Below are positions 1-62,914 of a stretch of 62,914 nt of DNA, in pieces. Origin of the DNA: a virus (lineage: Duplodnaviria; Heunggongvirae; Uroviricota; Caudoviricetes). The notes below the pieces were generated by a model. The model had not been told where the DNA came from and searched no databases. It saw nothing but the letters and a program-made list of their open reading frames with translations. Both the position numbers and the translations under genes were made by a program. How positions within the stretch are numbered: the stretch's first letter is position 1; each line of letters opens with the position of its first letter. The stretch spans positions 113,952 through 176,865 of IMG/VR virus record IMGVR_UViG_3300021403_000003. One strand, 5' to 3'.

Positions 1-15
1 TTCAGAGGTTAAATC

Positions 16-594
16 ATGAAAAAGCTGATTGCGATTGGTGGTCTCCCAGCATCTGGCAAAACAACCATCATGAAAGAATTCATGAAAGGTAAAGAGTTGG
101 AGAAACAAACTCCGAAGGAACTTGTAATTACAATGTACGACAAACATTACAAATTACACATTGTTGGTGATTATAGTGACCCAAATGAGCAATTTCCTGG
201 TCTTGATAGACTCAGCATGGCAGTCCAACCAAAAGCTATTGAGTTTTTGAACGAAACAACGGCCAATGTGTTGTTTGAGGGTGACAGACTTTTCACTGCA
301 AGCTTCCTTGAAGTGGCATCAGAGCTCGTTGACAAAGGACTTTTGGACCTGAAGATCTTGATGGTAAATGCTGATCCCGCTATTGTTGAACAACGTCACA
401 AAGATCGTAATGACTCCCAAACTGAGAAATTCCTCAAGGGGAGAGCTACTAAGTATGACAATATTCGTTCATCTTTGGTTTTGATGCCTTATATTCAAGA
501 GGTTTCAAACAATAACGAATCAGATCTTAAGGCTATCGTAAATTGGCTCCGTCTCGAGCTTCACGATAGTGATGAAGTGGTTGAATTGATTTAG
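16..594 (+). CDS. P-loop nucleotide kinase-like protein
   Basis: N-terminal Walker A GGLPASGKTT, plus DRLSMAVQP and LFEGDRL motifs recalled from phage P-loop nucleotide kinases linked to base modification. Confidence 0.6.
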   Translation: MKKLIAIGGLPASGKTTIMKEFMKGKELEKQTPKELVITMYDKHYKLHIVGDYSDPNEQFPGLDRLSMAVQPKAIEFLNETTANVLFEGDRLFTASFLEVASELVDKGLLDLKILMVNADPAIVEQRHKDRNDSQTEKFLKGRATKYDNIRSSLVLMPYIQEVSNNNESDLKAIVNWLRLELHDSDEVVELI

Positions 595-603
595 GAGTAC
601 ACA

Positions 604-1524
604 ATGGAATTAAGCATTTCTGTCGAAGAGCTTCGTAAGCGTAAATTGTTTATTGCTGTCCCAATGTATGGTGGTTTGAATCATGGGATGTTCATGAAAT
701 CCTGTCTTGATCTTCAAGGCATGCTTCAGCAATATGGCATCGAGTCTCGTTTCAGTTTCATTTTCAATGAATCGTTGATCACTCGTGCACGTAATTATTT
801 GTCTGATGAATTCATGCGTGCCGTGGGTACAGAGGTTGTTAAGGACGAAGTAGGTAATGTTTCTCTTGACGAAAAGGGTAATCCGAAAACTCGTGAAACC
901 CCTTACACTCATATGCTCTTCATTGATGCTGATATCCATTTTGATCCTCGTGATGTATTGGCTCTTTTGGCAATGGATAAAGATATTGCTGGTGGACCAT
1001 ATCCAAAGAAGTCTATCAAGTGGTGGGCTATCAAAGAAGCTGTTCAGAAACATCCAAACATTGAACCAGGTGAACTGGATAAATTGGTTGGTGATTACGT
1101 ATTCAATCCTGTTGTTGGTACTGGTCAATTTCAAGTCAGTGAACCATTGGAAGTGATGGAAATTGGTACCGGGTACATGATGATCAAACGCGAAGTTTTT
1201 GAGAAATTCGCTAAGTGTTATCCAGAATCAAAATACAAACCTGATCATGTTGGACAGAAATTCTTTGATGGTAGTCGTTACATTCATGCATTTTTTGACT
1301 GTATCATTGATAGAAAGCGTGAAATCACTACTATCAATGGTGAGAAAAAGGAAGTGGGTGGGAGTGAGCGTTATTTGTCAGAAGATTATTTTTTCTGTCA
1401 ACAGGTCCGCAACGCTGAAATTGGTAAGATTTGGTTGTGTCCATGGTTTAAAACTCATCACATTGGTACTTATGCATTTACTGGAGATCTTGGAGCTACA
1501 GCAAATCTGCTTGGTAAGCTCTAA
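604..1524 (+). CDS. GT-A fold glycosyltransferase (GT2-like)
   Basis: IAVPMYGG N-terminal strand, ESLITRARN, MLFIDAD (DxD), YLSEDYFFC; AGGAG RBS upstream. Confidence 0.8.
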   Translation: MELSISVEELRKRKLFIAVPMYGGLNHGMFMKSCLDLQGMLQQYGIESRFSFIFNESLITRARNYLSDEFMRAVGTEVVKDEVGNVSLDEKGNPKTRETPYTHMLFIDADIHFDPRDVLALLAMDKDIAGGPYPKKSIKWWAIKEAVQKHPNIEPGELDKLVGDYVFNPVVGTGQFQVSEPLEVMEIGTGYMMIKREVFEKFAKCYPESKYKPDHVGQKFFDGSRYIHAFFDCIIDRKREITTINGEKKEVGGSERYLSEDYFFCQQVRNAEIGKIWLCPWFKTHHIGTYAFTGDLGATANLLGKL

Positions 1525-1730
1525 TGGATCTTCGTCAAGTCCGCATAATCAAGCCTGATGGATCCGTGGTGCTTTGCCACGGATTCTCATTGCTTCGAAA
1601 AGGAGATGAATTTATCATTGAAGATGATGAATATATTTCATCCAATAAACGTTGGTTATGCACTACTGATCCTGAAAAGAATCATAATGGTATACTACAA
1701 GTGATTGCAAATGAATTGCACTTGGGTTGA
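1524..1730 (+). CDS. hypothetical protein
   Basis: TAATG stop/start coupling to the upstream gene. Confidence 0.6.
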   Translation: MDLRQVRIIKPDGSVVLCHGFSLLRKGDEFIIEDDEYISSNKRWLCTTDPEKNHNGILQVIANELHLG

Positions 1731-2004
1731 TTGTAACAAAGAAGCTGCACACTCCGAACTTGGTAAAGATGGTAAAGAATGGTGCAATCTTTGTGATGAG
1801 CATCATCAAACTCTTGAGACTTCTTATAAAGAACTTGATACCAGGAAGATTTTGAGTTATTGGGTCAAGGCTCAAGGTGGGGCTAGGAAAATCACTGATA
1901 AGATGCAACCTGAAATAGAACAAGCTGCAAAACTGATGGGAAAACTTGTGAATGGATTCGGTAAGTTCAAGGCAAATTCTAAGATTGATACCAGCAACTG
2001 GTAA
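1711..2004 (+). CDS. hypothetical protein (Cys/His-rich N-terminus)
   Basis: Fills the gap in a tightly packed operon; start uncertain. Confidence 0.55.
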   Translation: MNCTWVDCNKEAAHSELGKDGKEWCNLCDEHHQTLETSYKELDTRKILSYWVKAQGGARKITDKMQPEIEQAAKLMGKLVNGFGKFKANSKIDTSNW

Positions 2005-2006
2005 AT

Positions 2007-2456
2007 ATGACCGATACAATCGATCCAGTATTGATTTTACAAGGTATTTCAAGATTTGCACTTGAAATGGATGTTATCAAGGAAATAGAAGCAATTCTCA
2101 AACCACATTTTCCTTCATTGATATTGAATGTTGAAACAACAAGAAATTTAATGGATAAGAATTTTGTAGCATTCCATTGGCAATGGATGAATCATGCAAT
2201 ATATGATTCAGAATTAACAACACATAATGATGTAACATCCAAAGAATTAATGGAAGCTAAACCTCAAGTCTGTCTAAGAGTCCATCAAGCTGGTAAGACT
2301 TCATTTCATATTGACATTACAGAAGAATTACAAAGTAATGATCCTTATTGGTGTTGTGCTCAAAAATTGAGAGAATGTTTAGAAATTCGTAAACAGGATA
2401 TTGTTGAAGATATTACAAATAAAGCAATATTTGGTAAAGGAGCAAATCCATCATGA
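2007..2456 (+). CDS. hypothetical protein
   Basis: 149-aa ORF with ATGA overlap into the next gene. Confidence 0.65.
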   Translation: MTDTIDPVLILQGISRFALEMDVIKEIEAILKPHFPSLILNVETTRNLMDKNFVAFHWQWMNHAIYDSELTTHNDVTSKELMEAKPQVCLRVHQAGKTSFHIDITEELQSNDPYWCCAQKLRECLEIRKQDIVEDITNKAIFGKGANPS

Positions 2457-3112
2457 TAATCGGTATAGTCGGTTTGATTGGATCAGGTAAGGGAACAGTT
2501 GGTGACATACTGGTCCAGGACTATGGTTGGGTGGCAGAGAGCTTCGCCAAACCTTTGAAGGATGCAGTCGCTACTATTTTCGATTGGCCAAGACATTTGC
2601 TTGAGGGTGACACCAAGGAAAGCAGGGAATGGCGCGAGAATGTTGACTCCTGGTGGTCAGAGGCTCTTGGTTGGGAAGTCACCCCACGTCTTATACTCCA
2701 AAAGATGGGGACAGAGGCAGGCCGAAACGTGTTCGGAAAGCCATTGTGGACATCAGCTCTCATCAAACGTTTGTCAGCCCGGAAGAACTATGTGATCACT
2801 GATGTGCGTTTTGTCAATGAAATCGAAGCACTCAAGGGGTGTGGTGGTCATGTGATTCGCGTGAGACGTGGTCCAGAACCTGATTGGTTTCCTGTTGCTC
2901 AAGAATTTCTGAAGACAGAACCTCATATTGGTTCTGTGGAAATCCCAGAAAATGGTCGCTGGGTCACTGAAACTCTGGCCAAGCTGCCTCACCGCAGCGA
3001 ATGGGATTGGGTGAATTCACAGTTTGATTCGGTAATCTATAATGATGGATCACTTGATGATTTGAAGAAGGCAGTCCACTCCACAATTGGACTAATGTAT
3101 ATGGGTCGTTGA
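2453..3112 (+). CDS. 1: deoxynucleoside monophosphate kinase (T4 gp1-like)
   Basis: GLIGSGKGT P-loop, SFAKPLKDAV, TPRLILQKMGTE, ITDVRFVNE. Confidence 0.92.
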   Translation: MIIGIVGLIGSGKGTVGDILVQDYGWVAESFAKPLKDAVATIFDWPRHLLEGDTKESREWRENVDSWWSEALGWEVTPRLILQKMGTEAGRNVFGKPLWTSALIKRLSARKNYVITDVRFVNEIEALKGCGGHVIRVRRGPEPDWFPVAQEFLKTEPHIGSVEIPENGRWVTETLAKLPHRSEWDWVNSQFDSVIYNDGSLDDLKKAVHSTIGLMYMGR

Positions 3113-3164
3113 TTCTTCCATATATTTATTACACAATGTTTGAAACACCATAGAGGTTTATATT

Positions 3165-3857
3165 ATGAAGTTGAGTGATACCACGCTGAATATTTTCAAG
3201 AATTTCAGCACCATCAATCCTGGAATCGTTGTACGAGCAGGAAAACAAATTCGTACAATTTCAATCAACAAGGCAATTTTTGCCGATGCCACAGTTACAG
3301 AGGAATTTCCAAAGGAATTTGGAGTTTATGATCTTTCGAAGATGTTGGGTGTATTGTCTCTGCACGACAATCCAGAAATTGATTTTCAGGATCAAAACTT
3401 GGTTCTGAGTGGTGTTGGTGGTCGTGCCCGTACTCGTTTGCGTTACACTGACACAAAATTGATCCTTTCTCCAACCAAGGAAATTCCAATCAAGGAATGG
3501 GAAGTGAAATTTACATTGAGTAAGGAAGATTTGGTTTGGATTGAGAAAGTTGGTGCAGTGTTGAAGTGTCCAAACATTGTTATAGAAAACAATGAAGGAC
3601 AATTGACAGTTTCCGCAGCTGATGTAAAGGGAGAGGTTGTTGATGATTCTAATCTTGATCTTGGTAAGGTTGAAAATACCACACCATTCAAGTTTACGAT
3701 TAAGGTTGAAAATTTGAAGCTTCTTGAAGGCAACTATGTGGTTGAACTGTCCACCAAGGGTGTTGCAAAGTTTAGTAATCAGAATGTTACAGTAACCTAT
3801 TGGGTTGCAACTGAGAAAGCTCACAGCTTTTACGGAAAGAAAACAGAAGCTGCCTAA
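3165..3857 (+). CDS. 45: sliding clamp (gp45)
   Basis: MKLSDTTLNIFKNFSTINPGI and EFGVYDLSKMLGVLSL are typical gp45 sequences; synteny with gp44/gp62. Confidence 0.93.
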   Translation: MKLSDTTLNIFKNFSTINPGIVVRAGKQIRTISINKAIFADATVTEEFPKEFGVYDLSKMLGVLSLHDNPEIDFQDQNLVLSGVGGRARTRLRYTDTKLILSPTKEIPIKEWEVKFTLSKEDLVWIEKVGAVLKCPNIVIENNEGQLTVSAADVKGEVVDDSNLDLGKVENTTPFKFTIKVENLKLLEGNYVVELSTKGVAKFSNQNVTVTYWVATEKAHSFYGKKTEAA

Positions 3858-4060
3858 TGTTTGATGATTATATCAAACCATTGCGTTGGTACAGTTGTGA
3901 AGGTTGTTCAGCGCAATGTACATTTGAAGCTATGGTCATGTGTCATTTATCAGTTGACAAATGTCCAGTATCAATTAAATTGGCTCATGGCGAAATAGTT
4001 GATAGACGTTCTACAGATACAGATCCAAATTTTCCAAGTGAGTTTACTTATGCAGAATGA
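3857..4060 (+). CDS. hypothetical protein (Cys-rich)
   Basis: TAATG coupling; CxxC-like residues. Confidence 0.5.
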   Translation: MFDDYIKPLRWYSCEGCSAQCTFEAMVMCHLSVDKCPVSIKLAHGEIVDRRSTDTDPNFPSEFTYAE

Positions 4061-4997
4061 CCATGTCCTTTGGGTGGAACGCTATAGACCACATAAAATC
4101 TCTGATTGTATCTTGCCAGAATCAATGAAGGCAACATTTCAGCAATATGTGACAAAGGGTGATGTACCAAACATGATTTTGGCCGGTGGTCCAGGTATGG
4201 GTAAGACCACTGTAGCTAGAGCAATGTGTGATGAGCTTGGTTTGGATCATATCCTTATCAATGGTTCAAATGAAAGTAATATTGACACATTAAGGACGAA
4301 AATTGTTGGGTATGCAAGTGCAGTTTCATTGACTGGTGGTCGTAAGGTCATCATCATTGATGAGGCTGATTATTTGAATCCCAATTCAACTCAACCTGCG
4401 TTTCGTGGTGTCATTGAAGAATACGCAGGAAATTGTTCATTTGTCTTCACCTGTAACTACAAGAGCCGCATCATTGAACCACTGCACAGTAGATGTGCAG
4501 TGGTTGATTTCAAGATTGATGCAACTGAGAAGCCAAAACTGGCTGGTCAGTTTTTCAAACGTATTCAACAGATTTTGATTGATGAGAAAGTTGAGTATGA
4601 CAAGGCAACAGTTGTTGAACTTGTCAAAAAATATTTCCCAGATTTCAGACGTGTTTTGAATGAGCTTCAGAGATATTCAATATCTGGTAAGATTGATGCT
4701 GGTATCTTTGCATCTCAAAATGCTGCTAAAGTTGATGAAGCTATCAAGTATTTGGTTGACAAAGACTTTGGTAGCCTCAGGAAGTGGGTCGGGTCAAATA
4801 TAGACACTGATACTGATGAACTTATGCGTTCAGTGTACGACCGTTTGTATGATACAGTTGACCCGAAATTCATTCCTGTGGCTGTCGTATTAATTGGTCG
4901 TTATATGTATCAAGCAGCATTTTGTGCTGACAAACAAATAAATCTCATGGCCATGTTTAGTGAGATGATGTTAGAGCTCGAATTCAAGAAATCATAA
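4050..4997 (+). CDS. 44: clamp loader large subunit (gp44)
   Basis: LWVERYRP, GGPGMGKTT Walker A, IIIDEAD Walker B, PLHSRC SRC motif; start moved to ATG 4050. Confidence 0.95.
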   Translation: MQNDHVLWVERYRPHKISDCILPESMKATFQQYVTKGDVPNMILAGGPGMGKTTVARAMCDELGLDHILINGSNESNIDTLRTKIVGYASAVSLTGGRKVIIIDEADYLNPNSTQPAFRGVIEEYAGNCSFVFTCNYKSRIIEPLHSRCAVVDFKIDATEKPKLAGQFFKRIQQILIDEKVEYDKATVVELVKKYFPDFRRVLNELQRYSISGKIDAGIFASQNAAKVDEAIKYLVDKDFGSLRKWVGSNIDTDTDELMRSVYDRLYDTVDPKFIPVAVVLIGRYMYQAAFCADKQINLMAMFSEMMLELEFKKS

Positions 4998-5009
4998 CAG
5001 AAATTTATC

Positions 5010-5297
5010 ATGAAAAGAAAAGAATTGAAACCTGTACCAAAAGAAATACATACCGTATTTGGTACTTTACATGAAGTTGAATTGACCCGTTGTACATTGA
5101 ACATTCATCCAGAATGCACTGGATACAGTGATGGTAGTGATCATTACTCAAAGGCTGAACGCGATTTGATTACAACTGAACCAATATCAGTAAATCATGT
5201 TCGTGGTGCTTGTAGAAAATGTTACAATATGCAATGTAAGATGAATCGTGAACGTAAGAAATCTGAAACGACTACATTAGATGAGTTGTTTTCATGA
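5010..5297 (+). CDS. hypothetical protein
   Basis: 95-aa ORF with a CRKC motif, in operon. Confidence 0.6.
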   Translation: MKRKELKPVPKEIHTVFGTLHEVELTRCTLNIHPECTGYSDGSDHYSKAERDLITTEPISVNHVRGACRKCYNMQCKMNRERKKSETTTLDELFS

Positions 5298-5524
5298 CTT
5301 TGATTATAGATGAAGAATTTTTCCTTGGTATAGCTAAAGCTATGGCCAGAAAGTATATGGATGATCTTACACAAAATTTGTGTAATGTTCAACCTGTTTC
5401 TATAGAAAGTATTAGTGATCCAGCTACAGGTGAAAATATCTTTACTTGGTCTTATGCCAAGCAGATATTTGAGAATAATTCCCGTGCAAGATGGGAAGAT
5501 GATGGAGGTTCAATTGTCTCTTGA
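5294..5524 (+). CDS. hypothetical protein
   Basis: ATGA overlap with the upstream ORF. Confidence 0.55.
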   Translation: MTLIIDEEFFLGIAKAMARKYMDDLTQNLCNVQPVSIESISDPATGENIFTWSYAKQIFENNSRARWEDDGGSIVS

Positions 5525-5963
5525 AATTGAAACTAGAGGAGCTCAGTCAGAATTGAATTGGGATCCTGTGAAAGCGGAATCTACAAAACTCAATTTGTTT
5601 AATGATTGGATTCCGAGTATCATGCAAACCAAGAAAAGTGTTGTGCGTGACGATCTAGATTGGAAAAGTTATGATGCATTCATGATCAACCGAGCATTGA
5701 GTTTACATCAGGATCTTTTTTTCATTGCTAATGAGATGAACAAACTTCCGCATCTCCCAAGGGAGATGCAATACGATTATTTCTTGAGTGCAGTTCGTTC
5801 TATGAAACGACCTTTTGTCCCTTGGCCCAAGAAAATTAGTGATGAAAACATGAAAATCGTTATGAGACATTTCAATTACAGTAGAAACAAAGCTCTACAA
5901 GCATTATCAATTCTCACAGAAAATCAAATTGATAAAATTAAAGCAAAATACAAAGACATTTGA
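5499..5963 (+). CDS. 62: clamp loader small subunit (gp62)
   Basis: FMINRALS..ANEMN..QYDYF..KRPFVPWPK..FNYSRNKALQALSIL; lies before regA; start uncertain. Confidence 0.88.
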   Translation: MMEVQLSLEIETRGAQSELNWDPVKAESTKLNLFNDWIPSIMQTKKSVVRDDLDWKSYDAFMINRALSLHQDLFFIANEMNKLPHLPREMQYDYFLSAVRSMKRPFVPWPKKISDENMKIVMRHFNYSRNKALQALSILTENQIDKIKAKYKDI

Positions 5964-6019
5964 TCACAAATAACATCCCGATAAATACCATGACGACCAG
6001 AAAATAATGGGAGACTGTC

Positions 6020-6409
6020 ATGGATGTGGGTGTACAAATTGAACTACCTGATGATGATGCTTTTTTGAAAGTACGTGAAACATTGACCAGATGCGGAGTT
6101 GCAAGCAAGCAATCCAATACCCTCTATCAGTCATGTCACATTCTTCACAAACGTGGTCAATATTACATTGTTCATTTCAAAGAAATGTTCAAACTTGATG
6201 GTAAACCAAGTTCTTTTGATGAAAAGGATCTGGCTCGCCGAAATACTATTTGTGATCTTTTACAACAATGGGGTTTAGTCAAAGTTATTGATTTAAAATC
6301 AACTGAAATCAAAGCTCCAATGTCTCAAGTGAAGGTCATACCATTTAAAGAAAAGTCTAAATGGACACTTGTTGAGAAGTATCAAATCGGAAACAAAACA
6401 ACTTCTTAA
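6020..6409 (+). CDS. regA: translational repressor RegA
   Basis: DDAFLKVRETLTRCGVAS, LYQSCHILHKRGQYYIVHFKEMF, RRNTI. Confidence 0.96.
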   Translation: MDVGVQIELPDDDAFLKVRETLTRCGVASKQSNTLYQSCHILHKRGQYYIVHFKEMFKLDGKPSSFDEKDLARRNTICDLLQQWGLVKVIDLKSTEIKAPMSQVKVIPFKEKSKWTLVEKYQIGNKTTS

Positions 6410-6434
6410 GGAACAATAAGGTAAACTCTATATC

Positions 6435-7037
6435 ATGATAAAGTGGTTATTAAACCAACTTGACCGCCATGGTCGTAAAAAGATCATTATGGATCGTGAT
6501 GAGATAGAGCAATATCTCACTCGCTATTATGTGGCTTGGCCAGATGGTGAACATCGTGAAAGGAAGGATATTCCTTTCAATACATTTCTTCATCAATTCA
6601 TGAGAAGTGATGATCCTGTATTTCACAACCACCCTTGGGAGTGGTATTTCACTGTCATCCTGAAAGGTGGATATTGGGAACACACTCCTTGGGGAACAAC
6701 CTGGCGTGGTCCAGGCTCATGGAAATTTCAAAGAGGAAATCAGTTTCGTCTGTTGAAGCCAGCCACCAATGTTGACTTCTACAAAAGGTATGAATTGACC
6801 AAGGAAAACAAAGGTCGGCGCTTCAATCTTGTAAAAATTTGGAATGTATCTCCTGACAACAATCCTTTCCTTCACTCTGATCTTCATTGGGTAGAAGTAC
6901 CTGAACCAGGCAAGACTTGGACACTGTTTACAAGAGGAAGCACTTTCGGAGAATGGGGTTTCGTACCAGACATAAATACTGGTAAGTGGATACAACATGA
7001 AGAATACTTGAATTCTGTGAGGAAATCTAAACCATGA
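6435..7037 (+). CDS. cupin-like phage protein
   Basis: LHQFMRSDDPVFHNHPW and HWVE..TWTLF His motifs of a cupin-like metal site. Confidence 0.55.
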   Translation: MIKWLLNQLDRHGRKKIIMDRDEIEQYLTRYYVAWPDGEHRERKDIPFNTFLHQFMRSDDPVFHNHPWEWYFTVILKGGYWEHTPWGTTWRGPGSWKFQRGNQFRLLKPATNVDFYKRYELTKENKGRRFNLVKIWNVSPDNNPFLHSDLHWVEVPEPGKTWTLFTRGSTFGEWGFVPDINTGKWIQHEEYLNSVRKSKP

Positions 7038-7558
7038 ATGATCTTGAATTTCTCGGTCTTGCTGAATACGTCTCACGTTGGTCAAAAGATCCAAGCACCA
7101 AAGTTGGTGCAGTGATTGTTCGACCTGACCGTTCTATTTGCTCTGTTGGTTTCAATGGATTTCCTAAAAAGATGCCAGATGACGAAAATCTATACTTCAA
7201 CCGTGAGGAAAAATATAGTCGTATCATACATGGTGAGATCAATGCCAAAGAATTTGCTACGGAAAGGATTGACGGGTACACTTTATACACGTATCCTTTT
7301 ATACCATGTGATCGTTGTTTCGTACAAATGGTTCAAGCAGGGATTATTCGTTTTGTCGCACCGAAAGCAACTTCAGAACAATTGACTCGTTGGGGTGCAG
7401 CCTTTGACAAGGTTCGTAAATATGCCCAAGAGTGCCTTGTTCTGCTTGAAGAAATTGATTATAAACCTTTGTTTACAAACCACCCAATGATCAAAATTGA
7501 AAAACCTGTATTCATTTGTGATGATCATAACATAGAAGGTTGTGTGTTTTGTCAATGA
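7034..7558 (+). CDS. cd: dCMP deaminase
   Basis: SKDPSTKVGAVIV, HGEINA, PCDRC zinc motifs. Confidence 0.92.
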   Translation: MNDLEFLGLAEYVSRWSKDPSTKVGAVIVRPDRSICSVGFNGFPKKMPDDENLYFNREEKYSRIIHGEINAKEFATERIDGYTLYTYPFIPCDRCFVQMVQAGIIRFVAPKATSEQLTRWGAAFDKVRKYAQECLVLLEEIDYKPLFTNHPMIKIEKPVFICDDHNIEGCVFCQ

Positions 7559-8382
7559 AAATCAGCTATGTCAGTGACTTGCATTTAGAGTTTGGTGGTA
7601 ATGTTGAGTTGCCAGGAGGGGATTTACTTCTGTTGGCAGGTGATATTACTGTTGTTGATGGTTTACAGAAAAACAACAGGATTAAAGAAAATTTGAAGAG
7701 ATTTATCGAACAACAAGTCTCAAAATATAAACAGACGTTGATAATTCTCGGTAACCATGAACACTATCATGGCAACATTGATCAAACATTTATCAATTTG
7801 TGTGATTGGATAGGATTTCATCAATATCACACAATTCATTTGTTGGAAGATACTATTTTTGGTCTTGAAGCATTTGGTATCAAGAATTGGTTGGTGTATG
7901 GTGCAACCATGTGGACTGATTACAACAAAAACAATGATCTAGCAAAATGGGATGCATCCCGAAAAATGAATGATCATGCTTATATCACAAAGACAGAAGG
8001 GAAGGGTACAAGAAGATTCAGTCCCAATGATGCATATGATATTAACCAAAAGAGCACAATTGAGTTAATTCAAGCTGTTGAGGAATTCTCAACAGACAAT
8101 TTCATTGTAATGACTCATCATACTCCTGACATGAAAAGTTGTCATGAAAAGTGGAATAACGGAAACCTCTTGAATTATGCATTCCACAATACCCAACTAA
8201 GTAAAGTTGTGACGGATCATCCAAATATCAAATATTGGATTCATGGTCATACCCATGATAATATGGATTATAACATTGGTGATTGTCGTGTACTTTGTAA
8301 TCCTCGTGGATATTACAATTTCGTCAATCAAACAATCGAAAACAAAGATTTCGATCCTAACAAACATTTTGAGGTAACATAA
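7555..8382 (+). CDS. calcineurin-like metallophosphoesterase
   Basis: SDLHLE, AGDI, GNHEHY, THH, HGHTH, NPRGY motifs. Confidence 0.9.
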   Translation: MKISYVSDLHLEFGGNVELPGGDLLLLAGDITVVDGLQKNNRIKENLKRFIEQQVSKYKQTLIILGNHEHYHGNIDQTFINLCDWIGFHQYHTIHLLEDTIFGLEAFGIKNWLVYGATMWTDYNKNNDLAKWDASRKMNDHAYITKTEGKGTRRFSPNDAYDINQKSTIELIQAVEEFSTDNFIVMTHHTPDMKSCHEKWNNGNLLNYAFHNTQLSKVVTDHPNIKYWIHGHTHDNMDYNIGDCRVLCNPRGYYNFVNQTIENKDFDPNKHFEVT

Positions 8383-9227
8383 TGCGCGCAGGTTATACAC
8401 ATATCGTCTTTGTTCTTGACAGTTCATATTCTATGCATCGTATCAAAAAAGAAACTGTAGAAGGATTCAATATTTTTCTGAAAGCTCAAAGAGAAGCTCC
8501 TGGTTTTGCAACTTTGACTCAAATTCATTTTAGCAGCGGAGTTCATCTTAGAACTAAGAAAATTTCGAACCCTTTGGCTGGTTTATGGAAAAAAGATACA
8601 ACAATATTTGGTCAGGGAAAAGTTTTTGCTCAAGGCATTATTGCAGGTGGTTGTGTCATAGGACCAACTACCGATCAATTAACTTGCCATCCGACTGAAA
8701 TCGAAGTTCCTGATCCATATGCTATTGTTACTGACTTCAAAGATGTAAAGTCAGTTGAAGATCTTGTTATTGGTGTGACATATCAACCAAGTGGTAGCAC
8801 CCCTTTGTATGATACTTGGGGTCGCGCAATAAAAGAAACTGGTGAAAAACTGGCTTCTATGAAAGAAGAAGAAAGACCAGAAAAGGTTCTTTTCATTGTG
8901 TCGACCGATGGAGAAGAAAACTCTTCTCAAGAGTATAACAAATCCATGATTAGAGAAATGGTAGAACATCAGACAAATGTATACAGCTGGGATTTTACAT
9001 TCCTCGGTGCAAACATGGATGCGATGTTGGAAGCAACTTCTCTCGGTGTGAAAGCTGAAGCAGCTTTGACATATGGAGCAAATCATTTTGGAACTGCATC
9101 AACTTTCAACATGATTGCTGAAAAATCTGCAAATTATCGATCCTTATCAAGAGGAATTGCATCATCTTCTCTACAATTTAACGATGAAGAACGCACCGTT
9201 GCTATGGGCGGAGAAAAGACGACTTGA
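8382..9227 (+). CDS. von Willebrand factor A domain protein
   Basis: VLDSSYSM MIDAS motif, TPLYD, STDGEENSS, FLGAN. Confidence 0.85.
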   Translation: MRAGYTHIVFVLDSSYSMHRIKKETVEGFNIFLKAQREAPGFATLTQIHFSSGVHLRTKKISNPLAGLWKKDTTIFGQGKVFAQGIIAGGCVIGPTTDQLTCHPTEIEVPDPYAIVTDFKDVKSVEDLVIGVTYQPSGSTPLYDTWGRAIKETGEKLASMKEEERPEKVLFIVSTDGEENSSQEYNKSMIREMVEHQTNVYSWDFTFLGANMDAMLEATSLGVKAEAALTYGANHFGTASTFNMIAEKSANYRSLSRGIASSSLQFNDEERTVAMGGEKTT

Positions 9228-9451
9228 TTTTTGATAATGCAAAAATTGGCGACCAGTTTAAGGAGAAATCCACTGGTCGCTTAATCACAGTTAGCCAAAT
9301 TGGTTCATATGGTATTGATTACTCATGCGAACCATACACCCAAAAGTTTGGTGAAGGTGTATTTCACACAGTATCTGGTGGTCGTTTATACACCAAAAAT
9401 CCTGACCTCAATTGTTGGGATTTCTTGTATGAGAAAATTCTCAAGGAGTAG
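9224..9451 (+). CDS. hypothetical protein
   Basis: TTG start overlapping the upstream stop; GGAG upstream. Confidence 0.5.
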   Translation: MIFDNAKIGDQFKEKSTGRLITVSQIGSYGIDYSCEPYTQKFGEGVFHTVSGGRLYTKNPDLNCWDFLYEKILKE

Positions 9452-9454
9452 ATT

Positions 9455-9550
9455 ATGGGTCATGGTGTAGGTTTAAGTGGGCGTGGTAAAGGAAGAGCCA
9501 AGAAAGGATCAAAGAAGCGCAGGAAGCATTCCAAAAATAAGAAGAAATAA
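9455..9550 (+). CDS. 31-aa very basic peptide MGHGVGLSGRGKGRAKKGSKKRRKHSKNKKK
   Basis: Below the ORF-track cutoff; AAGGAG RBS at 9443-9448; exactly fills the gap between neighbours. Confidence 0.7.
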   Translation: MGHGVGLSGRGKGRAKKGSKKRRKHSKNKKK

Positions 9551-9553
9551 AGT

Positions 9554-10324
9554 ATGAAGCTTACTATTCTCCCACTAACTCCATTGGTGACGGTGATCAC
9601 ATCAACAACAGCTAACCCTTTGTTAGATAAAGTTCTTAGATCAGTACAGTCACAAACTCATAAAAAAATTCATCATCTTTTAATGGTAGATGGTCCACAA
9701 CATCATATCAAAGTGACTGATTCTGTTAGTCAAGTTAAACAGGATTTCCCAAATGCAAATATTGATGTAGTGTATCTCCCTTATGCAACAGGAACCGAGC
9801 GTTTTAACGGTCATCGCAACCTGGCTGCTGGTGTTTATCTTGCCAAAGGGGATTACATTTGTTTTCTGGATGATGACAACACAATGGACCCGACACACAT
9901 TGAAGATTGTTGGAAAGTAACAAACGAAAATGGCAACAATTGGTCATACAGCCTCAGAAAAATTGTAGACAAACAACACAATTTCCTTTGTAATGATGAT
10001 TGTGAATCTCTCGGTAAATGGGCTTCAATCATCAATCCAAATGATTATTTTATTGATATGAATTGCTACTTTCTTCCAAAAAACATCGCACTCACTATTA
10101 CTCCTGTAATGCACCGTAAGTTTCGAGAACCTGGTCAGGTTGAAGTTGATAGAGCGATGATTGGTGCTCTTAAACAAATTGGAACTAAATTTGATACAAC
10201 TGGTAAGTATACAATCAACTATGCAGTTGGTGGAAGTGCATTGTCTGTAGCACCAGAATTCTTTGTTCGTGGTAATGCATTATTTGCCAATGAATATCCT
10301 AATGGTTTCCCTTGGAGAAGATAA
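9554..10324 (+). CDS. GT2 glycosyltransferase
   Basis: VTVITST..SVQSQT..LMVDG, GDYICFLDDDN (DxD). Confidence 0.85.
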   Translation: MKLTILPLTPLVTVITSTTANPLLDKVLRSVQSQTHKKIHHLLMVDGPQHHIKVTDSVSQVKQDFPNANIDVVYLPYATGTERFNGHRNLAAGVYLAKGDYICFLDDDNTMDPTHIEDCWKVTNENGNNWSYSLRKIVDKQHNFLCNDDCESLGKWASIINPNDYFIDMNCYFLPKNIALTITPVMHRKFREPGQVEVDRAMIGALKQIGTKFDTTGKYTINYAVGGSALSVAPEFFVRGNALFANEYPNGFPWRR

Positions 10325-11007
10325 TGGATCTTGTTGAAAAGGCTGTCATCATCAGTTTCTATATGCAAAATTGCCCAACAGAATTTCGGGATTATCAACA
10401 AAAGGTGGTTCAGAAGTTCAATCCTGGTTATCAGCATGCTCAAGTTCAATATGTTGGTGAACATGGTGCAGCTATGAATCAAGTTTTGAATATGGCAAAA
10501 GATCAGGGAGTCAAGGTTGTATTGTTTTTGGATATCGACGCTATTCCATTACACAAAGATGCACTACACTATTATATTAAGAAAGCTGCTGATGGTTTCT
10601 TAGTTGGTAATGCTCAAAGAAGCAATCATATAATCAACAATCAGCATGTATATTGTGGTTCACCTTGTGTTGGCATTTCCGTTGAGAATTGGATCAAAAT
10701 TGGTTCTCCATCAGCAAAACCAACTACAAGGGGTGATGTTGCTGAAGAGCTTACATATGCAGCAGAGGCAGCAAATCTACCAATAGACATAGTGATGCCT
10801 TCCCATCACGATGCTCCTCCAATCAGGATGCATTGGGAGAATGACATTCGTCCTTATTGGCCTTTAGCTGATGGTATGCCTGTGTATGGTATTGGAACCA
10901 CATATGAACTTCCAGGAATTGGTAATGGTCTTTGGCATATGTTTCAAAGCTTTCATCCAGGTCAAAAAGAACGTTTCATTAATAAGTGCAAAGAGGTATT
11001 GACATGA
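10324..11007 (+). CDS. GT-A-like glycosyltransferase
   Basis: VVLFLDIDAIPL DxD motif; TAATG coupling; sits in the glyco cluster. Confidence 0.6.
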   Translation: MDLVEKAVIISFYMQNCPTEFRDYQQKVVQKFNPGYQHAQVQYVGEHGAAMNQVLNMAKDQGVKVVLFLDIDAIPLHKDALHYYIKKAADGFLVGNAQRSNHIINNQHVYCGSPCVGISVENWIKIGSPSAKPTTRGDVAEELTYAAEAANLPIDIVMPSHHDAPPIRMHWENDIRPYWPLADGMPVYGIGTTYELPGIGNGLWHMFQSFHPGQKERFINKCKEVLT

Positions 11008-11177
11008 GTGATTTCTTTAATGTAGGTGATGTGGTAAGATTGAAAAATGGTACTGGACCAAATATGACTGTAGACAATGTTGAATCATACAGAGTCTATA
11101 CTCTTTGGTTTGTTGGTGATGTACTTAACAAAGGTCAATTTAACTCAGCTCTTTTGGAGAACGTTAATGGCAAATAG
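11004..11177 (+). CDS. YodC/DUF2158-like small protein
   Basis: FNVGDVVRLKNGTGPNMTV..YTLWF pattern; GAGG RBS. Confidence 0.7.
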   Translation: MSDFFNVGDVVRLKNGTGPNMTVDNVESYRVYTLWFVGDVLNKGQFNSALLENVNGK

Positions 11178-11385
11178 ATCAGATAGAAACAGTGCTCTTC
11201 CTCGTCAAACAAAGAGGATGCTTACCCTCATGAGCACCGGTGATGTTCATCGCGATGGGGAAGTCCGTCGGCTCTTCATTGGTGCTCATGATTCATACAA
11301 GCGTTGGCACAATCGCATGTTGAGTGGTCGTTTGGGTGAGGTTGAACCTCAAGAAGAAGCTCCAGTACCACAAGCAGTAAAATGA
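11167..11385 (+). CDS. hypothetical protein
   Basis: ATG 11167; GGAG upstream; ATGA overlap with the next gene. Confidence 0.65.
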   Translation: MANRSDRNSALPRQTKRMLTLMSTGDVHRDGEVRRLFIGAHDSYKRWHNRMLSGRLGEVEPQEEAPVPQAVK

Positions 11386-12761
11386 TCAAACTGATTGTGT
11401 TTGACTTAGACGGTGTCTTAGTGGACTCAAAGGAAGTCCACTTTGATGCGTTGAATGATGCAATTGCGAGCACCATCGGACTTGATTATGTGATTAGTAA
11501 GGAAGATCATCTTGCGCATTACGATGGATTGAGCACCAACAAAAAACTCAAAATGCTTCGTGAGAAATATCCTGATATTATTAAAGATGCTGGAGTTGAG
11601 AACCGTATCTGGATGGGCAAACAACTTGCTACAGGTCAGCGTCTCAAGAGCATACCATACAACACTCAATTGGTTGAATTGTTCAAGTTCCTACGTGCTG
11701 AAGGTTACAGAGTTGCTGTCGCAAGCAATGCAATCCGCAGTACAGTTAAAGAAATACTGATGGCTCTTGGAATTTATGTTTGGACTGATACTGTTCTTAG
11801 TAATAATGATGTCAAAAGACCAAAACCTTCAACAGAAATCTATCTGAAAGCAATGATAGACAATGATGTTGATCCTCAAGAAACCTTGATTGTTGAAGAC
11901 AGTCCAGTTGGTCTTAAAGGAGCAAAAGCCTCAGGTGCCCATGTTATGGCAGTTAAGGAGCCAAAGTCTTGGACAAAGGAAGACCTCATGAATGCGATCA
12001 ACAATGCTACTACACCAAAACCTGTTATTTGGCCAGCTCCGAAGTTGAATGTTGTTATCCCAATGGCAGGTGCTGGATCACGTTTCGAGAAGGCAGGTTA
12101 CACATTTCCAAAACCTTTGATTGAAGTTCGCGGAAAACCAATGATTCAAGTTGTAGTTGAGAATCTTGGAGTGGATGCAAATTTCATTTTCATTGCTCAA
12201 AAATCTCACATTGAGAAATACAACCTACAATCCATGATGAAATTAATTTCGCCAAAATCAACTGTTTTGGATATGGATGGTTTGAGTCAAGGAGCAGCTT
12301 GTACCGTACTTCGAGCCCATGAACTTATCAACAATAATGATCCTTTGTTGATTGCCAATTCAGATCAATTCCTTGAATGGAATCCTAGTGAATTCTTTTA
12401 TTTGGCAGAAAATGATAACTGTGATGGTGCTGTGATAACATTCAAAGCAACTCATCCAAAATGGTCATTTGCCAAAGTTGAGAATGGATTGATCACTGAA
12501 ATTGCTGAGAAAAATCCAATTAGTGATAATGCAACTGTTGGAGTGTATTACTGGAAGCATGGTTGGGAATTTGTTTGGTCTGCTCGTCAAATGATTGATC
12601 AAGATAAACGTGTCAACAATGAGTTTTATGTTGCCCCAACCATCAATGAACTCATCAATCAAGGAAAAAGATTCAAACCCTATCAAATTGACAAAATGTG
12701 GGGATTAGGAACTCCTGAGGACCTAAGTACCTTCCTAGAAAACTACAAGGGTGCAGTTTGA
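11382..12761 (+). CDS. HAD phosphatase / sugar nucleotidyltransferase fusion
   Basis: N-domain FDLDGVLVD..KPST..VEDSPVG (HAD); C-domain VVIPMAGAGSRF..PKPLI (NTP transferase). Confidence 0.88.
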   Translation: MIKLIVFDLDGVLVDSKEVHFDALNDAIASTIGLDYVISKEDHLAHYDGLSTNKKLKMLREKYPDIIKDAGVENRIWMGKQLATGQRLKSIPYNTQLVELFKFLRAEGYRVAVASNAIRSTVKEILMALGIYVWTDTVLSNNDVKRPKPSTEIYLKAMIDNDVDPQETLIVEDSPVGLKGAKASGAHVMAVKEPKSWTKEDLMNAINNATTPKPVIWPAPKLNVVIPMAGAGSRFEKAGYTFPKPLIEVRGKPMIQVVVENLGVDANFIFIAQKSHIEKYNLQSMMKLISPKSTVLDMDGLSQGAACTVLRAHELINNNDPLLIANSDQFLEWNPSEFFYLAENDNCDGAVITFKATHPKWSFAKVENGLITEIAEKNPISDNATVGVYYWKHGWEFVWSARQMIDQDKRVNNEFYVAPTINELINQGKRFKPYQIDKMWGLGTPEDLSTFLENYKGAV

Positions 12762-13360
12762 TGAGTATATATTTTGATGTTGGTGCCAACGATGGTACTT
12801 CAATGGAAAGATTTGCATTTCAGGGTCATATCTTGATTTCATTTGAACCAAATCCGGAGTTAGGTTCTATAATCAAGGGTAAACAACAATTATACCCAAA
12901 TTGGCATTTATTTCCTGTAGCTGTCTCAGATTATGATGGTGAAGCAGAATTCAATATTTGCACAACTCATGATCGTGGTTGTTCATCCCTTTTGGATGTT
13001 TCAGAAGCAGGCAAAACTCAATGGGGTGGTCGCAGGGATATGATTCCTGATCATAAGATCAAAGTTTCCGTCCGACGTTTGGACACGTTATTGGATTGGT
13101 CGATAATCCCTGAAATTGAGTTTTTTCATTGTGATACTCAAGGCAGTGATTTGGCAGTATTGAAAGGGATGGGAGAATTCATCAAACGCATCAAGGTAGG
13201 AGTTGTAGAGGCAGGAACAAAGCCTGATATTCTCTATGTTGGTCAAAATTCAGTCGATGCGACGATTCAATATCTTCAAGAAAATGGATTCAAAATCAAC
13301 GGTATGACATCAAATGATGTCGGTAACAACGAAGTCAACATTTCATTCATTCGTATATGA
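12761..13360 (+). CDS. FkbM-family methyltransferase
   Basis: YFDVGANDG, SFEPNP, AVSD, CDTQGSDLAVL. Confidence 0.88.
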   Translation: MSIYFDVGANDGTSMERFAFQGHILISFEPNPELGSIIKGKQQLYPNWHLFPVAVSDYDGEAEFNICTTHDRGCSSLLDVSEAGKTQWGGRRDMIPDHKIKVSVRRLDTLLDWSIIPEIEFFHCDTQGSDLAVLKGMGEFIKRIKVGVVEAGTKPDILYVGQNSVDATIQYLQENGFKINGMTSNDVGNNEVNISFIRI

Positions 13361-14055
13361 AAATCGCTCTTTGTTTTTCTGGAATGGCAAGAACATTCCA
13401 AGAATGTATTCCAAGTGTCATAACTCATATAATTCAGGAAAATCCTGGACACCAGTTTGATTCATTCATATCAATTTGGGATATCCATGGCAAAAATCCT
13501 GTTTGGTGGGAAGTATCAAAAGACAATACACCAGTTGATTTAAACAAATTGATGGAATTCAAAAAGGATCTCAATATCAAAAGACTTCTGGTTGACACGT
13601 ATGAAAATTCTGATTTCATGAAGAAAACAGATATTGAGCTTGGTGGTATCTACAAAGATCGTAAAGGACCAAGTCACAACCCAACAAACTTTATTCCAAT
13701 GTTAAAAAGAATGGAATGGGCTCACATCTTGATGTTGGATAATGGTGCAAACTATGATATCGTTGTAAAACTCAGAACTGATCTCTTATTCAATGGTAGA
13801 GTTGTGTTCACTCTACCACAACCAAAGACTGTATACATGCCCACCCATGAGTGTTGGGGACCAGGGAATCTTAATGACCAATTTCTTTATGGTGATGGTC
13901 ATGTAATGTCCTTTCATGCATCAATGTACAAGAATTTAGAAGCTCTTTATATCCAAGAAAATACACTTCATCCAGAAACTCTTTTGCATAAATATTATAC
14001 AATCCATGGTATCAACGTTGAACGTCATGAAGTACCATACAGGATTTTGAGATAA
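13357..14055 (+). CDS. putative glycosyltransferase-like protein
   Basis: MKIALCFSG..R start, YDIVVKLRTDL and NDQFLYG, common in polysaccharide loci. Confidence 0.6.
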   Translation: MKIALCFSGMARTFQECIPSVITHIIQENPGHQFDSFISIWDIHGKNPVWWEVSKDNTPVDLNKLMEFKKDLNIKRLLVDTYENSDFMKKTDIELGGIYKDRKGPSHNPTNFIPMLKRMEWAHILMLDNGANYDIVVKLRTDLLFNGRVVFTLPQPKTVYMPTHECWGPGNLNDQFLYGDGHVMSFHASMYKNLEALYIQENTLHPETLLHKYYTIHGINVERHEVPYRILR

Positions 14056-14537
14056 TGCTGATCATTGCTCATCGCGGAAATTTGGAAGGACCTTCCCCAC
14101 AAGAAAATAAACCAGAATATATCCAAAAAGCATTGGATTATGGATTTATTGTTGAAGTTGATGTTTGGGGAATAGATTGCAATTCTAACAATATGATCTG
14201 GTTGGGACACGATGGTCCTCATTATCCAAAACAATTTGAATGGTTGTTAAAACCAGGATTGTTCATTCATTGTAAAGATATTGCAGCACTTTGGCATTGT
14301 AAGGAATTGGGTGTCAAACATTATTTTTCTCATGACAAAGACAAAGCTGTAATGACATCTTCAGGTTATTTCTGGACTTATCCTGACAATAATATTGAAT
14401 TGACCAAATTCAGCATCCCGGTAATCTTTAGCAAGAAAGACTCATTGTGGGGTGTACAATCACTTTCTCAAGTTGCTGGTATTTGCACTGATTATCCTGT
14501 GCATTATGATGCTTTATTTAATCAAGGTGCGATATGA
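14055..14537 (+). CDS. GDPD/PI-PLC-like phosphodiesterase
   Basis: IIAHRGN, VEVDVW, LGHD, IHCKD, GICTDY. Confidence 0.78.
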   Translation: MLIIAHRGNLEGPSPQENKPEYIQKALDYGFIVEVDVWGIDCNSNNMIWLGHDGPHYPKQFEWLLKPGLFIHCKDIAALWHCKELGVKHYFSHDKDKAVMTSSGYFWTYPDNNIELTKFSIPVIFSKKDSLWGVQSLSQVAGICTDYPVHYDALFNQGAI

Positions 14538-14683
14538 GTAATGTAAAAGAATACAATTTGATCATGACAAGTCATCAAGCAGATCTTCTTAGAGATGCTA
14601 TCTCTGATAAATTAAAAGATGACGATCCAGAAATGAAAGAATCCATAGAAGAATTGGAAAAGATACTTGAACAACTTGCCTAA
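14534..14683 (+). CDS. 49-aa acidic hypothetical protein
   Basis: Read by hand (MSNVKEYNL...EQLA); ATGA overlap with the upstream gene. Confidence 0.55.
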   Translation: MSNVKEYNLIMTSHQADLLRDAISDKLKDDDPEMKESIEELEKILEQLA

Positions 14684-14709
14684 ATAGCAAATCTGAAAAG
14701 AGGTAAATT

Positions 14710-15030
14710 ATGTCTAATGTACTTGTGTTGAAGCTCTCTACAGGAGAGGAAATCATTGGTGATGTTACAACTCCAAGTGAAGGTGTTGTTCATGTAGAAT
14801 TTGGTCTTCTACTTCATTACGAAATGCAAGATGGTGGAAAGCTAGGGTTCGGTTTCCTTCCTTACGCACCACTTGTGGACAAAAACAAGAATATCAATCA
14901 AGCTCATATTGTTTGGTCTGCTGAACCAACCGAAAGTTTGTTGAATGCATATAAACAAGCCACAGGTAAGGTTGTAACACCAACTACCAAGATTCTGGCT
15001 CCAGGTAGTGGTTTGTTATTGAAGGGTTAA
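14710..15030 (+). CDS. T4-like conserved hypothetical protein (possible Sm-like fold)
   Basis: VLKLSTGEEIIG start; GAGG RBS; position upstream of gp43. Confidence 0.65.
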   Translation: MSNVLVLKLSTGEEIIGDVTTPSEGVVHVEFGLLLHYEMQDGGKLGFGFLPYAPLVDKNKNINQAHIVWSAEPTESLLNAYKQATGKVVTPTTKILAPGSGLLLKG

Positions 15031-15031
15031 A

Positions 15032-15241
15032 ATGCATACAGTCACCTTCCAATTCAATGTGGGAAACAAAGTTTTATGGAAAAATCCATGGGACAAAACT
15101 GAAAAGATCACTAAAGGAATTGTCATAACTTGTTCCTATGACAAAGGCATGTTTGATGAAGTTCCTCACATTGAATACATCGTATCATCAGCTTGTATGA
15201 ATTTGATCTGTCAAGAAAAAGATCTATCACTTGCTGAATAG
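15032..15241 (+). CDS. hypothetical protein
   Basis: FNVGNKV.. SH3-like start; tight spacing. Confidence 0.55.
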   Translation: MHTVTFQFNVGNKVLWKNPWDKTEKITKGIVITCSYDKGMFDEVPHIEYIVSSACMNLICQEKDLSLAE

Positions 15242-15288
15242 GCATTCTGCGTCGGAACATAGTTCCATTAACGCCAGAGGTTAACCAA

Positions 15289-17847
15289 TTGACGAAGTTC
15301 TATACATCAGCCGTTTTGGACGGTAAGCATATCCTTTACCGTGGTATCGAGAATGGTAAAAGGGTGAATCGTAAGATCGAATTCAAACCAAAGCTTTACA
15401 TCAAAGGTCATGGTAATTGGCAATCTCTTGAAGGTCATACTCTTCAAGAGCGTCAATTTAGCAATGTTTGGGAAGCCAGAGAATTTGTTAAGAAGCACGA
15501 GGCAATATCCAATTTCAAAATTTATGGGAACCAACGATGGGAATATGCCTTCATTGGTGATGAATTTCCTGGATTGATCGATTACGATCTATCAAAGATA
15601 GTCATTGCACAAATCGATATTGAAGTTGCTGATAATGATGGATTTCCAGAACCGCACATAGCAACACAACCAATTACTGCTATCACTCTGAATGTCTCAG
15701 GGACATATTATGTGTTTGGTTATGGTGATTTCAATACTGATAAAAAAGATACCAAATATTTCAAGTGTATCAATGAAGTCGACCTAATCAATAAATTTAT
15801 CGAGATTTGGGATTTGTTACAGCCAGATATCATCTCAGGTTGGAACATAGAGATTTTCGATATACCTTATTTCATCAATAGAGCAACCAAAATTTTGGGG
15901 GCTCAAGAAGCTGCTAAGTTGTCACCTTGGAGAAAAATAACTCTGAGAGAACAAAAAATCCGCAATCGTATTCATCAAATGTATGACATTGATGGTGTAG
16001 CAGTTCTTGACTATATTCAATTGTACAAGAAGTTTGCACCTCAACCAAATCAAGAAAAATACAGTTTGGACAACATCAGTTCAGTAGAACTAGGTTCCGC
16101 AAAAGTCAATTGGAAATCTCAGGGTTACAAGAATTTGGTTGATTTGGCAAAATGTAATCATCAATTGTTCATTGAATATAACATTCAAGACGTCGCCTTA
16201 GTGATGCAAATTGAATCAAAGCTAAAATTGATTGAACTTGCAATTACTTTGGCTTACATGAATCATGTTAACTTTGATGATGTTTTCAGTCAAGGCCGGA
16301 TGTGGGATGCAATTATCTTCAACAAACTCAAAGATCGTAAGATTGCTGTCCCTCCAAATCCAGATGTTAGTAAAAAACAACAATTTGAAGGTGCATATGT
16401 CAAGGAACCAAAACCAGGATGGTATCATTGGTTAGCCTCATTTGATTTGACCAGCCTGTATCCTCATTTGATAATGATGTACAATCTCTCACCTGAGACA
16501 TTACTTGAACCTCATGATTATCCTTCAGAAGTTGCAATTTGGATGGATCAACATCGAGATGAATTAATGCATCGTGGGGTTGACTTATTGCTTTCTCAAA
16601 CTCTAGACACTTCAGTATTGAAGAAATACAACCTGACCCTTACTCCAAATGCACAGTTGTTTAGGCGAGACCGTCAGGGAATACTCGGTGAGTTGATGGA
16701 GACTATGTTCAACGAACGCAAGAAGTTCAAAGATTTGGAAATCAAAACCAAAAAACTCATTGAGAAAACTGATGATAAAATCGAAAAGGAAAAGCTAAAG
16801 AAACAGGCTGCTAGTTACAAAGCATTTCAGATGTCCATCAAAGTCACTCTGAATTCAGCTTATGGGTCAATTGGTAACATGTATTTCCGATACTTTGACA
16901 TTCGTATTGCTGAAGCTGTGACACTGACAGGTCAGTTATCAATTCGTTGGATTCAACAAGAAATCAATAAGTATTTGAACAAGATACTTAAAACATCTGA
17001 TGAAGATTATGTATTAGCATCTGATACAGATTCAGTGTATTTGAGTTTTGATCGTATGGTTCAATTGCTGATGCCAAATGAAAAAGATCCAAAGAAAATC
17101 ATTGCATTCCTAGACAAAATTTGTGAGCAGAAGATTAAGCCTTTTATCGATGATGCTTACAATCGATTGGCTGATTATATTAATGCTTATGCTCAAAAAA
17201 TGGTCATGAAGCGTGAAGCTTTGGCTGATCAAGGTATTTGGACCAAGAAGAAAAACTACATGCTCAGTGTGTATAATAATGAGGGTGTTGAATATGACAA
17301 ACCTGACATCAAAATCACAGGTTGGGCTGCAGTTCGAACTGACAAACCCAAATTTTGTCGCGACAAACTCAAAGAAGCTATCGCATTGATCATGTCCAAA
17401 AAGGATGAATCATCACTCATTAAATTTGTGAGGGACTTTCGTGAAGAATTCAAGAAACAACCAGTGATCAAGATAGCAAATCCCAGCGGTATCACTGAAA
17501 TCGATGATTGGTCTGATACTGAAGCAATCTTTCAAAAAGGTACCCCAATTCACGTTAAGGCTGCATTGTTGTATAATCACTACATTCAACAGATGGGATT
17601 GCAGAAGAAATATCCTGAAATCAAGGCAAAGGACAAGATGAAGTATCTCCGTCTCAAAACACCGAATCCATTTCAGTGTGATGTTATGGGTTTCTTAGAT
17701 GAAATTCCAGTAGAATTTGACCTTGATGTATATTTGGACATTGAAGCTCAATTCCAAAAGACCTTTGTTCAACCATTAGAGCTCGTGCTCGAAGCTATCA
17801 ATTGGAAACTTGAACGAGGGGATTCACTAGAAGAATTATTTGGATAG
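15289..17847 (+). CDS. 43: family B DNA polymerase (gp43)
   Basis: DIEV exonuclease I, SFDLTSLYPHL, KVTLNSAYG, ASDTDSVY; TTG start after GAGG. Confidence 0.97.
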   Translation: MTKFYTSAVLDGKHILYRGIENGKRVNRKIEFKPKLYIKGHGNWQSLEGHTLQERQFSNVWEAREFVKKHEAISNFKIYGNQRWEYAFIGDEFPGLIDYDLSKIVIAQIDIEVADNDGFPEPHIATQPITAITLNVSGTYYVFGYGDFNTDKKDTKYFKCINEVDLINKFIEIWDLLQPDIISGWNIEIFDIPYFINRATKILGAQEAAKLSPWRKITLREQKIRNRIHQMYDIDGVAVLDYIQLYKKFAPQPNQEKYSLDNISSVELGSAKVNWKSQGYKNLVDLAKCNHQLFIEYNIQDVALVMQIESKLKLIELAITLAYMNHVNFDDVFSQGRMWDAIIFNKLKDRKIAVPPNPDVSKKQQFEGAYVKEPKPGWYHWLASFDLTSLYPHLIMMYNLSPETLLEPHDYPSEVAIWMDQHRDELMHRGVDLLLSQTLDTSVLKKYNLTLTPNAQLFRRDRQGILGELMETMFNERKKFKDLEIKTKKLIEKTDDKIEKEKLKKQAASYKAFQMSIKVTLNSAYGSIGNMYFRYFDIRIAEAVTLTGQLSIRWIQQEINKYLNKILKTSDEDYVLASDTDSVYLSFDRMVQLLMPNEKDPKKIIAFLDKICEQKIKPFIDDAYNRLADYINAYAQKMVMKREALADQGIWTKKKNYMLSVYNNEGVEYDKPDIKITGWAAVRTDKPKFCRDKLKEAIALIMSKKDESSLIKFVRDFREEFKKQPVIKIANPSGITEIDDWSDTEAIFQKGTPIHVKAALLYNHYIQQMGLQKKYPEIKAKDKMKYLRLKTPNPFQCDVMGFLDEIPVEFDLDVYLDIEAQFQKTFVQPLELVLEAINWKLERGDSLEELFG

Positions 17848-17857
17848 GAGGTAACAG

Positions 17858-18952
17858 ATGGGATTTTTCGATAATCTAGTTCAGAAGGCTGGTAATGAAT
17901 TCATGGCCAAAGTTTCTGAGAACCTTGATGATGGCATCAGGTTCATTGATACAGGTTCATATGCTCTAAATGCTTTGCTTTCAGGGAGCATCTATGGCGG
18001 CATGCCAAATAACAAAGCTTTTGCACTTGCTGGTGAGGAATCAACAGGTAAAAGTTTTTTTGCTCTATCCATTGCAAGCTATTTTCAACAATTAAATCCA
18101 ACAGGTGCTGTAATCTGCTTTGAAACAGAAGGTGCATTGGATGATACTGTTTCTACAAAAGAAATGTTGAAGGCTCGTGGTATCGATGTTGATAGATTTT
18201 ATCTATTACCAGCCACAACTGTGGAAGATTTCAGAACTCAATGTTTGAAAGTTCTGAATGAATATCTTGCTACTCCAAAGAAAGATCGCAAACCAATGTT
18301 GATGATCCTTGATTCTTTGGGTATGTTATCAACAAACAAGGAAATGGCTGATATCGCTGAGGGTAAGGGTACAAGAGACATGACTCGTTCGCAGATCATC
18401 AGAGGGGCATTCAGAGTATTGACCTTGAAGATGAATCGTGCTCGTGTACCTATGATCATTACAAATCATACATATGAAGTTGTTGGTGCTTATCATCCAA
18501 CAAAAGAAATGTCAGGTGGTGGTGGATTGAAATTTGCTGCATCAATTATTGGATTCCTGTCCAAAAGTAAGGCAAAAGAAGGTGATGCTGATGATGGTCA
18601 GTTGATTGGTGCTAAGATCACTGTCAAAATTGATAAATCTAGATTCACCCGTGAAGAAAAGAAACTGTCTATCATCTTAAATCACTCAAAAGGTCTTGAT
18701 AGATATTATGGATTATTGGAAATTGCAGAGCTGGGAGGAGTGATCAAGAAGATCAGTACCAAGTATGAATTTCCTAATGGTACTACAGCTTTCAAGAAGC
18801 ACATCAACAAGGATCCAGAAAAATATTTCACTAAAGAAGTTCTTGATTTGATTGATGTAACAGCTGGTAAGATCTTCAAATATGGTCAAGATGATATCCT
18901 TCCTGAAGATGAGGCAGAAGTCAATGTTAATGAAAATATTGAACAAGCTTGA
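17858..18952 (+). CDS. uvsX: UvsX RecA-like recombinase
   Basis: IDTGSYALNALLSGSIYGG, AGEESTGKS, ILDSLGML, MSGGGGLKFAAS. Confidence 0.95.
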   Translation: MGFFDNLVQKAGNEFMAKVSENLDDGIRFIDTGSYALNALLSGSIYGGMPNNKAFALAGEESTGKSFFALSIASYFQQLNPTGAVICFETEGALDDTVSTKEMLKARGIDVDRFYLLPATTVEDFRTQCLKVLNEYLATPKKDRKPMLMILDSLGMLSTNKEMADIAEGKGTRDMTRSQIIRGAFRVLTLKMNRARVPMIITNHTYEVVGAYHPTKEMSGGGGLKFAASIIGFLSKSKAKEGDADDGQLIGAKITVKIDKSRFTREEKKLSIILNHSKGLDRYYGLLEIAELGGVIKKISTKYEFPNGTTAFKKHINKDPEKYFTKEVLDLIDVTAGKIFKYGQDDILPEDEAEVNVNENIEQA

Positions 18953-19349
18953 TTTTGCTATTCATCGTTGGAGATATGCTGAAGGGCGTTATTACAAACA
19001 TACATCTTTTAGTATATCAGAAGGTGATGATATTGAATATATGGCTTTCAAAATATTGAAAGGACCATTCAAAGGCACTGTTTATTGTTACACAAAATTG
19101 ACTTACACTGATAATGGAGTTGATTTTGGATGGTTTATTGTAAAAGGAAAAGGTAAAGAAAATCCTAAATTCCCAAAAATTGCTCGCAACATTCTTTTAG
19201 TCATCCTACATCATTTGATGGAGGGTAAAGGATTCCAAATGGGTTTAAAGCCTGGGGAAGAGTATGAGTCAGATCGAGAAAGTCATTCTGAAGAATCTTA
19301 TAACGAACGAACCATTCGTAAGGAAGGTTCTTCCCTATTTGAAGAATGA
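18930..19349 (+). CDS. gp40-like head vertex assembly chaperone (tentative)
   Basis: Occupies the uvsX-40-41 position; ILKGPFKGTVYCY motif; C-terminus overlaps the gp41 start. Confidence 0.5.
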   Translation: MKILNKLDFAIHRWRYAEGRYYKHTSFSISEGDDIEYMAFKILKGPFKGTVYCYTKLTYTDNGVDFGWFIVKGKGKENPKFPKIARNILLVILHHLMEGKGFQMGLKPGEEYESDRESHSEESYNERTIRKEGSSLFEE

Positions 19350-20742
19350 AATTTTCACAGAACGTGCCCAAAAGATCCTTTTTGATGAAATTCAGACCTA
19401 TACAACAAAATATAACATGCCTCCCACGAAAGAGGCATTGTCTGTAATTTTCAATAACAAAACCAATATCAGCGAAGGTGATTTTGATTCTTGTTTACAT
19501 CTGATTGATGATATTCTCTCATCAAAGGATGTTAGTGACCAACAATGGTTGATTGATGAATCGGAAAAGTTCTGTCAAGAACGTGTTCTCCATAATGCAA
19601 TTCTAGAATCCATCCATATCATGGATGGTGTGGAGAAAAACAAAGACAAAGGCATGATTCCAAAGATCTTAAGTGATGCTTTGGCAATATCTTTTGATCC
19701 AAATATTGGTCACGACTACCTGGATGATGCTGATGATCGATATGAGTTCTATCATCGTGTAGAAGAACGCATCCCATTTGATCTTGAGATGTTGAACAAG
19801 ATTACAAAGGGTGGATTGCCGAAGAAAACTCTCAATGTGATACTTGGTGGTATCAATGTTGGTAAAACCTTGGCTATGTGTCATTGTGCAGCAGGTTATT
19901 TGGCACAAAACAAAAATGTGTTATATATCACATTGGAAATGGCACAAGAGAGAATTGCACAACGCATTGATGCAAATTTGTTGAATACAAGTCTTGATGA
20001 TATTGAAAGTTTAAGCAAAATCGAATATGACAAAAAGATGCAAAGGCTCAAAAGTCATATCAAAGGTAAATTGATCATCAAGGAATATCCAACAGCATCA
20101 GCTGGGGCTATCCACTTCAAATCTCTCTTGAATGAACTCAAACTAAAAAAACAGTTCACTCCAGACGTGGTTATTATTGATTACGTCAATCTCTGCGTGT
20201 CTTCCCGCTTGAAAATGGGATCAAACATAAACAGCTACCTTTACATTAAAGCAATTGCAGAAGAGTTGAGAGGACTTGCAGTTGAGTGTGATATTCCAAT
20301 TTTAACAGCTACTCAATTGACCCGTGAAGGATTTGGTAGTTCTGATCCGGATATGACAGATGTAGCTGAGAGTTTTGGTTTGCCTGCAACAGCTGACTTC
20401 ATGATTGTTTTGATAAATACAGAAGAACTGGAAACAGCAGGGATGATTCAAATCAAACAAATCAAATCAAGATACGGAGATGTAACAAAGTACAAAAGGT
20501 TTGTGGTTGGTATAGATCGTTCGAAAATGAGACTGTATGATGTTGATGAAAAGGCCCAGAAACAGGTGGCCGGAGCTGATAGTTATACAGTTTCATCTCC
20601 AACTCCACAATCAGAAAGACCACAAAGAACAGAAAAGCCACCCATGGGCAAGGTTAAGTATGTAGATGAATTTGATTTTGGCAAATCATTTGCCAAATCA
20701 ATCAGTGAATTGAAGGGTGGATCAGAAGGCATAAAAGTTTGA
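19264..20742 (+). CDS. 41: replicative DNA helicase (gp41)
   Basis: GGINVGKT Walker A, YITLEMA, IIKEYPTASA, IIDYVNL, SESFG-like AESFGLPATAD. Confidence 0.96.
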   Translation: MSQIEKVILKNLITNEPFVRKVLPYLKNEIFTERAQKILFDEIQTYTTKYNMPPTKEALSVIFNNKTNISEGDFDSCLHLIDDILSSKDVSDQQWLIDESEKFCQERVLHNAILESIHIMDGVEKNKDKGMIPKILSDALAISFDPNIGHDYLDDADDRYEFYHRVEERIPFDLEMLNKITKGGLPKKTLNVILGGINVGKTLAMCHCAAGYLAQNKNVLYITLEMAQERIAQRIDANLLNTSLDDIESLSKIEYDKKMQRLKSHIKGKLIIKEYPTASAGAIHFKSLLNELKLKKQFTPDVVIIDYVNLCVSSRLKMGSNINSYLYIKAIAEELRGLAVECDIPILTATQLTREGFGSSDPDMTDVAESFGLPATADFMIVLINTEELETAGMIQIKQIKSRYGDVTKYKRFVVGIDRSKMRLYDVDEKAQKQVAGADSYTVSSPTPQSERPQRTEKPPMGKVKYVDEFDFGKSFAKSISELKGGSEGIKV

Positions 20743-20781
20743 TGGTCATAAATAGCCATCTTCTTGAGATTGGAGGTCGTA

Positions 20782-22374
20782 GTGAAAAAGAACCTGAGTG
20801 TTGAAGAGGTTGTACAGTTCTACAGAGAATGTGGAGTTGTTGCTGAAGTAGCTCGTCGCTTTGGTATATCAGTCAAAACAGTCCGAAAATATCTGCAAGC
20901 AGCAGGAGTCAATAAGCCAATTTTCGGTGGACAAGTACAAGATACAATCGAAGAACATTCACGTCCTTTGCCTCCAAAAGGTAAAGTATATCGTTATCTT
21001 TTAACAAGTGCTCAAAACAATACAAGGGTTTGGGATAAGTGGTGGATGAATCTCATCACTTTGAAAAATCATTACAAAGCTGAATTACTAATTGGTACAT
21101 TCACATACAATCGTGACATGTATTTTTATCAATTTAAACGCGGAACTCATCCTAAAGTTCAAGAAAAAGTTTGGTATGATCCACGTGTGGTTGAATATGC
21201 ATGTGATCATCGGGTAGAATTAGCCCCAGGCTTAGTGTTTTGTGGTGAACAAAACATCATTCCGACTGCTGAGCGTCCACTTCAGGGTTTGAAAACTTAT
21301 ACTGGCACGCGTGATGGTATCTTTCCTCATGTTAAAGTTGCTATGGAATCTGTCGCAACCGTGGGTGATAGAGCCAAATTCAATTACACCACAGGAACAA
21401 TTACCAAACGTAATTACATTACCAAAAATGCTGGTTTAAAGGCCTCCTTCCATCATGTTTATGGTGCACTACTTGTAGAAGTCAATTCTGAAGGTGAATA
21501 TTGGATTCGTCAAATCATTGCAAACAAGCATGCAACTATTCAGGATCTTGATGTCATTATTGACAATGGAGTCGTGACAACAGGAAATCGAGTTGAAGCC
21601 ATCAATTGGGGTGATATACATGTTGAGGAGACAGATCCATATGTTATGAAGGGTTCATGGGGCAAAGGTGGTATGCTTGATCAACTCAAGCCAAAATATC
21701 AATTCATGCATGATACCATGAGTATGTCAGCACGTAATCATCATGATAAAGATAATCATCATGTTTTGTTTGAAAAATGGGTCACAGGTCGTGATTCTGT
21801 TGAACAAGAACTTGCAGACGTGGTTATATTCTTAGATACAATTTCATATAGACCTTGGTGTAAAACAATTGTTGTAGATTCCAATCACGATCGTGCATTG
21901 GATAAGTGGCTTAAAGAATCAAATCATAAACGCGATCCTGCAAATGCTATCATTTACTTAAAACTCGAGTTATCAAAATTACAAGCCATCGAAGCAGGAC
22001 AAGAAAATTTCCATTTATTGGAGTTTGCATGTAAAGGTCTTGGTCTGAAGAACAACATTAACTTCTTAAAAAGTGATGATTTTGTTATTTGTAAGGATGC
22101 CACTGGTGGCATCCAATGTGGTATGCATGGTGATCGTGGACCAAATGGGGTAAAAGGTTCTGCACAAAATCTCTCGAAAATTGGTTGCAAAGCAAATATT
22201 GGTCACAGTCACAGTTCAGGAATTGTTGATGGGTTATATGTTGCTGGTACATCAACTGGTCGCAAACTTGGTTATACAAGTGGACCAAGTTCTTGGTCCC
22301 AATCAGATATTGTGACTTACCAAACTGGAAAACGTGCAATCATCACAAAGATCCGTGGTAAATATCGAGCCTAA
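20782..22374 (+). CDS. HTH plus metallophosphoesterase-like protein (T5 A1-like)
   Basis: N-terminal HTH (VAEVARRFGISVKTVRKY), LLTSAQNNT, WGDIH, SNHD, HGD.GPNG, GHSHS; GTG start after GGAGG. Confidence 0.6.
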   Translation: MKKNLSVEEVVQFYRECGVVAEVARRFGISVKTVRKYLQAAGVNKPIFGGQVQDTIEEHSRPLPPKGKVYRYLLTSAQNNTRVWDKWWMNLITLKNHYKAELLIGTFTYNRDMYFYQFKRGTHPKVQEKVWYDPRVVEYACDHRVELAPGLVFCGEQNIIPTAERPLQGLKTYTGTRDGIFPHVKVAMESVATVGDRAKFNYTTGTITKRNYITKNAGLKASFHHVYGALLVEVNSEGEYWIRQIIANKHATIQDLDVIIDNGVVTTGNRVEAINWGDIHVEETDPYVMKGSWGKGGMLDQLKPKYQFMHDTMSMSARNHHDKDNHHVLFEKWVTGRDSVEQELADVVIFLDTISYRPWCKTIVVDSNHDRALDKWLKESNHKRDPANAIIYLKLELSKLQAIEAGQENFHLLEFACKGLGLKNNINFLKSDDFVICKDATGGIQCGMHGDRGPNGVKGSAQNLSKIGCKANIGHSHSSGIVDGLYVAGTSTGRKLGYTSGPSSWSQSDIVTYQTGKRAIITKIRGKYRA

Positions 22375-22391
22375 TTTGATGAGGATACATT

Positions 22392-23357
22392 ATGAAATAT
22401 ATGATTGTGACTGGCGGATTTGGATTCATAGGCTCTAATTTTATTCATCACATAATGGCCAAGGAACCAGACTTGGCCATTATCAACATTGACTGTTTGA
22501 CATATGCTGGAAAAGAATCAAATCTGGATGGTATTGACAAAACCAGATTAATTAACAAAAATTTCGATCTGGGTTGGGATTGGAATGTAGACAGTATAAA
22601 GTACATCATTGATGAATACACTCCTGAATGGATTGTTCATTTTGCTGCTGAGTCTCATGTAGATAACTCAATTGAAGATCAATCACCATTCCTGAAGACC
22701 AACATTTATGGAACGATTCATTTACTAGAAGCAATCAAAAAGGCAAAACACAAAGTCAAATTCCTTCATATGTCTACAGATGAAGTGTATGGTTCTTTAG
22801 AATTAAATAAAAATGGAATGACTTTGGAAGTTGCCCCATTCCACCCCAATTCTCCTTATGCAGCATCAAAGGCTGCAGCTGAATGTTTTGTCATGGCGTA
22901 TGGTTCTACATTTAATGTCCCATACATCATCACTAATTGTTCCAATGTCTATGGTCCACGTCAACACCTAGAGAAGTTCATCCCGAAAACAATAAACCAT
23001 GCTTTGAGGGGAAAGTATATTCAGGTGTACGGTAATGGTGAGAATCAGAGGGATTGGATCTACGTTGACGAAGTTTGCGAGGCATTGGAAATTGTGTTGT
23101 CCTTGGGAACTTTCGGTGAGAAGTATAACATTGGAACAAATAATACAACTTTGTTGAACAACAATCAAGTTGCAAACAAGATTATCAATTTAACCAATGC
23201 AGATCCTGGACTGTTAACTCATGTCAAGGACCGTCCGGGTCACGATTTGAAATATCATGTTTGCTCTTACAAAATAAACCAGTTAGGATGGAAGTCCACG
23301 ACGAAGTTCGATGATGGTATAGCAAAGACAATTGATTGGTTCAAGGTGAAGAAATGA
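22392..23357 (+). CDS. rmlB: NDP-glucose 4,6-dehydratase (RmlB-like)
   Basis: VTGGFGFIGSNF, HFAAESHVD, STDEVYG, YAASK, DRPGHD. Confidence 0.9.
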   Translation: MKYMIVTGGFGFIGSNFIHHIMAKEPDLAIINIDCLTYAGKESNLDGIDKTRLINKNFDLGWDWNVDSIKYIIDEYTPEWIVHFAAESHVDNSIEDQSPFLKTNIYGTIHLLEAIKKAKHKVKFLHMSTDEVYGSLELNKNGMTLEVAPFHPNSPYAASKAAAECFVMAYGSTFNVPYIITNCSNVYGPRQHLEKFIPKTINHALRGKYIQVYGNGENQRDWIYVDEVCEALEIVLSLGTFGEKYNIGTNNTTLLNNNQVANKIINLTNADPGLLTHVKDRPGHDLKYHVCSYKINQLGWKSTTKFDDGIAKTIDWFKVKK

Positions 23358-24670
23358 GTGAAGATTTTGATTTGAAAGGAATGATCAAGGACATTGCAAT
23401 GAATGTCCAACCAAAATACTTGTATAATCAAAGAACCTTCGAACCAGGAAAGACTCCATTGCTATACAGTGGCCCGTTCTGGGACCACGAAGAAATTCAA
23501 CTTGCCATGGAAGCTTTCTTGACAGGCAGTTGGATTACAACAGGCACGTATGTTCATCGCTTCCAGAACATATTTGCCAAAACATTCAATGTGAAACACG
23601 CTCACATGGTGAACAGTGGCTCAAGTGCAAATCTCGTCATGATTGCTGCATTGAAGAAGCATTTGAAATGGAATGATGGTGATGAAATAATTGTTTCTCC
23701 TGTAGGATTTCCAACAACCATTGCTCCACTTGTGCAAAATGGTTTGAAACCTGTGTTTGTTGATATTGAAATGAACACACTGAACTTTGACATTGACAAA
23801 ATCAGTGAAAAGATCACTGATCGCACAAAGGCTATCTTTGTTTCACCTGTTTTAGGAAATCCACCTGATATGGATGCTCTACTGGCAATTTGCGTGCCTG
23901 ATAACATCATCCTGGTTGGTGACAACTGTGACAGCCTGGGAACCAAATGGAATGGTCGGTATCTCAATGAGTATTACTATGCTTGGTCAACAAGTTTCTA
24001 TCCAGCCCACCACATCACCACAGGTGAGGGTGGTATGGTTTGTTGCAATGACGATGATTTGATCAAAACTGCTCGTTCGATTTCATGGTGGGGTCGCGAT
24101 TGCCATTGTGTAGGACAAGCTAACCTCCTTGCTTGTGGTACCTGTGGCAATCGCTTTTCTAAATGGTTGGTTGATGATGGTGTTGATACAGTCATGGACC
24201 ACAAATATCTGTTCACAAATATGGGTTACAACCTGAAGCCTCTTGACTTACAAGGTGCTATCGGGTTGGCTCAGATGAAAAAACTCCCAATCATCGAGTC
24301 CAAGCGTCGTGAAAACTTCAATGCTATCGCTACAATTATCAATGGTTACAAACCATACATCAAAACGGCGGAGCAATTGATTGAGGCTGATCCATGTTGG
24401 TTTGGTGTTCCTATTATTGTAAAGGAAACCAAAATGAAACAGTCATTTGTCGATTTCCTGGAAAAGAACAAAATTCAGACGCGCAACTATTTTGCTGGTA
24501 ATCTTCTTCGTCATCCTGGTTACAAGCATCTTGATGACGCAAACAAGTATCCAAATGCTGACAAAGCTTTGACCAACGTATTTTTCATTGGTTGTCCTCC
24601 TCACTATGGTTCTGATCACATCAAATATCTCAGTGAAACAATTGAAAAATTTTTCATTGCAGGTGGTTGA
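23354..24670 (+). CDS. rfbH: CDP-4-keto-6-deoxyglucose 3-dehydrase (RfbH/DdhC, E1-type)
   Basis: DegT fold with SFYPAHHITTGEGG (His replacing the Schiff-base Lys) and Cys cluster RDCHC..CGTC; QTRNYFAGNL. Confidence 0.82.
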   Translation: MSEDFDLKGMIKDIAMNVQPKYLYNQRTFEPGKTPLLYSGPFWDHEEIQLAMEAFLTGSWITTGTYVHRFQNIFAKTFNVKHAHMVNSGSSANLVMIAALKKHLKWNDGDEIIVSPVGFPTTIAPLVQNGLKPVFVDIEMNTLNFDIDKISEKITDRTKAIFVSPVLGNPPDMDALLAICVPDNIILVGDNCDSLGTKWNGRYLNEYYYAWSTSFYPAHHITTGEGGMVCCNDDDLIKTARSISWWGRDCHCVGQANLLACGTCGNRFSKWLVDDGVDTVMDHKYLFTNMGYNLKPLDLQGAIGLAQMKKLPIIESKRRENFNAIATIINGYKPYIKTAEQLIEADPCWFGVPIIVKETKMKQSFVDFLEKNKIQTRNYFAGNLLRHPGYKHLDDANKYPNADKALTNVFFIGCPPHYGSDHIKYLSETIEKFFIAGG

Positions 24671-24732
24671 ATTTATTCTTACATAAGAGTTAGGTAAGAT
24701 ACTTCAGTCGCATTAACTTCCACGGATATTTT

Positions 24733-25158
24733 ATGCAAGCCTTATTTGACAAATTTGAAAATGACATGCTCACGATATACGATAACCTGATTTCATTGGG
24801 CCGAGATGAATTTCTGGAGCGTATTAAAGAAGAAGCTGCCATTGACGCCGACCGTGGGGTCAATATATTCAGCCAGGTATACAAACAGAATAAAGCTCGT
24901 TCCATACTTGGTATGAAGCCAAGTCAAGAACAAAAAACTGAAACAGTAGGAGAACCAGAACTACCAGAAAATTTCATTACGATTTTGAAACAATCTGACA
25001 TTGGTTGTATCAATGTTTTTTACATTAATCGTTCCTTGATCAAAACATTGGCATCTAGACTTTCTTATTATGGGAAGAAGCTCAATTGCAAATTCTCATA
25101 TGAAAGCACTGAGTTGATCAATGGCCAAATGCGTGTGATTGTCAAGAGGATTACTTGA
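24733..25158 (+). CDS. hypothetical protein
   Basis: 141-aa ORF in sense orientation. Confidence 0.6.
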   Translation: MQALFDKFENDMLTIYDNLISLGRDEFLERIKEEAAIDADRGVNIFSQVYKQNKARSILGMKPSQEQKTETVGEPELPENFITILKQSDIGCINVFYINRSLIKTLASRLSYYGKKLNCKFSYESTELINGQMRVIVKRIT

Positions 25159-26042
25159 ATTCTTTGACAATGTTTGGGAGCCACGGATTTGTTGGCTCCC
25201 ATTTTTGGGATCGTCATTGGTCAAGTATGAGTGGCAATCCCAATTACACCAAGGGTAGAAGAAACACCCGAAGTGATTATCAGGTTTATACACCTGATGT
25301 GTTGTATTTCATTAGTACTGTTCACAATTACAACATCTTCGAAAGTTCCCATATCGATATCGATACCAATCTCACAACACTCATGACAGTGTTAGACAAC
25401 TGGCATGCAGTAATCAAAAAAGATGATCAAAACACAGGTTCAGTATCCAGAGGTGTATTCAATTTTATTAGTTCTTGGTTTGTATATGGTGATACTTCTG
25501 ATCCACACAATGTCAAGGAAACTGATCCTTGTGAACCAAAAGGATTTTACAGTATCACCAAACGTTGCGCTGAGCAGCTTATCAAGTCTTATTGTGAAAC
25601 ATTTGGTTTGAATTATCGTATATTGAGATTGGCCAATGTTGTTGGTCCAGGTGACCAAAAGATTTCTAAACAGAAAAATGCTTTGCAGTTTTTGATTAAT
25701 CAACTCAAAGACAATCAACCGATTGAAATTTATGGTGATGGTACATTTTATCGTGATTACATCCATGTGAAAGATTGCGCTGATGCAATCAACCTTGTAA
25801 TCAACAAAGGTAACATCAATGATATTTATAACATCGGAAATGGAAAAACATGGAAATTCAGGGACATCTTATACTATGCTCGTAGAGAACTCAATTCTCA
25901 TAGTGTGATGAGTTTTGTGGAACCAAAACCATTTCATCAAAGTGTTCAGGTAAAATCTTTTTACATGGACAATAGCAAACTTATTTCTCTTGGTTATAAA
26001 CCAAATTACATCAACGAAGAACTTTATAAGTCATTGCTTTGA
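25155..26042 (+). CDS. NAD-dependent epimerase/dehydratase (SDR)
   Basis: GSHGFVG, ISSWFVYG, YSITK (YxxxK), YRDYIHVKD; TTG start. Confidence 0.85.
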   Translation: MNSLTMFGSHGFVGSHFWDRHWSSMSGNPNYTKGRRNTRSDYQVYTPDVLYFISTVHNYNIFESSHIDIDTNLTTLMTVLDNWHAVIKKDDQNTGSVSRGVFNFISSWFVYGDTSDPHNVKETDPCEPKGFYSITKRCAEQLIKSYCETFGLNYRILRLANVVGPGDQKISKQKNALQFLINQLKDNQPIEIYGDGTFYRDYIHVKDCADAINLVINKGNINDIYNIGNGKTWKFRDILYYARRELNSHSVMSFVEPKPFHQSVQVKSFYMDNSKLISLGYKPNYINEELYKSLL

Positions 26043-26081
26043 TGCTGCTAAATAGGTAATAGATAACACCTTGAGGCATCA

Positions 26082-27185
26082 ATGTCCTTCCGTAAATTTA
26101 TCACTGAAAGTGTTGCTTTAAACAACAAAAAAGAACACGTTGAAGATCATGTCTTCAATGGAAAAGATGGTGCTGATCATGCTATCGATACTCTAAAAGG
26201 TGTCCATGATCGTCTAAAGGGTGAGGCAACAGAAGTAAAAGTCAAACACGATTACAGTAGCAATTGTTGTATTGTGTTTGGACACGATCCAAAGACTGAT
26301 AAATTTTTCGTGAGTACAAAACAAAAGGCATTGACTGACAAACCTGTTCTCTGTTTCACCAAATCAAACATTGACAAGAATTTCAAAGATAATGAAGCTG
26401 ATACATTGAATTTGTCTCTACAACATCTTCCGAAGGTAGTTCCTCCATCAGGTGTGTACATGGGAGAAATAATGTACACTAAAGATGGAGTCTATGATGA
26501 CGATGACAAGTATCACTTTATTCCAGAATCAACAGTGTATAGTGTCAAAAAGAAGGATGATAATGCAAAATCAATGAAAGAAGCTGATATTGGTCTTATC
26601 GTGACTGCAAAATTACACGGTAGGGATATGTCCAACATGGTTATAAATCATGACCCTGACATTCAGAACTTTCGACAAAGTAAATGTGTTCATGTAATTG
26701 ATCCTGAAGTATCTATGGACAAAGGTGGAATTGATGAAGAAACTGATAACGCTGTCACAAAACATCTAAAAGATGCTGACAAAGAAAACATGAACACTCA
26801 CCCAGATGCCCATCATGAAGCAGCAATTCATTCAAATCATCTGAAGCAATATGTGAATGATCTATCCAAAAATTTGAATGAAGAAGAATCACCAGATAAA
26901 CCTACCCCGATGGGATTCAAAGCTTTCCTAACGAAGAAATTCAAAGATGATAAAACAACATTGCTTTCTCATATGGCTCATGTTGATGAACATCATGATA
27001 AGTACAATTCATTATTGACTTTGCATCATCATTTGACGAAAGCAAAGTGTAAGCTGATTGATGCTTTGAATGATAAAGGAGGCTTTGAAAGAAGCGATGA
27101 GGGTGATTTATTGACAGATCATGGTTACATTGTTGTTAATAAAGGTCGCGTCAGTAAAATGATCAATCGATCCAAGAAGCACTAA
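26082..27185 (+). CDS. T4-like DUF6267-like protein with degenerate ligase-type motif
   Basis: MSFRKFITE head-protein-like start, EHVEDHV, FGHDPKTDKFFVSTK, YMGEIMY. Confidence 0.5.
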   Translation: MSFRKFITESVALNNKKEHVEDHVFNGKDGADHAIDTLKGVHDRLKGEATEVKVKHDYSSNCCIVFGHDPKTDKFFVSTKQKALTDKPVLCFTKSNIDKNFKDNEADTLNLSLQHLPKVVPPSGVYMGEIMYTKDGVYDDDDKYHFIPESTVYSVKKKDDNAKSMKEADIGLIVTAKLHGRDMSNMVINHDPDIQNFRQSKCVHVIDPEVSMDKGGIDEETDNAVTKHLKDADKENMNTHPDAHHEAAIHSNHLKQYVNDLSKNLNEEESPDKPTPMGFKAFLTKKFKDDKTTLLSHMAHVDEHHDKYNSLLTLHHHLTKAKCKLIDALNDKGGFERSDEGDLLTDHGYIVVNKGRVSKMINRSKKH

Positions 27186-27223
27186 ATAATTCAACATATT
27201 ACACGGCACACAGAGTTGCACGA

Positions 27224-28714
27224 ATGAGTCTCAAAACAGAACAGTATATTGCTGTCTATCTTCTTGGTGGCCCTGGATCAGGAAAAGACGCAATTCTCCA
27301 CAACACGGTTTTGAACAAAAAGCCAATTGTTGAAATCAGTCTGGATAAGCTCCATAAAGCAATCCTTGAAACAAAAAACGTAGCTGAAATCAATGATGGT
27401 GAAACCCTTGTTGTTAATGGTAATGCAGATGATGCCGATAAAGTTTTGTTGACGAAAAAAGTTCTAGAATCTGTTGGATACGAAACAATTGCTGTGTACG
27501 TTTACACAACCAATGAGGTGTCCAGAGCCCGTAACGAACAACGCATAAAACTTGGTAACAAAACATTCAGTGAAGAGGCTCGTGCAAAGAAGTACGCAAA
27601 CGCATCAAAAAACATTGCTATCTTTAAAGAAACATTTGGGGATTATTTGTTCCTATTCAACAATAGCAATAATTTGATGAATGAAGAAACTCAGGGATGG
27701 TTAATTGAACTAAACGCTGAATTAAATGGATTGTTAGTTAAGACAGAAGTTGATGTTGAAGTTGAAACCTTCTTAGAAGGATACGAAGACTACAATGCTC
27801 ATCAAAAGTTAGTCAAAACTGCAAAACAAAAAACAAAGCCTGGTGGCAATGATTATTTCAGTCACAATGAAATACAAAACCGTCCAAAAACAAACAAATC
27901 TCAAGACAAAATTCCTGTCCCTCCTCGTCCATCAAATGTAGGTCCAAGTCACAAATTCACTGAGGAAAAGACAGGATTCAAGAATTTCAAGTCTAAAAAA
28001 GCTTTACCACCAACTGCAACAGGTCACGCTGATGGTAGTAATGGGATGATTCAAACAGAACAGAACAAAAAGGCACCAGCAAAAGCATTAAAACCACCAG
28101 TTACCCAAGGTCAAATTCGTCCATTAACGGCTGATGGTGGAGCATCGAATCCTCTTGCAGCTGAAGAAAAAGGAGTCAAGAAGTCTACAAAGACACCTCC
28201 TGAATCAACTGATGCAAGGCAAGGTGATGATATGGATGGAGTTTCAACAATAGGTGAAACATCAACTCCAGCATCAAGAGAAATTAAAAGGAAAGCTCAA
28301 ATCACTGCTCGTGAAAGATATTCCAAGAAACAATTCATCAATAAATACAAACCATTAAAGACAAGTTCAGTTGCTGACACCAATAATCAAGGTCAAGAAT
28401 TGTCTACTGTTGGTGCGCTTTCTGTTGAGTCTAGAACCCTGTCATTAATTAAGCAAAATATGATAAATAGATCACCAGCTGAAACTACCAATCAACCAGA
28501 AATTTACGAAGATTGGGGTATTGAAGGTGAAGAGGTATTATTTGAAGGTTGTCGTGTTCGTACAAACAAACCATTCAAACGTGATAAGAAATATGCTGTG
28601 TATGTCAAAGATGGTACAGACATCAAATTGATGATGTTTGATCGTAAAGGCAGCATCACATTACAAGAAAACATCAAACCGACAGATGTAAGATTTTGGG
28701 AGACGAGAAAATGA
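27224..28714 (+). CDS. P-loop (zeta-toxin/kinase-like) domain plus low-complexity linker; probable virion protein
   Basis: LGGPGSGKD Walker A; K/P/T-rich middle; C-terminal NKPFKR.KKYAVYVKD module. Confidence 0.55.
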   Translation: MSLKTEQYIAVYLLGGPGSGKDAILHNTVLNKKPIVEISLDKLHKAILETKNVAEINDGETLVVNGNADDADKVLLTKKVLESVGYETIAVYVYTTNEVSRARNEQRIKLGNKTFSEEARAKKYANASKNIAIFKETFGDYLFLFNNSNNLMNEETQGWLIELNAELNGLLVKTEVDVEVETFLEGYEDYNAHQKLVKTAKQKTKPGGNDYFSHNEIQNRPKTNKSQDKIPVPPRPSNVGPSHKFTEEKTGFKNFKSKKALPPTATGHADGSNGMIQTEQNKKAPAKALKPPVTQGQIRPLTADGGASNPLAAEEKGVKKSTKTPPESTDARQGDDMDGVSTIGETSTPASREIKRKAQITARERYSKKQFINKYKPLKTSSVADTNNQGQELSTVGALSVESRTLSLIKQNMINRSPAETTNQPEIYEDWGIEGEEVLFEGCRVRTNKPFKRDKKYAVYVKDGTDIKLMMFDRKGSITLQENIKPTDVRFWETRK

Positions 28715-29598
28715 AGGATTTCTTCAGTAAGAATAATTTGGCATTACCAGAAGGCTTTTTGGAAGCAACAGCTCAAGTTGCAAGAAGTACATTGAAAACA
28801 GAAGTTATTTCAGTGGATTCAGCAAATGATATGGTACATGTTCCAGGATATGGTGTTGTGAAGAAACACCAAGCTGAAAGTGAAGCACATTTGGCAAGTG
28901 CATTAGCACATGAACATTTGAGCAAGGGTAATTATTCCCATGCAGCCATTCAACATGAACGAGCAGCAATGTTCGGAAGAGCATTACATGCTCATAATTC
29001 TGCCAAAGAGCATGTTGCAGAAGAAACCCAACTTGATGAAGCTAAGAATATTCACGAACAACCACCTCATATTCAACAATTAGAACGGATGAAATCTGGG
29101 TTTGCTAATCACAGCAAGCAGCATCAATTTGCAGTTTTAGCTGGAAATCATGAAAAGGCTGATAAGCACCATGAATTGATGGATCATTATGGTAGAGCAG
29201 TGCGTCATATACAAAAAACAAATACAATATACACTGGGCAGAAATTGTCTGAGGAACTTCAACAACTTGACGAATTGAGCAAGAAAACTCTTGGTTCATA
29301 TGCAAATAAAGCATCAAATGCTTTGCAATATCATGCAAATCAACAAGGTTTATCTGCAGCAGTAAGCAAAGATGTATACAAACATCATGGTGAAAAATCA
29401 AAGAAACGTTTGAGAGGTTTACAAACTGCTGTTGGGAAATTGGCAAAAGAAGAAGGTCAAGTCGAAGGAACTGTAACAGAAGATCAACAAGAACCACATG
29501 TAGGTCGTGTCCAAGACAAATATCGTCGTGAAATGGCTCGTAAGATGAAAAACAAGGATAAAGAAAAGAAAGAAGGAAAGGAAGGAAAATACAAATGA
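28711..29598 (+). CDS. His/Lys-rich putative internal head protein
   Basis: Repeated LxE sites (LDEAK, LSEEL, LDELSKKTLGSYANKA); His/Ala-rich. Confidence 0.6.
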   Translation: MKDFFSKNNLALPEGFLEATAQVARSTLKTEVISVDSANDMVHVPGYGVVKKHQAESEAHLASALAHEHLSKGNYSHAAIQHERAAMFGRALHAHNSAKEHVAEETQLDEAKNIHEQPPHIQQLERMKSGFANHSKQHQFAVLAGNHEKADKHHELMDHYGRAVRHIQKTNTIYTGQKLSEELQQLDELSKKTLGSYANKASNALQYHANQQGLSAAVSKDVYKHHGEKSKKRLRGLQTAVGKLAKEEGQVEGTVTEDQQEPHVGRVQDKYRREMARKMKNKDKEKKEGKEGKYK

Positions 29599-30725
29599 AG
29601 TCCTTCAAACAATTACGTGAAAATTGGACACAAGGTCGTCCAAATGAGTCCCAATGGGTTGGGAAACGAGTAAAGTCTCAAACATTGAAAAGTATACCAG
29701 GGAAAGAAGGTGTTGTTAAGCATGAAACAGCTAAACACATTACAGTTTCCACTTCTGATGGGGATAAACTCTGGGATAAAGATCATGTGACACATCATAT
29801 TAAAGAAGGTTGGATTCAGGGTCGCCCACATGAAGGTGGATGGACTGGTAAAATTGTGAAACATGATGGTGGTATTGTAAAAGTCAAATCCGAACATGGT
29901 GCTCATGTTGTTGTTCACAATGGATTGAATGAATATCCAATCAACAAAGATTCTGTCACTTCCTTTCATAGAAAAGATCATTTACATTTAGCTGTGAACA
30001 ATGAAGAAACCATTAGCGAAGGTGATGTGACTGAAGCTCATCACAGACACAGAACTTGGAAAGCAAGAGCAAAGGCTCTCGGGGCAACTAAGTTCAAGAA
30101 GCATGAATATCTGGAAATTGCTCACCACTCCAATGGTAAGGACGTTGTGGGGCATTGGGATCATGATGAAAATAGTGGTCACACTTTCTGGCACAAACAT
30201 CTTCACGGTCATTTGAAGGAAGCCAAGAAATATGATGGTTATAATTCTGGCAAACCTGCACATGAGGCAGCCAAGAAATTAATTCATCGTTGGAAAAAAG
30301 GATTAAGGCATGCAGAATTCCATCCTGATGGTTCTGCGACAGTACACTTCCATTCATACGGTCACATTCCACATGGTGTGGTAGGTGGTGGACATTCTGT
30401 AAGCTCAGTCTCCAATGTTGATCACGGTTTGCAAGAACTTGGTGGTATGCATAATCATTCACCAGATGCTTTGAAGAGTCATCATCAGAACATTGGAAAT
30501 TTACATGTTAATGTTCATCAAGCTGGTCCTCACCATCATTCGATGCATATTTTCCACACTGGTCCAGTTAATGAAGATTCTATCCATGAGGGTAAACGTA
30601 AGAAAACTCTTGGTGTGATTCGTGGAACAACTGCAACTGGTCAACGTGCAAATCCTATTGATACAGAACCAAAATTGAAATTAAAAGGTAAGTCAATAGC
30701 ACAACTTCGCAAAGGCGGACAGTAA
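29595..30725 (+). CDS. His-rich putative internal head protein with internal repeat
   Basis: MKSFKQLRE start resembling a T4 capsid-targeting sequence; duplicated (E/N)W.QGRP.E..W.GK.VK module. Confidence 0.6.
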   Translation: MKSFKQLRENWTQGRPNESQWVGKRVKSQTLKSIPGKEGVVKHETAKHITVSTSDGDKLWDKDHVTHHIKEGWIQGRPHEGGWTGKIVKHDGGIVKVKSEHGAHVVVHNGLNEYPINKDSVTSFHRKDHLHLAVNNEETISEGDVTEAHHRHRTWKARAKALGATKFKKHEYLEIAHHSNGKDVVGHWDHDENSGHTFWHKHLHGHLKEAKKYDGYNSGKPAHEAAKKLIHRWKKGLRHAEFHPDGSATVHFHSYGHIPHGVVGGGHSVSSVSNVDHGLQELGGMHNHSPDALKSHHQNIGNLHVNVHQAGPHHHSMHIFHTGPVNEDSIHEGKRKKTLGVIRGTTATGQRANPIDTEPKLKLKGKSIAQLRKGGQ

Positions 30726-30739
30726 GGATAAATTATATT

Positions 30740-31303
30740 ATGAATCGATTCATCCCTACCATTTTTTGTGATTACGACGGGGTCCTAGTTGATTTTCTTC
30801 GTGGAGTGAAAGATTTCACCGGAAAACATTGGAATGATGCAAAGAATGCAGAAGAACGTTTGAAACGTGATACAGAAGTCTTTGAATCTGGTGATCATTT
30901 TTGGATCAATCTCCCTCCAACTCATGATTTCTATTTACTTTGGAACTACATCAAACCATTTGATCCAAACATCCTAACAGCTGTTCCACATGGAAGAGAT
31001 GGTAACAAGCCAAGTGAAATTTCAGTAAAATTTGCCCGTGAAGGTAAATGGATCTGGAATGGTCTTCATACAAAAGTTCCTCGTGATAGATTTCATGCTG
31101 TGTTTCGTGAACATAAGCAGAACTATGCAACAAAGGAAGTTGAAGGTCACATCATAAGTAACATTCTAATTGATGATCACCTGGATAATATCCGCGAATG
31201 GTCCCAGAATCGTGGTTATGGAATCCTACACAAAACAGCTGTCGAAACCATTGCACAATTGAAAAATCTTGGAATCAATAATCCCTATGTGGTGCAAGCA
31301 TGA
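30740..31303 (+). CDS. HAD 5'(3')-deoxyribonucleotidase-like protein
   Basis: IFCDYDGVLVDF and ILIDDHLDNIREW..GILH. Confidence 0.82.
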   Translation: MNRFIPTIFCDYDGVLVDFLRGVKDFTGKHWNDAKNAEERLKRDTEVFESGDHFWINLPPTHDFYLLWNYIKPFDPNILTAVPHGRDGNKPSEISVKFAREGKWIWNGLHTKVPRDRFHAVFREHKQNYATKEVEGHIISNILIDDHLDNIREWSQNRGYGILHKTAVETIAQLKNLGINNPYVVQA

Positions 31304-31629
31304 CGAATGATATGATCGATGATCTGAATGAAAATCTCGATAACATTTCTGACAATAAATATCAAACCAGGGAATCTGCTTGGTATGATATAGCTGATTG
31401 TTTGGGTAAGATAGGTATCACTTGTCCTTCATCAGAAGAAGCTCTTGAAGATTTACAAGATGACGAATTGTTATTCAAGCTGGATGAAGCAGGAACAGAT
31501 ACTCCTTATTTTCTATATGTGATAATGAGTCTAGAACAAGATAAATATGAAGTGTTTGCTACCATTGCAACACAAGCAGATTTAGATGTATTGAATGCTT
31601 TTATGGATGATATAGAAGACAATGATTGA
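31300..31629 (+). CDS. acidic hypothetical protein
   Basis: ATGA overlap with the upstream gene. Confidence 0.6.
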   Translation: MTNDMIDDLNENLDNISDNKYQTRESAWYDIADCLGKIGITCPSSEEALEDLQDDELLFKLDEAGTDTPYFLYVIMSLEQDKYEVFATIATQADLDVLNAFMDDIEDND

Positions 31630-32011
31630 TGATGTGAATGAACAAAACTGGTTGATATACGCAGCAAAAGCATACGAAAAACCAAGTATTGTACAAGGCG
31701 AATTTGAAGAAGACATAGCTCGGATTCAATACATCAAGAGGTTATTGACTAAGTATTACAGTTCAGGTAACCTTAAAGAGAGATTAATCCTGAATCATCT
31801 TGTTATTTTCTACAACGTATTTGGTCCAATTGCAGGTACGAGATTATTATTTTTCCGAATGGATCAGAAAGATCTTGAATCACTCAAACCATTTCTAATC
31901 CAGTTGGGAACTCTTCCGGAAATAGTCAAGGGAATAAATGGAAAAGATGTTACAACAGCCGAAATCAAACTTGATCCAATAGTGATTCAAGCGTTGAGGA
32001 AATTAACATGA
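31622..32011 (+). CDS. T4-like conserved hypothetical protein
   Basis: YIKRLL..LKERLILNHLVIFYNVFG motif recalled from T4-like phages. Confidence 0.7.
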   Translation: MIDDVNEQNWLIYAAKAYEKPSIVQGEFEEDIARIQYIKRLLTKYYSSGNLKERLILNHLVIFYNVFGPIAGTRLLFFRMDQKDLESLKPFLIQLGTLPEIVKGINGKDVTTAEIKLDPIVIQALRKLT

Positions 32012-32211
32012 CCAAACAAATCAAAGAGGATGGTGGATTAGGTGGAGGAGGAATGACTGCAGGCACAGGCGGATTCAGCAGCTCAGCTAGTGCAAAAGGA
32101 CCTGTTTCTGGATATGATCCTATCATGGGAATGAAGAAAAGAGTCAAGGATAAAATCAAACGCGCAAAACCACCACAACAACCAGGTGTGATGATTTCGG
32201 ACAATAACTAA
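32008..32211 (+). CDS. small Gly-rich protein
   Basis: IKE cleavage-like motif followed by GGLGGGG..GYDP. Confidence 0.6.
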   Translation: MTKQIKEDGGLGGGGMTAGTGGFSSSASAKGPVSGYDPIMGMKKRVKDKIKRAKPPQQPGVMISDNN

Positions 32212-32714
32212 TGGATACATACAAACCATACGATCCTGCAATTCTCAGACATCTGATTCAATCTACTCTTACACCACTGGGATTGTATAATGAGAACGCT
32301 GAAGAGCTCTTGCTTGCTACAGCTGCTCAAGAAAGCCTATTTGGAACATATCGCACACAAGGTAATGGTGGACCAGCGAGAGGTATATTCCAAATGGAGG
32401 GTGCTACACACGATGATATTTGGAACAATTATCTTAAATACCATCAAACGTTGGGAAATGAGATTAAGAATTTGGTTGTTGGCTTTCCAAGTGTCGATTT
32501 GTGCATTCATAATGACCCTTATGCTATTGCAATGGCTAGAGTCCACTACCTTCGAGCACCTGAGTCATTACCTGATGCAAAAGATCTCAATGCTCTTTGG
32601 ACTATATATAAGTTGAGATACAATACTCCCGGTGGTGCAGCTACAAAGGATCAATTTTATCAGCATTATAAGAAATATGTAACGGACGGGAAGGCAAATG
32701 TTCAAAATTCCTGA
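32211..32714 (+). CDS. endolysin (lysozyme/transglycosylase-like)
   Basis: ATAAQES catalytic Glu, GIFQM, KLRYNT; first gene of the lysis cassette. Confidence 0.75.
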   Translation: MDTYKPYDPAILRHLIQSTLTPLGLYNENAEELLLATAAQESLFGTYRTQGNGGPARGIFQMEGATHDDIWNNYLKYHQTLGNEIKNLVVGFPSVDLCIHNDPYAIAMARVHYLRAPESLPDAKDLNALWTIYKLRYNTPGGAATKDQFYQHYKKYVTDGKANVQNS

Positions 32715-32949
32715 TATTGTAAAAACAGTATTTGTCCATATATCTACAGGTATTGATGGTGAATCTTTCGATATTGCAAGAATCATGGGAATTGTTGGGG
32801 TACTGTTCTTCATGGCAATGACAGTATGGAATTGCTTATACAAAGGTCAAACATTTGATTACGTGAACTGGGGAATCGGTTTCGGTTCAGTCATGGGATC
32901 TATGGGTATTGCGATCAAATTGAAGGAAAAGACGGAACCGCAAACCTAA
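32698..32949 (+). CDS. putative holin
   Basis: 83 aa, two hydrophobic segments, charged C-terminus; between endolysin and spanins. Confidence 0.6.
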   Translation: MFKIPDIVKTVFVHISTGIDGESFDIARIMGIVGVLFFMAMTVWNCLYKGQTFDYVNWGIGFGSVMGSMGIAIKLKEKTEPQT

Positions 32950-32964
32950 AAGAAGGTATTCATT

Positions 32965-33324
32965 ATGAATTTGTTGAGTAGTTTGATTCCTCCTCCATGG
33001 GACATTGTTGCCCGTGTGGGAGTGGTATTGCTTGTTCTTGGTGGTGCATTTACAACTGGCTATTTCAAAGGTTGTGAACACGTTCAAAATGAAATCAATA
33101 CGCAAATCATCAAAGATCAAACCAAGGTGATCAGAATTGACCACACTCAAACAATCATTGATAATTCCATTGTCACTCAACTTCAAAAACAAATCACTGG
33201 ATTGAAGACACAAAATTCAAATCTTCAAATACAGATCAATAAGGTACCAGACACTTGTGTTTTGAGTAAAGAATGGGTTGGTTTATACAATCAGTCAATC
33301 ATTGAACCAAAGGTGACACCATGA
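32965..33324 (+). CDS. i-spanin (Rz-like)
   Basis: N-terminal TM helix followed by a coiled-coil-like periplasmic region. Confidence 0.72.
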   Translation: MNLLSSLIPPPWDIVARVGVVLLVLGGAFTTGYFKGCEHVQNEINTQIIKDQTKVIRIDHTQTIIDNSIVTQLQKQITGLKTQNSNLQIQINKVPDTCVLSKEWVGLYNQSIIEPKVTP

Positions 33325-33605
33325 GAACAGCAATCATTTGTGCACTTACATTGTTGATGGGATGTACTCATATACCAGTGAAAGTCTATAGTATGCCTGA
33401 TGCCCCAGCAGATTTGATGCAAGCTCCTCAAGATTTGTCACCGATTCCAACAAATCCAGATGGTAGTGCAGATCCAAAAATTGTTCTCAACACGGCAATC
33501 GGTAACAACACAAAATCTCTTCAAAATTCAATCGAATTATTGAAACTTCAAACCTGGATTCTTCAGACCCAGAAGAATATTCAACAAGGTGGTCAAACCA
33601 AATAA
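33321..33605 (+). CDS. o-spanin lipoprotein (Rz1-like)
   Basis: Lipobox LLMG-C, Pro-rich; overlaps the i-spanin stop. Confidence 0.78.
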   Translation: MRTAIICALTLLMGCTHIPVKVYSMPDAPADLMQAPQDLSPIPTNPDGSADPKIVLNTAIGNNTKSLQNSIELLKLQTWILQTQKNIQQGGQTK

Positions 33606-33635
33606 ATCTTTTGCATTTTAGAGTTACAATAGGAC

Positions 33636-34685
33636 ATGATTTACATTGATCGTAAATGGTTGCTATTGATTTCCAATCGGTTCAGGAACTTCAAACAAAA
33701 AAGTTCTATACTATGGAATTTCTCATGTCCTCTGTGTGGTGACTCAAGAACGAATGCTCTCAAAGCGAGAGGATATGTTTTTGAAAATAATGGGCGTCTA
33801 TCATTCAAATGTCACAACTGCGGACAGAGTGCTTCTTTTAGCTATTTGTTGAAATTTGTTGATCCATCTATCCATCGTGAATATGTGATGGAAAAATTTC
33901 AGGAACGTCATAAGGCGAAGCCTGAAGATGTCATCAAATGGGCAGAAAATCAGTTCCTTAATAGGTTAGGTGAAAAAACTCCAGAAATCGATCATTTGAA
34001 GTTGTTGAAATCGATCCCGGAATTGCCTACAGAACATTATGCAAGACAGTACATCGAAGGTCGAAATATCCCAGCTGAGAGGATGAAGGAATTGTATTTC
34101 ACTCCTGATTTTAAGAAATACATGAATGAAACATTTCCGGAATATGACCCTGATGGAAAGAAATTAATCAAAAATGATCCTAGAATTGTGATGTTTCTGA
34201 CTGATTTGAAAGGTAATTTGAGTGTTGTCAATGGAAGAGCTTTAGCAGCTGAGAATAAACTCAGGTACATCAAAGCACGTGTTGTACCAGGTCAACCAGA
34301 TGACCGAAAAATCTTTGGGATGAAAAGGGTTGATATTGGAAAAAGATATTTCATTGTAGAAGGTGAAATCGATAGCATGTTCCTGAGTAATTGTGTTGCT
34401 AGTGGAGATTCCAGCTTGGATCTGTTAGCAAAAGCTCTTGGCGGAGCACCAACATTAGTCTATGACAATCAACCCAGAAACAAGGACATTGTTCGACAAA
34501 TGCAAGAGGCTATCAAAGCTGGTTATCGTATTGTGATCTGGCCAACAATTTTCGAAGGTTACAAAGACATCAATGAAATGGTATTGCATGGTTGGGCTCC
34601 TTCCACTCTCGAGAAGTACATGGATGAGAACACATTCAAGGGGTTGACAGCCCAACTCAAATTTGATGATTGGAGAAAATGGTGA
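33636..34685 (+). CDS. 61: DNA primase (gp61)
   Basis: NFSCPLCGDS..KARGY..FKCHNCG zinc finger; FIVEGEIDSMF and VYDNQPRN TOPRIM motifs; KDINEM. Confidence 0.95.
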   Translation: MIYIDRKWLLLISNRFRNFKQKSSILWNFSCPLCGDSRTNALKARGYVFENNGRLSFKCHNCGQSASFSYLLKFVDPSIHREYVMEKFQERHKAKPEDVIKWAENQFLNRLGEKTPEIDHLKLLKSIPELPTEHYARQYIEGRNIPAERMKELYFTPDFKKYMNETFPEYDPDGKKLIKNDPRIVMFLTDLKGNLSVVNGRALAAENKLRYIKARVVPGQPDDRKIFGMKRVDIGKRYFIVEGEIDSMFLSNCVASGDSSLDLLAKALGGAPTLVYDNQPRNKDIVRQMQEAIKAGYRIVIWPTIFEGYKDINEMVLHGWAPSTLEKYMDENTFKGLTAQLKFDDWRKW

Positions 34686-35383
34686 GAAAGAAATACAATG
34701 TCCTTCCTTGTGAGCAAGGAAAGCCTGGCTTCGTCCGTTTGGTTGATCATATGGGATCAGACCTGAGTATCGTTCGTTCAGCTCGTGTCAGCTACAATGT
34801 TGATTGGCGTGGTCGCAAACCCAAGAAGGAGATCATGAGCAAGGATGAGAAGCTCATCCATTATCTTTGGAAGAATAAACACACCAGTCCATTTGAATCT
34901 GTTTCATTCACATTTGAAGTGAAAGCCCCGATTTTTGTTTTCAGACAATGGCATCGTCATCGCACTTGGTCTTACAATGAAGTGAGTGCACGGTACACCA
35001 AACTGGATGAGGGATTTTACATTCCTGATGTGAGTCAAATCACAACTCAAAGTACATCCAATAAACAAATGAGAACTAAGGAACAACACCCAAGAGCTAG
35101 ATATTTACAAAACATCATTGGTGTGACTTGCAACACTGCTATCAAGGAATATAATCATTTGATCGAAGAAGGTTGTCCACGTGAATTAGCACGTTCTGTA
35201 CTTCCTGTTGCTGCATATAGCCGTATGTTTGCAACTGTTGACCTTCACAACCTCTTTCACTTCCTCAAATTAAGATTACACATCCATTCTCAATATGAAA
35301 TAAGAGTTTACGCTGAAGCAATGTTGAAACTTATCAAACCATTTGTTCCTGTTTCTGTGAAAGCATTTCAGGAGACATTATGA
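34679..35383 (+). CDS. thyX: flavin-dependent thymidylate synthase
   Basis: HTSPFE, RQWHRHRTWSYNEVSARY (ThyX motif), ELARSVLP. Confidence 0.96.
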   Translation: MVRKKYNVLPCEQGKPGFVRLVDHMGSDLSIVRSARVSYNVDWRGRKPKKEIMSKDEKLIHYLWKNKHTSPFESVSFTFEVKAPIFVFRQWHRHRTWSYNEVSARYTKLDEGFYIPDVSQITTQSTSNKQMRTKEQHPRARYLQNIIGVTCNTAIKEYNHLIEEGCPRELARSVLPVAAYSRMFATVDLHNLFHFLKLRLHIHSQYEIRVYAEAMLKLIKPFVPVSVKAFQETL

Positions 35384-35613
35384 TCATTGGGAAAGTTGCA
35401 GAACTAAAACAACAAATCAAAGAACTTGAATCAAAAATTGCAAGCATTCAGAAAGAGTGTTCTCATCCAAAGGAAGCCTTGGACGAGAAATCAGGTTCTG
35501 ATTCAGGAAATTACGATCCGAGCGCTGATATTTCCTGGGTAAAATATCATTGTCATCTTTGTGATAAGAAGTGGACTGATTATTTTGATAATCAAGGCAA
35601 TCCACTGGCATAG
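35380..35613 (+). CDS. hypothetical protein
   Basis: GGAG RBS; ECSH..CHLC motif. Confidence 0.6.
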   Translation: MIIGKVAELKQQIKELESKIASIQKECSHPKEALDEKSGSDSGNYDPSADISWVKYHCHLCDKKWTDYFDNQGNPLA

Positions 35614-35663
35614 ATTTCACCTATATATCAGCTTATCATATCGAAAAAGACAAGGATCACATC

Positions 35664-37574
35664 ATGGGTCTACCCTCTTCCTATCAATCATGGATTCACG
35701 TATCAAAGTATGCTCGCTACAGGGATGACTTGGGTAGGAGAGAAACTTGGGAAGAAACTGTTGACAGATACATCGACTATTTTCGTAAGCGTCCCATTAC
35801 CAATCTCGGAAAGATTCCTTGGGATGAGTTGAAAAAAGCCATCCTGAATCTTGAAGTCATGCCATCCATGCGCTGTCTCATGACAGCCGGTGCTGCATTG
35901 GATGTTGATCAGGTTGCAGGCTACAATTGCTCCTACATCACTGTAGATAACGTCAAGGCATTTGACGAAATCATGTACATTTTGATGTGCGGAACCGGTG
36001 TCGGTTTCTCCATCGAGAGCAAGTACACCAACAAGCTTCCAGAGGTCCCAGATGAATTCCACCCAACAGACACCACGATTGTCTTCAAAGACTCAAGAAT
36101 CGGCTGGGCATCAGGATTCAGGGAGTTCCTATCACTTCTGTATTCCGGTAAAGTGCCAAAATGGGACGTCTCAAAACTCCGTCCGGCTGGAGCTCGGCTC
36201 AAGACATTCGGTGGCCGTTCAAGTGGCCCAGAACCATTGGTAGATCTACTGAAATATTCCATCAATCTGTTCCAGAAAGCCAAGGGTCGAAAACTCACCA
36301 CACTCGAATGCCACGATCTCGTTTGCAAGATTGCAGACGTGGTTGTCTCAGGTGGTGTCCGTCGTTCAGCATTGATCTCACTCAGTGATCTGAATGATGA
36401 TCATCTGCGTTTGGCAAAGTATGGTGAGTGGTGGAACAACAATTCTCATCGTGCATTGTCCAACAACTCTGCTGTCTATGAACAAAAGCCTGACATTGGC
36501 ATCTTCATGAAGGAATGGCTGTCACTGTTTGAGAGTCACTCCGGCGAGCGTGGTATCTTCTCACGTAAGGCTTCTCAGCAACAGGCTGCCAAGTACGGTC
36601 GTCGTTCAGATGATATTGACTACGGAACCAATCCTTGCTCCGAAATCATCCTGCGTCCCTATCAGTTCTGCAACCTATCAGAAGTGATTGTGCGAGCTGA
36701 TGATACCGTGGAGACCCTGGCAAGGAAAGTCGAACTCGCAACTATCCTGGGAACACTGCAGTCTACTCAGTCAAACTTCCGATACATCAACAAGCGTTGG
36801 AAGAACAACACTGAAGAAGAAAGACTGCTTGGTGTAAGCTTGACTGGTATCATGGACCACAATGTATTGAATGGTACTCATGCCAAAGAGCAACCAAGGA
36901 TCGGGACCACAACTTTGAAGGCTTGGTTGACTCAACTTCGAGAAGTTGCTGTCGAGACCAACAAGAAGTATGCACAGCTCCTTGGAATTCAACAGTCAAC
37001 TGCTGTCACATGTGTAAAGCCATCAGGAACCGTTTCCCAATTGACAGACACTGCTTCTGGTATTCATCCACGTTATGCCCAATACTATATTCGTAGAGTC
37101 AGGATGAGCAAGAACGACCCTCTCGCCCAATACATGATTCAATCCGGATTCACAGCAGAAGAAGATTTCTACAAGAAGGAAGATTTGGTCTTTAGTTTTC
37201 CAATCAAGGCTCCTGATGGTGCAGTCACAAGAAATGACCGTACAGCTATTGAACAACTTGAACTTTGGAAAGTTTATCAAGAACATTGGTGTGAACATAA
37301 ACCATCTATAACTGTTTATGTGGGTGATGACGAATGGCTGGATGTTGGTGCCTGGGTCTATAAAAATTTGAATATCATCAGTGGTGTCAGTTTCTTGCCT
37401 CGTGACAATGGTACCTATCGTCAAGCTCCTTACGAAGAAATTACTAAAAATCAATATGAAGAATTACTAAGTAAGGCGAATGTTAATATTGATTGGACCA
37501 ATTTTAAGGAAGAAACAGATCAAACAACTTCTGCAAAGGAATTGGCATGCTCATCTGGAATTTGTGAGATTTAA
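35664..37574 (+). CDS. nrdJ: class II (B12-dependent) ribonucleotide reductase
   Basis: VMPSMR, YNCSY, GTNPCSEIIL, TCVKPSGT, C-terminal CSSGICEI; no ATP cone; no nrdB nearby. Confidence 0.9.
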   Translation: MGLPSSYQSWIHVSKYARYRDDLGRRETWEETVDRYIDYFRKRPITNLGKIPWDELKKAILNLEVMPSMRCLMTAGAALDVDQVAGYNCSYITVDNVKAFDEIMYILMCGTGVGFSIESKYTNKLPEVPDEFHPTDTTIVFKDSRIGWASGFREFLSLLYSGKVPKWDVSKLRPAGARLKTFGGRSSGPEPLVDLLKYSINLFQKAKGRKLTTLECHDLVCKIADVVVSGGVRRSALISLSDLNDDHLRLAKYGEWWNNNSHRALSNNSAVYEQKPDIGIFMKEWLSLFESHSGERGIFSRKASQQQAAKYGRRSDDIDYGTNPCSEIILRPYQFCNLSEVIVRADDTVETLARKVELATILGTLQSTQSNFRYINKRWKNNTEEERLLGVSLTGIMDHNVLNGTHAKEQPRIGTTTLKAWLTQLREVAVETNKKYAQLLGIQQSTAVTCVKPSGTVSQLTDTASGIHPRYAQYYIRRVRMSKNDPLAQYMIQSGFTAEEDFYKKEDLVFSFPIKAPDGAVTRNDRTAIEQLELWKVYQEHWCEHKPSITVYVGDDEWLDVGAWVYKNLNIISGVSFLPRDNGTYRQAPYEEITKNQYEELLSKANVNIDWTNFKEETDQTTSAKELACSSGICEI

Positions 37575-37576
37575 TT

Positions 37577-37759
37577 ATGGCTAAGAAATCATCTACGCAT
37601 TCTTGTTATAGTTGTGATGCAGAATTCACTGTCAAATTTAGTGATGAAGAAATCAAACTAGCTGTGGAATTTTGTCCATTTTGTGGTGATACTCTCGACA
37701 CTGAAGAAGATGTTCCTGAAGAGGAAGAAGATGAAGACACCAATGATACTCAATGGTAA
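37577..37759 (+). CDS. small acidic zinc-ribbon protein
   Basis: CYSC...CPFCG followed by an acidic tail. Confidence 0.7.
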   Translation: MAKKSSTHSCYSCDAEFTVKFSDEEIKLAVEFCPFCGDTLDTEEDVPEEEEDEDTNDTQW

Positions 37760-38298
37760 TAATAGGAGTTGATTATAGTCTCAGCTGTCCTGCAGCTTGT
37801 GCCCTTGGACCCACTTTCAAGGAAAGCAAGCTCATTTTTATTGCAAATAGAAAACGTGATATTACTTCAAACAATATACTAGCTATACCACATACTGATT
37901 ATACAACTGAACAAGAAAGACACGACAACCTAAGTAATACAATTATACAATTCATACAAAACTATATGGCTCCTGTAGTGTACATTGAAGATTATTCATT
38001 CGGTTCGAAAGGAAGAATCTTCAACATTGCAGAAGCGACTGGACTATTCAAACACAAGCTTCATCGACTTGGCATTGAGCTTCACACAGTGGCTCCGACC
38101 GTTGTAAAGAAGTTCGCCACAGGTAAGGGCAACTCAGATAAACAGGCGATGTACAATGCCTTCGTTGCTCAGGGAAACCCTGATTTGATGAAATGGTACT
38201 ATGACAAGGATGTGAAAGTTGGAAGTCCGGTCTCAGATATAATAGACGCATACTACATAGCAAAATACGGAAATACGATACACAAGGCACCCGACTAA
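37753..38298 (+). CDS. RuvC-like resolvase/nuclease
   Basis: IGVDYSL, IEDYSF, KKFATGKGNSDK, DIIDAYYIA catalytic pattern. Confidence 0.8.
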   Translation: MVIIGVDYSLSCPAACALGPTFKESKLIFIANRKRDITSNNILAIPHTDYTTEQERHDNLSNTIIQFIQNYMAPVVYIEDYSFGSKGRIFNIAEATGLFKHKLHRLGIELHTVAPTVVKKFATGKGNSDKQAMYNAFVAQGNPDLMKWYYDKDVKVGSPVSDIIDAYYIAKYGNTIHKAPD

Positions 38299-38319
38299 AC
38301 ATAGGGTTGTTGCATTGCT

Positions 38320-38575
38320 ACTTGTACAGTGATGTAACATGGCTCAACCTCGCCAGGAAAACTCCCTGGGCTGAGACTGATTGTAAAATGGAGGAAGAGA
38401 GTTACCTCCGTGCCGGATTCCTAAGTCAACAATGATGTAAGAATCGGGATCCTTTTTGGAATTCCAAAAGGTTGATCAGGTACAAGTGAACTGGCTGGCT
38501 CCGGTGAATCTCACTTCTCAGAACTTTTCACTTAAATGTGAGAAGGGCTGAGATTTGTCCAAACCCCACCAGTGA
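38320..38575 (+). ncRNA. structured intergenic element (ncRNA or origin-like)
   Basis: ACTTGTAC 38320-27 / GTACAAGT 38480-87 helix enclosing several hairpins; nested AATCTCA/TGAGATT and CTTCTCA/TGAGAAG. Confidence 0.45.
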
Positions 38576-38687
38576 ATCGTAAGAATAAAGACAATAAAAC
38601 CAAAGACAGATTTAAATCTTTCTATTCTCTTCTGTATCTACTGGGCTGATCATTTGGTCTTACACATCTTCAACGTATTATTAATAC

Positions 38688-39155
38688 ATGGTTTTACAAA
38701 TTTACACAGATGGTTCTTTCTGGGAGTCTTGTGGTGGTTGGGCTGCTGTTTTTGTAGCCAAGAAAGATAATCATCAAGTAGTGAAATTCATTGGAGGTTG
38801 GGAGGATTATACAACCAACAATCGAATGGAAATTCTGCCTATGATCAAGCTTCTTGAGACACTTCAAAAGTCTCGAGTCTCATTCACATCAATTAATGTT
38901 TATAGTGATTCTCAATATACTATTAATACAATTAATGGTTGGCTTGATAAATGGATAAGGAAAAATGATACATCTAACAAAAAGAATATGGATCTCTGGT
39001 TGAGATTCTATCAACTTCGTCAGGAATGTAAATATCAAGTGAGATATCATTGGGTTAAAGGACACAATGGCAATTACTTTAATGAAATGGCTGACAAGCT
39101 TGCAGGTGAAGCTCGTCGAAACAAATTGACCACTGGACGTCTTACTGAATGCTAA
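38688..39155 (+). CDS. rnhA: ribonuclease HI
   Basis: IYTDGS, TTNNRME, SDSQY, WVKGH.GN..NEMADKLA. Confidence 0.93.
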   Translation: MVLQIYTDGSFWESCGGWAAVFVAKKDNHQVVKFIGGWEDYTTNNRMEILPMIKLLETLQKSRVSFTSINVYSDSQYTINTINGWLDKWIRKNDTSNKKNMDLWLRFYQLRQECKYQVRYHWVKGHNGNYFNEMADKLAGEARRNKLTTGRLTEC

Positions 39156-39610
39156 ATACTCAAACAACAATCAGTGGAGACCGGGTCCTCATGAAAGATG
39201 TCCGTGAAGTTTCCTCAGTCAAAACATCAGACATCTTCAATGGTGAACCATTTGATTCTTGTTACTTCAAAAAGGAAGAGATTCCTGAGCAAGATATCTG
39301 GTCATATAGCTTTTTAAGATTTTCTCCAGGTACAAGAATTTGGAGAAATGAAGAACTTCAAACTGATGCTTGGTTAGTTGTGTTGTTTGAGCCTGACAAA
39401 GAAGATGATTGCAATGTTGTGTATTATCAGACTTATCTTGGTGATCCATTGGTTTTTGTTAAAAATCACGTGAAATCTGATTGTCAAGGTATCATTATTA
39501 AGAAATCTGTTCCTGGTGTGAAAATTCTCATAGAAATGTTTAAGGGAATGAAGCTAAGTAACATCATTGGGCAATTGGAAATTGATTTGAATCAGCTGGA
39601 AAATTCTTAA
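39149..39610 (+). CDS. hypothetical protein
   Basis: 153-aa ORF overlapping the rnhA stop. Confidence 0.6.
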   Translation: MLNTQTTISGDRVLMKDVREVSSVKTSDIFNGEPFDSCYFKKEEIPEQDIWSYSFLRFSPGTRIWRNEELQTDAWLVVLFEPDKEDDCNVVYYQTYLGDPLVFVKNHVKSDCQGIIIKKSVPGVKILIEMFKGMKLSNIIGQLEIDLNQLENS

Positions 39611-39628
39611 TTATCAAAGGTTTATATC

Positions 39629-53215: not shown

Positions 53216-53452
53216 GTGGCAAAGAAATTTCAACGCGTCATAATCAATAAAATGATTGATGGCGTTCTTGTTGTTGCTTTGGAAAATGTTCCCGGAAAAG
53301 CAGCAACTCAGGTCCGTATAATTCCTGGTGCTATTGAACCCCTCGCCAATTCACCAAAGGCTGAAGATTTCTTTGTTCCTGGTCGTTATGAAAAAGATCG
53401 TGTTCGTGCAGATTTTCTTGGTGAACAAGCAATGAAATTTGTTAAGGAATAA
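53216..53452 (+). CDS. hypothetical protein
   Basis: AGGAG RBS, GTG start. Confidence 0.7.
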   Translation: MAKKFQRVIINKMIDGVLVVALENVPGKAATQVRIIPGAIEPLANSPKAEDFFVPGRYEKDRVRADFLGEQAMKFVKE

Positions 53453-53455
53453 ATC

Positions 53456-54334
53456 ATGAAAGCACCAATGCTCGCTGTTGAGGCTCCCAAGGATCTTAAA
53501 TTTCCTGTTCTAGCCAGTGCCAAACTGGATGGGATTCGTGGAATTGTTGAAGATGGTGTTCTGTACTCTCGTTCTGGTAAACCAATCCCAAACCTGTTTG
53601 TTCAGGCATTTTTCAAGGAACATGCAGAGGAATTGGAAGGGTTGGATGGTGAACTCATTGTTGGTCCGCCGAATGCCAAGGACGTCTATCTGAAAACCAA
53701 CAGTGCAGTGATGACCATCAAAGGCGAGCCTGATTTCAATTTTTATGTGTTTGATTGGGTTAATACTCCAACTCTACCATACATCGAACGCATGCGTATG
53801 ATCGAGGAAAAATCATACACTGCTCGTATTGTTGTTCTTCAGCAACTTGAGATCACCAATGATACAGAACTCACTTCTTATGAGGAGAAGTGTTTGCAAC
53901 TTGGTTACGAAGGTCTCATTGTTCGTTCACCTACCGCTCCTTACAAACACGGTCGTTCAACGGCTCGCGAAGGATACTTGTTGAAGGTTCGTCGATTCAG
54001 TGATTCTGAAGCTGAGATCATTGGATTTCAGGAGGAAATGGAGAATACCAATTTGGCGAAAGAGGATGTATTTGGCCACACGGAAAGATCTTCTGCCAAG
54101 TCTGGAATGGTTGGTAAAGATACACTTGGGGCTGTGCGAGTTCGTGACTTGAAGACAGGCGTAGAATTCAGTGTCGGATCAGGTTTTACGGCTGATCAAC
54201 GTAAAGATTTTTGGATTGCTCGTAAGCTCCTCTTTGGTAAGATAATCAAATATCGATACTTTGAGGTTGGTGTGAAAGATGCTCCTCGGTTTCCAACATT
54301 TCATGGTTTCCGTGACAAAATTGACATGTCATGA
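53456..54334 (+). CDS. ATP-dependent DNA ligase
   Basis: SAKLDGIRG (KxDG), LDGEL, GYEGLIVR, LLKVRR, FSVGSGF, PRFP. Confidence 0.93.
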   Translation: MKAPMLAVEAPKDLKFPVLASAKLDGIRGIVEDGVLYSRSGKPIPNLFVQAFFKEHAEELEGLDGELIVGPPNAKDVYLKTNSAVMTIKGEPDFNFYVFDWVNTPTLPYIERMRMIEEKSYTARIVVLQQLEITNDTELTSYEEKCLQLGYEGLIVRSPTAPYKHGRSTAREGYLLKVRRFSDSEAEIIGFQEEMENTNLAKEDVFGHTERSSAKSGMVGKDTLGAVRVRDLKTGVEFSVGSGFTADQRKDFWIARKLLFGKIIKYRYFEVGVKDAPRFPTFHGFRDKIDMS

Positions 54335-54534
54335 GATCATACAATTCAGCATTGTTGGATTTTTGTGAAGAAGCGTTAAAAGCAACGGGTGACACTAGGA
54401 AGGTGCGTTCGGTTACGTTTGGACCGCACCCGTTAGAGGCCAGAATAGAATTTGAGGATAACACAGAAAGAAGTGTTAATGGTCTCATCGTTTCTCAAAT
54501 GAAAACTCTTATTCGAGATTCGGAGGATGTATGA
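54331..54534 (+). CDS. hypothetical protein
   Basis: ATGA overlap with the ligase gene. Confidence 0.55.
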   Translation: MRSYNSALLDFCEEALKATGDTRKVRSVTFGPHPLEARIEFEDNTERSVNGLIVSQMKTLIRDSEDV

Positions 54535-54622
54535 ATAAGTGGGCGCAGCTGTTTTTGTTGGAAGGACTAGCTCTTACATAAATTTCAAGGTATGATGTTG
54601 CAACTTGAAATTGGAGATCATC

Positions 54623-55156
54623 ATGACGAATGTTGCTCGATTGGAAAAGTTTTTCAAGGAGAAAGTTAATGGAGTGAAGATGGCCTCCATTGACACCAAG
54701 ACCCAAGTCCATCTCAAGGGCGGTAAGTCCAATCCCATGCAAGGTAAGGTGTCCAAACTTACCGTTGGTTCCAGTGTCATGCTGTATTCCAATACTGCAA
54801 CCAATGGGTATGAAACGCTCGTGAAGCGTCGCTTGGAACAGGAAGGGAAAGATCCAGAAGAGTTCAAGCTCGGTAATAGACCATGGGGTCAACGAGTTCC
54901 TGGAACTCCGATTATCACCCACAATGGAAAGGTGTACTTGGAAGTGATTTACATCAAACCTGGTTTAGTTACTCATGTTGATGACACTTCCAAGGAACTT
55001 CAAGTTGATCAAATTCCAGGGTATCCAGAAACGGTGATTTCCGAAAGTTCCCAGGGTGGTCTTGATAAGAAAGTCATCATTCGTACCATTTCGATGGATT
55101 CTCTTATCAATATCAGAATTGATGGTCAAGAGTACAAGGTTAATGACCCAGAATGA
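54623..55156 (+). CDS. conserved phage hypothetical protein
   Basis: GGAG RBS before ATG 54623. Confidence 0.7.
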   Translation: MTNVARLEKFFKEKVNGVKMASIDTKTQVHLKGGKSNPMQGKVSKLTVGSSVMLYSNTATNGYETLVKRRLEQEGKDPEEFKLGNRPWGQRVPGTPIITHNGKVYLEVIYIKPGLVTHVDDTSKELQVDQIPGYPETVISESSQGGLDKKVIIRTISMDSLINIRIDGQEYKVNDPE

Positions 55157-55596
55157 TCCTGGGAATTGTAGGATCCGAGGGAGCTAAATTCACTGCTGAG
55201 ACTGAAATCAAAGCACGTGAATTGATCAGGAAGATCTTGGCTCCACTCGGATTGATGGATATTGTTTGTAGTGGAAAATGCCCATTGGGTGGTATTGATA
55301 TTTGGGCTATTGAAGAAGCCAAGAAAATGGGTTTTGAGACTCTGGAGTTCCCACCAAAAGTAAATTCTTGGGCTGAAGGCTACAAACCTCGCAATATACA
55401 GATCGCCAAAGCAAGTGATATGGTTGTTTGTATTTCTGTTCTACAGTATCCCGAATCATACAAAGGAATGAAATTTTCTCGTTGTTATCATCACAATGAT
55501 GAATCAAATGTTGAAATGCATATCAAATCCGGAGGATGTTGGACTACCAAATACACCAGATCATTGAAGAAACCTACACAATTGATTGTAGTATGA
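55153..55596 (+). CDS. SLOG-superfamily (YspA/DUF2493-like) protein
   Basis: ILGIVGS, VCSGKCPLGGIDIWA..A, YKPRNIQIAKASD. Confidence 0.7.
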   Translation: MILGIVGSEGAKFTAETEIKARELIRKILAPLGLMDIVCSGKCPLGGIDIWAIEEAKKMGFETLEFPPKVNSWAEGYKPRNIQIAKASDMVVCISVLQYPESYKGMKFSRCYHHNDESNVEMHIKSGGCWTTKYTRSLKKPTQLIVV

Positions 55597-55748
55597 TTTG
55601 GTATATGAAGTGTTGCAAATGTGATCATCCTTGGTTGGATGTTCCAGGTGCATTGGCTTTCAATTACAAAGGTTGTCCAAATTGTGAATCATTGTATTGG
55701 GTTTGGTATGTTTCTGTTGAGTATTTGAATTCAATTAATGAAAAATGA
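55593..55748 (+). CDS. small zinc-ribbon protein
   Basis: CCKC...CPNC; ATGA overlap. Confidence 0.55.
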   Translation: MIWYMKCCKCDHPWLDVPGALAFNYKGCPNCESLYWVWYVSVEYLNSINEK

Positions 55749-56185
55749 TCACCGACCCAATTCCTCCGGTTAGGACCGCATTTACCATAAAAAAGTTTGA
55801 AAATGGTAATAATTCTGGAAATCCTGCTTGGATACTTCAGAATGGTTCTGAGTTTGTTTATTCCGTTTTGCCTGAAGGAGGAAAGGGTTCAGGTGAGTTT
55901 GTTTATGTTGGTTGGCAAGAAGGTACAAATGCATCATGTGAAGAAATATTAGATCATCTTCAAATTCTCTTATGTGGTACAGATCTAAATGGGGAACAAA
56001 TAATTCGGATATTGCACATCGCGTGTAAAATATTGAAACAATTGAATGTTTTTCCAGATTATCTTTCTGAAGATGATATTCAAAATCAACAGCAAGAACA
56101 AATCAAAAAGAAACAATCTGATTTAAGACCAGGTCAGATTTTTACTATTAAACCGAAATATACATTAAAAATGGGTGAGTCATGA
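55745..56185 (+). CDS. hypothetical protein
   Basis: ATGA overlap with the upstream ORF. Confidence 0.6.
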   Translation: MITDPIPPVRTAFTIKKFENGNNSGNPAWILQNGSEFVYSVLPEGGKGSGEFVYVGWQEGTNASCEEILDHLQILLCGTDLNGEQIIRILHIACKILKQLNVFPDYLSEDDIQNQQQEQIKKKQSDLRPGQIFTIKPKYTLKMGES

Positions 56186-56472
56186 ATACTGATATTGAAA
56201 CACTTGAGGGTGCGGGGACTTCTTCTATAGAATTTCAGCAACGTGTAGATAATCTTCAAACCAAATTGATTGATATTTGTGATGATGAATCTCACGGAGG
56301 TGTTGTCGTTTGTGCATTGGTCAATACATTGTCAATTCAATTGTATCAGATGTGTACAGCCAATGGAGTTGATCCAACGGATTTAGCAGAGCAAATACGT
56401 AAGGATCTTTTGACTAATATTCTGGAGTTGGAAAAAGAGTTCGGAAATGTTCCGGAGGTTTTAGCCAGTTGA
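56182..56472 (+). CDS. hypothetical protein
   Basis: ATGA overlap with the upstream ORF. Confidence 0.6.
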   Translation: MNTDIETLEGAGTSSIEFQQRVDNLQTKLIDICDDESHGGVVVCALVNTLSIQLYQMCTANGVDPTDLAEQIRKDLLTNILELEKEFGNVPEVLAS

Positions 56473-56503
56473 CTAAATAACGCATCTGTTGAGGGAGAAA
56501 TCC

Positions 56504-56827
56504 ATGAATGAAGCCTTGAATGAAGTGCTGTCATTATTGACGCAAGAATGTGCGGAAGTAATTCATGCTATTGCCAAGGCAAATCATTTTGGATTGGAAA
56601 CTGTCCATAAGGGAAAATCCAATATTGAGAACATCCAGCAAGAAATCGCAGATGTTCTCACCCTGATTGTTGCATTGACTTGTCGTCATCCAGAATTTCT
56701 TAATGAGCAGATATTGGAGTTTGGTATTAGGCACAAAGTCGAAAGACTCAACAAATACACAAAATATTTACAAGACTTCAGTGTAGGTGAAATATTGCCA
56801 GCTGAAGATGAGGATTCTGGTTGCTAA
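56504..56827 (+). CDS. MazG-like NTP pyrophosphohydrolase
   Basis: QECAEVIHAIAK...IQQEIADV (ExxE..E..D). Confidence 0.72.
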   Translation: MNEALNEVLSLLTQECAEVIHAIAKANHFGLETVHKGKSNIENIQQEIADVLTLIVALTCRHPEFLNEQILEFGIRHKVERLNKYTKYLQDFSVGEILPAEDEDSGC

Positions 56828-56845
56828 TTGACGAGGAGTTAGATT

Positions 56846-57133
56846 ATGAAATTTAAACCAACATTCAATCGTGTTCAAGTTGAAAAATACGAACTCAAAG
56901 AAGTTCGAACAGGATTGATTCAAGTTTCTGATGAACGCAATCCCTTTGGTGTAGCCAAAATTGTTGCTATTGGTCCAATGGCTTTCAAACGTGAAGAAGG
57001 TAAAGTGACTCACGATGTGAATATTGGTGATCTTGTTGTGTATGAGAAAGGTAAGCTTGCTACAATCAGTTTAGGTGCATATCAGATATATGTTATGAAT
57101 GATGATGCCATTACTGGCAAGTACGAGGGATAA
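56846..57133 (+). CDS. groES: GroES-like co-chaperonin
   Basis: FKPTFNRVQV, TGLI, KIVAIGP, VNIGDLVVY, VMNDDAI.G. Confidence 0.85.
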   Translation: MKFKPTFNRVQVEKYELKEVRTGLIQVSDERNPFGVAKIVAIGPMAFKREEGKVTHDVNIGDLVVYEKGKLATISLGAYQIYVMNDDAITGKYEG

Positions 57134-57316
57134 ATGGCAATCGAAATAATCAATGAAAAACCTTTGCAGCTCACACGTGAGCAATATGAAAGGCTTAATC
57201 AAGAATATCAAAAAGCATTCATGTTCTACTCAGCAACGGTACCTTCATTTGAGACCTGGGCAAGGAACAAAGTTAATGAAGGTCTCATTGAAGGCCAGAA
57301 GTTGCTTACGGAATAA
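57134..57316 (+). CDS. hypothetical protein
   Basis: GAGGG RBS; immediately follows groES. Confidence 0.6.
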   Translation: MAIEIINEKPLQLTREQYERLNQEYQKAFMFYSATVPSFETWARNKVNEGLIEGQKLLTE

Positions 57317-57324
57317 TCATTGAC

Positions 57325-57353
57325 TTTACTCTTCCATAAGAAATCAGTAAACT
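57325..57353 (+). promoter_or_regulatory. early promoter TTTACT-N17-TAAACT
   Basis: Intergenic with exact 17-nt spacing; a CTAAATA motif follows at 57367. Confidence 0.55.
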
Positions 57354-57402
57354 TCGAGAACAGGTCCTAAATATCTGCTTCTAAAGGTGAAATGGTGATT
57401 TT

Positions 57403-58020
57403 GTGAGTAAGGAAGTGAAAATTCTCATCACTGATCCAAATGGCAGCCCACGTGAATGGGTTGACTTTTATGTTGCTTGTTGCTATCATGCAAGAGGCAA
57501 GGTGTTGTGGACAGTGGGTGATCCAGTTAAGACATTTTTGGGTGGCAAAAATGCATATGGTATTCAGTCCAGGGTTGATATTGCCCCAGTAACAGGTGTG
57601 ACTGGTCCATTGGTTGGTCAGAAATGGTTGTCCAAGACCTCAAAGTACGCTGAACGTGATATTTTGTATGCACGTGACAGGTTTCTTTGTGCTTATTGTG
57701 GTACAAAGTATCCTGAACCAAAGTTGACAATTGATCATGTGAAGCCGAAGTCTCGTTACAAGGAATTTGGGCTTCCAAAGAGTGAGTTGAATGTTTGGAC
57801 CAATACCGTGACTGCATGCAGATCATGTAATCATTTGAAGGCGGATAAAACTCCTGAAGAAGCTGGAATGCCATTGTTGTATTTGCCATACAAGCCAACT
57901 TTGGCTGAGAAGTACATTCTTAGCCAAAGGCATATCCTTGCTGATCAAATGGAATTTTTGGAAGCAAGAATTCCGAAGAGTTCAAGGCTTTATGTTGATG
58001 GTAAGATAAAGTTGGATTAA
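57403..58020 (+). CDS. HNH endonuclease (McrA-like)
   Basis: LYARDRFLCAYCG, LTIDHVKPKS, WTNTVTACRSCNHLK.DKTPEEAGM. Confidence 0.9.
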   Translation: MSKEVKILITDPNGSPREWVDFYVACCYHARGKVLWTVGDPVKTFLGGKNAYGIQSRVDIAPVTGVTGPLVGQKWLSKTSKYAERDILYARDRFLCAYCGTKYPEPKLTIDHVKPKSRYKEFGLPKSELNVWTNTVTACRSCNHLKADKTPEEAGMPLLYLPYKPTLAEKYILSQRHILADQMEFLEARIPKSSRLYVDGKIKLD

Positions 58021-58023
58021 ATC

Positions 58024-58212
58024 ATGAACTACATGAATGGCTTTTTCCTGGTCGGATTTGTCATTGGTATTGTATTGTTGATTTGGTTGTTGTTTGAGTT
58101 TGTGCTTTGGATTGGTGCAAGTGAGAAAAGACTCAAAGTGACAGGTTGGATTATCTTGACTGGATTATTTGTTGCATTGTTTTTCATGGGTGCAACCTAC
58201 GGAAGTTTTTGA
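58024..58212 (+). CDS. small membrane protein
   Basis: Two TM helices. Confidence 0.65.
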   Translation: MNYMNGFFLVGFVIGIVLLIWLLFEFVLWIGASEKRLKVTGWIILTGLFVALFFMGATYGSF

Positions 58213-58255
58213 GTCAAGACATTTGTGGGAATGAAACACGTAGGAAATTTTGAAA

Positions 58256-58331
58256 GCTCAACGTGGTTGTAATGGTAACACAACTCTCTCGTAAGGAGTG
58301 GTTCCCGGTTCGATTCCGGGCTTGAGCACCA
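58256..58331 (+). tRNA. tRNA-Thr(CGT)
   Basis: ACTCT-CTCGTAA-GGAGT; TTCGATT; ACCA. Confidence 0.88.
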
Positions 58332-58343
58332 TAGAGGTATATC

Positions 58344-58628
58344 ATGAGTGTGAATGGCATACAGAATTATATGACAGCTGATGATCAAGAGAAGCATTAT
58401 GAACGTTATTTGCAAGCTCAATATCAGCAGGTAGTGGAATTCATTTCTTCCGAACAGAACTATGAGGTATTGAGAAATAAACTCAATGATCTCGACAGAG
58501 TGTTGACAAATTTCTTGGGTGAACTGGTCATATCCAGGCCACAACACAGGAGAGCTGACAGCATTCAGAAGCTGGTTGCCGAACTCAAACGAGATTTGAC
58601 ACCAGACTTGGTGAACATAAAGATTTGA
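58344..58628 (+). CDS. hypothetical protein
   Basis: GAGG RBS; helical/coiled ORF. Confidence 0.6.
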   Translation: MSVNGIQNYMTADDQEKHYERYLQAQYQQVVEFISSEQNYEVLRNKLNDLDRVLTNFLGELVISRPQHRRADSIQKLVAELKRDLTPDLVNIKI

Positions 58629-58862
58629 TCTTGTCGACCTATCGCTGGCGGGCTCGTTTTCCGCTAGAGGAAGTTCGCGACATGCTTCAAGGTCACTGGG
58701 AGACGAAAGTCGTTTGTACCAGTCAGATTATGGCATGCAACTCTAACAGACCGAGGTAAACCTTGTGCCTATGAGGTCGGGTTGAGGCAGTCACACTTGT
58801 GACCAGGTGAAAACCTGAGGCAAATGATAGGATAGAACAGAATCGCGGCTATGGACAAGATC
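58627..58862 (+). ncRNA. rnpB: minimal RNase P RNA
   Basis: P1 GATCTTGTC/GACAAGATC; P2 CCTATCG/TGATAGG; P3 CTGGCGGG/TCCGCTAG; CR-I GAGGAAGTTCGCGA pairing with CR-V AGAACAGAATCGCGGCTA (P4 with bulged U). Confidence 0.85.
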
Positions 58863-58911
58863 GATTTTGGTTGGTGGGCAGACCTTGAATCAATATATTA
58901 TGGGAGGTATC

Positions 58912-59508
58912 ATGGCTAAGCAGAGAAAAAGACGTTTGAAACCTTATGAGGCAATACCATTCACCAACGAACTCAAACAAGTGATCAACCCTGGTGATAG
59001 TATAATTGCAGTTACGCATTGTACTCAACATATTGACGTTAATCTCGGTCGTTACATCGGTTTGCGTCGTCATACTAATCGTTGGAGTAACAAAGATGAA
59101 TATTTGACTGTTGTTGTGGAGTATGATTTGGTCGATGAATATGATGCTCACAATGTAACAGGTGAACGTTGGAATTGGAGGTATGAACCACCTGGTTTGG
59201 TTCGGGTGAGATATCCATATCATCCTGGATATCCTCCTGCGCCACGTTCAACGATTTTTACTTCTCAGGAAGAGAGAAATCGTCTCATGGCAGAATACAG
59301 TGCTAAAAAGGCTGAGATTGATGCCAAATATCAGGCTGCAAAAGATGATTATACAGCCAAGCAAAAAGCTTGGGATGCTGCAGTTGAGGAATACAAAAAA
59401 GCCAATTATACGACTGTTAGAAAGCCTTATGTTAAGGCTAAGACATTGCAAAGAAATAGGATTTATCCTATCAATATGCAATTGAAGGATTTAGCAAAAA
59501 CCACGTGA
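58912..59508 (+). CDS. hypothetical protein
   Basis: GGGAGG RBS before ATG 58912; Ala/Lys coiled C-terminus. Confidence 0.7.
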   Translation: MAKQRKRRLKPYEAIPFTNELKQVINPGDSIIAVTHCTQHIDVNLGRYIGLRRHTNRWSNKDEYLTVVVEYDLVDEYDAHNVTGERWNWRYEPPGLVRVRYPYHPGYPPAPRSTIFTSQEERNRLMAEYSAKKAEIDAKYQAAKDDYTAKQKAWDAAVEEYKKANYTTVRKPYVKAKTLQRNRIYPINMQLKDLAKTT

Positions 59509-59530
59509 AACCTTTCGATAATCAATGGTG

Positions 59531-59555
59531 GGCCAGGAATTTCCTGGCCTTTCTT
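59531..59555 (+). terminator. intrinsic terminator
   Basis: GGCCAGG-AATTT-CCTGGCC followed by TTTCTT, just after an ORF stop. Confidence 0.55.
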
Positions 59556-59714
59556 CAAAGTTTGGCAATTACCCTCGCAATCGTTGATGCAATGATGATT
59601 TACTTGGAATACATAAGTAAGAATCATCATTGATTCTTACATTAATCCCTCCTACTATATAGAACGTTCGGACTGGATAGACCAGTTCTCTTTAAAATTT
59701 GGAGGGATAGACCC

Positions 59715-60764
59715 ATGTGGAAAGATGTAGGCATCGAAGAGCCACGCTCAGAACTCGCAGTAATCATTGGTAGATTTCAACCAGGTCCTCATTATGGTCA
59801 TATGGGATTGTTTGAGGCTGCTGCTAATATTGCACCAAACATTCTCACGTTGATCGGATCATCATTCATCGCACGTAATATCAAGAACCCATTCACTTTT
59901 GATGAACGTGAAGAAATGATTTTGGCTGGAACAAAACATCTCAACAGAAATATCAATTGTGAAGGCATAGGAGACCGTTATAGCAATCAGAATTGGGTTG
60001 CGCAAGTCCAAGTAGCTGTTCAGGATGAAATTGATATGCTTGGGATATCAAGCCCACGGGTAGTTATTGTTGGTCACAAGAAGGATGCAAGCTCATATTA
60101 TTTGGATATGTTTCCTGGATATAGGCTGCATGAAATTGAGAGTCGTGGTGATATATCCAGTACACACTTGAGAAAAAGTTTGTTTGGTTCTCGTGAAATT
60201 GTTGGGATTGATGGTCCAGTCAAAGAATATTTGGAAAAATGGACAAACAAAAATCCTGAAATCTTTGAAAATCTTTGTGGTGAATATAGATTTTTGGAAA
60301 ATTACAAGAAGCAATTTCTTGGATTGAAATATCCACCAATCTTTGTAACAACTGATGCAGTTGTTATTTGTAACGGACATATATTGTTAGTCCGTCGTCG
60401 TTCTCATCCTGGGAAAGGACTTTGGGCTCTTCCTGGAGGATTTCTCAAGGAAAATGAAACAATTCAAGAATCATTGTTCAGAGAACTTGATGAAGAAACC
60501 CACCTAGATTTTCCAAACAGCTTGTTGAAGGCTTCATTGAAAGGAACGCATGTTTTTGATGCACCAGGACGCTCTTTGAGAGGAAGAACAATCACTCATG
60601 CTGGATTGATCCTATTGGAAAATTGCAGATACCTTCCAAAGATTAGAGCAGATGATGATGCAGAAGCAGCAAAATGGTTTCCATTGTCTGACTTTTATCA
60701 AATGTCTCATGTGATGTTCGAGGATCATCACATGATTGGAATGTTTATGGTGAATAGAACCTAA
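59715..60764 (+). CDS. nadM: bifunctional NMN adenylyltransferase / Nudix hydrolase (NadM-Nudix, NatV-like)
   Basis: IGRFQP..HYGH, IGSS..RNIKNPFTFDER, ISST; Nudix box GGFLKENE..ES..RELDEET. Confidence 0.92.
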   Translation: MWKDVGIEEPRSELAVIIGRFQPGPHYGHMGLFEAAANIAPNILTLIGSSFIARNIKNPFTFDEREEMILAGTKHLNRNINCEGIGDRYSNQNWVAQVQVAVQDEIDMLGISSPRVVIVGHKKDASSYYLDMFPGYRLHEIESRGDISSTHLRKSLFGSREIVGIDGPVKEYLEKWTNKNPEIFENLCGEYRFLENYKKQFLGLKYPPIFVTTDAVVICNGHILLVRRRSHPGKGLWALPGGFLKENETIQESLFRELDEETHLDFPNSLLKASLKGTHVFDAPGRSLRGRTITHAGLILLENCRYLPKIRADDDAEAAKWFPLSDFYQMSHVMFEDHHMIGMFMVNRT

Positions 60765-60789
60765 GCGATAGACGCAAAAGGAGAATAAA

Positions 60790-62250
60790 ATGTTAGAAGA
60801 ACTTGAAGTAACAGATGATATTATCACAAGTCCCATTTTCAATGCTGATGGGTACAAACCAAGTCATTATTTTCAATTTCCAAAGGGAATAAAACAACTT
60901 GAGGCTTACATAGAATCACGTGGTGGGAAATATCCAGTCACACCATTTGTTGGTCTTCAGATTGAATTGAAGAAGCATTTTCTGAAACCAATCACTAGAG
61001 AACAAATTGATGCTGCAGAAGCTGTGTTTGCAATCTATGGCGCACCATTCTTCAAGGAAGGCTGGGAATACATCCTTAAGGAATACGATGGTTATCTTCC
61101 AATTGAGATCTGGGCACCAGATGAAGGTCACGTTATTCCCACCAATAATGTTTTGTTGAAAGTCAAGACATTTGATCCGAAATGTTCCTGGCTGGTTTTC
61201 TGGGTTGTTTCTTACATTGAAACAACCCTGTTGCGAGGAACTTGGTTTCCAAATACCGTGGGATCAATTGATCATCACATCAAAAAGATGTTCATCAAGT
61301 TTTTGAAGGAAACTTCAGACACCATGGATGTTTTGCCTTCGATGTTACATGATTTTGGTGCTCGTGGTGCATCAAGTCTTGAGACTGCAGGTATTGCTGG
61401 TTGTATACACTCATTTTTCTTCATGGGAAGTGATACAATCACTGGTGGCTTGTATGCAATGAGATACTATAACATTAGGAAGATCAAAGATTTTCCAATT
61501 CGCACAGTGCCCGCAGCTGAACATAGTTCTATCACGGCTTGGAGAAGGAATCGTGAAACTGATGCATACAGGAATATGCTCAGGAAATTTGGTGGTAAAT
61601 ATCCATTCATTGCAGTAGTCAGTGATAGTTATGATATTTTTCATGCTGTTCGTGATATTTGGGGAACAGAACTCAAGGATGAAGTGATTCAGTGCGGTTC
61701 TATGTTGGTGGTTCGTCCAGATTCTGGCAACCCAGTAGAAGTTGTCATGAAAGTGTTGATGATTCTTGATTCGAAATATGGTCACACTGTCAACAGTAAA
61801 GGATATCGTGTTCTGAAGAACGTTCGTGTGATTCAGGGAGATGGTGTCAATCCAGAATCAATCTTTGATATTCTTACAACGATGAAGGGTTATAACTTCA
61901 GTGCTGAGAATGTTCTTTATGGTATGGGTGGCAAACTTCATCAAGGTCATGATCGAGATACTCAGAAATATGCAATGAAGACTTGTGCTGCTGAGGATGA
62001 AGATGGATGGTATGAAGTCTATAAGGATCCCGTGACTGATCAAGTCAAGAAATCCAAGCGCGGTCGGTTGATGTTATATTACGGTGATGAAGTTGGTTTC
62101 TTTACTGGTTTGGAAGAGGATGAAATCAAATTGTTTGAAGATTCAGGTGCAAAACCGATGCTGAAGTGTAAATTTAGACTTGGCAAACTATTGATTGATC
62201 ATAATTACAAGGAAGTACAGGCAAGGCTTGATTCTTACTTGAATTTGTAA
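60790..62250 (+). CDS. nadV: nicotinamide phosphoribosyltransferase
   Basis: ADGYKPSHY, LHDFGARG, VPAAEHS, VVSDSYD, VVRPDSG, IQGDG, RDTQKYAMK. Confidence 0.93.
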   Translation: MLEELEVTDDIITSPIFNADGYKPSHYFQFPKGIKQLEAYIESRGGKYPVTPFVGLQIELKKHFLKPITREQIDAAEAVFAIYGAPFFKEGWEYILKEYDGYLPIEIWAPDEGHVIPTNNVLLKVKTFDPKCSWLVFWVVSYIETTLLRGTWFPNTVGSIDHHIKKMFIKFLKETSDTMDVLPSMLHDFGARGASSLETAGIAGCIHSFFFMGSDTITGGLYAMRYYNIRKIKDFPIRTVPAAEHSSITAWRRNRETDAYRNMLRKFGGKYPFIAVVSDSYDIFHAVRDIWGTELKDEVIQCGSMLVVRPDSGNPVEVVMKVLMILDSKYGHTVNSKGYRVLKNVRVIQGDGVNPESIFDILTTMKGYNFSAENVLYGMGGKLHQGHDRDTQKYAMKTCAAEDEDGWYEVYKDPVTDQVKKSKRGRLMLYYGDEVGFFTGLEEDEIKLFEDSGAKPMLKCKFRLGKLLIDHNYKEVQARLDSYLNL

Positions 62251-62278
62251 GAATTTGATTCTTTTGGAAATTTAGACC

Positions 62279-62344
62279 TTTACTTGGGCAGTCTCCGGCA
62301 CCATAATTGTTTTCAGGTTCGAAGACAAACAGGAGACTGCCCAA
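62279..62344 (+). promoter_or_regulatory. early promoter TTTACT-N17-CATAAT within a 13-bp inverted repeat covering the RBS
   Basis: -35 at 62279-84, -10 at 62302-07; TTGGGCAGTCTCC 62284-96 / GGAGACTGCCCAA 62332-44. Confidence 0.6.

Positions 62345-62914: not shown

Follow-up and report, generated by a model that had tools for sequence, protein, structure and literature searches.

A phage-encoded RNase P-like RNA with a bacterial-type catalytic domain and a short stub in place of the specificity domain

The RNA locus and its anatomy

The window, that is, the whole stretch of DNA that was analysed, covers the final 62.9 kb of an IMG/VR virus record that is complete at 176,865 bp and represents the genome of a phage. 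Positions 58627-58862 of the window (plus strand) hold an RNase P-like RNA of 236 nt, as counted from the 5' strand of helix P1 to its 3' strand. The RNA is flanked on both sides by protein-coding genes and has no tRNA gene as its immediate neighbour. Its left neighbour is a 94-aa ORF, the stop codon of which overlaps the first two bases of the RNA, and its right neighbour is a 198-aa ORF with no assigned function (58912-59508, plus strand), which starts 49 nt downstream. A scan for promoters and terminators around the RNA revealed nothing above the level of shuffled sequences, and MFE folding of the RNA was unremarkable (z = -1.9). A DNA run of a soil metagenome, probably the source sample, was the only sequencing run listed with DNA of this phage.

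The window carries 32 tRNA genes, 31 of which are located at 44.7-52.5 kb; the tRNA gene nearest to the RNA, tRNA-Thr(CGU) (58256-58331, plus strand; ARAGORN and Rfam), lies 295 nt upstream of it. The CCA end was genome-encoded in 30 of the 32 tRNAs, many of the tRNAs were only 5-8 nt apart, and non-canonical T-loops were found in eight of the 32. When the phage genome was searched for RnpA (PF00825) there was no match, so the protein partner of the RNA would be either host RnpA or an unrecognised phage protein.

The anatomy of the RNA was read against E. coli M1 RNA (L244:1217-1593, minus strand). The RNA retained a complete catalytic domain, and a short stub replaced the specificity domain. 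All of the catalytic-domain helices of bacterial type-A RNase P were present within 58627-58862 (P1-P6 and P15-P17), together with a hairpin at the P18 position and the regions CR-I, CR-IV and CR-V. The 5' strand of P1, GAUCUUGUC (58627-58635), forms nine perfect base pairs with 58854-58862; in P2, CCUAUC (58638-58643) pairs with GAUAGG (58826-58831) over 6 bp; and the P3 hairpin (58645-58667), which was predicted by RNAalifold on a structure-blind alignment, has 7 bp and a 9-nt loop. CR-I, which consists of J3/4 (GAGGAA) and the 5' strand of P4, corresponds to the family-invariant block GAGGAAGUUCGCGA (58667-58680). Its alignment to E. coli G61-G74, like that to the Rfam RNase P consensus GAGGAAAgUCC, is free of gaps; the bulged U of P4 is position 58674 or 58675. 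The 5' strand of P5, CAUG (58681-58684), pairs with 58734-58737, and the 5' strand of the P6 pseudoknot, CAAGGU (58688-58693), pairs with 58760-58765 in loop L17.

The 3' half of the catalytic domain was equally recognisable. J5/15, CAA (58738-58740), is the equivalent of E. coli C247-A248-A249, and the GCAA at this junction was the same in all 22 members of the RNA family that were compared and aligned to GCAAGG in E. coli. P15 (58741-58743 with 58784-58786) and P16 (58749-58752 with 58775-58778, within a P16/P17 region at 58749-58778) covary in the family. The 3' strand of L15, GGGUU (58779-58783), carries a family-invariant GGU that aligned to E. coli G292-G293-U294; in bacterial type-A RNase P the GGU of L15 binds the 3'-CCA of the tRNA. 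At the P18 position the window RNA has two hairpins (58790-58817), GUCAC-acuu-GUGAC followed by CAGGU-GAAA-ACCUG (58804-58817), the second of which is P18-like and ends in a GNRA loop (GAAA); an insert at this site was found in eight of 28 family members, and 20 had none. CR-IV in J18/2, AGGCAAAUGA (58818-58827), has the family consensus UAGAUAAAUGA and aligned to UAGAUGAAUGA in E. coli. CR-V (58832-58850), comprising J2/4, AUAGAACAGAA (58832-58842), and the 3' strand of P4, UCGCGGCU (58843-58850), was invariant in the family and aligned to E. coli ACAGAACCCGGCU; the second conserved block, AACAGAAUCGCGGCUA, is located at 58837-58851. An earlier note on this DNA had listed strings and pairings for the RNA, all of which were found in place; its description of AAAUGAUAGG as lying upstream of the 3' strand of P2 was wrong, as the last six bases of that string are the strand itself.

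The specificity domain of RNase P RNA is roughly 150 nt in length, and its CR-II and CR-III serve in T-loop recognition. The earlier note had proposed that this domain was reduced in the phage RNA, which was borne out: only a 29-nt stub, recognised from its sequence, is present at 58695-58723 (plus strand), in the interval from P6 to the 3' strand of P5, and the Rfam alignment described below skips the specificity domain. The stub consists of a P7-like stem (ACUGG/CCAGU), an asymmetric internal loop (GA / GUUUGUA) and the hairpin GAC-GAAA-GUC. Stem, loop and hairpin recurred in most members of the family, with a conserved GGAG ... GUUnGUACC, and the hairpin was short and GNRA-ended in many of them.

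The P4 core of RNase P RNA has been described as universally conserved (PMC3579882). In the ungapped alignment the P4 of the phage RNA had the same geometry as that of E. coli, which matches the Rfam RNase P consensus in the Rfam alignment: 3 bp, the bulged U and 5 bp. A66-U360, the bulged U69, C70-G357 and G73-C354 of E. coli were retained; the other five of the eight pairs differed, and all five remained paired. A67-U359 was replaced by G-C, G68-C358 by U-G, C71-G356 by G-C, G72-C355 by C-G and G74-C353 by A-U. The compensatory changes and the bulged U that had been noted earlier in P4 were therefore genuine, with the correction that the alignment to E. coli requires no gap. The phosphates of A67 and G68 form the catalytic metal-binding site, and the chemistry of the RNA may tolerate base changes at these positions because the metal ligands are backbone atoms. 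In the core family (31-member alignment) P4 was invariant and therefore uninformative on covariation. In the divergent member L260, GUUCAGGA pairs with CCUGGCU, replacing the family pairing of GUUCGCGA with UCGCGGCU; these are two adjacent double-sided changes, and the bulged U is retained.

Homology to RNase P RNA and selection on structure

A family covariance model, R1, was built from 20 members, the window copy being excluded. On the window R1 gave a sole match at 58628-58869 (133.2 bits, E 6.7e-49), and the 236-nt element was also the only R1 match in the 176,865-bp phage genome, which therefore carries one copy. The earlier note had suggested a check with Rfam covariance models, the outcome of which was divided, since the window copy was not matched but RF00010 and RF00373 matched other members of the family. 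Specifically, Rfam gave no RNase P match on the window copy, either across the whole window at gathering thresholds or on 58330-59000 and 58620-58870 at E<=10, and no RNase P match on the copy of the cultured phage DLP_6. On the whole phage genome RF00010 gave only noise elsewhere, with no second RNase P RNA. The failure of Rfam to match the window copy was probably due to its extra hairpins at the P18 site, its longer P3 and its 10-nt J7/5.

Among the family members, L243 and L242 were matched by RF00010 at 41.9 and 40 bits (E 8e-12 and 3e-11), the matches spanning model positions 1-367. In a scan of eight loci with all of Rfam, RF00373, which was the best model of the RNase P clan CL00002, matched L239, L237, L243 and L221 at 41-49 bits (E 5e-11 to 2e-8). 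Overall, the Rfam RNase P matches of the family had scores of 40-49 bits (E about 1e-8 to 1e-13), all of which are below the gathering scores of 100 bits for RF00010 and 84 bits for RF00373; on random genomes RF00373 has been reported to reach at most about 14 bits (PMC3579882). The alignment of L239 to RF00373 extended from P1 to P1, with the specificity domain skipped by a local end, and placed GAGGAAGUUCGCGAC beneath GAGGAAAgUCCcCCC and ACAGAAUCGCGGCUAC beneath ACAGAAGGgGGcUUAc. Because the scores were below gathering, and the window and DLP_6 copies were missed, the RNA stands outside formal Rfam membership, but its homology to RNase P RNA is clear.

The reciprocal comparison was consistent with this conclusion. 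When R1 was applied to a 3-kb E. coli locus, the best match, although weak (7.4 bits, E 0.0035), fell inside rnpB on the correct strand, in a register that aligned J5/15, P15, L15 GGGU, CR-IV, P2' and J2/4-P4'. Pairwise MAFFT alignment with E. coli gave the same correspondence.

Selection on the structure was assessed in alignments of the family. When 22 members were aligned by MAFFT without structural information, RNAalifold recovered P2, P3, P5, P15 and P16, and 20 of the 23 pairs that it predicted showed double-sided compensatory changes. In the 31-member model alignment, canonical pairs were counted and compared with those obtained after shuffling columns and sliding partners. Canonical pairing amounted to 79% in P1 (44% when shuffled), 96% in P2 (58%), 87% in P3 (65%), 100% in P5 (61%), 99% in P15 (63%) and 94% in P16 (62%), and none of 300 shuffles matched the observed pairing in any of these six helices. 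Double-sided changes were observed at all eight of the P1 pairs tested and at three of the four P5 pairs, and compensatory changes at all six pairs of P2. The P1 signal is independent of fitting, since P1 is not in the structure of the model; the counts for P2, P3, P5, P15 and P16 lean on the model, yet they agree with the structure-blind result.

The P6 pseudoknot (J5/7 with L17), a feature specific to type A, was examined sequence by sequence in 28 members. The summed best-helix score was 405, which none of 500 shuffles attained; shuffled loops gave 309 +/- 12.5. The paired words vary among members and include CAAGGU/ACCUUG, CUGCU/AGCAG, GCGGAAAU/GUUUCCGC and GAGACU/AGUCUC. Homology to RNase P RNA and selection on the structure are both near certain. 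The proposal that the phage encodes an RNase P RNA limited to the catalytic domain was upheld by the anatomy of that domain with its covariation, by the Rfam matches in the family and by the reciprocal match to rnpB.

Distribution of the family and its gene neighbourhood

Scans of IMG/VR for exact words, filtered locally afterwards, yielded at least 27 distinct sequences with both conserved blocks. Scans with single 14- or 15-mers gave mostly chance matches, and two-block patterns were used instead; these identified 35 viral contigs (23 + 8 + 4) of 16-494 kb, in which the blocks were 118-210 nt apart, with no shorter spacing found. Further members had a longer spacing (L056 and L101) or were one-mismatch variants (L042, L023, L110 and L169), and four metagenome contigs with the RNA were reached through the neighbouring protein. 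Altogether, at least 45 loci, spread over phages of very different kinds, belong to the family, and its RNAs are 200-390 nt in length. Searches of the region by blastn against GenBank phages, in both near and distant modes, gave no match, the conserved blocks being of insufficient length.

The cultured Stenotrophomonas phage vB_SmaS-DLP_6 (KU682439.2) carries the RNA at 105776-106024 (R1, 134 bits, E 6e-49), in an unannotated gap, and the RNA ends there 1-2 nt before tRNA-Arg(CCG); the DLP6 paper makes no mention of RNase P. A clear copy was absent, as judged by R1, from nine of ten cultured tRNA-rich phages tested, namely BUCT-ZZ01, Milchi, RSP15, MD18, LucasX, XacN1, Moby, B23 and X1; in BUCT-ZZ01 there was one 12-bit R1 match without Rfam support. 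Among 185,579 bacterial and archaeal species genomes the two-block pattern was found in two, in both cases on MAG contigs of 2-3 kb with tRNA genes, one of which (L242, 3 kb) has at least 13. As these contigs are tiny and hold tRNA genes, they are probably mis-binned phage fragments, and the family is essentially confined to phages. In some lineages the RNA seems to be dispensable: J2/4 is altered in L258, and its sister contig L257 has only a 54-nt remnant of the RNA.

The RNA is commonly found in the company of tRNA genes. These were present in the fetched flanks of 23 of the 27 member loci, always on the strand of the element, with up to 36 in one locus. A tRNA gene lay within 150 nt of the RNA in 14 of the 27 loci, and in several members (L049, L194, L214 and DLP_6) P1 is followed at a distance of 0-5 nt by the start of a tRNA.

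The 198-aa protein encoded downstream of the window RNA belongs to a family with genes no more than 500 nt from the RNA in the window, L108/L180, DLP_6, L255, L258, L259 and L260, the protein identity being only 31-60%. The gene lies downstream of the RNA in L108/L180 and upstream in DLP_6 (AAY80_165), and the usual gene order is HNH endonuclease, RNA, 198-aa gene, NadM/Nudix and NAMPT. The protein has a basic N-terminus, and its predicted fold (pLDDT 94.7) combines a small beta-barrel with a 47-residue helix that interrupts it. No function was assigned to it by Pfam or PHROG, a Foldseek search of the PDB with the predicted fold gave nothing at E<=0.001, and a wide structural search gave only small barrels of the Tudor/BAH/PWWP/KOW-like type with Z<=6.8, which is in the background range. 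Most members of the RNA family, which lie in tRNA arrays of larger phages, have no 198-aa gene in their flanks, and L257 has kept the gene and reduced the RNA to its remnant. For these reasons inherited synteny is no less likely than a functional link between the RNA and the protein.

Comparison with known RNase P RNAs and possible functions

The phage RNA shares with bacterial type-A RNase P RNA (E. coli M1 RNA, encoded by rnpB; RF00010) the whole catalytic domain, P1-P6 and P15-P16-P17, and, position for position with E. coli, the bulged U of P4, the GGU of L15, the GCAA of J5/15, CR-I, CR-IV and CR-V; some phage members also have the GNRA hairpin at the P18 position. It differs in lacking P8-P14, CR-II and CR-III and in having a P4 of which five of the eight pairs are re-coded; in most members P18 is missing as well. 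It is also encoded by phages, inside tRNA arrays, and has a length of 200-390 nt compared to about 377 nt for type A.

Natural RNase P RNAs that are poor in the specificity domain exist in archaea; these type T RNAs have a P7/P9 stub, the L9 tetraloop of which contacts P1, as well as a 3-bp P2, a 2-nt P5/P15 linker and canonical P4 positions (PMC3579882). The near-complete catalytic domain, the loss of most of the specificity domain and the short P7/P9-like stub, often GNRA-ended, are features that the phage RNA has in common with type T. In contrast to type T, it has a 6-bp P2, a 3-nt linker (CAA), a bacterial-style L15/P6 and an altered P4. The type T model RF02357 gave no match in Rfam scans of the window region and of eight family loci, and the phage RNA looks like the product of an independent reduction.

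A third comparison is provided by the E. coli catalytic domain alone (Eco CP RPR), which is catalytic whether or not the C5 protein is present, relies on a P6-like interaction and can dispense with P18 when the specificity domain is gone (PMC5839562). In keeping with this behaviour, P6 was conserved in the phage family and P18 was missing in 20 of 28 members. Eco CP RPR is, however, a laboratory construct with the wild-type P4, whereas the phage RNA is natural and has a conserved stub and a variant P4.

Taken together, the sequence comparisons suggest, with a probability of roughly two in three, that the 236-nt RNA is an active, trans-acting, miniature RNase P RNA of type-A descent that works with host RnpA. 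Such an RNA would be transcribed with, or near, the phage tRNA genes and would bind host RnpA through its conserved core regions, which in the bacterial holoenzyme structure form the RnpA binding site. The RNA and RnpA would together cut the 5' leaders and short spacers of the polycistronic phage pre-tRNAs. Substrate recognition would depend mainly on the acceptor stem and the genome-encoded CCA, not on the T-loop/D-loop elbow; the retained CCA-binding GGU fits the presence of CCA in 30 of the 32 tRNA genes and the closely packed precursors. The suggestion of the earlier note that an RNA lacking the specificity domain could suit tRNAs with non-canonical T-loops is reasonable, but only eight of the 32 tRNAs have such loops. 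With this RNA the phage would supply its own catalytic subunit for the maturation of 32 tRNAs during infection. Counting against activity are the Rfam misses on the window and DLP_6 copies, the re-coding of P4 at pairs that include A67 and G68, the setting of the window RNA among protein-coding genes with no promoter or terminator signal, the lineages in which the RNA seems dispensable, the cultured tRNA-rich phages with no clear copy and the modest MFE z-score.

Several other explanations were considered. The RNA could be a catalytically dead mimic of RNase P that acts as a sponge for host RnpA or pre-tRNAs and shifts tRNA maturation in favour of the phage, in which case it would keep the protein- and tRNA-binding surfaces and not the chemistry. 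Such a role would be compatible with the lost specificity domain, with the decay of the gene in some lineages (L258 and L257) and with the changes in P4, the catalytic heart of the molecule, where five of the eight pairs depart from E. coli and the Rfam consensus. However, conservation was strictest at the bulged U, GAGGAA, ACAGAA, the A248 equivalent and GGU, which we take to be active-site or substrate-contact positions. Moreover, the P4 geometry of 3 bp, bulge and 5 bp was kept exactly and covaries, and P6, which is required for the activity of the bare catalytic domain (PMC5839562), was maintained. The conserved core, the P4 geometry and P6 count against a sponge because a sponge would need less, and this explanation is unlikely, although it ranks ahead of the other alternatives. 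Resemblance by chance, or a functionless, decaying fragment of a captured host rnpB, could be argued from the lack of an Rfam match on the window copy and from an MFE z of only -1.9, but is hardly credible given a family of 45 or more loci from widely differing phages, the invariant cores, the compensatory changes in seven helices and the E value of 7e-49 that the window copy obtained with R1.

Two further explanations also assume an active ribozyme. Its partner might be a phage protein of the 198-aa family, instead of or besides host RnpA, as might be expected from a gene that stays within 500 nt of the RNA in several phages at 31-60% identity and from a product with a basic N-terminus and a confident predicted fold that was left unmatched. 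The absence of this gene from the flanks of most family members and the retention of the protein in L257, where the RNA has been lost, both speak against a partnership, and the co-occurrence may be no more than inherited gene order among related 165-177-kb T4-like phages; a phage partner was judged to be less probable than a sponge. The narrower proposal that, in this T4-like subgroup, the RNA and the 198-aa protein form a phage-specific RNase P holoenzyme that functions without host RnpA is more doubtful again. If it were true, the 198-aa protein would represent a novel type of RNase P protein cofactor and these phages would be host-independent for the 5' maturation of pre-tRNAs. Alternatively, the RNA could be a cis-acting module of the tRNA-array transcript that cuts the tRNA following it and hence produces its own 3' end. 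The tRNAs that begin 0-5 nt after P1 in L049, L194, L214 and DLP_6 speak for such a module, but the RNA is flanked by protein-coding genes in the window and in L255, the nearest tRNA in the window is 295 nt upstream, and a genome has a single copy against about 30 tRNAs, which makes this reading, too, a rather improbable one. Cis and trans action of the RNA are compatible with each other.

Full-text literature searches, the coverage of which excludes most subscription journals, revealed no earlier account of an RNase P RNA encoded by a phage or other virus, and Rfam 15 contains no family for a phage RNase P-like RNA. RNase P RNA, which trims new tRNAs, is regarded as a universal cellular ribozyme (PMC3579882). 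To our knowledge, a bacterial-type catalytic domain that works without the specificity domain has so far been represented only by laboratory constructs and archaeal type T. If the phage RNA is active, the catalytic subunit of RNase P can also be virus-encoded, and a natural bacterial-type catalytic domain functions without a specificity domain. The sequence of P4 would then be rewritable at constant geometry, providing a natural experiment on active-site requirements, and tRNA processing would have to be counted among the translation-related functions encoded by large phages. DLP_6, on its S. maltophilia host, represents a cultured system that carries the RNA.

The protein gene beside the RNase P-like RNA

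The RNase P-like RNA was repeatedly located less than 500 nt from the gene for a 198-aa protein in T4-like phages of ~165-177 kb, with the gene lying on either side of the RNA. The window copy of this gene (58912-59508, + strand) has homologues in the phage loci L255 (3001-3585), L258 (3001-3570), L259 (1504-2052) and L260 (3001-3543), and in the cultured Stenotrophomonas phage DLP_6 (AAY80_165). The protein belongs to an uncharacterised family of 74 representative clusters; it was confidently predicted to fold as a small SH3/Tudor-like barrel with a long helix, an apparently novel arrangement.

Divergent copies, two MAG contigs and a weak match

The sister phage contigs L258 and L257 differ in their RNase P-like RNA. 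In the L258 copy (2486-2762) the J2/4 sequence ACAGAA is changed to ACUAAA, and all that remains in L257 is a 54-nt remnant (2709-2762); the RNA may be in decay in this lineage. A divergent member in L260 (2735-2975) has a P4 helix, GUUCAGG/CCUGGCU, that is nearer the cellular consensus and an additional hairpin insert in J2/4; this copy is informative about covariation in P4 and can serve as an evolutionary intermediate.

The only genome_contigs matches to the phage-type RNA were a 3 kb contig from a Roizmanbacteria MAG (L242) and a 2.3 kb contig from an Actinomycetes MAG (L243). As tiny contigs that carry tRNA genes together with the phage-type RNA, both probably represent pieces of phage genomes that ended up in these MAG bins. 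A search of each MAG with RF00010 detected no canonical RNase P RNA. Synechococcus phage BUCT-ZZ01 gave a weak match to the R1 covariance model at 99344-99447 (L253:1501-1604; 12 bits, E = 0.003), which received no support from Rfam and could be due to chance or represent a very divergent relative.

Unusual tRNAs and neighbouring genes in the window

Several window tRNAs (46789-46863, 47106-47180, 47458-47535, 50156-50230, 51129-51203, 52153-52227 and 52431-52504) have non-canonical T-loops, such as GGUCCGAUUCC and GGUGCAAAUCC replacing GGUUCGAAUCC. Two of the ARAGORN tRNA calls are also exceptionally long: 96 nt for the one at 44688 and 94 nt for the one at 46536.

An HNH endonuclease gene (57403-58020, + strand) lies ~600 nt upstream of the RNA. 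Homologues with 45-55% identity occur no more than a few kb away from the RNA in the loci L221, L204/L241, L237/L238 and L108/L180, and the gene may encode a homing endonuclease that travels with the tRNA region. Directly downstream of the 198-aa protein gene, at 59715-62250 (+ strand), two genes for NAD salvage form a pair that encodes NadM/Nudix (349 aa) and NAMPT (486 aa); such a pair is found in many large phages.
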